Positions 1 to 64,000 of a stretch of 64,000 nt of DNA are shown here, one piece after another (the stretch's first letter is position 1; every line of letters starts with the position of its first letter). The DNA lies in NCBI GenBank assembly GCA_000388065.2, contig KB932204.1. One strand, 5' to 3'. The notes below the pieces were generated by a model that worked only from the letters and a program-made list of their open reading frames with translations, made no database searches and had not been told where the DNA came from. The DNA is from Fonticula alba ATCC 38817. Its lineage: Eukaryota > Protista > Nucleariida. Both the position numbers and the translations under genes were made by a program.

Positions 1-122
1 GGGGGGGGGGCGAGGGGCTCCGATCGTTGAGATGCCTCACCTCTCCCGGGCCTCTTTTCTCGCCCCATTTGCTTGCTCTTCCGACCATCCCATGCCAAGC
101 ATGCTCTCACACGCACGCACAG

Positions 123-712
123 CCTGCTCCCGGAGGATCGCATTGGACACTTCTTCAACAGCGGCATGGAGGCCTTTGAGCCGGTTGCCGGGCGCGAGTA
201 TAGCGCCATCTGGATGCAATGGGTCATTGGATACCTGACCGACGAGGACATGGTTCGGTTTTTGCTCACCTGCCGGCGGATTCTCACCCGCGATGGTCCC
301 GGCGGCATGGTCTTCCTCAAGGACAATGTCGGCACCCAGGAGCACATCTATGATGAGAGCGACGCGTCGATCACTCGCACGGATGCCCACATCCGTCGGC
401 TGTTCCAGAAAGCTGGCTACATCCTGGTTGATGTCAAGCCCCAAACGCGCTTCCCCAAGTACATGATCCCCGTGAATATGTGCGTCCCCTCGCCATATGG
501 CGCTTTCGCTCGCATCGCCATTCAGCGCCATCCTAACTATGCTGCCTCTTTCGTGCTGCCTCTTTCGTGTTGCCTCTTTCCTCTCTTCGCTGGGATTGAC
601 GGCCCTGCTCATGGCGGCTGGCTCTCTGGCACTTGCACCCAGGTACGCCTACAAGCCGGACCCCCTCTTCACGGAAGAGGAGCCGACCACCAAGGCTCCG
701 GGGAAGGAGTAA
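123..712 (+). CDS. NTMT1: Alpha N-terminal protein methyltransferase, 3' part (exons 123-479 and 643-712; upstream exons lie before the window)
   Basis: The translation contains the NTM1-family motifs IWMQWVIGYLTDEDMVRFL, FLKDN and YDESDASITRT. The intron 480-642 (GTGCGT...CAG) joins PVNM to YAYKP, giving the family's C-terminal PVxMYA motif. Stop TAA at 710-712. Confidence 0.88.
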
Positions 713-1879
713 TCGGGCTGCATCTCGATCGCCCCCTCCTCCTGACAGCCGGCATGGATCCTGTGTGTCCTCTCCCTGAACATGGGAACTCCCCTGTGTT
801 CTTGGACGGCATACTCAAAACCAAATATAGATGCACATACAAACCCATCCCCTCCCGACGACCTGCTCTCGGACAGGGATGGTCCGGTCGCCTCATCTCG
901 CCAACTTGTGGCCATTCACTCAAACACATGTTGTTGCTGCTGTTGCTGTTGTGCCACACATGCAAGGGTGTATGTGTGGCACAAGAAATATGGCTGCCCG
1001 CCCCGCCGGGACAAATGAGAGCGCCTGGGTGCCGGAGGAGAGGCCAGGTGCCTGAGAGAGAGAGACGCATCTCTGGGAGAGTGCCGAGAAAAAAAAAGCC
1101 CCCGCGATCGCCCGGAGTCTCGGAACCAGATCGCTTCCTTAACTGAAATGGAAGTTAATGGGCGGCTGTATTCTGAAGGGGCAGAATGCGTGTTGTTGTC
1201 CCCGCCGGGGCGGGTGGGCTTCGCCGTTGGCTGCGAGCTTCGTCCCCGCTGGGGGCGGGGTGCGCTGGCGAGGCGGGGGGGGGNNNNNNNNNNNNNNNNN
1301 NNNNNNNNNNNNNNNNNNNNNNNNNNNNNNNNNNNNNNNNNNNNNNNNNNNNNNNNNNNNNNNNNNNNNNNNNNNNNNNNNNNNNNNNNNNNNNNNNNNN
1401 NNNNNNNNNNNNNNNNNNNNNNNNNNNNNNNNNNNNNNNNNNNNNNNNNNNNNNNNNNCCCCCCCCCCCCCCCGCAGCCGAGGGCGTTCTGCCAAATGCA
1501 CCGGGCATGCCGCGACCGCGGGGCAGCAGCAGCAGGCACAGCACACGGCCAGGGGACCTCCCTCCTTCAAGCTATTTCCCCTTGTGCGGGCGGGGTTGCC
1601 AGCAGTCATTGAACTGGTCCCGTGGCGCCCCGGAGCCGCGTACGCGGGTCCAGCATGCCTCTCTTCTGCCATCCGAGCGCCCCTCCCCCCTCCCCCTCCC
1701 CCTCCCCCCTTTCTTGCCCTTCCCTTTGCGCATACACACACACACACAGCCCCGCTCTCCCTCCCTCCCTCTCCCCCCCTCTCTCTCCCCTTCCTTCCAC
1801 TCCCGCCACCGGCCATTGTTCCTGTGCGACGGCGCTTCATCTCCGGAGAGAGAAAGAGACAGCGCGGACGTCCCTCAAG

Positions 1880-12788
<10,909 letters not shown>

Positions 12789-13701
12789 GGGCGGGCGCGA
12801 GGAGGAGCACATGCAGCGCGCCTGTCTCCCGCCTCCTCTGCCTCAACTCGCCCGGAACCTGCCCCTCCGCCCTGTCAAAGGGCGGAGAATAAACAGATCC
12901 CCTTTTCAAGGAGAGCCAAGTGCAAGAGAGCCCGAGAGGCGCATCCAGGCAGACCGGGTGGTGTGGCGGCCAGTCGGGGGGGGGAGGCATGTGTGCCGAA
13001 TTCGATCGGCAGGGCGATCCTCCCCCCCCCCCCCCCCCCGCCACCGGGCCCGGATCTGTCTTTTGGCCCACCGATCGGCTGGACCAGAAGAGCAGCGGCT
13101 CCTCCCGGCGGCTGGGCTCGCTTCCCCCCTGCGGCGAGCCATCTTGTCCATGGGGATGTGCCATCGGTCGGGCCATGACCGCGACAGAATCGTTGGGAGT
13201 TGTGATGTGAGGCACTGCCCGCTCGGCGCGCCCGCATCATTTGCGGGCCAGGGCGGGCTGCTGGGGCGGGGGGGGGGAGGGGGCAAAGGCGCCGCCGCCC
13301 CGGCCTTGAAGAGCTGCCAGCCGAGTATGATCGCAAAGCCACCCCAAGCAACCTGCCCTCTCCTCCCCTGAGATCTCCCCACCCGCTAATCCTCTCCCCA
13401 GGGCGAAGAAGGCCGAACAGGACACGGCTGGATGCGCGGTCCTCTCTCTCTGTCAATGCTGTCCCGAAGTCAAAAGAGGAGGGTATGTGTGTGTAGTTTG
13501 GGGGGGGGGGTTGTGGGGCGGGGAGGATCCCCCGGCGCCGCTCGCCGCGCGGCCGCGCAGCGCACAGGCGCGGACCGACTCTGGCGCGCCCGATGGGGGG
13601 GGGGGTGAGGTGAGAGGGAGAGAGAGTACACAAACGAGCTGCGCGCGCAGGGAGGGAGGGAGGGAGCGCGCGCAGAACGAAGCAAAGGCTCTCCGGCACA
13701 C

Positions 13702-14292
13702 TTAAGCCGAGGCGTTCATGATGGCGGCGATGATCTCACCACCGTTCTTGGCCAGAGCACGGACAGCGGTGGCGCGGTCGACACCAGCCTGCTCCATGAC
13801 CTGGGCGACATCCTCCTCGGGGAAGTCGCCAGTGATCTCCTCATCGTCGTCACCGCCGGCGGCAAGGTTGGCCTTGGCGGCGGCCTGCTGGGACTCGATC
13901 AGGGCGCGGAGCTGCTCCAGAGCCTGCTGGTTCAGGGTGTTGGGGTTCTCCATGCGGGGCTGGCCGAGGATGACGAACATGGTGGCGGAAGCCTGGTAGA
14001 TGGTCGGCTGATCGATGACGATCTGGGCACGGCGGGCGTTGGCGAACTGGACGCGCACGGTGTCGGGCAGGGGCTTCATGTTCAGCTTGTCGAAGGCCTC
14101 AACCAGGCGGGCCTGGTGGCGGGCGACGGCGTTGGCACCGGTCTCGGCGGCGTGGTCGTGCTCGCCGTGAGAGTGGCTGTGGCCGTGCTCACCGTGGGAG
14201 TGGGAGTGGCCGTGCTCGGACGACTCCTCAACGTCAGCGACGTCGACAACGTCGTGGACCTGGTCCTCAGGGACGATAGCGATGCTGGCCAT
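13702..14292 (-). CDS. NACA: Nascent polypeptide-associated complex alpha-like protein (NAC domain plus C-terminal UBA), 196 aa, single coding exon, His-rich N-terminus
   Basis: A divergent NAC barrel (KLNMKPLPDTVRV...IVIDQPTIYQASATMFVILGQPRMEN) is followed by a NAC-alpha-type UBA (EEDVAQVMEQAGVDRATAVRALAKNGGEIIAAIM). ATG at 14292, preceded by a pyrimidine tract and CAG. Confidence 0.85.
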   Translation of the reverse strand: MASIAIVPEDQVHDVVDVADVEESSEHGHSHSHGEHGHSHSHGEHDHAAETGANAVARHQARLVEAFDKLNMKPLPDTVRVQFANARRAQIVIDQPTIYQASATMFVILGQPRMENPNTLNQQALEQLRALIESQQAAAKANLAAGGDDDEEITGDFPEEDVAQVMEQAGVDRATAVRALAKNGGEIIAAIMNASA

Positions 14293-14342
14293 GTCTGGAG
14301 CAGCGGAGGAAGGGGAGGGGGCGCGGGCGAATCGACGAGGGG
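14290..14342 (-). repeat. Copy A of a ~50-bp inverted dispersed repeat (NAC-alpha acceptor-like sequence plus start codon); copy B at 16757-16806
   Basis: The 34 nt catgtctggagcagcggaggaaggggagggggcg from 14290 are the exact reverse complement of the end of 16757-16806. An imperfect match extends further (aatcgacgagggg versus aatccacgagggg). Confidence 0.8.
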
Positions 14343-16756
14343 TTGTGCAAAGGTCAGAAACCAGGCGGCAGGGGGGTGTGCGGGTCGTACAGGCACACAA
14401 AACCGAGGGGAGGGGGAAGGGTGCAAAAAGGAAGTGGCCGGGGGGGGGGGGGGGGGCGGCGCGCTCGCCATCTCTCTCTCCTCTCCGCGGCATCGGGGAC
14501 AAAGTTACCGGTCAGCCCGCGAGGCGGGCCAACTGGAAAATGGTGTCGGATGTGCCAGCCATCCGACAGCGGCCGCCTCTCGATGTCGGGGGAAAAAAAC
14601 CCCGGGGGAAGCCCAGCCGGACGGCGGACCGCAGCGCCGCGCTCGGAGACGCATCTCCGGGCGAGAGGCCGGCGCGTGCTTGTCCGCCAGCGGCTACCGC
14701 CGGCGAAGAGGAAAAGAAACAGAGAGAGAGAGAGAGCCAATACACGTGTCCGGATCCAGGGGAGGGAGAGGCAAGGCGAGGATGGAGGAGACAAGCAAGC
14801 GGCGGGAGGGAGGAGAGGAGGGGAGCAGGGAGGGGGGGGGGAGACTTACTTGATAGAAGGAAACCCCGGAACGCGCAAAAAGTAAAGACTACGAGAGCGG
14901 AGATGTGCCTAGGCCGCAGAGATGCGCCGCGGCCGAGGCGCGGCCACCCAAAAAAGGCCGGTCACCCGGGGCCCCGGCGGGGGGGAAAAAAAACGGCTGC
15001 CCTCCCGGTGCCTTGTACCTGTCTGCCTGACCCCCCCCCCCCGGGAGCGCCCCCCAGCAGGCTCCACTCACCCACCACCACTCACGCCGCAACGGCGACG
15101 GAAACAAAGCGAACAAAGAACACAAGAGAAAAAAAAGACCCCGCGACACGGCTCTGCCTCCCTGGGCAGCGCCCCCCCCCCCTCTGGCGTTTTCCTCGGC
15201 GTTCACAACAGGTCCCCCGGGCGCAGGCGAGCGAGGGGCGAGGGGAGGCCAAATGCATTCCCTCCCACCGACCAGTTGAGCCCGGCAGCGAGGAAAAACC
15301 CCCAAGCCCACATCCCAACATACTTGGCCAGACCCCCGTCCGGGAGTAAACATGCCTCGACACACACACAAACACACGCATCCAGCCACAAAGACCCCGA
15401 GAGAGGGGCCTGGCCTTACCCCTTCCCAACTCCCGGGCAAGGCCCCCGACGAAGGCTCTCGGCTCGCGGGACACCACGGTGCAGGGGAGGTGTCCTCCCC
15501 GGTCCGGATGCGCGCACCAAGCCGGCGGCGATGAACAAAGAAAACGCCCCCCGTTGCCTGGGGAAAAAAAAACAGGCCAAAACACCTTGCAGCACCGAAG
15601 GAGCGCCCGGCAGCCTGTCCCAGTCACAGAGACCGCCCAACGGTCAATCGGGAAAGAGAACTCACTAGACCAACCACCCAGACACCCACAGCCCAGGGCA
15701 ACCAACGAGGAGGGGGCCAGGGAAGACAAAGCGAGGGACCGTCGGAAAGGCGGATTGATCACGCGCGCGCGTGACGCGCTCTTTAGGATCAGATCCATTT
15801 GATCCACAATCGCACCCGATCGCAGGTCACTGCTTCGATTGTGGGCGGCGGGGGGCAATGCGAAGGCAGAACATGGCGGCCGGCAAGCGCAGGGGGAGGG
15901 GCTGCTTCCAGGGCCGCGGCCCACCCGGCGATGCGCCCCGGCCCGGGCTGGCGATGGGATGGGGGGTCAAAACGGCCGGGCCTACTCCCACGCCCCATGG
16001 CCTGCCGCGCGAGGTCAATCCTTTTCGATTGGCCCTGCCCTGCTGTGACCCATCGCTCGGTCTTCAGCCTCGCATGGCCGGGCGCCCCCGACGCCGGCCC
16101 CGATGTGCCCCGGCGTCACGGCGCATTCCTGGCAGCCTGTTCGACCGGAGGGGCGTGACTCCTTGGGCCCCCCTCAGCCCCCTGGGGACCCGGGGCCCAG
16201 GCAACTTCCTAAGAATGACGCATGGGCTGGCTGCCCCCGCCCCCGCCCGCCCCTCGGACGGCCAGACATCGGAGTGGCTCGGCTAACAAGTGCCAGGTCT
16301 ATTTTTCTTTGACAGAGGCGCAATCGTCGACCGGGGCAACTATACTATCCGGCGGCGAGGGAAAGCCCGAGAGGGGAAGGCAGGCGCGGCGGGAGGCTTT
16401 CTTGCGCGTGGACGGTAAACCGCACTTCGCGAGCGACTGCTGGTCGCTGCGCCGCCAGGCGCAATAGCACCGGGTGGGTGGTAGTGGTCGTGGTGGCGGC
16501 CCCAACATGCCCCTATTGGACTCAGCAATACCCGGCCTGCCCGCCACCATGACTCCATGCCCTTGAGAGAAGCCAGCCCATCAGCAAGCGTCGTGCGTCT
16601 TTACTCGACGCGACCTGCCGCTTCCCCGCTCCTGCGAGGCCTCGCATGCGCGTCTGCACAGTGGCAGGGAAGTGCCCTCCCCCCCCCGCGCTTACACGCA
16701 ATGCCCCTTCGCCCATGTCCAGATCCCCCCGCCTTGCGCGCTTCCCTCTCTCCCCC

Positions 16757-16806
16757 CCCCTCGTGGATTCCCCGCCCCCTCCCCTTCCTCCGCTGCTCCA
16801 GACATG
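16757..16806 (+). repeat. Copy B of the inverted repeat of the NAC-alpha 5' region
   Basis: cccctcgtggattccccgccccctccccttcctccgctgctccagacATG matches the minus-strand sequence immediately before the NAC-alpha ATG. Confidence 0.8.
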
Positions 16807-17263
16807 TGCAAGGGACTGCCCGCTCACCTGTGGTGGCCTCCCCCCCCTGGGGAGGGAGATCGAAATAGTCGGTGCCCCTTGCCGAGGGCGGGCGGCGGAC
16901 GCGGGAGTCATCGGGAAACGGATTTTATACTAAGCTTGGAGTGGGGGAGAAATTATTTCAAGCGCCCCTTTTTGTTTCTGGCCGACAATCGGAAAGGCGT
17001 GGAACTGTGGCTCCTTGAGCGGCCGATGAGGGGGGAGGGGGGGTAATTTGTTCTTGAATGCACGCGCAGCGGCGACTTCCTGCGCGAAGGGCCTCGGCCT
17101 TTGCACAGGAGGATGCAACGAGATGGCAGGAAGACACCTGGACTGCATGGTAGACACACACACACACACACGAAGCCCCACACAGGGGCTAGGGCCCCTG
17201 CTCAAGACTCGGGGCCCGGGCTTCGTTGCGTCCCCGTTGCATTTTGGCCGCCTCCGTGCAAGC

Positions 17264-20200
17264 CTACTTCTTCGGCGAGGCGTCGGCCGCGGCGATGGAC
17301 GCCGGCTTGCGATCGGCATTCCACCGGGCCAGCACCGCCTCGCCCTCCCACTCGCCGGTGCGCTCGTCCCACCAGACACCGTTGCCGATGTTGGCCAGGG
17401 CCGGCTGCGCCGGGGTGGTCCACCGGTACCAGCTGTCGTAGTCGCTCATGGCCATGTGCCGCAGGGCCAGCACCTCCACGAAGGAATCCACCGCGTCACC
17501 CCGGCGGACGGGCGTCATCCGGGCAGCCGCCGCATGCGCATCCTCGGAGGTGGCATTGCCGGCGGCGGCCGTGGTCATGAAGGGCATTTGCGGGAAGATC
17601 ATGCGCGGGGCCACGCGCGCAATGTTGCGCTGGTACTCGCGGATCTTCGACTGGGGGATGGACTCCAGCCAGTGGATCCAGCTCTTGGGCAGGGAGGGAT
17701 CCGGGATGTAGGCATGGGCGGCTGCCTGCGCGGTGGCCTGGGCCGCCTTGTCGGCGTCCGCGCCGGTGGCGGCGGCCCCGGCCCCGAGCCCGGAGTCCAG
17801 AAGACGATCCAGCTCGGCGTGCACGTCGCCGTCGGCCGCGTCCCGGGCCTGGCGCTGGCGGGTCTCCTCCTCCTGGCCCGGGCCGGCGCTCTTGGCCATG
17901 GCGGCCGTGGCATTGGCCGCCACCGTCGGAGCGGGGGTCTCCGGGAAGAGCTCCTTGTCCGTGAGGTTCATATGGCGCTGATAGTCGAACACCGCCCGGC
18001 TGGGGATGCGGATGACCAGCTGGTCCCAGTCGATGAGGCTTTCGTAGGGCAGCGCCGCGAAGTCGGACAGGACCACCGGGATGCAGCCGGCCAGCATGGC
18101 GGTCGTCAGACGCCGGGCGGAGGATGAATCGCCCGGAAGATGGGGACAGAAGGTGGCACTGTGAAGGTCGATGGCGGGGTCGCCCCCCGGCGAAAGCGCC
18201 CACCAAATGGCCAAGCGAGCGAGATGCAAGCCGGAGGAGTTAGCTTCCGGCCCTGGCAAATGGTCCACCTCCCTTTCGGCCAGCTCCGGCCCCCAGAGAC
18301 AGGAGCCCCGAGATATGTGCCCACAGCCGGGAACCGCCCCCCGACGGGATTCCCCCCCTCTCCCCTCGCCTCTTCCGCGCGACAACAGTACTCGGGCCGG
18401 CGTAAAGTCGTGTGTGCGTGTCTGTGTGCCTGTTTTCGCCCCCCCCCCCCGCCCCGCCCCTCCCCCGGGCGGGACCAAGAAAGACCTTTCGCACCTCTCC
18501 ATCCGCTCATGCAGCCACTCATACTTCCCACGGTTGTGGCGACCGCCGCCGGCATTGTCGAACTGGTCAAAGAGCGCCCGCGGGCCGAAGTCCCGCATCG
18601 CATGGAAGAGCTTCTTGCGGATGGGCCCGCTCCGGCCGGTGTAGGTCCCGGCAAAGTAGACCAGGGGCCCGGTTCGCCGGCGCTCGGCGTCCGCCTCCCA
18701 GTCATACTTGCCGGCGAGGATGGTGTCGATGCGGGCTTGCAGCCGGGGCGACGGCTCGACGAAGGGGACAATGACCCGGCGCACGGCGGCGGTCCAGCGA
18801 TTGTTGTGGGCGGCCATCTCCTCGACGGTTTCGATTTCCAGCGACACCGGATTCACAAAGGAGCTCAAGGCACTGGGGCTCAGCCGGGCCCGGTACATGG
18901 CGAACCGGTAGACAAAGTGATCCCGTCCGCCGGTGCGCGCGACGCTGGGCTGCTGAGACAGGAAATCCGACAGGGCCCGGGCGTACACCCGGTCCGTGTT
19001 GTCGAAATCGGTGGCATTGTCCACGCGCACGTAATCCGGCAGGAGGGACGGGTGGATCCATCTGTCATTCCAGGGCCCATGGTGGCGGGGGGACGGGGGC
19101 CGCGGCGCGGGGCCGGGCCGAGTGCCGCGGGGCGAGTCCCGAAACAGAGGACCACCCACATGTCCCAAGAGGGGGAAAGCCAGGAAGCCGGAAGTTAGTG
19201 CCAGAGACCAGCCACGGGGCAGCTCGCGCGGTGCCTAGCGGAGCAGAATGGAGGGCAGCAGGGCGGCGGGGAAGGTCGGGGGGGGGGGGGGGGGCGTACG
19301 TCAGGGCGCCGGAATAATGCGGCACGAAGAAGACCGACGCCTGGCGCCAGTCGTCCGTGTGCAGGGGATGCTGGCGCAGGCCGCGCTCCAGTGCCAGGCC
19401 TGCCTGGACCTGGGCCTGGTCCTCGTCCCAGGCCAACATCGGCAGGGTAACCCACTCGCTGTCGTGGAGGTGATCCTGCCCGAAGAATTGGGCCCCGGGG
19501 ATCCCGAGCTTGGCGAAATCCTCCGGCCGAGGATCCGGCCGGGCCTTCAGCAAATCCACCAGGCCGGTGTGATTTCGGGCAAGGTGCATGGTCAGGACCG
19601 CGCGCCGGAGCAGGTCCGATCCCAAGTGCGCTGGGACATTGAGCACATGGATGCGGAACCCCGGGCCCGGGGTGTTGCTGCCGGCGGCGGGGCCCCCGCG
19701 CGACTGAAGCGGAGTGCTCAAATATGCCGGGCCACACATGCGCGCCAGGGCGGTGGCCAGCTCGATGGCTCGCTGGGCTCCCTCGGCGGCCTGGTCGGCG
19801 GCCGCCGGCCGAAGAGCGGACGCATCGGCGCCAGTACCGCCGGCAAGGAGACGCGACATCAGCGACCCGATGACCGATGTCGGGGCGCCGGCATTGGCAG
19901 TGGCCGCCGCCGCCGCCGCCGCCGCTGCATCCGGGCGCTCATGCATCCGGGCGTGCTCAAACGAGGGCTCCGGCTCGTCGCGCTGGGCGCGCACGGCCCC
20001 CAGCAGATCCGACATGACATTTCCGGCTGCCAGGTTGCCGATGCCTCCGCGAAGATAGCCCCCGGGCAGGTCGTCCAGCGATTGGAAGTCCTCCTCGTGC
20101 AGGGCACCATGCTGGGCATCGGACGGCTGGTCGTGGGTTTGGCCCGGGCCGGCCGAGATGGCCTGGTGTGCCGGGCGCCCGGCGGACCCGGTGGTGGCGC

Positions 20201-20999
20201 GCACACCGCCGGTCAGGTAATCCGGCACATCGGGGAACTTGGACCGCAGGACATGCAGGGCCGCGGACGCATCGCGCGAGTGACACGAGGCAGGAGTGAA
20301 TGACCCGCGGGTCCAGTCCTCCGGCAGCCGGGACTCCTTGCCGGGTGCCTGAACCGGGACGATCATGGCGTCGAGGATCTGCTCGGCCAGGGCCAACTCC
20401 GCCGGGGACATGCTCCGCGCCATGAAGAGCAGCGGCCCGCCATTCAGATGCTGCCCAAGGAGGGCCAACTTTTCGGCGCGCGACGGCGCCGACCGGATAC
20501 CACGGCTCAGAGGATCGACCGGCTGGTCGGCGGAGTGCCTGGCGCCGGCCATGCCCGACGGCAGGCGCTCGGCAGCCAGCATCAGTCGCCCGGCCCACGT
20601 GCCGGCACGCTGGTCGGAAGTGCCCTCGCCACTGAAGACGAAAACCGTGGTCAGCACCAGCGAGGCCATGACCAACGCCAAAGGCAGGAGGATGAGCACG
20701 CCGGTGCGCAAGCGCCGCGACCGATACCGGCCCAGCTCCGGCAGGGTGACTCCCACCCTCCGAGCCAGACGCCCAAGGGGCGAGGACCGGCGGCTACGCC
20801 GGGAGGGCCCCTCGCCTCCACGCAGCTTGGACCCATTGCCCGAGGAGTAGTACAGCGGCGTGCCGGGGGCCGAGACATTGGGCGACCCGGGCATGGAGCA
20901 TTCGCGCGAGGCCGGGACCGAGCAGTCACGCGACACACCGGATGTGCTGAGGTCCAGGGCGCTTAACCTTGGGATGAAGGGCTCGCCACTGCGTAGCAT
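17264..20999 (-). CDS. Exostosin-family (GT47) glycosyltransferase, type II membrane protein, ~1053 aa. Exons 20999-19300, 19061-18495, 18158-17264
   Basis: One hydrophobic helix (LILLPLALVMASLVLTTVFVF). GT47 motifs: ASVFFVPHY, GGRDHF, and the spliced ERME|SATFCPHLPGDSSSARRLTTAMLAGCIPVVLSD..LPYESLIDW. Both introns are GT-AG and phase-consistent, and the exons total 3162 nt. Confidence 0.85.
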
Positions 21000-23900
21000 G
21001 ATTTCTTCGGGCAGCCGGGGTCAGTCGGGCGCCGGGGCCAAGAGGCAAGGGGGGNNNNNNNNNNNNNNNNNNNNGGCGGCAGGAGAGGCACACACGGATG
21101 CAGGGGGCAAAAGAGGCTGCAGCTGGTGGGGCGGACAAGGGTTGGGCGAGGGGGCGGAAGGCCAGATGGCCGAAGCAAATCGAAAGTGAGCACTTACCAA
21201 GTCTCTCGCGGATGGCTCAGGCCTTCGATCACAAGGCACGAGCAAAAGTCCAAGACGAGAGGCGCCAAGGCCTTGGGCGACGCGGCGGCAATGGCAGGAG
21301 TGCGTCTCCAAGAAGGCGAGAACGTGTCGGGCAGTCTGAGGGAGTGCGGGGCGCGAGAAAAGCCGAGGCCAGCTGGGCTATTGGTGATACACAAAGAGAG
21401 GGAGCGGCGGAAGGGAAAGGAGGGCGGGGGGGGGGGGACTACGGCCGACGAAGCGGGCGCTTTGGAGGGAAGGGTGACTTGAAGCCCCGCCAGCCGGCTG
21501 GGCGAGCGCCTTGGTACCATCATTTATAGTGGCCACTCTTTCGGGAGCGCGATGGCTCGAGGTGCCCCGCCCAGCCTCGGCATGCCAGGCAGAACTCCCT
21601 TGCGATTCCGGCGGGATGGAGTGGCTCGCCGAATCTTCCTCCGGGGCTAGGTTGCCTGCAGGGCCCCGTGCCTTGCTGCAGGGCCATGGGCCAGGACCGC
21701 GGCCGGTGGCAGCCCCATGATGCCGGTTGTGGCCCCTGCCATCGGCATGCTCCTGGATGTCGAGACCCGGGAGGGGCCTCAGTCAGGAAGAGTGCGCGAA
21801 GTCCATTACCCATTTTGAGCACAATCTACATGCCGGAGGAGGGCGAGGGGGGGGGGGGGGGGCAGGAGGGGCGAGAGCGAGTGACCTGCACACCGGCATC
21901 ACCTCTCTCAACACACTTGTGGCAACGCCAATCCCCCGCCGGGCGCGCTGGTTGGGAGGGGCCTTGTCGACACAGCGACTGGAGACCCCAGCGGCTGGTG
22001 TGTTAACGCGGGTCGCCCGGCGGCCACCGTTGCTGGGGAGGGGTGCACGTTCGCACTCAGGCCTACACGCGAGCGCACAGGATCCCCTCCCCTCCCCTCC
22101 CCCCTCCACACACACACACACACACACAGACAGACACAGACACAGACACTCACACCCAAAGTCAGCGAGGGGGCGTCCTATGCGTGAGCCCGAGAACCCC
22201 GAGGCCAATGTTACGCGCGGGGCCCCGGCGCCTGGTAGGGCATGCAAATAAATAAAAAAGGGCATTATTGTCCGGCGCACCGCTCCTGTCTGAACACCTT
22301 CGGCTGACGAAGGGTCACTGGCCGCCCTGGCACGCATCATAATGTCAAATGAGGGCGCCAAAACGCGGGCCTCTTTGGGCCGCACGGTGTCGAGGCTGCC
22401 TACTGCCCGACCCGAGCGGGGGGATTCCACCCGATTGAGGGAGACCTCCCCCGGCAGGGGACTGGCATCAGCGAGGGGCCTCGGCAAGGGGCTCGGCCGC
22501 GCGCGACCGGCTGATCGATGGGCACCGCCGTACAGTCGGTGCACGAGGAGGAGGGGGGGGGGGGGAGGGGGGCCCAAGCAGGTCTTGCCCAAGGCCGCGG
22601 CTGTAGGTGCAAAATGAGTCTGACCTAATGTGCCCCACAATTCGGGGTGTTTCGTTTCGGACCATCGCGGCGCGCGTCGTTCGGGGGCCCTTGTGGGCTA
22701 CTCTCCGGCCGTGGGCAGCCCCGTCGGCCCTGCTGCCTGCCTCTGGCCCCTTTCTCCCCTGGGAGGACCCGGCCCAGGGTCCAGGGTGGGGGCACCCGAG
22801 CCGGAGCTCCACATTCCGACCCATTGGGCCGGGCCCCGGGGTTAGTCGGACATCTTGGCTCGGGTCCGCCTCGGCTGTGTCGACCTGCCTCGCCCTCTCG
22901 CGGTCCTTCCCCCACTCCTGCCCGGCTTCATGCCCCGGAGCACGGCGGCCTCGACAGCGGAACCCGGCCCGAGGCCGTGCGGCATGGTGGTCGTTCGCGC
23001 GCGGCAGAGTCCAGGGCTGAACATCCTCTAAACCTGCCCCCCGTCCTCCGGGCCCATTGAAGGGGGCCCTTTCCCAAGTACAAGCCGCAAGACAAGGGGG
23101 GGGGGGGGGCGGCACAGAAAGGGACCAATGCTCACGGTGACTATTTGGCCGGCTGCTCGGGGCAAAGACCAGCAGCACCGGGTGCCAGGGGGAGGGCGAG
23201 GGGCGAGACGCCTAGTCCGGTCATTCTGGCCTTGCGTAACGGAAAACAGCAAGAGCCTCGACGCCTTCCATTGTGAGGGGGGTCCGGGGCAGGAAGAAGG
23301 AGGCCCAGGCAAGGTGGCCATGGTGGCCCCAATGGGGCAGTCTGTTGTCTGGATTAATTCCCACTCGTTCGCAGAAGAGGGGGGGCCGATGATGATGATA
23401 CGGCCGGCTTATCGATGCCCCTGCCGTGTCGCAGTTGGCCAGACGCCCCCCCCTCCCCCCCACTTCTCTTCCCTCAGGCCGAGGACAGAGAGCTGGCGAT
23501 CCTCCATGCACGAGGCGCCCCCCCCCCACACACACACACACACGGCCCGACTGGGGGCCACCCAGGTACTTGAGGGGGTCCACGATCATATCCTCCGCTG
23601 CCCCCCGTTTCCTCCGGCGCGAGTGGGCCAATGGCTTTTCGGTGTGCCATGCCTGACTTTGATGAGTGGGGGGGTACATTCGCGACTTGGCTCTGCCTGG
23701 GCGCCAGCCGGAGGCTCGGAAAAGAGGGGCCCGTCCACGCCAGGGCGGACATGGCCCTGGTTCAGGGTTGGGCTGCCCCGCGAGCGAGCGGTCACATTGA
23801 GCCGCCGGTGTGTGCGCGCCTTTCCGCCCACCCGCCAATGAACGAGTTGTGCCCAAGCCGCCCGGAAACCCACGCCCCCTGGCACACGAAGAGTGTGTCG

Positions 23901-26767
23901 CGAGCCCGAGTACGTGGGGCTGCTGGAAGACGAGACGAAAGTTACCCCGCGAGCTACGACCCTTTCTCAGGGCCACACAACAGTCTCCTCGCTCCGGGCC
24001 CTGTCCCAAGCGCTGTTGGGCAAGGTGCCCGGGGCACATGCAGCGTTATGCAATTCAGCGAAGTTGGGCCTGTTTGCTCACGCGTGCCCTTCACGAAGGT
24101 AGCAATGGCCACGAGCCAGGACCTTGGAAGTTCCATACTTCCGGTACCCCAAGGGGCCGCCGTGTGGGTGGTTGGCCGGAGGGGCCCCATTCCCCGAGCC
24201 GGGCCGGATGTGGGCGTGAGGAGGGACACAAATAGACACATGGCGCCCGGTCCGAGGTGGCTTTCCCCCACAATCGAGAGGTGCTCGCTCGAGTGAGGGC
24301 GTCGGCCTGCGCGGTGGAGTCGAGCTGCATGGACAACCACACAGACGGGCCGTGGGGAAATGTGCGGGGTGAAGGGGGCTGGGGATGAGCAAGGGTTGAA
24401 GGGTGCCCCAGCCCCAGGCGCCCTGTGGTGCGTGGGCGTGTTTGCAGGCACACGCGCCAGCACGCCCAAGCACGCTCAAGCACGCTGGCACGCGCGCCCA
24501 GGCGCCTTCAGGCAGGCAGACAATCTACACACATACACACCGACAGACAGACGGACACAAGGTGGGCCCGTGGGGCAAGGGACCCTTGAGAGGGGGTGCG
24601 CGTGCATGAACTGCTAGACCCCTTCATGCTCGGACCCGGTCCTGCTGGACCGCGCCACCAGGCCCTCTGACCCCGTGGCGGCGTCGGCGACCATTCGGCC
24701 AAAGCCCGGGCCCCTGGCCGACTCCGCTCCCTGGCTCCGCGTTGCCCCACGCTCCTGCCCCCGAGGGCCACAGGGGGCAAGGTCCTGGGAGGGTCCGGTA
24801 AAATGCCGGCGTGAAAGGCGCACAGGTCCTGCCCCCTGTTCCCCCCCCCCTCCCCGCCCTCTCCCCGTCCTCTCCCCCGCGGAGTGAGAGCACGCGAGAC
24901 CCCCCTCGGCCGAGGCCGGCCACTCTTGGGCCGATACTGGACGCGCTCAGGCGGGTGGCACAATTGTGCCAGTCGGGGCCAATGGATGGGAGTTGGCAGA
25001 GCAATAATCCCAAACGAGCGGGGCCGCCGAGCAGCAAGAGAAAGAGAGGGCCGATACCTAGGGGCCTGCCTTTTTTTCAGTCACAAATCTTCATGGCGCG
25101 GGGGTCTTCTTTGCTAGGCCCGCCCGGTCGGACGAGGATCGCTTGCTTTTTTCAAGGCTGATAGTATGCGCGAGGCGGGGAGGCACGCCGACTGGGACAG
25201 GCGCATGTTGCAGGGCCGCGGGAAAGATAGAAAAGCGCGAACCAGCTGGCGACCTGGTTCCTCAAGAAGGTGTCACTCCCCTGTCCGGGAGGCGTCAATA
25301 ACGCTGGAAGCAACATTTCACAGTGGCCAGTCGATTGCATTCAGTCCCCCCGCCGCCGCTCCCTCTGGCGCCCGAGACAACACCCTCTGTGCCTCTGGGC
25401 TCGACACATAAGGGGCCCCCGGCGCTGGCAGGATATAGAGCGTCCAGACCGGCGTTTTGGCGCCCGACGACACATAATGACTGTGGAGGAGCTATGCGGT
25501 CCTGCCGACCGCGAACGCACCGCTGCCGTGGCAGCAGAGGCATCCGCTCGAGCTCCCTTTCGGTCAGACACCCAGCGGCCGGGGTGACNNNNNNNNNNNN
25601 NNNNNNNNNNNNNNNNNNNNNNNNGGGGGGGGCGCCCGAGCAGGACATCGTCGGCCTGCCACGGGGCCTCCGCCCGGTGGAGCATGGCCCGGCGCCGCCC
25701 TATCGATCGGGCAACCGCTCGGGCACGGCTGACCAGATGTGGCCTGCTGCTGGTGCTGACGTGGGTGTTACCTTTGCCCGCGCCGCCCGGCCCTCGGCCA
25801 CCCCTTCCTACGGTGCTTCGTTTGTGGGGAGCGAGCGAGGCGGGAAGAAAGCCACTGCCCTGCTCCTCGGACAAGGTGGCACCACACCGCCCAAGCTCCC
25901 ACCATTTTGGGACTTTTCTGCACGCCTGCCCATTGTGGGGTCAAAACACACGGCTCACGAGGGCACAGGTGCAGGCTCACTCGCGGCGACACGCCGAAAC
26001 ACACAAACAATCGTAATGCCCGGCAGGGCACATCTTCAGACGTCGTGTAACGTGCCTTGGTCCTTCCCATGTCACCTGGCTCTTGCTCGTCCGTTGTTGA
26101 CTGATCGCACGCTCGCCTCGCTCATGTTCCTCCTGCGGGGAGGGGCTCCATGGACTGGGCCACATCCCACCTCAGGAGGTTGATATCAGCCCTGTTGCGC
26201 CACCAGGGCCGCGCGGTCGCGCACACGCATGCCCTGGGAAGCCTCACCTCTAGCAAGCTGAGATCGCTTCCTCGGTGGGCCTGGGCGAGCGAAAGGCAGC
26301 TGGATCATGACAAAGAGGTGCTACTCCCTCGCCGCCGCCCCCTCCCCCGCCCCCTCCCCCGGTGTGAAGGCCCCACAGGTGGCGGAACAGGGACATCGTG
26401 ATAACGCGAGACCCAGACATCCCCGGGCACAATTTTCCACTTTCCACCTTTTCTCAGGAAACGCCCGGACACGCATTTACCCAATGAGTAGGGACCCCAT
26501 CTAAGGCGCGACGGGGCGGGGGGCCTGCGCAGGCAAGAGAGGGACCCTTGTCCCCCGTATCTCTCAAGTAACTAACCATATAAGACTCTATGTGAGAGAT
26601 GTACATGTCTGACTGCGGTGACAGGGGGCCCCTGTACAGGGGGGCCCCGTCCGCGGACACCGCCAGGATCATGTCCCCCTGCCCTTGCTCCCTCCCCCTC
26701 CCCAGCCCCTCCTCCTCTCCCTCCGCACAAATACAGACACACACAGACAAAGACACACACAGACAAA

Positions 26768-26768
<1 letters not shown>

Positions 26769-26820
<52 letters not shown>

Positions 26821-26835
26821 GCGCGCGCGCGCGCG
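26769..26835. repeat. Compound (AC)n-(GC)n alternating purine-pyrimidine microsatellite, ~67 bp
   Basis: Seen directly. Shorter versions occur at ~7874-7919 (TOR intron), ~34293-34322 and ~47204-47238. Confidence 0.85.
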
Positions 26836-27543
26836 GACAGACACCGTGTACCAGAACGCCCCAGGGACGGAGGGCCCGCACGAACGACCGACCCTCTGAA
26901 GAAGAGCCCCACCTGTCGCGAGCGGCAGTGAAAGTTGCCCCACGCCAGCCCGCCCACGCCATGAGACCCTTCGCCCCCATGGGCTGGAGAGAAAAAGACT
27001 CGGCGGGGCCTGAGAACATTTTAACACCCAAGAAACACACTCACGACTGGAGAGAGAAAGAGAGAGAGACAGAAAGGGAGAGCCCCCAAGCCCAAAGTGC
27101 CACATATTCAGTTGTGGGTTATGACTGGGCGCGTGATTGGATCGCGTGACTTGGGGTAGTAGAACCATTGCCCAGAACATGGCCCTCAAGAGGGGGCAGA
27201 ACACCAAGGCTGATGCAATATGAAATCTATATTGGTGTCTTGTGGGGGGGGTGAAGGCCCCAAATCGGAAGGAGGAAGAAGAGGAAGAGGAGAACCCTCG
27301 CCAATGCCACAGAGCACCACATGAGGCCTGTGGGAATGGCAAGAGAGGGGGCATACAAGCTACACACACACACACACACACACACAGTCCCTGCTCCGGG
27401 CACAAGATGAGGAGTACCCCCCACCAACGAGGCAGACGTGCTCGGCAACCTGTGACATGGCCATGCCGACGTGCAAACAACATCGCTACACCAATTGGCC
27501 AGCAGTGGCAGCAGTGGTCTCACAGGGATAGGCGCGGCCTCTC

Positions 27544-30500
27544 CTACTCGCGAGGCGAGCGGGGCTGCGCGTTGCCGCGGGCCCGCTTGGTACTGCCAGG
27601 CTTGCTGGTGATGGTGGCGGATGCCGGGGATGCGCGCTTCACTGGCGACGCAGGGAGCTTCACCGGCAACGAGGCCGTAGCAGCGGCTGGGGCATCAGTG
27701 TCCCGGCTGCCCGCAGCAGTGACCGTCACCACCGGGCTCAGGCCAAAGACCAACTTTTGCTGAACCATACGCTGGGGAGACCCGGCATCAGTGCCACCCG
27801 ACGGCGCAGACCCGCCGGCAGCCGAGCGCGAAGGCGTCGATGGGGCCGACGACCCGGGCACCCGGGGCAGCGTCACCGTCAGCGAGGGAGCCCGGCCGGC
27901 GGCAGTCGAGCTGGACTCCCCGCCAACCGACCGGCCAACCACCAGTGTTGTCTGGATGGGGCCGCCGCCGGCTGCGGTGGTCGACGCCGCCGCCGCCGCC
28001 GCCGCCACGCCACGTCGAGCGGAGGAGGCGCGCGCCGCGCGAGACGCCCGCGCCGCACGCGCTGGAGATCCGGGAGCCGCCGCCGCCGCCGCCGACGCTG
28101 CCGTCGTGGAGGCCTTGGCCTTTGCCAGGTCCTTGGCCTTGGCGATCTTCGCCTTGGCAGCCTCCTTGGCCTTGAGCTCACGCGCCTTGGCAACCTCCTT
28201 GGCCTTCTGCTGACGCGCCTTGGCAGCCTCCTTGGCCTTGCGCTCGCGCTCCTTCTGCAATTTGGCCTTCGCCGCCTCCTTGGCCTTGGCCTCCTTGGCC
28301 TTGGCGGCCTCGCGGGCCTTCTGCTCGCGTGCGCGAACCGCCTCACGCGCGGCCTTCTCCTTGGCCGCCTTGGCGGCCTTGGCCGTGCGTTCCTTGGCTT
28401 GGGTCTCGGCAGCGGCCTCGCGACGCCGGGCCGCCGCAGCCTTGGCCCGCTCAGCTCGAGCGGCGATGGCCGCCAGCTCCCGGGCGATGGCCTCACGCGC
28501 GGCCCCGCGCGAGGAAGCTGCCGCCCGCTCATGCAGAGCCCACACGGCTACCAGGTCCGGTGCCGACAGGCCAGACAGAACCACACCCAGAGTCCCGGCA
28601 TTGCCGAAGTTTGGAGCTCCAGCCGCGAAAGCACTGGTGGCAGCCGCGGCCACGGCCGCTCGCGCACCAGCCCGACTCAGCGACACCGGGATGGCCGGCA
28701 GGGGGGGAGCTGCCGCGGCCAAATCCCGGCGGACGATGTTTCGCAATAGACGACCAGCCTCTCGCCGGGCCGGGCACACTAGCCCACGCACCGGCAGCCG
28801 ACGCAACGCCCGCCGGGTGTAGAGATCCCCACCACCCGGGGTTTGGCCATAGCCAAGCATGCTCCGCGTCAGGGGATCAGCCGGGGCCGGGGCCAGGTCA
28901 ACTTGGCCCATGCCAGCGCGCGACCCCCAACCCGGCCAGGTGGCGTCTTCGTCGAGCTCGCGACGCCGGAGCTCGGCGGCGGCGGCCTCGGCCTCGCGCG
29001 CCGCTGTGGCGGCCGCCTCGGCCGCCGCCGCTCGAGCCGCCGCGGAGTACGCCTCCACGGCGGCCTGGCGCTCGCGGATGGACGCCAAACGGGCAGAGCG
29101 CTTGACTTCCACAAAGCCGACCACCTCGCCGGAGGCCGAGTGCGCCACCGACATCGCAGTGCCCGATCCGAGCCCGGCCACGGTCTCGGTGCTGTCCCGC
29201 GCCACGCGGGCCAGCACCCGCTCCCGGTTCTCCAGGCTGTTGACAATCGCGGCGAACAGCGGCGACTCAAATACCCGATCCAGCGCCGGGCGCAACTTGT
29301 CGGCCGACACGTACGGCACCGCGGCCTGGAGGAGGGCCGCATCCTCGTCGTCGCCCTCCGACTCATCACTGTCATCATCGTCGTCATCCTCATTCTCATC
29401 GTCATCCTCACCCTCGGCATCCTCATCGTCATCGGTGTCGGCCTCCGGGGCGTCATGGCCATCATCGTCCGACTGGGCCGCGGCATCAGTTCCCTCCTCG
29501 TCGGAGGCCACCTCGGCATCCGACCCATCGGCATCGGCCTCGGCATCCGAGTCATCGGACCCGGACTCATCGCCGTCCTCGCTGCCCTCCTCGTCGGAGT
29601 CATCCTCCTCGTCGGCTGAGACCGGGCAAATGAGCGACGGCAGGGCCACAAAGGCGTCCCGATCCAAGGCCACTGGCTCCCAAGTCTCGGAGCAGGGCTC
29701 CGCCGGCCAGGAGGTGAAGACATCGCGCGATGTGGACCGGATCGTGCGGTCCCCGGGTGCGGTGGTCATAGGAGCCTCCAGCAAAGGCGGGGGCTGGCCA
29801 TAAGAGTGCCGGAATACGCGAGTGTCTGTTCAGGGAGATTGGGTGAGTACCAGAGAGGGAGAGAGAGAGGGGCGGAGGGGACAGGCCGAAGACAGGGGAA
29901 ATCAAAGAGGAGACAGCGAGGAGAGGGGGGGGGAAGGGGACCACAGAAACACACCATCAAACATGTAATACGAGTTCCAGTCGCTGTCAACGGCAAAAGG
30001 CTCGATGCGCTGTGTCCCGGTAAGTAACGGTCCATGCCATCGAGGGGAGGAGAGCCATGCCGGCATGTGTGCCGGAGATGAATGGACGTACCCAATCCGG
30101 CTCATCGTCCAAATTCGGTGCCAGGTCGACATTGGAGGAGGAAGTGGACGCGTGCGACGCAATGGCCGTTGTGATGGCGGACGCCCGTGTGCGTAGATAG
30201 TCGGGCCGGGTCAGCTGCGCCTCACATAGGGCGTGGAAGATGGCCAACTGCATTGCGACGCAAATGCACGAGGGGAGGGAATGGTCAGGGCAAGGGGCCG
30301 GTCAGAGAAAGACACCCGAGGGCAAGAACGCACGCGCTCAAGTGGCTCCAGGCTCCAGAGGCCCTTCCCACAGCCAGGAGACGAGTTTAGCACGTCATTC
30401 CGAGACTCGGCGGTGAAATCCTTAAAGGACGCCTCCAGCAGGTTGGCCAGGTCCAAAGCATGCGGCCGGCCGGTGGACAGATTGATACTCGCGGCCTCGG

Positions 30501-31051
30501 CAATGCACGCCTCCTGCTCTTGGCCGAAGAGCTCCAGCGAGGCATGAAGCGCAGCCTGCCAAATGGGGACATGCTCCGGATAGCGATCCGGCAATCTGAG
30601 GGGGATAGATCGGCGGATTCCGGGAGGACGGGCAAAGGGGGGAGGGGGGAGGTGAGGATTTCCGGCGAAGGGCAAAGACCGAAGCCGGCAAAATGACAGA
30701 CGTACGCAAACCGTCCAGGAATGGCCGACCCCGGGAAGAGGGGAGGGCGCGGCAGGTGGCGCAAGAGACGCTGCGCCGCAATGCGAAGAGCCACACTGGG
30801 CGAGGAACCAGCCGGCTTGGAAAGCTCACGCTCAAGGGCCTAAGAGAGTGGGGCGGGGCGGGGCGGCGTTGAGGTGGAGGTGGGGGGGGTAAGTGACCGT
30901 GGGTCTGGAGCTGACGAGGGGGCGGGGCATCGGGGATGTCATACCTCAGTGGCGATCTCCGGCACGCCGAGGCCCAAGCCGAAGAGGCTTAGGAATTGAC
31001 TTACGGCGGAAAAGCGCCAGTCATTACGCAGGAGGGTGATTGTGTCTGCGT
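27544..31051 (-). CDS. DDT/WHIM-domain chromatin-remodelling accessory subunit (CECR2/RSF1/Ioc3-like ISWI partner) with an acidic tract and a Lys/Ala-rich tail. Exons 31051-30945, 30839-30712, 30595-30394, 30247-30092, 30009-29955, 29825-27544. The 5' end is lost in the N-gap
   Basis: The spliced translation gives a DDT-like segment LLRNDWRFSAVSQFLSLFGLGLGVPEIATE|ALERELS, a WHIM1-like LAIFHALCEAQL, a WHIM2-like W|RIEPFAVDSDWNSYYMFD|DTRVFR and a WHIM3-like TWEPVAL. The junctions are phase-consistent. The donor at 30393 is the least certain. Motif similarity was judged from memory of the family, not from a search. Confidence 0.72.
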
Positions 31052-33165
31052 CTGAAGGGTGAGTGTCGGAAGGCAGGGAGATGTGCCAACATCGGGGGGG
31101 GGNNNNNNNNNNNNNNNNNNNNNNNNNNNNNNNNNNNNNNNNNNNNNNNNNNNNNNNNNNNNNNNNNNNNNNNNNNNNNNNNNNNNNNNNNNNNNNNNNN
31201 NNNNNNNNNNNNNNNNNNNNNNNNNNNNNNNNNNNNNNNNNNNNNNNNNNNNNNNNNNNNNNNNNNNNNNNNNNNNNNNNNNNNNNNNNNNNNNNNNNNN
31301 NNNNNNNNNNNNNNNNNNNNNNNNNNNNNNNNNNNNNNNNNNNNNNNNNNNNNNNNNNNNNNNNNNCCGATCGGCCGGACACAAAAGACAGGCCCGCTTT
31401 CAGACCTGAAGTCGAGAGGGGCAGATCGAGCTCCGGCCCAGCACAGCGGGGGGGGGAGGGGCGGGGCGGGGGAAGAGCTAAAGCGGCCCCCCACCGCGGG
31501 GAGGGGGGTGCGTCGGGCGGATGCCCGACCACACCGACACACGGGCCGTGCGAGCGCCGCGGTGGTGGTGGTGGTGGCCACGGAGCCTCCCGGCAGCCAA
31601 AGGCAGACTCGCCTCCAGGGGGCGAAGCAGCTAGCCGGAGGGGGAATGGTGTACGCCGGTCGCCCTTGTCGCCTGCGGCCCGGCGCCTGGGGCGAGATGT
31701 CCCGGGGCCGGATCGTTGGCAGCACTCGACTCGTGCGGCCGTTATTGTTCCTGTCCTGCCTGCGAGAAACCACTGGCCAGAATGGCCGAGGTCCGATGTG
31801 TTCAAACCAGTGGCCCGCGCGTGGGGAGGGGCGAGATGCCGCCCAAGGCAGGGGGCGGGGAGCTGGTCAGCGTGGGGAGCGGAGATCGGCACCAGCGGGG
31901 GGGGGGGGGGGGGACAATGAGCAAGCACGGCCACCGGACTTTGCAGGCTCTGACTCTGGGGCCTCACTCCGGCAGTTCGTTAACTGCCTTGGGTTAATGA
32001 TCGGCCACGGAGATGAGGTGCCGTCGGACGGGCGAGACATGCCCCAACCATCGAGTTAGCGGAGGGGCAAACGCTCCAACAGGGGCTCACGCCGGTGGCG
32101 TCACGAGGTGCCCAGTGTGACGGTCCCCGGGGCGGGTTGGTAAATATGCACATTTGGCTGTCCAACCTGCGATGCTGCGGCAAACAAGTTCTCCAGCAGG
32201 CGTGGCACACCTTCCCTCCAATCACGGCCGCACTTTGCAGCGACCTGGTCGGGAACGAAGGGGGGGGGGGAGCGGCACTCTTCCCGGGGCGGGCCGCCTG
32301 GCCCGGATCCTCCCGGGGCGACAGGCATCGTCCTTGACCGGGGGCTGGACCCGGCTGGAGCGGGCCCGGGGTCTTTGCAACACCCGTTGAAGGAGGCTTC
32401 ATGGCACACACGCAAATGGCTGGAGAAGAGTGCTTCCTCTTGTCTCGGGTGGGGGCCCTCTCCCCTCTCGTTCAATCGCGATGGCGATTTCCTGTCTCGC
32501 CCCCTCTGGAGGAGGGGAAGAGAGGAGGCGAGAGGCGCAAGAAAGGAAAAAAACAGGGAATCCCAGGCCCCCGCCCACCCTCCGCCCCCCTTTTGCCCGC
32601 GTCTCCTCCCCCAGCGTCAGCTGCTTGACATTGTGCAACCCCCCCACCCCACCCATACACCCTCTCGCTGGGACATGTGCGCTACGCGCACGCACACGCG
32701 GCAGAGGGACGAGGGGAGACCACCCCCCAAATGAAAGAGATGGAATGGCATGAAAGTGGCCAGCCCAGGAGAGGGCAGTGTGGGGAGCAAAACAAGGGAG
32801 AGAGAGAGAGACAGAGAGCACGCGAAGAGTCACACACACACACACACACAAAGAAAAAAGGGCGGCGGCACGCATGGAGAGAAGGAAGAGGGGGGGTCTC
32901 TCCCCGGCCGCTGCCGCATAGAAAAAGGAGAGGAGGATAAAACGAGGGCGTTTATCAATTGAAGGTGGGCAATCGGACACAAGAGCTGTCTCTCGCTCCC
33001 TCCACAGGACGGAAGGACGGGCAAAACCCCCCCCGCACGGGAAGACAACGGAATGGGGCACACTCGCGCGGCCAGCCGTGGGGTGAGGTAATGGGGGGAG
33101 GGGCGCGCCCTCACTCCGCTGAAAGAGAGAGAGGCGGACACACACGCCGCGCGTCGTGAGTATAT

Positions 33166-34885
33166 TTAGCGGGAGAGGACGATACCGTCGAACTGCGGGA
33201 GAGAGAGAGAGAACCACCGGCCGGGCAAGAGGGGGAGAAAAGGAAAGGCGAGAGGGGGCACAAACAGACACAAGCCGGAAAAGAGAGTCAGTGGCGGGGC
33301 GCGGCAAATAGAGGGGGATGTGCTCGCGCACATATGCGAGCACACGCAGAGGAGAGAGAGAGAGAGAGGGAGGGAGGGAGAGCCATGACGCACGGTCTTC
33401 TGGAACCACTGGATGGTCTCCTCCTTGGAGATGCGCTGGGGAGCACCAACACGGGACTTGCAGCGGCGGCGCTGGGCGACGCGGAAGCCGGGGCGGTTCA
33501 TGACGACGTAGAAGTCCAGACCGTAAATACCGGTGGAGGGGTCGTACTTGATACCGAGATCGATGTGCTCATCGATACCGAAACCGAAGTTGCCGGTGTC
33601 ACAGAAGTTGACCTTGCGGAGCTCGTACTCCTTGACCTTGAGGCCCTTCTCGAGGAGCTCAGCGGCCTTGGGGCCACGGACGGTAACCCAGCAGGAGATC
33701 TTCTCGTTACGGCGGATGTTGAACTGGCGGACGGTGTAGCGAGCGCGAGAGAACATGGGGGTCTGACCGGTAAGCTGCTCGAGGACCTTGGCGGCACGAG
33801 TCAGACGATCACCAGACTCACCAACACAGATGTTAAGGCAGAGCTTGGCGATGCGCAGGTCGCGCATCTTGTTAGCAACAGCAGTCTCGGCCTGGGAGGA
33901 AGGAAGGGACATGATTCGGCCGGGGAGAGGGGGGAAGAGAGAGAGAGAGGGAGGATGAACGGGAGAGGTGTCAGCGGCCAAGAAGCGCGAGAATCCGAAG
34001 ATGCAGACAGGCGGGCGGAGGATATGCTGGGGAGGTCGGGAATCGACAAGAGTGCAGGGGGGGACGGGCTTAAATACGCCCCACAGGGGGAGTGGGCACA
34101 TCGGATGCACGACAAAGAGCCGTGCATCCGACAGGAACCTCCTTTCCCCGGAAGGGCGTAGATACGACCGTGCCAGAAGTCGGCAGTCCCACCGGCGCAG
34201 AGAAGAGAGAGAGAGGGACAGAGGGAGGGGATGGAGCACGATAGGGGCGGCGCATGCACACGGGCACGGGGTGCTTCGTTCCGCGGGCCCGCGCACGCGC
34301 GCGCGCACACACACACACACGCTTGCATACGCGCCCCGCGCCACTCGACCCCCCGCCTGTGCATGTGCCAGGGCCTCACACACTGCCCTCGCCGGGGCGG
34401 GGAAGAGGGGACCTGGCGCATGGCGCCAGAAGACCAGGGGCACAGAGGCATGGGGACAGCAGGCGGGAGACACGGCAACGAGCCCGCGCGGATGTGCGCG
34501 CGCGCGCGCGCGACGGAAGACGGGGCAAAACGGGAGATAGATGCCAGGGTCTTCGTCACGCCACGAGGAAAAGAGAGGAGCAGCCCACGCAGCATGCGGC
34601 GGCGGCGGCGACGGCGGCGGCGTCTCCGCAAGGCGCGCACAAGCACGAGGGCCGCCCCTCCGCGAGACCTATCGAGTCCAAGTCCGTTTCCCTCGCTCTT
34701 CCGTGCATCGAGAGGAGGGGTGTATATGCGAATCCGAGAAGGAAGGCACGACAGGAGGGAGGGAGGGATGGCAAAGCGCGCGCGCGCGCGCGAGCAAGAA
34801 GGAGGTGGCGCGAGGGGAAGGGGGGGAGTGGCGAAGAAAGGGGGGGGAGGCGGGCGGTCGAGAATCAAGAAGGGGATTGTACCAT
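33166..34885 (-). CDS. RPL11: 60S ribosomal protein L11 (uL5), 175 aa. Exons 34885-34883 (ATG only), 33891-33394, 33192-33166
   Basis: Clear uL5 sequence: [37 protein letters not shown]...[29 protein letters not shown]...FDGIVL. The ATG|GT first exon is inferred from a pyrimidine-rich leader followed by ATG|GTAC. Confidence 0.95.
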
Positions 34886-37736
34886 CTTGACGTTCGCTTC
34901 GGGATTTGAACAAAAAAAGACAAAAAACCAAGCGGAGAGGCTGGCCAATGGGGTGACCGGGCGCCGGAGTGAGCCAAAAATATCCCCCTCCCCTGGCGCG
35001 ACCCGTCATGCCAGTAAACGCCGCGCATCGGGGGAGCGAGCGTGTGTGCACACTCCGGGGACAAGCAGTCCCCCCTCCCCCTGTGTGGCCGGCGCGCCCG
35101 TACGCCCCCCCGTCCCCCGTCCCCCGGTCCCCCTCGCGACAACCAACATCTGGACAAAGGTGCTGCGGGCGAGGGGAGGGATGACTCCGGCAGAGGATGC
35201 ACGCATCAGCCTCAGGGTCGGGGCAACGGGACAGCCAGCCCGGGGGGGGGGGTGAGAGAATTCCGCACCACACCGCCGCAGCCTCACCCCCCCCCCCCCC
35301 CCCCGATGCTTTCTCCACCGCCCTACCCCCACGGCAGCATGCAAACAAGCGAAGCTGGAGAGGAACGGGGACACACCTTGGCCGGCCTGGTGCACCCACC
35401 AGGATCCGGGTCGCCAGCCTTGGAACGAGGAGCGCAGCCTTTGGTGAGGCAGCAACTCTCCCGCTGCCCCGGCCCCCCTCCCCACCCTGCTTGGGCCAGG
35501 TGGAGGGAGGGGGTCGACCCGGACATCGGGTTTGTTGTTTGATGGAAAAGCGGGTCGCCCAGCCCCCACGTACCCCGATTCCCCTCGGTGCGTGCGGCGT
35601 GTACGCCGGACACGCATATCGCGGCACCGGATATGCGCGCCAGGGGGCCCAGACACTCGTCCACTCAGTGCTCCGCGAGGGTCCGGTCCGCGGCCATCAA
35701 GCTCCTTCTGGAGCGCCCCACGCACCCGCCCCCTCTTCGAACACCCTGCGATAGCCCTCCCCTCCAAGGGGGAGGTCGCCAAGGGTATACGCTCTCAGGC
35801 AGAGCAGAATAGGGGGATCTGACTCGGAGAAGGACAGAGAAAGCCCCCACGAACCGTGCTTTCGTGGCCCGGTGCCAAGTATGGCGGCCCGAACCAGGGG
35901 CCCCATGATGTACACACAGGGCCGAAGTGAGCATAAGCAGGACGCCGCATCTGGTCTCCTTTCCCCCGGCCTCACTCTCCCCCTGGTGTGTACGGCATCC
36001 GACGGCCATGGAGCACGTCGGTAGGGAGGGGAACAAGAAGTCAACCCTAAACCTCCCAACCCCCGAGCTGGCCCCGTGCCGCCCAACACAAACACCATAA
36101 TCAGCACACATGAGTGGGGTGTGATCCAGAAATAATATATCCTCGCTTGTTATTTCGATTTTCCCGGCTCCAAGCGGCGAGCGCCAGTTTTTGGCTCCGC
36201 GGAGGGGGGAGCGGAAGCCTGGCCTGGGTGCCTGCCGGGTGCCAGCCGGATAGGCCGCACCTCTGCCGTGGATTCCCCTTTGGCCGGCGGACGGCCATGG
36301 ATGTGTGTTGCAGGCCAGAGATCCTGGAGCCCATGGTCTGGAGACAATCCGCTTCTCCGGATCCGTCTTCGGAGCTCTCCCCCGGCCAGGCGCCAGTTGC
36401 CGTGTCTCGGGGTGCTTGGGGGGGGGGGGGGGGGTGACTTAAGGCTGCGGGAGCACCGGGATTCGTCGGTTAGCACCCGGTCCTCCACGTTCGGGTTGGG
36501 GAGGCGTGCCCGGAGCGAGCCGAGTGGCGGACCCGGCCTCCGGTCACGCAACCCACTCTCCGGGCCTGCCCCCTCTCGGTGACTGCCCCGAACAAAGCAG
36601 CCCACGCTCCAGGTGCAGCGGGGGGGGGGGGGGGGGCGAACCCCGCCGGCATACAGGCCCCAGATCCCGACAGGGGTCGGCGGGCGGCGGGCCGGAGGGC
36701 GATCCCCTGCCCCCCCCCCTGGCAATCCCCGGTAATTTTTTGGGTGTGGCCGGCGAACGGCAGGCTGCGATCGGCTCTCCCAAAGCAGGGCGCGCACAAC
36801 ACCCCAGCCGCGGAGGGGGCGCCTCTTCGGGAAAAGGGGGCCGCGAGAGAACATGAGTGATCTCAAGCGGCTTTCGTGCCCCCGCCGTGGTATCCCTGTG
36901 GGCGGATGTTTATTTTCTTTTCCCCAGTCCCCTCTATGCCCAGCTGGCAGCTCGCCCTCCCGTTTCCCGAGTCGGGCGAGGGAGCGGGGGGGGGGGGGGG
37001 CCATACGTTGGGGGCCTTGCGATTCTCGCCGACTCTGGAGGCCCTGCCCTCCCGAGGGTGCTGTGTTGCGGGTGCCGGCCACGGGTTGCTGGAAACTTGC
37101 ATTCCCTGTTGGGCCGGGTGGGGCGCGGGCGAGGACAAGGCCGAGGGGTTCGAAGGGGACCTCCTTGGCGCGGGCACCAGGGCAACCTGACCTCTGGCGA
37201 CTCCCTGGGCGGCTCTCCGGTGGCCGCCGCGCGATCGTTGTCCGGGCGCCATCGTGGCCCCGGTGTGACTTCCACCCCTCCACCCCATCCGCTCTCATTT
37301 CCGGGCGTCCATCCCCCGGGAGCGTGTCTGACACCGTTGGGGCCGGGTCTGGGTCGGCGTCTCCCCCCCCCCCCCCCCCCCGCCCTTCTCTCTCGCTCCC
37401 CCTGGTCACAGGTCTTGGCCCCCTCAGGCTGGGTGGCGGCGGTCGCAACTCCCTGCCTCGCTCTCCCTCGAGATGGTGGGGGTGACGGGGGGCGGAGCCG
37501 AACATGCGATCGCCCGTGTGGTGGTGGCCCAATGGCCTTCTTTTATCATAGTGACCCTTTCGACGGCGCCTGGCCCACCCCACCAGCGGCCTCCTCCTTC
37601 CCTTCCCTCCCCTACCCCCCCCCTTTCACCTCCCTCTCAGATATCCGCATACGCCCTCCTGTCCTCCCTCCTCCGCTGAGTCCATCCACACGTGCACGCA
37701 CACGCACGCGCGCGTTCCCCCACCCACGCCGCGGCC

Positions 37737-40700
37737 ATGTCCTTCTTTGGCTCGAGCAAGAAGCCCGAGACCCCGGTCCGCAAGGTGACCGTCCTCACCA
37801 CTGGCGGCCACATTGACGGTACATGCCCCTCTTCCCTTTCATGCCCTCCCTGCCGCCAGGTCCCCATTCCGACAACCTCCCTCTCATACACACACACACA
37901 CACACACACGCACGCACACATATACGCGCCTACTCTTTCCCTCCCCCTGCCTTGCTTACTCACGTCCCACTGGCACAGGACTCGTCTCCACCCTGGTGGC
38001 CAAGCTGAATGATCGCGACAATGCTGCCCGCGACTCGATCAAGCGCTCGCTGATGGACATTGGCCAGCGCCACCCGGACCTGGTTCTCTCGGTCTCGGCC
38101 AGTTACCTGACCAACAACTCCGGCGTGCGTCCCCACCCCGCCCTGCCCCTCGGTCCCTCTGCTCTGTAGGTTGGTCACCTCCATTAACATGTGTCCTTTA
38201 TGCTGCACCGCCTTGCCCCTCCCCCTCTCCCATGTTCGCAGGCCTCGACCTCGCACCGGATCGCCCTGCTCACGATCATGCAATCGCTGATCGAATCCCA
38301 CCACGATCGTGTCACCAACTCCCTGACGCATGACCTGGCCAGCCTGGCCTTCAGCGAGATGACCGCCACCGACGTGCGTGCTTTTTTCTTCCACATACAG
38401 CATGCGGGCAAATATTGCAAAATTTCACACGCATTTGCCTTCACGCTGCTTGTCCTCCTGATTCTGATCACCCCATTCGCCCATTCCCCCCCCCCCCCCC
38501 CTGCCCCCCCTTCACATGTTCCGCCTCCTGTTCCGCGATCGTCTCACATCGTAGGAGATCAAAGCCGACTGGCAGAACACCGCCTGCGGGCTCCTCGTGT
38601 CGCTTGGTATCTTCCAGGCTCCCTTTGTGTTGCAGTCGCTGCTGGATCGCATGCCGCACGGCCAGCTGCCGCACTACTTCGTCATCAAGGCCCTCGGTGA
38701 CCTTGCCGTCGCCAACCCCCTGTTCATGGTTCCCCATCTGAAGGAGATCTTTGGCAAGTTGGTGGCCCTGCTGAACCTCATTAAGCATGACAACATCCGC
38801 TGGGTGTTCACCTCCAGTGCGCTCCTCCTCTCTCCTCTCTCCTCTCTCTCTCTCTGTCTCCCATCCCCGCTCACTGTGTGCCGAGAGACACCTTCTGAGA
38901 CACCTTCCGAGACACCTGCTCATCACGACCGACTAATCCCCTCGCGCTTCCCCCTCCCACCCTCCCAGCTATTGGCCACTTCTGCGAGGCCATTCACCGC
39001 TTCCGGGCCGAGGCCGATCCGGCTACCTTCCAGGCTGCCGGCATTGATCGATCCACCTTCGCCGGTGATGTGTACACCAGCTTCGACATGTTTTTCGGCC
39101 AGTGGCTTGGCCGCAGCGAGCCCTCGGTACGTGGTCCATCCTGCTTGGCAGGGAGCTGCCCCTTTCCCAGCCACCGGGGAGTCACGGTGTTTGCCTGTTG
39201 CTCTGCCTCTTCGGCGGATTTCAACCGTCATCTCATGCCTGCATTTTTCCCTTCCCCTGCTCTGTAGCTTCGCCTAGCCGTCATCGAGGCCGTCGGCCAT
39301 CTGTCCCAGTCGATGGATCGCGAGCAGTTCGAGGCCAATCTGCCGCGGATTGTTTCCGGCATTTTGCAGCTCTACCGCAAGGAGAAGTTCCTGCTGCCCA
39401 TCACCCATGGCCTGGTGCAGGTGTTGGAGGTGGCCACCGCCGGTGGGTCGCGCTCGCTCGACCAGCAAATCCCCCAGCTGATGCAGACCATGCACGGGCT
39501 CATCTGCGCGCCGGAGCTCCAGCCCTCGGTCAACCCGGCGCTGATGCGCAATTTCAGCGAGATGCTCCGGTGCTGGGAGATCATGGCCAACACATTCACC
39601 GACGAGGTGCTCTTCTTCCTGTTGCAGCGCTTCGTCGACTCGCGCGACGAGCGCATTCGCGTGGGGACCCTGCTTATCCTCAAGCATCTGGTCAATGCCT
39701 GTGACGGGGTCATGCAGGCTCGTCGGGCGGTGGTGGTCAGTGGCCTGCGGCCCCTCTTGCCGGAAACCAGCTACAAGGTTCGCCGCGCCTTTGCCCAGGT
39801 CATTGTCACCATGGCCTCGCACAATTACCTCTCGCTCGAGGGTGGCCAGCTGCTGGTGGAGTTCATCGTCCGGCAATGCTCCATCTCCGAGGCCGATGAG
39901 CAGGCCTACACCAAGGCCCTGGCCAGCAACAAGGCCATGCAGGCCGATCCGGACCCCGTGACGCCGGCCATGCTGCGCAGCATGTGCGAGAACATCCTGT
40001 CGCTGCTGACCACCACCATCTCCAACATGGAGGGGGTCCTGTGGCCGTACCTCTTTGAGATGCTCACCCCGGTGGGCTACTACCCGGCGGCCAGTGTTGT
40101 TGCTCGGTCGCTGTCTCTGATTGCCGAGCGCAAGCGCGGCGCCGGTGACTCGGACGATGTCGATGCCGATGACGACCAGGCCAATGACGCGGCCGATGGC
40201 GAGGAGGAGAAGGACGCTGCGCGCGGCCCCTGCCCGGAGTACATGATCGACTTTGATGAGCTGCTGAACCTCCCGCGGCCGCATGCCATCATTGCTCGGC
40301 TGCTGGTCCTGGCTTCGCAGCCACATGCCCAGCGCCAGCTTGGTGACAACATTTTGGCCTTCCTGCGCGCGGCCGGGCCCATTTTCCACCCTTCCCTGGC
40401 ATACCTGTGGGACGAGGTGATCCCGCGGCTGCGCGTGCGCCTGCAGGAGCGTTCGGAGAACATGGCCCAGTGGAGTGCCTCCCGCTGGGAGGACATGATC
40501 CTGCGCTTGCTGACTCGCACGCTGGGGGTGGTGGATGATGATGAGTGGCTGGTCGAGCTGGGCGAGGCCTTCTGTTCCCAGGTGACCCTGTACAGTGGCG
40601 ACTCCGCCATCATGCGCCAGTATCGGGCCATGCTCTTCAAGCTGGTCGGTGCGCTGACCGAGAAGTCCACCAAGAAGGCCTATGTGCGCGAGCGTCTGGA

Positions 40701-43700
40701 CGTCCTGCTGGACATGGCGCAGCACAGTGTCGAGGAGGACCGCGAGGGCCTGGCAGCCGGTTTTGGCCATTGCGCCGCGGCACACCTGGATCTGGTTCTG
40801 GACAAGCTGCAGGACACCCTGCAGAATATGATCCTCGACAAGAAGGGCGGCAGCGGCGGTGGCGGCTTCTTCTCCTTCTTCGGCGGCAGCAATGACGATG
40901 ACAAGGCCACCGGCGCCCGGGCCGCTGACCCGGAGCTCCTTAAGTGCACGGTGGCCCTGTGCTTCGGCAAGGCGGCCCTCCATGCGGACCGGGTGCTGAT
41001 CAAGAGTCGCCTGGATGTGGCCATCATCGGTCACCTGTTGCCGCTCTTCCCCACGGCCAAGCGGGCTGTGGTCAAGGAGAGCCTCGTTCAGGCGGTGGAT
41101 CTCCTGGCACGGGCCATGCACGTGGATCACATTGGCCCGGGGTACCTGTGCTCCAAGCGTCGGGATCTGGTTGTGGCCCTGACGGGATTTGTGCGGTCCG
41201 CTCCGCTGGCGCCGCCTGCCAAGCCGGTCCGGGTGCCGGAGTCTTCGGACGCGGTGCTGGTGTCCTCGCTGCTGGCCATCGCCAACCTCCTGCAGCTTGA
41301 CCCGCCGCTGCCGGCCCAGGAGGAGCAGGACCTCCTGACTGCTGTGCTGGATGTGGTCATCCGTCTGCGTCCGGGAACCTCGGCTCCGGCGCTCGAGCAT
41401 CTGGATGCCGTTCTCGAGGGTGTGGACCTGATCTTCCAGGCGCTGGTGCGCAAGACGCCGACGCTGGTGCAGCTGGATCGTCTGATCGCCTACCTGAAGC
41501 CGTACCTGACGTCGGCCGAGTTGGAGTCCCGTCAGCGGGCCATTCGTCTGCTGGGCACCCTGCTGCTGTCTTTCACCGATGTGGTGGATGCACTGCTGGA
41601 GGAGGCCGAGGCCGAGGCCGAGGAGAATGGCGGCAGTGCCTCCTTCGAGCTGTCGACCACCGACAAGGATCGTGTGGCGCTGGTCGGCATCCTGGCGGTA
41701 CTCATTTCCCGCTGCGCCGACCCGAGCCTGGAGATCCGCCTGACGGCCAATGAGTGCATCAGCAAGCTCTTCGAGATCCGAAGCCTGTGTGCCGGGCTTG
41801 ACAATAGCCAGCTCATCCAGCGGATCATTGACATCGGTGATAGTGTGGGTTCTGACGACTCGGCCACGCAGTTCGAGGCGATCCATGGCCTCGCGCGCGT
41901 CATTGCGCCGGAGGTATGTTCGTGTGGGGGCACGCGCGCGCGCGCGCGCGCACATGGGCTTGCCCCCGCCCCTTTGGGCATTTCTTTCTTCCCCCCTCTT
42001 GCTTCATTTATTCCCTTCACCTTTTGGCGCCTCTGACGTGCGTGTGCTGACCATCCGCATGGCCCTTTTGCCTTGTTCCCCCTCTGCCCCGTGGTATGGC
42101 AGCTCACTGCCGTGGAGCTGTTCCCCTTCATCAAGGGCCTTCTCGATGGTCTGGTGGATTGCGAGCCGAATGCCGCCAGTGGTGTGTGCCTGGTCTTGAA
42201 TGGTGTCCTGCGCCTGCGCGGAGCCCAGGTGGCTGAGCATGTTGCGACCATCTTTGCTGGCATCACTTCTGCCCTGCGCGAGCTGTATGAGCTGGAGGCG
42301 CGCAGCCAGCCCGGGTCGCCGGGATCCGGCAAGGTGCCGGTCGTCGCCCCGGCCGGCGGGGCCAACCACCAGACCACCATCTCCGGAACACTGCACGCGC
42401 TGCGTACTCTGACTGCGCATCACCTGGTCCCGGTGGCGGACTGCTTCCTAACCCAGGCGGAGCTTCCCCACCCGGCACATGTCAACCGGGCGCTGCAGTC
42501 GCTGGCCAAGGATGGCAAGCTGAATGGCCTGCTGATGCGGCATTACTTGGATGTGCTGCTGACTTCGCAGCCATACAAGGAGAAGCCGCTCAAGAGCAGC
42601 GGCATCAACATGAAGTTCGAGCGGGAGGCTACCCATGCTCCGGCTTCGGCGACCCTGCTTTTGCGGACCATGTTTGAGGCCCGCGGTCGGGAGATTCGCG
42701 CGGTGTCGCGCGAGCAGGCGGCCCCCCTGGTGGCTGGGCTGCTCATTCGCATTGGGTCTACCATGGACCTGGTGCAGGGGAGCTGCTTCGGCCGCGACCT
42801 GAACGCGGATACCATCAATGCTCTGGTGGCTCTGTTCGAGTGTCTGCGCGATTCGGTGCTGGATTCCGAAGAGGCCGAGGAGGATCCCGCGGTGCAGGTC
42901 CTTCGCGTGGTGGCCGAGGTTCGCGACTCCCTGGGGTCCAAGGATGTGGCCGTGTACACGGAGGCCCTGACGGCCATTGCTCGGACGCTGTTCCTGGCGT
43001 ACGCCACGAGCCCGCTGCCGGAGGACAATGATCTGGTGGCGCAGCTGGCTCGGGAATTCGCGCCCTTCCTCTCGCGCAATTTCGACCTCCAGCGCATCGC
43101 CGCGTCGGCCATCTTTGCGGCCTTCATCGGGGTGTGCCATGATGGGGCCTCTGCCGGGGGCTCGGTCGCCGGGGCCAGCTCGGCCACCATTGACATGGAC
43201 GGCTCGGGCGCCAGTGAGGCTGGTCTGGCGGCGGCTGCCAAGGCGGCCAAGGCTGCCAAGGCGGCGGCTGCTGCCTCGGCCGCGGCGGCTGCCTCCGGCG
43301 GACCTTCGCCCATGGATGAGCTGCTCGGGGTCCTGATCAATGCGCTACTGGCCCGGCAGGCGGATCACCATCCCAGTGTGCGTGTCCTGGTCCTTCGTGG
43401 CCTGGGCAATGTGGCGGAATGCGGCGCGCGCAGTGTCAACACCTATGCCACGACCCTGCTGTCGGCCCTGCTGGCTGGTCTGGACGACCCGGTCAAGCAG
43501 ACCACCTCCAGCATGAGCAGCTCCGAGAAGAAGGAGGCCGAGGAGGCCGGGCTACTGATGACCATGAGCGCCATGGAGGGCCTGCGGCAGGTGCTGTCCG
43601 TGGTGGACTCCACCTACTTCATTCCCATGCTGGTGAATGTGTGCAACCGGCTGCGGCCCTTCTTCGAGAATCCGACGGACCACGTGCGGGCCGCGTCCAT

Positions 43701-44435
43701 CGAGCTGTTCGGTGTACTCGGACGCTTTGGTGCCGAGGATAGCCTCTGCTGCAGCATCTTCCTGGCGCAGATCCACATGAACATGATGGCCATGTATCTG
43801 CACCTGAGCGATGAGAGTCCGGAGGTGGTTGCGGCCACCAAGCGCACTCTTGTGAAGTTTGCCCCGCTGCTGCCGGCCGCACCGGTGACCGAGTTCTTCG
43901 AGGCGGCCCTGGATGAGTCGAAGCCGCTGCAGGTGGGCGAGTTCACCCACAAGTTCACCTCGCTGCTGGTACGTCAAAAGAGAGCCAGTCCCTGGGCGGG
44001 GGGTTTGCTTGTGTCATTCGACACATGTTCCCATTGGGCGGGCGCCATCATGTTTGCCTTTTTTTTTCCTCCCCCTCTTTCTTTCACTCTCCGTCTTCTA
44101 ACCAGGGCCTTCTTCCGTGCAACCCCCCCCCCCCTCCCCCTCCCCCACGCACACCATGTACGCTCGTGTCTCAGATCAAGCACTTCCCCACCCACATCAA
44201 CTCCTACTTGAACGACATCACAAACGCCATGCGCAGCAAGTGGGCCTGGCAGCGCGCTCATGCGGCTCTGTTTGCCGGGTACCTGCTGGGGCAGCTGGCC
44301 ACCTTCTCGGCGGACCTGCGCGCCGGGATCAGTGTCGACCATGTTTGCACTGCGCTGGACCACCTGATGAAGGACGATTCGGCTCCGGTCCGTGCCAAGT
44401 GCGCTGAGGCCATCTCCCTGCTTTATGAGTATTGA
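37737..44435 (+). CDS. MROH1: Maestro heat-like repeat protein (MROH1/HEATR7A-like), ~1850 aa. Exons 37737-37818, 37979-38124, 38242-38373, 38555-38816, 38969-39126, 39268-41913, 42103-43968, 44175-44435
   Basis: All-helical HEAT protein with MROH-family motifs: DWQNTACGLLVSLG, LPHYFVIKALGDLA, RLAVIEAVGHL, ERIRVGTLLILKHLVN, SYKVRRAFAQVIVTMASHNYL, LWPYLFEML, LPRPHAIIARLLV. The seven phase-consistent introns give 5553 nt of exon. Confidence 0.85.
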
Positions 44436-45066
44436 GGGATGTGCCATGTGGCGCATTTTTCCGTGCACCCAGTGCCCATGCGAGGGCGGGGGGCCACGCA
44501 TTTCCTCTCCCCTCCCTCCATATTTTCGTGTCCATCCTCCCGTCATGGGGTCCCGCGACCTTCATGTTTGCGCGTTCCCCCCACACCCAAATACACCTTG
44601 TGACCTACCGGAAACATGTGTGGCCACCCACTGGGCAGCCTCCTCGCGCCCACAAAGCAGGAAGTCCCCAGAGGGATGGCAAAGCTGTGAACAAGACGAG
44701 CAAGATTGGTCTTTGTATTACACCATGGCGATGGAGGGGGAGAGAGACATGCGTGAGGGCGCGGTGGAACTACTCGCGCTGGCGCGGCTCCCTCCTTCGT
44801 CCAAGCACCACCCGGGCAGCAGGGGGGGGGGGGGGGGGATGAAGTTGAGGCCAAGTAGCATTGTCGCGCATGGCCATGTGCTTTCCTCCTTTCTGGTGTA
44901 CTCCGCCAGGGAGTGCACCCGCTGGCCGGCCGGCCGGCCTGAAGAGGGGGGGGGGGGGTTGAGGGCGGGGCATCTACTTCACAAGTACAGGGAGGGGGAA
45001 TCGGCTTTGTTTTTTTTTTGCTTGTTTTTTTTCTCCCCTCAAAAGAGGAGAGAGGCCAACATCCGA

Positions 45067-45934
45067 TCAGTAGCCATCGTCCCCGAGGTCGCGCGAGCGG
45101 AAGATCGAGCTACGCAGGGCATCGCTGGCGGTGGCACCGCCGCGAGTCGACGACCGGGGAGCCTCCTCCATGTCACTCTCAACGGCACGGGCCTGCTTCA
45201 GCATCCACTCCATCTCATCGACAGTGCGGTTGAGGCCACCGAGGGCCGCGGCACCGACCCACTGGCGGATGGGCTTACCACTGAGGTAGACCATGAGGGT
45301 GGGGCACCGGTCGTCCGGGTAGCCCGGCACCAGGAGAGACCCAATGCCACGGACGAACTTGGTGGCCGGGAACTTCTGAGCCAGCTGAACCAGGTGAGCC
45401 GAGGCCAGGCGACAGGCGGTGGATCCCTGGGCCGTGGTCATCAGCACGACCACCGGCACCCCGGCCGGGGCGTTGGTCACCTCGTTGACGTAGTCCGTCT
45501 GGGAGATGTCTTGGATGGACCCGTAGCGCGAACGCTGGGCGAGCTCACGCATCTCGGCGATGCGCTTCTGACTGTGAAGGAGGGTGATCGATGGGGAAAG
45601 GGCAAATGTGCATGGATGCATCCGTGTCAATAGAGGTGGTGTGGAGCTGGATCCGTGTGCGTGTGCATGTGTTTTTCGCATGGCGTGCGACATCTACGCA
45701 CCGGAACTCCATCAGGAGAGTCTCCTCAAAGTCATCCTCGACCTCATCCAGCTCATCGAGATTCATGCGCTCCAGACGGGCGGTACCGTCAGCGTGGCGG
45801 GCAATGGTGTGGTCCAGGAGCGCCTCGATGGCGTCCTCGGAAACCTCGAGCTCACCAGCCGAACGCTTGGGGGGGATGATGCCACGCGCACGGAGGATGT
45901 CATTGAACTCGGTGTCCTCGTCGTGGTTGTTCAT
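45067..45934 (-). CDS. PDCL3: Phosducin-like protein 2/3 (CCT co-chaperone), 245 aa. Exons 45934-45702 and 45571-45067
   Basis: Motifs EDTEFNDILRARGIIPPK, R|QKRIAEM, YVNEVTNA, LAQKFPATKFV, YPDDRCPTLMVY. Confidence 0.9.
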
Positions 45935-47394
45935 GATGACCTGGGGGGGGGGGGGAAGGTTGGGTGTGCTTCTTCTTTCTCGGTCTTCTCGAGATGACGG
46001 NNNNNNNNNNNNNNNNNNNNNNNNNNNNNNNNNNNNNNNNNNNNNNNNNNNNNNNNNNNNNNNNNNNGGGGGGGGGGGGGGGGGGAGAAGTCAGAGCAAT
46101 TGGCGCTGGCTGTGTCCGAGAAGAAGGTGCACGGCCGCAATGGACCTGCTCGGGGCCCGGTGCGATTTCACCGGGGGGGGGGGGATCCGTTTGCCGGTCG
46201 CGCACCCGTGTATGATCCCTCCGCCCGAGGCGGGAAGCACTCATGCCCCCGAGGAGGGGGTGTTTCGGCAGGCCTGCTCGTGGTTCAGACCAACAACAGG
46301 GGCTCCGGCATCCGTCTGCAGTTGGTCCAAAGCCACGACGCTCTCCCCTTTGCCTTCAGCGGAGACAAGGGGAAAACCCCGCCCGGACTCTCTCCCAGCC
46401 CCCGCCTCCGCCCCCCTGCCTCGGAGTCATGGGCGTGCTCCGGTCGCAGCGTGCACCCAACGGCACAACGGGAGATGGGGACCCGGAAGGAAGGAAGGAG
46501 AACATCCAGGACCAGCCCCGAGGACTGGCCAATCTCGTTGATCTCTCTTCGGAGAATGCAATGGTGTTTTGTGTTTGGAATTCGACCCAACATAGCTGCA
46601 TTCCACAGCGTAGCCCGGCGCTTGTCGGTGCCCCCTCGCTCGCTGGGCCGAAGATGCCCCCTTTTGTGTGGCGCCTTTTTCTACGGTCACACACAATACC
46701 CACGCACATGGCATGGCCCCTCCCCTCCTACGCGCCCTGCTATGTGGTCTGAGGTGCGGAGCAGGCAGAAGGGGGGTAGCCTCATCGGGAGGTCGGGACC
46801 GAGGACCAAGATCCGGGTCCGATTGGTGACCTCTCGCGCCAAAACAAACAGCAGGATCCGTGCGCAGCGCACTGGTCGCGCTGCTCCTCCCCTCCAGGGT
46901 CAGGGCTTGCGATTGCGACTGCACCTAGCATCGCCTCGCCTCGCCTCGCCTCCCCACTGGCACCCCTTGCGCGCTGTCTCGCCGTCTCCTGGTCGGGATA
47001 TGTTCAGGTATATTTTTGGGGGAAGAGAAAAGTGGCGCACGGCTAGGGGAGAGCGCACAGTAGACTGGCACTGCGCGCTGCGGCCGACGTGTAGCATGTG
47101 GATCTGGGCACGCAGTGGGACAACAGGGGGCAGAGCTTCACTTGAGCGACGCGACGACAACATATGCACCAAACAGAAGTCCCGATATGTGCGTACGTAT
47201 GTACGTGCGCGCGCGCGCGTGTGTGTGTGTGTGTGTGTGGTTTGGTGGGGAAAGGGGGAAGGAAAAGGCAAGGGGCTGCCAAGGAGGGATCCTCCCCCGC
47301 GCCGCTGCTACCTTCCTGATGTGTGTGTGTGGGGGGGGGGGAGGGCATATGCACGTGCGCGGGATGACACGCGAGGAGGGGTATAGTCGGCTAA

Positions 47395-48684
47395 TTACTT
47401 GCCACCAATCTGAGAGCCGACCTTGTAGAGGGCGATCTTCTCCCAGTCCACGCGGTTACGAGTAATGGGGAGGGCACGACGCAGGGCCTTGAAGGTGGTG
47501 TCACCCAGCTGAGAGTGGGACTGGTTGAGACCCTGCTGGAAGGCCTGCTCGGCGGCAAGGATGGCCTTGACCACAGCGGAGGCGTTCTGTGGGCACGGCC
47601 GGGGGGGAAGGGGGGGGGGGAGGGGGTAGTGGATGGGTGGGCAGCCGAGCGGGCAGGCGGAGGGAGAGAGGACAAAAGTAGCATGATAAACAGCGAATGT
47701 TAGAGCGGCAGAAATGGGGGGGGGGGGGGGGGAGGGCATGGTGGTGGTGGCGGGGGAATGCACTCGACACGTACCTTGGCATCAGCAACATGGACGTCGG
47801 CCTTCTTCTTGGTCTGGAGCTGGACGTTGCCATCCTCGTAGTAGTGGACATGGGCACGCATCTCACCCTTGAGGGAGGAGCCGCTCAGAATCCACTCCGA
47901 GCGCCAGCGGCCGTTCCAGAAGTTGCGCGGGCTGTAGCGATCGCTGGCGAAGCAGATGGCCGCACCATCGCCATGGGGGAAGACAGAGACGGTGGCATGG
48001 CCATCCGGGTAGTACTCGTTGAGGTAGTCCTTGGCGGCACGCTCAAGCTCAGCGAGGAAGCCGGAAATCGGGGCATGAGAGCCGGAGCCAGCGGAAACCT
48101 CCTGCAAGAAGGAAATGGGCGAGGGGAAGGGAGCACACGGAGGCGGGCGAAATAGGGGGGGGNNNNNNNNNNNNNNNNNNNNNNNNNNNNNNNNNNGAGG
48201 GGGGAAGAGTGGGAGGAAGGCAGGAAGAAGGGACAGAAAGCAGGAGCGGCAAACCAAACGCACATGGGTGAAGTGGTCAAAGGCGAAGGTGGCACCGGTG
48301 GTGCTGTCGTAGAAGACGTTGTCACCCTCGACGACGTTGAAGCGCGTGACGAGGGACTGAATCCGGGAAATGGGCGGAAGAGACCCATGTCAGTGGGCAC
48401 CGATGGTGGTGGGGGAGGGAGTGCGACAGAAAAAAAAAAAGGCCGAGGAGGAGGGCAAAGGGCGAACGGGGCTGAGGGCAGCTGCTACAAACCTTGGCAC
48501 CAGAGGGGAGGGTGACCTGGGTCATCTGGGAGATGTTGTAGGTGGACATGGCCTGGGCAGTGGAGTTGCGCAGGTGGTTGTCATCGTTGACGAGGTGGCG
48601 CAGATCGTTGTAGACCTCATGCAGGCCACCGGGGGGAGCCTGCTGAATGAAGTCGGAGGCGATCTCCATGGTGTGGTGGGACAT
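47395..48684 (-). CDS. CAPZA: F-actin capping protein alpha subunit, 267 aa. Exons 48684-48493, 48356-48264, 48101-47775, 47586-47395
   Basis: Motifs FIQQAPPGGLHEVYNDLRHL, YSPRNFWNGRWRSEW, AHVHYYEDGNVQL, TFKALRRALPITRNRVDWEKI. The exons total 804 nt. Confidence 0.93.
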
Positions 48685-49579
48685 GATTCTGCCGGGGGAG
48701 AGGGGGCGGTGGAGGAAAGGAAGGAGGCAGTGAGAGCCGGAATAGTGGTCAGTAACCAACGGGACTCGGGTGGTCCGACAGGCAACAAGGACCAAACACG
48801 GGTCAGAGGCATATCCTCCGAAGAGAGGAAGCGGGGGCGCGGAGGGCGGAAGGGAGTGTCGGAGAGGGAACAAAGCAGCACCCCGGGAAAGCAACACCAC
48901 CATGCAGCATGTTGAAGGCCACCCGGTAGCTGAGGTAGGAGGGGAGCACAGGCGATGGGGCTCTTTGGGGCAAAGACAGGAGAATGGGGGGGGGGAGGAG
49001 GAGGAATGCAAGGGGCGGCGGGAGAGGGAGGGAATGCAGGCGAAATGGGAGGAGGGGCGGGGCGGGACGGTACAATCGAGGGGCCGTGTGGGGAGGGGCG
49101 AGGGGATCAGCCAGGGGGGGAGTGGGGTGGGGGGAAAAGGACAAAGGGTGCGACGGAGAAGGAGGCACACTAAGTTCTGTAAGGCGCGCCGCCAGGGGGA
49201 CGCGGCACGGGGGCGGGGCATCTCTTCAAGCTCGGCCCCGCCCTTTGGGAGGGAAGAAGACCCATAACCAAGCCTGGCTCGAAGGGGCCCCCCCCCCCCC
49301 GCCCCCCCGCCCCAGCGTCTCCCCAGCACCCTTGCTGGAGGACAAGAGGGCGGTCGTGGGGCGTTGATTCGGAGAAGGGGGAAGGAATGCACACAGCAGA
49401 GGAGAGTGCCCCCGGCGGTGGCTGCGCCCCGGTCTTTGTGCCCCAGCGGAGGAGAGCCCCGCCCGCCATTGCTGGCGCCCCCCCCCCCCCCCCGCGGGAA
49501 GGGGGGGGGCGGGGCGTCGAGAAGGGGCAGCCGGGNNNNNNNNNNNNNNNNNNNNNNNNNNNNNNNNNNNNNNNNNNNN

Positions 49580-49632
<53 letters not shown>
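49580..49632 (+). repeat. Poly-G run (53 nt) adjacent to an N-gap; a similar 53-nt poly-G run lies at 57283-57335
   Basis: Seen directly in the sequence. Confidence 0.8.
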
Positions 49633-50776
49633 CGAAGAAGCTGGTCCCCTCCCGCATAGAGCTGCACACGCAAAAGGGCCAAGCAGCAGAGTAACACATA
49701 GTCCCTGATGCGAATGATCGCCTAGCCTCCGCCAGACACGAGGAGCCCCCGACAGAGTACGCGACAACACAGCGACGCCGGGCGGGTGGGGGACATCTCC
49801 CCGGAGAGCCACATCGGAGAGTGGCCGAGGGGGCAAGCGAAAACAAACGCGCGAGCACAAACTAGAGTCCCGCCCAAACTAGTTGCCGGTGTGGCCGGTG
49901 GCGGGCTGTGTGGCTGGGGCCCAGCCTCGCCAGACCCGGGGTGTGGTTGCCTCCCGCCGAATAATCCACTTGTATATAAAAAGGTTATATTACTCGGTGC
50001 CCCTCCCCCCTTTCCCGCGAGCGGTTGGCTCTCTGTCGTTGTTGGTTTTCTCTCGGGAACCGGAGAAAGAGCGGATCCTTGCGGCCGACAAGGTGGTCCG
50101 TGGCTGCCGCGCATAAACGAGTGCACGTCGCACATACCCCCCCGGCCCTCCGCCTCTAATATAGGGGTGTCGCATTTTTCTTTGTTGCCCATTGCGACGC
50201 ACCCCCCCCCCCCTGCACCTTCTCGGGTGCTTGAATCGACTTCCCAGATTCGTGGGTCTGGCAAAAGGCCCACCGCCTCCGGGACTTCCGATGCTCTTGT
50301 CTCGTTCCGTGCTTGGCTCTCCCCATGTCTGCTGGTATGTGGGCCCCGACTGGCGACGCGGCAGGGCGGTCCGGGCTCGCCCCCCCCCCCCCCCCCCCCG
50401 CCCCCCCGCTCTCCCTACCGGGCTGACCTGCTACCACGCCCAGGGGCGCGGCCCAGTCAGGATCCCGGGCAAGAACATAAACCGGCATTCGCAAGAATCA
50501 CATGCGCGGATCACACCGCGTGGAATCACACCCGCGCGTAGCTATTCCTGAATATTCCCCGGGCTGGGAATTTGCGGAACGCGATGGGCTCTTTTTTCGA
50601 GCTCATTTGTCCACGCCCCTCTCTGCGGACAGTCAGAGGTCACCATAATGCGCTCTCTTTCTTCCCTCCTCTCTCGTCGTCCCCCTTCGCAGTTCCTCTG
50701 CCCCGAAGCGTGGTTACCTCCGGGGAATCTATTTTCGCCAAAAGGGGTGAAAGCGCGAGGTGGAGCTATTTGGCGT

Positions 50777-52890
50777 TCAGGCGACGCGTGACTGTTGGGC
50801 CGAGGGCGGGGGAGCCACCAGCGGCATCAGAGAGTCCGGGTCAAAGCCGAAAGTCGTCAAGTCCTTGCGGGTCTCCTCCGGGTCGGAAAGGGTCTGATTC
50901 AGGTAAAACTGGAGGAATCCCTCAAGTGGAAGACCGATGCTAGAAGCCCCACCGGCCGGCCGGCCGCGGGCCATCGGGACGCGGGAGCCAGAGCGACCAG
51001 CAGCAGGACCACTGCCGGTGGCCAGGGGTCGGCCATACTGCCGGAGGAGGGCCTGGCACATCATGGACAGATCGCGACTGGAAACTGGGGAGGTGCTGGC
51101 TCCGGCGGCAGTAGCCGTGCGGACGAGCGTCGAGAGCTCCATGACATCAAGGAAACCGTCGCGGTTGCGATCAAATCGCCGGAAAATGGCCTCCATGACG
51201 CCCTGCAGCATGGGAGAAAAGGTGGTCCCCGAAGCATCGAGCCAGGGAGCTGTCACAAACAATGTGTCAATGAGTGGGCTCGCACGTGTGGGGTGGGAGA
51301 GAGAGAGGCGAGACTTGGTGTATGTGCATATGTGCGTACCATCACCCGAGCCGGGTCGCGAGCAACGGTAAAGGCGGTTGCGTGCCCGGAGCGACCGGAT
51401 GTCATCCACCAGGGCACTGCCCATGGCAGGAGGCGTAGCGTTAGAGCTGGAGGCAGCCATTCCGGTGGTGGGCTCTTCATCCTCAAGCAGCCCAACCGCC
51501 TCAGCGACAGCCAGGGCGATACCGATGATCGCCTCGGCCGAGTCGTAGGCGGTGGCCATAAAGCAGATGTATGCGAGTCCATAGAGGGCAGGAATGTGAT
51601 TCGGGTAGAGATCTAGTCATGCGTGGGTGCGTATGAGAGAGAGAGAGAGGGAGGGAGGGAGGGAGGGGAGGGAGAACGTGTGAGCGTCAGTGTGAAGGGA
51701 CACCATGGATTTTTGGTTCATTGAGGGGGTCAGGGACGCGATATCTCCAGGAGGTCACGAACCAATGATGTGTAGGAGGTTCTCCGCGGCGGGCACGAGC
51801 TTTTGAATGCCTGCAGGAGAGCCAGCCTCGGCAGGATCGGCATCATCATCGGCCACGCTGGTGTGAAATTGGCGTGAGTTGTCGGGAAGAAGGTGCAAAC
51901 TACCTGAAAGAGCGGATGACGAGGGACCGGTCGACAGAGGAAGGCACACGTACGCTTCAAGCAGGGTTTGCGTGGCATTGAAAAGGTCGCAAACCTCCTG
52001 GTCGTAATTCCACCAGATCTGCGGGAGCTTGTCCTCCGGGAGCATGGCCCCATCGTGATCGACCTCCTCCCGCAGGTGTTGGGTGTATTGTTGGAAGGCC
52101 CGCCGGCGGCGACCGGCCTCGTCAGTCACACGGCGGCGATACTCCTCAAGCCAAGAGGCCGGCTCCGGTCGCGGATTGACTGGGATCGGCGGATCTGGAG
52201 ACGAGATGAATCGCGCATGGGTCAGTATGAAGGGAGGGAGGGGAGGGGGGGGGGGGGCGGATAGAAGGCGGAGACGGGCATCACCACTTGGCGGGGCTCA
52301 ACATACCAAGGTTACGCGAGGCCTCATCAAGCATCTCGAGCTCATCCTCGTCGCTGGAGCTGTGGTCATCATCGTCCTCGTCGTCCTCGCTATCCTCGTC
52401 GCTCTCGGCCATGTCCGAGGGGTCGGGATGGGCGTTTCCGGCAGCATCCCCAGTGGCATCATCGGCCAGGGAGATGGTTGCCGCGGCCGAGGTCACATCG
52501 GCCATGTCCTGGTCTTCATCCTGAGCCGGGTCCGGGAGGCCGGAGCGCAGGATGGACACCAGCTCGGACACGCTGCCAAAGGTCCCGTGGCAGATTTGGC
52601 GCCAGATTTCATTGGAGACAGACATCTGCTCCGGAGACAGGGGAGGCAGCGACGAGGTGTCCAGGCGAGCGACCTCTTCGGTAGATCCGGCAAAGATGAA
52701 CCGGTGCATCTCGCGGCTGGTCTGCGCGTGGTGGGGAGTCAGACATGATCCGGGACGGGGCTTGGCAGCGGCACGAAGCCAGTACAAGGTCACGTACCTT
52801 GGAGAGAGCCAGAATATCGGCCACCGGGTCCTCCAGGTGCGAGATGATCGCCGCCCAGGCGCCGGTTGGCAGGAGGGTGAGAGGGTGCAT
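50777..52890 (-). CDS. Putative F-box protein with an acidic tract, a TPR-like hairpin and a C-terminal EF-hand domain, ~524 aa. Exons 52890-52798, 52721-52307, 52179-51954, 51857-51763, 51612-51340, 51249-50777
   Basis: N-terminal F-box-like LTLLPTGAWAAIISHLEDPVADILALSK|TSREM. TPR-like ENLLHII|DLYPNHIPALYGLAYICFMATAYDSAEAII. EF-hand loop FDRNRDGFLDVMEL and a second helix-loop LPLEGFLQFY. Five phase-consistent introns give 1575 nt of exon. Confidence 0.7.
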
Positions 52891-53287
52891 GGCGCGGCAG
52901 GGAGGGGGGGGGGGGGGGGGTGCAAGTGTGTGTGTGTGTGCGTGTGTGAGGAGAGGAGTGCATATTGAGGAGAGGCTGGCAGTGGCCTCGCGTCGGGCTC
53001 GCTCTTCTGCCTCTCCGCGCCCCTCGTCGGTTCCTGCCGGCTTCCAGGGCGTGGGTGGGGGTCGCCCCCTCCCCCGGCCAGCCGCCTGGGCATGCAGTGT
53101 GTGTGCGTGCGCGAAAAAGAGGGAGGAAAGAAGAGCCGCATGTGCCGCGTGCGGGGGCAGATCGCGCATGGCCCGATCTGCCAACTCAAGGCTATTCTGA
53201 GGGCGGCAAAAGATATCGCGCCTGGTGGGGAATAAGCCCCCAAAGTTAATCCCACCTTCGTGGTTGCCGAACGAAGGATCTTTTTTT

Positions 53288-53443
53288 AACGTACCTACGA
53301 CTTCCACTCGGTGATCAACAAGGCCTGGTGGACGGGAGTTAGTACACACATAGCACTCCGTTGTCTGCTAACACCCGCGTCACTCTATCCAGGGTGCCGG
53401 GTCGCATATTTTTGGTGGTTGGGAGTAGACTCGTCTACTCCCG
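53288..53443 (+). ncRNA. U1: U1 spliceosomal snRNA with a variant 5' end (AACGUACCU)
   Basis: All U1 elements are present in the correct order. 5' end ACGUACCU (53289-53296). SL1 with loop GAUCAACAAG (53313-53322; 8/10 to the human U1-70K loop GAUCACGAAG). SL2 with loop AUAGCACUCC (53350-53359; 9/10 to the U1A loop AUUGCACUCC). SL3 (CACCC/GGGUG). Helix H (CGAC 53298-53301 / GUCG 53401-53404). Sm site AUUUUUG (53408-53414). SL4 GGGAGUAGA-CUCG-UCUACUCCC (53421-53442). Length ~156 nt. Confidence 0.92.
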
Positions 53444-54888
53444 CTTCCCCTTTCCATTTTAATAATTGATGTTGGTGTGAGGGGCACTTCCCGGGTGGGG
53501 ACGAGAGAGCGCCTCGCTGGACGACCTCGGCTCGTGGGCCCTCCCATCCTTGTCTCGTCCGGGCGCCCCCCCCCTCTCGCCCGTTCATACATGCTCCTGC
53601 GCGTGAACTGCCGGGAGGGGTGCATCCTGGCCGGGGTGTTTGGACCACATGGCCTGATCACATGGACCATATGCCTTTTGCCAGCGTGCCCCCTTTTTCC
53701 AGGGGGATGAGCCCCCAAGCATGCGGGCCTTCTTGGGGAGAAATTGTGCGCATGCGCTTCCAAGTCGGGGCGGTGCTCTGCGCAGAGGCGCGCATGCGTT
53801 CTCGCGTTCCGGAGCTCTTCGATCGTCGGTGCGAGGGCAGGCAGGGCGCCGTCATGTGCACGCCCCGAGGCAAGGGCGAGGTGCCCACTCTGATGCAGGG
53901 GCCCGGCGGATCCCTGGCCTCGGGCTTGGCCCCGCCGTTTTCTGCTGTTTACGCACGTGCAGTTGCCCTGTGGGAGGCCGGGCATCCCCCCTCATTCCGG
54001 CGGCCTCCTGCTTTCTCCTTCTCAGCCTGGAAGAGGTCGGGGCCAGGGAGTCGGGGGCTCTCTGTCTCCCGGTCCCGGCTCCCAGCCCACGCCTCGTTGG
54101 TGCCCGCGCCCGGGTGGCTCTGTTGCATGTGTGCATGTTCAGCATGGCCCCCGAGCACCTGGTGCCATGCATGACTTGGCGCTTGCCAAGGGCGGCTGGA
54201 GACACGTTCCCCCCCCCCCCCTCCCCGGGACATCGTGTCTAGGGTGTTGCTGGAGTCCCAGCAGCAGATGATCCCAACCCAACTGCCCTCCCTTGTGGCT
54301 CTGGGCCTATTTTGTGGGGCGCGTGCCCCCTTTGCCGCTTTACCGGGGGCAGTTTTCGCCGGGACCTGCTTCCTGTTGTGCAGTCGGACATCCTGGGCCC
54401 CCCGCTCCTCGCTGGCCCGAACCACCCTAAGCGAGGGCCGCACCCCGCTGGCGATGGAGGTGGTCCTGTGCTCGGCCATCATGGCGCGCGATCTCTCCAC
54501 TCGTCCGAATATTCCGCGCTGGGGGGGGGGGGGGGGCTGCACGGGGCCTCCTCCCGCTGCTGGGGACAGACACACCCACACCCACCCACCCACATCACCC
54601 ACGGCGGGACGCCCTGATGAAAAAACACCAGTCTCAGGCCGGCAGGGGCCCCACCTGCTCTCCCCCTCCCCCCCCCCGGTCCCTCCCTCGACTGGTACCT
54701 CCCTTCCCTTCGGAGGCATCACGCTATTTCCCTTGCCCCTTTTGCGCACACATCACACATCCACCCCTTTCGCCCTCCTTCTCCCGCTCCTTTGCCCATC
54801 CTCACCCCCTCCATCCTCCATCCTCCTTGCTCCCATCTCCGTCAAATAGCAGCACCCACTCCCCCCCCCCCCCCCCCCCGCAATCAGG

Positions 54889-56574
54889 ATGTCCAGCGTT
54901 TCCGCTCCCTCCAGCGTCCCCACCCCCACCAGTGTCGGGCTGAGCGCCACGCCGGAGTTCATGGCCATGGTGGCCCCGGCTAACTTCGTCAAGAACCTGG
55001 CTTGTGGCGGTACTGCCGGCATGGTGGGCGCCCTGGCCACCTTCCCCATCGACACGGCCAAGACCCGCATGCAGGCCGATGGTGGGCGCATGTACCGCAA
55101 CATCCCGGACGCCCTTGTGAAGATCGCCCGTCAGACTGGCCTGCGCTCCCTCTACCGCGGCCTGCCGGTCCAGCTGATTGGTATCATCCCGGAGAAGGCC
55201 CTCAAGCTGTCGGTCAACGACTCGGCCCGCTACTTCCTCCGGTACGAATCCCCCCCACTTATCCTTGGCGTGGCACTCTGCCCAACCTTCTACTTTTGTC
55301 ACAATGTGCTCTCTCTTTCCCCCTCTCGATCTCTTTCTTCTCTCTCCCCTCCCTCGACTTCCAGCACACACACACACACACACGCACTCCCACATACGCA
55401 TGCAATCCTCACTCCCCCTGTCCACATGTACCCACACACGCGCTCGCGCGCAATCACCACAGCAATCGCGAGAACAACACCATTCACTGGAGCCGCGAGA
55501 TGATTGCAGGCGCCACGGCCGGTTTCTGCCAGGTGGTCATCACCTCGCCGATGGAGATGTTCAAGATTCGTCTGCAGATGTCCGCGGCGGCGGCCGAGTC
55601 CGGTGCCGCTCCCCGGACCTCCGCCGTCAACATCATTCGCGATACCATCCGTCAGGGTGGCGTCTTCCGCGGTGCTGGCGCCACTCTCCTGCGTGATGTG
55701 ACCTTCTCCCTGCTTTACTTCCCGATGTTCGCCAACCTCAAGGGCTGGATTGCTGGCCGTGACGCCAACCACCCGGTCTGGAGCACCATGCTCCGCGACC
55801 CGGGCCCTGGTGCGTGCCTCATTTGTCTCCTCCATGCGAATTGCGGCGATGCCCATATCGAGGACTCCCCTCTTGGCGTCTGGGCCTCCGGGTTTTCCAT
55901 CTAACCTTTTCTCCCGCCCCTCTTCCTCCCCGCCTTTGGCCCGGTCTTCCTCCCTTCCTGCTCAGCTCCCGCTGGCCACACCGGCCCGCGTGACATCAAC
56001 TCGCGTGTCAACTTCTTTGGCACTTTCATGGCTGGTCTGATTTCCGGCAGTGCTGCCGGCTGGCTTGTGACTCCTGCCGATGTCATCAAGACCCGTCTCC
56101 AGGTGTGTCCTCCTCTCCTTCTCCCCCCCTCCCCCTGCCTCCCCTAAAATTTCATCTGATCTCTCGCACCACCTCGCCATTTACTGATTACCGGTCCCAT
56201 GTCCGTCCTCTACCTGCCCTATCACTCGGCTGTCTAGGCCGCTGGTGGTGTCGAGAAGTGGAAGAACATCCGCACCTGCGCCAAGATGACTCTCGCTCAG
56301 GAGGGCCCGACTGCTTTCTTCAAGGGTGCGTCCTTTTCTCAATACCCGATCACGCGCAGCCTGCCCCCCCCCCCACACACGATTACTCCTTTTCTCCTCC
56401 CTCCCCCCTCCCCCCCTGACCGTCGCTTACCTCTCCTCCCTTTTCTCGACCCAAACACACACACACACAACCATTACTTCTGCAGGCGCCACTGCTCGTG
56501 TCTTCCTGGTCGGCCCCCTCTTCGGTGTTGTCCTCATGACCTACGAGGTCCTTCCTCGCCTGCTCGGTCTCTAA
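54889..56574 (+). CDS. Mitochondrial carrier, glutamate-carrier-like (SLC25A22/18 or aspartate-glutamate carrier type), 337 aa. Exons 54889-55241, 55463-55809, 55966-56102, 56238-56325, 56486-56574
   Basis: Three carrier signature motifs: PIDTAKTRMQ, PMEMFKIRLQ and PADVIKTRLQ. The segments PEKALKLSVND and GATLLRDVTFSLLYFPMFANL resemble glutamate carriers. The exons total 1014 nt. Confidence 0.88.
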
Positions 56575-57280
56575 ATGCATCGGCCCTCTCCCATGCACCG
56601 TGTGGCAATCTCCCTCTGGCGCACTCGTGGAGACCCCGGCACAGGCCCTATCCACATGGCTCTATCTGGCATGTGCCGCTCCTTTTTTTGTGCCCAGGCA
56701 TGCACCCGCGTACCAAGAGCGCACGGGGACTCGCCGGGCGGGCCGCGTGCCATCCCATCCTCCGCTCCCCCCCTTTTAGCCCCCTCCTGGCGGCGCCCCT
56801 TGTGCTTCGTTCCCCATTCTTTTACAGCCCTTGTCCTTTCAACGAAAATGTACCATATACAACACGTCATCCGCTGTTTCCACGTCCGGACATGTCTCCC
56901 TGCGCGCCAGTTATAGGCAGGGACGGACAGGCAGCTGAGCGAAACTCCTCTCCCCCCAAGAGTGGGGCAGCTTCCCAGCCATCTGCTTCCGGTGAGAGAC
57001 GTGTGTGTGTGTGTGTGTGTGTGCATGCGTGCGCCTCAGCAGGCGCGCAGCCACATTTGCGCGCTACCAAAGGGGAGACTCTTCTTGCCGGCACATGGGG
57101 CTGGCAACCAACGGCGACCACATGCGGGCGATCGGTGGCATCTCCAGTGCCAACGATTACATCGCGCCGATCGGCCGCCCCTGATCGTCGGGCCTGGGGC
57201 TATCAAGGGTGGGTGGCCGGGCGGCGGGGGCGGGGGCTACCGGCGATCCCCCTCCCACGGGCCTGGCCGAGGGATCCCCA

Positions 57281-57335
<55 letters not shown>

Positions 57336-57767
57336 CGGTTACACCGAGGTGCGGGGGAAGACACGGGCATGAGGGATTCGGGGCAAAAGGCCCGGATCTT
57401 GGCCCCTTCCCCTGTTCAATGAGATCTGGGATTTTTTTCCGCCCAGCCTCGGGCAATTGCTGCACCCTCGCGACAGGGGCATCCTCCATGCATCATCTCG
57501 CCACCACTTTCCTGATACCTCCCCCTCCCCCAGCTTCCCTGTCTTTCTTTCTCTTTCATTCCCTCCCTCCCCCCCCTCTTTCTCTCTCTCGTCCCTGTGT
57601 TCAGTTCTGCCCAAGACTTTGTTCCCGCCCACCGAGGTTACCCACGAGGGACTGTAAAGGTCTCGCGGGGCGATCCTCTCCAACCTCGCTCATCTTCCAA
57701 GGCTCGCATTTCCCGCTCTCTCTCCCCCCCCCCCCCACCCATCTCTCTTTCTGCTTCTCACCGGCAC

Positions 57768-60700
57768 ATGTCCTTTAGCTTTGGGATTGATTTGGCCCTG
57801 CTGCCGCCGCTGGTGCAGCTACTAGATCCAGTTGCCCCATCAGCTGGGGACTTCCGCCAGCAGGCAGCCTTCCGCCATGGCCTGCGAGTTGTCGGGCTCC
57901 TGGTGGACTCGGTGCGGGGTGTGCTGCAATTCCGTCAAGCGCAAGCACACGCTCGCCGGGTAGCACAGCAGCTGGCCACCCACATTCAGCCTCCTGCCGT
58001 GTGTGATCAGGCCACCGACGGCAATGTCCCCTTGACGGATGCCTGGTGGTCCTTCCACCTGTTCATGTCTTCGACTCCGGTGACCGGCGATCGAGTTGGT
58101 GCTTTTGACAAAAATGGCGGTGTCCTCCTCTCGCCAGAGCAAAGTCTGGCGTCCATGCTGCAGACGGCGCGCTCGGCCGCGCCACGGAGTGGCTCAGATC
58201 CCTCCTCTGGGAGTGCCGGCGGGGCCCCGGTTGACGCGGCGAGTTTCTTGGCCACCTTCGACCCTGCGCTTGTTGCTCCACCGCGCGGCCATTTCCCGGT
58301 CCAGTCGCCAGAGGAGGGCCTTGGTCGTCTGGCCGAGTGTCTGGTTAGCGCATTGGAGTTCCTCCTTGCCTCGTGCTGCGCCCGGCCCGGTCTCCCGTCA
58401 GACTCCGGTCCCGCGGTTGAGTACTTCCCCCCGCCGATGGATCACCTCGTCGGTGGAGCCATGCGAGGGCTCCTGGACTGTTGGTCCTGGGATCGCGCCC
58501 CGAGCGCCTTGGGACCACTGGGCTCTTCAACGGCCCGACAGCCTGGAGCCCGAGTCCGTGCACCTTCTTTGAGCAGTCCAGGTGCGTCCCCCTTTTCTCA
58601 TGCCGCAAGCCCCTTCGCCGGGTAGATGTGCCTGCTCACCATGTGGGCTTTTGAAAACCGCCACAGCCCCCACCCGCGCGAGGCCCAGCAGCGATGAGGG
58701 GGTGGAATTGGCCACCGATCTTCCCGAACGCCTGGCATTCGATGGTGCTCGGCTGGCTGGCGAGGCCCGTGGCTGGCAGGACACCGGCTTCGCGGCTGGC
58801 ACCGCCGCGGCCTTGGACACACACCACCGGTTTGTGACGGGGCCCCTGGCCGCGGTGGCCACTGCTTCCGGGCTCGAATGCGGCCAGGAGGCGCTCTTTT
58901 CGAATTTCACCCCGGAGATGGCTGAGCGCGGTGCCATTTACCTCTTGACCTGCCTGCCGCGCACGCTCCAGGATCTGCACCTCTTTTGCCGAGGCATGCC
59001 CATCGACTCCGAGGCCGAGGGGGACGATGCATCTAGAATGCCTTCGCGCCTCTACCGGCGCATGTATCGGGCTTTCCACGAGCCATTTGTGGCAGCCACG
59101 CGGGCCCACACATCCGGGAGCACCAGCGCTGCCGGCAGCCGCGGCACTGGAGGTGATGTCGGCAGTGCACGAGGTGATTGCCATGCTGCAGGCAACATGG
59201 CACACCTGGTGGCATCCCCCGGGTCAGCCTGGCCGGGTCCCGGGTCTCCAGGATTGGGCAGCTGGTCCAGCCTGCTGCAGTGGGAGATGAATGCTCAGCC
59301 TGTGGCGGATCCGCTGGCCCCGCTGGCTGAGAGATTGAATGCGCTGGCCCGTGAAGCGCAGGCACTGGCTGCGGCCCCGGGAGCACGTCTCGGTGCCGAC
59401 ATTTCCAACATGACTAGCCATGCTGGCAAGGATGACCAGCCGGCGGCCGGAGCGCCGGGGCTTTGGCCGACCCTGGCCAGTCAGCACCTGGCCTTGCATT
59501 TTGTGGATCTTTCAGCCTGGTGTGCGGCGCTTCCGGGAGCCGGGCCCGCTGCCCTGCCCGGTTGGATTTCCAGTGTGGATGGATCGGCCCTGAGCGGCAT
59601 GGCTCGAGCCTTTCTGCATGGCTGCCCATCTGCCGGAGGTGCAGTTGGCTTGCATCCTGCCGAGTCTCTCGACTTGGCCGGGCGTCGCGCCGTGCGCCGG
59701 CTGTTGGGTAGCTTCACTCTCGGCAGCTCGGGCAGTCGCGGGGTCAGCGGGCGATCGACCCCCGGCAGCCGGCTCATCCTTTCCGAGAGCCTGCTCGAGG
59801 GGGCAGAGGACCCGCTGCTCGATCGGTTTTTGAATGACTGGCTCCGGCGGCGAGGTCTTGCCATGGAGGATGAGCTCGAGCCTCCGCGATTGGCTTTGGC
59901 GGCTCTCCCGCGGTTATTTCAGCTTGCCGCCGCGCATCAAGATATCCAGGTCCTCCCGAGCGGGCTCCCATTGGGCTCAAGCACCAAGGCCAGCACCACG
60001 GCCGAGGCCGACATGTCCTGGCATGTTGGCACGGCGCCGGCCCGCGGCACAAGCGGTCCATGGCTCCGGCGGATTTCAGCGAGGCTGGTCCTCGGGCCGG
60101 GGGTGCTCGAGGCCGCCGGGATGCCGACCAATCACAGCCGGTGGGCGCTGCTTCCGGCGTCCCCCCTTTGTGGAGCCTTTTTGGGCGGGACTGTGGCTGG
60201 CGGGCGCCTTGCCCGAGCATTGGCCGGGACCGATGCACCAAGGGCCCGAGATAAGGACGGGCTGGCTTTGACACTTGTTGGGTTTTTGGATGTCCTATCG
60301 GGCCGAGCACGCCTTTTGAGCATACTGTGCCCGCTGGTGCGCCTCTTCGCATTGGACTCCCTGTCCGAGCTTCAGGTCATCGATGCCGTGTCCAAGCCGG
60401 AGGGGGCCCATTCGCCAGGCACCGGGTTGGGCTTTTCGCCGGCCGACTTGGTTCTTGTGTCTGGATTCCTTGCAAGCACCAGCCGACTGGCGGTCATTCG
60501 GCTTGACCTTGCCACGGTGAACCTGGGGCAGCTGTCTCTCCTTCCCTCTGAGGCAGACTTCGCCGGTGGTTGTCGCCACTGTGGCGCTCCGTTGCCCCTG
60601 GCGCCGGGAAACCCGCCGGCCCCTCAATCACTGCTGTTTGTTCTAGCCCCCTGGCTTGGGGCGGTCAGCCTCCTGCAGCGTGTCCAACTGGAAGCCCTTT

Positions 60701-63700
60701 GCGATGGGTGTTCTGCCGCGCTGCTAGCGGGCTTATGTGGTCCCAGTGCGGCCTACGGCCAGCATGTGGCCAGGGCCCTGGAGAAGTCGATCCACCCGGC
60801 TCCGGGCTTCGGACATATCGTGCCCACTGGCGGGTGCGCGGTGGTGGAGCAAGCAGCCCCGGCCGCCAGCGGGCGCTTCCTTCGCCGGTGGTCGGCCCTG
60901 CTTCAAGGCCCTCCCATGCCGGACCCGGTCGGCTCCGGGCGTGCAGCTGGGTCTCTACTCTCGCAGTGCGTGCTCCCTTTCGCCTCCCCCCCCCCCCACA
61001 ATACACCGGTTTTCTGTGGCTGACAGTCGCTTGCCCTCTCAAAATAACAGGCTCGTCGAACCGCAGGCCGTCCTATCCGCAGCGACCGGACGCTGTGGCA
61101 CCATGGCCGATTATGTGCAGGATCTTGACTGGGCATACCGGTGTCACACGTATGAGCGCCTGACTCGCGGCAGTGCTACTGACGGTGTCACATCTTCGGC
61201 TTCTTCCGCCATTATGAATGAAGTAGCCGCAGCTTCCTCCGCGACTGGGGATGCCACTGCGGCGGCCACTTCCACGGCTGCCGGGTCGCTGGAGATTGCA
61301 GGCCCGGAGGGCCCTGGGACGGCATGCAGCGATCTCGCCACCGAGGGGGCGCCCCATCTTTTTGGGGATTCACTCGAGCTCATTATTGATCCTCGACTGC
61401 CGCCGGAGCTGGACCACCTGGCCGGTGATCCGACCCTGCGCCAGTTGCAGATGGCCTACATCGGGCGCCTGTCAGGAGTCGTGGCGGAGACGGTATGTAT
61501 CTGTATGTGGCTTTCCCCCCTGCGCTTTGGTGGCTGATTCTAACGGGCCTCCCATGGATGTTTCTGCTGCCGGGTCTCATGCACAGTCGCTGCAAGCTTG
61601 TGTCAAGCTGTTGGAGTCCATCTCGCGCACCTCCTTCGATGTGAACGGCATCCTGCTGATGAGTGAGCCAGCCAGACAGCCAGCCTCCTTCCGGGAAATG
61701 CGCCATCGAGTGGCCGAGCGCCCGTCTCGTGGGGCTGGCGACGCGGCGCCCCTCCCAGCATCTTCCCTGCAAATGGCCCTCGCAGTTCGGTCCATGGTAA
61801 GACTGGTGTTGATGCAAGCCACCGGGGTGGGGTCCACAGTGTCGGCGGTGAGTCTGTCCAACTGGCCGGATTCCAGCCCGGGGCAGGACCACCATGGCAT
61901 GCCACCGGAGGCGCTGGCCGCGGCCACCGTCGAGCGGAACCTGAAACGCACGTCGCGCGCCCGACGCCGGGTATGCCAGGCTCCCTCGGTGGCCGAGGCA
62001 GTGGAGGCCAAATACCAGCTGGCTGGCCGTCGAGCGGCCGGCTTTCTGCCGGCTCCGGCCCTGCGGCAAGTTGACCTGCCCCTGGGGCATTTGGTCGCTC
62101 CGGCCCTCAGCGCCGAGGCCACCTGGACTGATGCATCGCTGTGTGGCCGCGGCCTGGCCGAGGGCGGGCCAGTGTACCGACTCGCGCTGGGACCAGCCGA
62201 CCCTCCCGTGGACTTCTCTGCAAGCCAAGTTGTAGCCTTGCAGAAGGAGCGCGAGTGCGTGCCTCTCTCGCTGGCTTTTTTTCTCCTCACACCTTTTTCC
62301 ATGTTATCTTACTCTCGTCCCCCCCCCCCCCCCCCCTTTTCTCGACTCCATCCTCCCCCCCCCCCGCGTCGGCGTCTCTCCTCTCTAACGATCATTTCAG
62401 ACTTCAGATCCAAGTTCTTCTTCACATTCTGGCCATTTCCATCGCTCTGACAATCGACCCCGATTTGGTGCTCGAGCTGCCTGGCGGCCCGGGAGCTCTG
62501 GAGGCGGCGACCACGGCCGCTGCGTCCTTGGCCGAAGGCCTCGGTGGCGGCATCGGTCGAGAGTTTGCTTCCTCATCGCCTCCGTCGGATTTCGGCCCAC
62601 TCGATCCATTCTCAATGGCGGACTCGCCTCCTGTCGGGGGGGCGTTTTCCTTGCCATCCGGGGCATTTGGCAATGGCAGTCATGCTGGCGGTGGGCCTTT
62701 GGAAGTCTGCGGCATCGGAAGCGGCAGCCTCAGCGCCGCCTCCTCATCGCCACCCTCTTCGTTTTTGGTGGATCCCGCAGAGCTGGCCGCCCAGGCGGCC
62801 ATCCGAGCGGCCAAGCGCCCCTCTCGTCGACGGACACACGGCCATCCTCTCCCTGGAAGCAACGCTCCCCGGGTGTCCGCTCTGCAGCTCGAGGTGGCTG
62901 AAGACTTCCAGCATCTCTTGCAGCTTCTTGACGCACTGAGTTCCTATGGCCATGAGACCTTTGTCCCGTCGGGGGAAAATTCCTCACGCCCGGTTTCTGG
63001 CGGCCTTCCGGGCCCTGGCGCCGCGGCGGGCCCCTCAACGCCTCCTCCACCAGATGTGGCTGCCGCCGCGGCTGCCGCCACCGCCGCGCTGGCCTCGCTG
63101 CCTAATGGCTTCGCCGGGGGTCTTGCCGGCTTCCTGGACGATGTTCTTCTGCCCCTGCTGGCCCTGTGCCAAGACACGGGGCTCGATCTTGTTGGGCTTC
63201 CCCGGTGGCTGTGCGATTTGGCCACCACTCTGGGTCCCAGGATGGGGTCCCCGTCCGGCACATTGGCGACCGCCATGGGGCTGGGGTCTTTGGCGTCGGC
63301 GTCCGCCTCGGCCTCCTCGGGGTCCCTCTTGCTGGTGGGATCAGGCTCCTCGACCATGCTCATGGGATCGGCCTCGTCAAGCCTGTCCATTGCGCCGTCA
63401 TTGTCGTCGTCGTCGACGACGACGACGACGACGGTGACGACGATGGCGACGGCGGCGAGTTTGCAAGCTGCACCCGCCGCATCCGATGGCGGGCTGGTCA
63501 GCGAATGGGCATCGGTCCTGCGTGGGACATTGTCTTGCCTGGATCGCGAGGCTTTGCGCCGTCTTTTTGCCGAGCTCTTCCGGTATGTTGGTGCACATAG
63601 TCGTCGCTGGCCGGAGTTGGCCACGGTGGCTAGCGATGAAGAGAGCGACAGTGAGAGTCTCACTCTCATGGACCCACTTGGGGAAGCCCCCTCGACGCCG

Positions 63701-64000
63701 GTCGGCGCCATGGTAGGCCATTTGTCGGGGCCGCAGTTTGCGGGCCCCGAAGCTGCGAGTGGGATCCGCCACCCCGGCGGCGACAGTCACACGGCGGGGA
63801 CCCCAAGTGGCCTGGTTCCCGGGCTGGTTCCCGGGCATTCCCCCTTCCACAGCCCGTCAATGTCCCTGACGCGCAGCGTGCTGATGCGCAAGCGCCGAGC
63901 CGAGACGCCGTTGTCGCGTCAGGCCGTGCGCGGGCGTCCTGCTGCCCTGGCGGACTCCGTAACCCCGGTGCCTCGAGCCGCCGGTGTCGGGCTGGGGATC
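57768..64000 (+). CDS. Large uncharacterised protein, incomplete at the 3' end. Putative exons 57768-58581, 58667-60965, 61051-61492, 61587-62254, 62401 to beyond 64000
   Basis: A chain of long open frames joined by four phase-consistent introns (donors GTGCGT, GTGCGT, GTATGT, GTGCGT). The last frame stays open to the window end. No family was recognised, and the start codon is uncertain. Confidence 0.6.

What the first reader, a model, noticed from the sequence alone, without database searches (positions are those of the whole stretch)
53288..53443. U1 snRNA with a rewired 5' splice-site recognition sequence (ACGUACCU) matching this genome's GTAC/GTGC donors
Seen in the sequence: an unannotated ~156-nt segment has the full U1 architecture (70K loop, U1A loop, SL3, helix H, Sm site, YNCG-capped SL4). 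Its 5' end is ACGUACCU, the exact reverse complement of AG|GUACGU. Established knowledge: the U1 5' end is ACUUACCUG in nearly all eukaryotes studied, including budding yeast, which tolerates a mismatch at +4 of GUAUGU. U1 position 5 pairs with intron position +4. Inference: the U5-to-G change gives a Watson-Crick pair with +4C and a G-U wobble with +4U. Those are the only bases found at +4 among the 40 donors modelled here. This looks like natural compensatory co-evolution of U1 and the 5' splice-site code. I do not know of a description of this in this lineage but cannot check the literature.
Basis: partly seen in the sequence, partly recalled or inferred. Interest (0 to 1): 0.93.

Follow-up and report, generated by a model that had tools for sequence, protein, structure and literature searches.

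The report
U1 snRNA matched to +4C introns
This is a real U1 splicing-RNA gene of the amoeba Fonticula alba in which one base of the intron-recognising end has changed (U to G), so that it pairs with this genome's unusual intron starts (GT-A/G-C-G-T); the same change has already been reported in one unrelated amoeba, so it is a second, apparently independent case and not a first.

Summary
Window 53287-53444 (+) is a full-length U1 snRNA: Rfam RF00003, 64.1 bits, E 1e-13 over the whole window. That is just under the 69.5-bit gathering cut-off, which may be why it is unannotated. Its 5' arm reads AACGUACCU, so position 5 is G where the near-universal sequence has U.

An independent DNA sample with SNPs in the flanks has the same G. 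Donors that I modelled or confirmed in the window have +4 = C in 20 and U in 7 of 27. None has A. Three come from RNA contig junctions and seven from TOR homology. The G5 arm binds all 27 better than a U5 arm, with mean duplex energy -9.4 against -4.7 kcal/mol.

Not shown: expression of this locus, and whether it is the only U1 in the genome.

The record is GCA_000388065.2, which I take to be Fonticula alba (Opisthokonta). Roy and Bowser (bioRxiv 2022) reported the same ACGUAC arm with +4C donors in Mastigamoeba balamuthi (Amoebozoa). No paper in the searched library links Fonticula and U1.

A metagenome contig (L116) carries a third, very divergent U1 with the same G5, next to a gene whose four introns start GTAYGY.

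The scan had flagged this same stretch before (s1-065360).

Verdict: real; a new member of a known, rare kind.

The parts
53288..53444 (+). U1 snRNA gene, about 157 nt. The 5' end is probably A53288, since Rfam aligns from 53287.
   Evidence: RF00003 full-length match, 64.1 bits, E 1.5e-15 and 1.3e-13 window-wide.
53288..53297 (+). 5' splice-site recognition arm AACGUACCUA. G53291 stands at U1 position 5, which pairs with intron +4.
   Evidence: Sequence, Rfam alignment to AUACUUACCUG, G confirmed in independent DNA contigs of run X5.
53298..53302 (+). Helix H, 5' strand (CGACU), pairing with 53400-53404 (GGUCG).
   Evidence: Rfam structure line and minimum-energy fold.
53303..53332 (+). Stem-loop 1 with the U1-70K-type loop GAUCAACAAG (53313-53322).
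53333..53376 (+). Stem-loop 2 with the U1A-type loop motif AUAGCAC (53350-53356). Consensus is AUUGCAC, one change.
53378..53399 (+). Stem-loop 3.
53408..53415 (+). Sm site AUUUUUGG.
   Evidence: aligned to AAUUUgUGG of the model.
53421..53442 (+). Stem-loop 4, a 9-bp stem with a CUCG loop.
55242..55461 (+). Intron confirmed by an RNA contig junction, donor G|GTACGA (+4 C).
   Evidence: table 5 (X12 joint 55240>55462, cut +1). Also recovered by coding potential alone.
55810..55964 (+). Intron confirmed by an RNA contig junction, donor G|GTGCGT (+4 C).
56103..56235 (+). Intron confirmed by an RNA contig junction, donor AG|GTGTGT (+4 T).
2168..12597 (+). TOR kinase gene. Its introns have donors at 2168 GTGCGC, 2952 GTGCGC, 3602 GTATGT, 3893 GTGCGT, 4313 GTACGG, 7832 GTATGC, 11457 GTGCGT and 12141 GTGCGT.
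   Evidence: tblastn of TOR homologues P0122 and P0126 breaks at, or is contiguous across, the first seven of these places. The eighth (12141) rests on coding potential and protein context. Pfam domains.
51250..52306 (-). Minus-strand gene next to the U1. Donors at 52306 GTATGT, 51762 GTTCGT and 51339 GTACGC.
   Evidence: Model. Ends of X12 RNA contig pieces coincide with the donor at 52306 and with the acceptors at 51613 and 51250.

Best explanation
The locus is a functional-looking U1 snRNA gene of Fonticula alba. Its 5' arm carries G where nearly all eukaryotes have U (pseudouridine) at position 5. Shown: in the U1/5' splice-site helix this position faces intron position +4. The window's introns start G|GU(A/G)(C/U)G(U/C), with C at +4 in about three quarters, U in the rest, and never A. 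G5 therefore gives a Watson-Crick pair with +4C and a wobble with +4U, and roughly doubles the predicted stability of the U1/donor duplex. Inferred: this RNA is the U1 that recognises donors in this organism. The U1 arm and the genome's donor consensus have changed together, as reported for Mastigamoeba balamuthi, and independently of it, because Fonticula is an opisthokont and Mastigamoeba an amoebozoan. The order of events is unknown (donor drift first or U1 change first). So is the state of the later partner of +4, the central A of the U6 ACAGA box and its METTL16 methylation.
For: Full-length U1 covariance-model match, E 1e-13, with every U1 hallmark. G at 53291 is present in an independent DNA sample whose flanks carry SNPs. 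Donors: 3 RNA junctions, 7 supported by TOR homology, and the rest from coding potential. With no motif information at all the +4 counts are C 18, T 7, G 3, A 0 of 28; after EM they are C 22, T 6. Curated set of 27: C 20, T 7, and +5 G in 26. Duplex energy with the G5 arm is -9.39 against -4.73 kcal/mol with a U5 arm; all 27 are better, Wilcoxon p 5e-6. Independent replicate: L116 U1 (RF00003 70.0 bits, arm AUACGUACCUG) lies about 1.9 kb from a TatD gene with donors GTACGC, GTACGT, GTATGT and GTACGC. Precedent for the mechanism: the M. balamuthi ACGUAC arm with GUGCGC donors. U1 position 5 faces +4 (Parker et al. 2023). Organism: the record is GCA_000388065.2 KB932204.1. TOR is nearest to chytrid fungi and lies outside the Amoebozoa clade.
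Against: No expression evidence. There is zero depth over the U1 in the one RNA data set of this organism (X12, small and probably poly(A)-selected), and no RNA run was listed as holding it. The Rfam score is 5 bits under the gathering threshold. The U1A-loop motif has one change (AUAGCAC). Thecamonas trahens and the Mamiellales have +4C donors with a standard U1, so +4C does not require a changed U1. Most donors here are models, not RNA-verified.
Confidence: 0.78

Rival explanations
1. The locus is a minor variant or pseudogene copy of U1. The working U1 of this genome lies elsewhere and has the standard ACUUACCU arm, as in Thecamonas and the Mamiellales, which have +4C donors without a changed U1.
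For: Expression is not shown. Only 64 kb of about 31 Mb was scanned here. The score is under the Rfam gathering threshold. Physarum is reported to have both standard and modified U1 variants. Note s1-066268 hints at another U1-like sequence.
Against: Every structural and protein-binding element is intact. The covered parts of the gene are identical in a second strain whose flanks differ. The single deviation is exactly the one that fits this genome's donors. An unrelated U1 with the same change again sits near +4Y introns. Notes from 765 windows of this genome mention no other U1 gene (weak, unchecked).
Confidence: 0.12
2. The match between G5 and +4C is real but not functionally important. 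Donor +4C is set mainly by GC-biased mutation and by U6, U5 or protein contacts, and the U1 change is a tolerated, nearly neutral substitution.
For: The genome is about 65% GC. In yeasts, +4 preference tracks METTL16 and SNRNP27K (the U6 side) with an invariant U1 arm. Some +4C lineages keep a standard U1.
Against: +4G is as GC-rich as +4C and makes up 30% of background GT sites, yet it is absent from the donors. The predicted gain is about 4.7 kcal/mol per donor. The same substitution recurs in at least two or three distant lineages, each time with +4C.
Confidence: 0.08
3. The G at 53291 is a sequencing or assembly error in a standard U1.
For: The assembly dates from 2012, and the runs of 28-61 million letters look like 454 data.
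Against: Contigs of an independent 2025 DNA run (X5) cover 52957-53338 and differ only at 53075, 53221 and 53250. Several metagenomes hold 78% or more of the sampled words of the stretch.
Confidence: 0.02

Closest known systems
Mastigamoeba balamuthi U1 snRNA (Roy and Bowser, bioRxiv 2022, 10.1101/2022.06.08.495308)
   Same: Identical recognition hexamer ACGUAC (U5 to G), a genome-wide preference for C at intron +4, a GC-rich and fairly intron-rich genome, and no extended pairing beyond the standard arm.
   Different: A different supergroup (Amoebozoa, Archamoebae against Opisthokonta, Rotosphaerida), so an independent origin is likely. The reported M. balamuthi consensus is GUGCGC with +6C. 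Here +6 is U in 18 and C in 6 of 27, and +3 is A as often as G, so the perfect partner GUACGU is itself common. I could not compare the two U1 sequences, because the preprint gives its sequence only in a figure.
Entamoeba U1 snRNA (same preprint)
   Same: A natural compensatory change of the U1 arm that matches an atypical genome-wide donor.
   Different: Two changes (ACAAAC for GUUUGU) plus extended pairing, in AT-rich, intron-poor parasites. Here there is one change in a GC-rich free-living organism.
Standard U1 snRNA (Rfam RF00003; human, yeast)
   Same: Overall architecture: 5' arm, four-way junction with SL1-3 and helix H, 70K and U1A loops, Sm site, SL4. Arm positions 3, 4 and 6-10 are unchanged.
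   Different: G where the standard has U (pseudouridine) at position 5, A for U at position 2 and A for G at position 11. ACUUACC was invariant in 236 Saccharomycotina and outgroup genomes even where +4 switched from A to U.
+4C lineages without compensation (Thecamonas trahens, Mamiellales)
   Same: Donor preference for C at +4 (GYGCGY-like).
   Different: Their single strong U1 candidates keep ACUUAC. Fonticula does not.

Membership tests
U1 spliceosomal snRNA (RF00003) | Significant full-length match to the U1 covariance model | tested here: met
   64.1 bits, E 1.5e-15 and 1.3e-13, model 1-166 of 166. This is 5.4 bits below Rfam's curated gathering score, so not a hit by Rfam's own rule.
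U1 spliceosomal snRNA (RF00003) | Single-stranded 5' arm complementary to the organism's 5' splice sites | tested here: met
   AACGUACCU against the donor consensus G|GU(A/G)CGU. Mean 7.3 pairs in register and mean -9.4 kcal/mol over 27 donors.
U1 spliceosomal snRNA (RF00003) | SL1 loop for U1-70K (AUCACGAAG-like) and SL2 loop for U1A (AUUGCAC) | tested here: met
   GAUCAACAAG and AUAGCAC are aligned to those loops with high posterior. The U1A motif has one change. Protein binding itself was not tested.
U1 spliceosomal snRNA (RF00003) | Sm site between helix H and a 3' terminal stem-loop | tested here: met
   AUUUUUGG at 53408-53415, followed by the 9-bp SL4.
U1 spliceosomal snRNA (RF00003) | Expressed, capped, Sm-bound small RNA | tested here: inconclusive
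   No depth in the X12 RNA contigs, the organism-B RNA runs do not contain this organism, and no RNA run was listed as holding the stretch. The available RNA data are probably poly(A)-selected, so absence says little.
Co-evolved U1 arm and donor code (the Mastigamoeba/Entamoeba type) | The U1 arm deviates from ACUUAC at the position facing the deviant donor base, restoring a pair | tested here: met
   G5 faces +4 C (20) or U (7); no +4 A or G in 27 donors.
Co-evolved U1 arm and donor code (the Mastigamoeba/Entamoeba type) | The deviant U1 is the only or the major U1 of the genome | not testable with these tools
   Only this 64-kb window can be scanned, and no tool here searches the whole assembly. 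Other readers' notes list no second U1 gene, but they are unchecked.
Co-evolved U1 arm and donor code (the Mastigamoeba/Entamoeba type) | The donor preference holds genome-wide | tested here: inconclusive
   Met within this window (27 donors). More than 15 first-stage notes from other pieces of the genome report the same GTRCGY pattern, but I did not check them.

The most novel reading that the evidence does not exclude
The same U-to-G change at U1 position 5 arose independently at least twice, and perhaps three times: in Fonticula (Opisthokonta), in Mastigamoeba (Amoebozoa), and in the unidentified eukaryote behind metagenome contig L116. Each time it came with a switch of intron +4 to C, while other +4C lineages kept the standard U1. 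That would make G5/+4C a recurrent, reachable alternative state of the splice-site code. It would also make Fonticula, a culturable relative of fungi, a place to ask whether U6 (the ACAGA box and METTL16 methylation) changed too, and in what order.
Probability: 0.5. Interest if true: 0.7.

Novelty: new member of a known kind. Interest (0 to 1): 0.55.

Why it matters
The U1 5' arm is one of the most invariant RNA sequences in eukaryotes. It stayed unchanged in 236 yeast genomes even where the donor consensus shifted. Natural exceptions are very few: Entamoeba, Mastigamoeba and, partly, Physarum, all Amoebozoa. A case in Fonticula would be the first outside Amoebozoa and in the sister lineage of fungi. 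It would use the same substitution as Mastigamoeba, which argues that the U1/donor code can shift repeatedly along the same path. It also explains why standard annotation misses this gene, since the score falls under the Rfam threshold. Finally, it gives a concrete prediction to test on U6 and METTL16, which contact the same intron position later in splicing.

Tried and rejected
- The Rfam scan at gathering thresholds returned nothing. Only the E-value mode shows the U1.
- Laying reads of two large RNA runs labelled 'organism B' (X16, X17) was uninformative. They touch only poly-G and poly-C stretches, so they do not contain this organism.
- The hope that run X12's 8% word share reflected U1 expression was wrong. 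X12 covers the neighbouring exons, not the U1.
- A second run search with the U1 alone listed no RNA holder.
All but L116 look like chance matches.
- My first EM donor model, with tight windows around the coding segments, was noisy and missed two RNA-confirmed introns. It was replaced by a model that adds coding potential.
- Plain hexamer counts are only mildly informative: GTACGT 3.6x and GTGCGT 1.9x over expectation.
- I looked for hidden in-frame introns at four homology gaps inside TOR exons. No GTRYG donor lies there, so they are probably lineage-specific insertions.
- A putative 56-nt intron or frameshift at 8754-8809 in TOR stays unresolved and was left out of the donor set.
- The Acanthamoeba and Mastigamoeba hypotheses for the organism were rejected.
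- Full-text searches for the sequence strings themselves returned only noise.
- L116's organism could not be identified, because the length limits of the protein search exclude full-length relatives of its short exons.
- The M. balamuthi U1 sequence is given only in a figure, so no direct alignment was possible.

Full report
**1. What is at 53288-53443**

The default Rfam scan of the window found nothing at gathering thresholds. In E-value mode, one match stands far above noise: RF00003 (U1) at 53287-53444 on the + strand. It covers the whole model (1-166) and scores 64.1 bits, with E 1.5e-15 on 701 nt and 1.3e-13 over the whole window on both strands.

The gathering score is 69.5. The gene therefore falls just under Rfam's curated line, which would explain why it is unannotated. 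No tRNA and no other Rfam family is present.

The alignment and the single-sequence fold show each U1 element:
- helix H: 53298-53302 pairing with 53400-53404
- SL1 with loop GAUCAACAAG
- SL2 with AUAGCAC, one change from the U1A motif AUUGCAC
- SL3
- Sm site AUUUUUGG at 53408-53415
- a 9-bp SL4 closed by CUCG

**2. The 5' arm**

The DNA reads ...ctttttttAACGTACCTACG.... Aligned to AUACUUACCUGG, the arm is (U)AACGUACCUA. Position 5 is G (53291) where the consensus has U, position 2 is A for U, and position 11 is A for G.

The G is not an assembly error. Contigs of an independent DNA run (X5, 2025, another sample) cover 52957-53338 and 53350-54119. They differ from the window only at 53075, 53221, 53250 and 54003, all outside the U1.

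**3. The donors**

(a) RNA evidence. Contigs of run X12, from the same organism label as the source DNA, give three exact junctions in the gene downstream of the U1:
- 55242-55461, G|GTACGA
- 55810-55964, G|GTGCGT
- 56103-56235, AG|GTGTGT

The ends of X12 pieces also coincide with the donor at 52306 (GTATGT) and the acceptors at 51613 and 51250 of the upstream minus-strand gene.

(b) Homology evidence. The window holds a TOR kinase gene (Pfam). tblastn of two TOR homologues breaks at, or runs contiguously across, seven introns. Their donors are 2168 GTGCGC, 2952 GTGCGC, 3602 GTATGT, 3893 GTGCGT, 4313 GTACGG, 7832 GTATGC and 11457 GTGCGT.

(c) Ab initio evidence. I trained a codon log-odds score on the long exons, took 28 gaps between well-scoring same-strand segments, and listed all frame-compatible GT...AG pairs.
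- Choosing by coding potential alone, with no motif information, gave +4 = C 18, T 7, G 3, A 0 and +5 G in 20 of 28.
- After EM the counts were C 22 and T 6 at +4, and +5 G in 25 of 28.
- The 325 candidate GT sites have +4 C 36%, G 30%, T 20%, A 13%.
- The model recovered the RNA-confirmed intron 55242-55461 exactly.

The curated set of 27 donors has -1 G in 21, +3 A 12 / G 12, +4 C 20 / T 7, +5 G 26, and +6 T 18 / C 6. More than fifteen first-stage notes from other pieces of the genome report the same pattern. I cite them as unchecked leads only.

**4. Does G5 matter for pairing**

For each of the 27 donors I computed the duplex minimum free energy with the window's arm and with the same arm carrying U at position 5. 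The mean is -9.39 against -4.73 kcal/mol. All 27 donors are better with G, Wilcoxon p 5e-6. In register, G5 adds a G-C pair in 20 donors and a G-U pair in 7.

That U1 position 5 faces intron +4 is established knowledge and is restated in Parker et al. 2023.

**5. Organism**

- The best named hits of ribosomal protein uL5 are aphelid, zoopagalean and mucoralean fungi and animals.
- The best named hits of TOR are chytrid fungi at 52-53% identity, with dictyostelids at 47%.
- In a quick ML tree the window's TOR joins two unnamed environmental sequences, outside a 100%-supported Amoebozoa clade and a 99%-supported fungal clade. It sits on a long branch, so this needs caution.
- The NAC protein encoded at 13705-14292 (-) is found verbatim on NCBI record GCA_000388065.2 KB932204.1, 3.07 Mb. 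From memory this is the Fonticula alba ATCC 38817 assembly, and follow-up agents on other windows of the genome also name Fonticula alba.

So the genome is not Mastigamoeba. Fonticula is Opisthokonta, Rotosphaerida; Mastigamoeba is Amoebozoa, Archamoebae.

**6. What is known**

Roy and Bowser (bioRxiv 2022) searched for U1 genes with a covariance model neutralised at the arm. They report:
- ACAAAC in five Entamoeba species, matching GUUUGU donors
- 'a third variant, ACGUAC' in Mastigamoeba balamuthi, whose EST-supported donors prefer GUGCGC
- a standard arm in Thecamonas trahens and five Mamiellales despite +4C donors
- a standard arm in 69-70 Saccharomycotina
- Physarum as a mixed case

Parker et al. 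(eLife 2023) found ACUUACC invariant in 236 genomes. They linked the A/U preference at +4 to METTL16 and SNRNP27K, that is, to the U6 side.

The preprint does not mention Fonticula or nucleariids. No paper in the searched library holds both 'Fonticula' and 'U1 snRNA'. The phenomenon, and even the exact substitution, are therefore already described. Its presence in Fonticula, outside Amoebozoa, seems not to be.

**7. A further case found on the way**

L116 (Ga0209915_1004554) 1638-1803 scores 70.0 bits, above gathering, with arm AUACGUACCUG. Apart from the universal motifs, it is not alignable with the window's U1.

About 1.9 kb downstream lies a TatD-type gene. Its four exons are ordered by their Pfam profile coordinates. 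They are separated by introns that begin GTACGC (3702), GTACGT (4167), GTATGT (4431) and GTACGC (4659). This is an independent co-occurrence of G5 with +4 C/U. I could not identify the organism.

**8. What is not shown**

- Expression. X12 has zero depth over the U1. It is a small data set and probably poly(A)-selected. The large RNA runs offered belong to another organism and touch only homopolymer stretches. A run search with the U1 alone listed no holder.
- Uniqueness. I could scan only this window. A note from another window (s1-066268) mentions a possible U1-derived sequence elsewhere.
- The U6 side. The ACAGA box and METTL16 of this genome could not be reached with these tools.

**9. Verdict**

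The mechanistic reading is well supported by computation but lacks expression data. The novelty claim must be lowered: this is a new, probably independent member of a rare but already described kind of U1/donor co-evolution.

Confidence that the locus is a genuine U1 with G5 is about 0.95. Confidence that it is the working U1, co-adapted to +4C/U donors, is about 0.78.

Noticed in passing
L116:1638-1803 (+) and L116:3428-4800 (+): Metagenome contig Ga0209915_1004554 carries a very divergent U1 (RF00003 70.0 bits) with the same G5 arm, AUACGUACCUG. A TatD-like gene about 1.9 kb downstream has four introns starting GTACGC, GTACGT, GTATGT and GTACGC. Three tRNA genes lie upstream. The organism is unknown.
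   Followed up: partly
window 8754-8809 (+): Inside the TOR gene the reading frame changes between 8759 and 8771. Either there is an unusually short 56-nt intron (donor GTTCGA) or a frameshift in the assembly. The TOR homologue alignments overlap by about 48 residues here.
   Followed up: partly
window 4528-4877, 6238-6500, 7105-7505, 9337-9584 (+): Four stretches inside long TOR exons have no counterpart in TOR homologues and contain no GTRYG donor. They are probably lineage-specific low-complexity insertions. My TOR model (about 2,980 aa) is longer than the annotated product (2,771 aa).
   Followed up: partly
window 12200-12597 (+): The last TOR intron (457 nt) contains a very long C-rich tract that translates as a run of proline. 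Similar poly-C and poly-G tracts at 52232-52257, 54208-54226 and 54855-54879 attract reads from unrelated RNA runs.
   Followed up: no
window, whole: The hexamer GTGTGT occurs 173 times against 16 expected, which points to (GT)n microsatellites. At least one N is present in the window.
   Followed up: no
P0121, P0122: Two unnamed TOR proteins from Logan assemblies are the closest relatives of the window's TOR (57-58% identity) and group with it in the tree. They may come from uncultured nucleariid-like organisms and could lead to relatives whose U1 arm could be read.
   Followed up: no
window 53075, 53221, 53250, 54003: These are SNPs between the assembly and the DNA of run X5 (labelled as another organism, depth about 3-6x). 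A second strain of this amoeba seems to be a low-level passenger in those 2025 samples, and near-identical DNA also turns up in soil, sludge, sediment and dust metagenomes.
   Followed up: no
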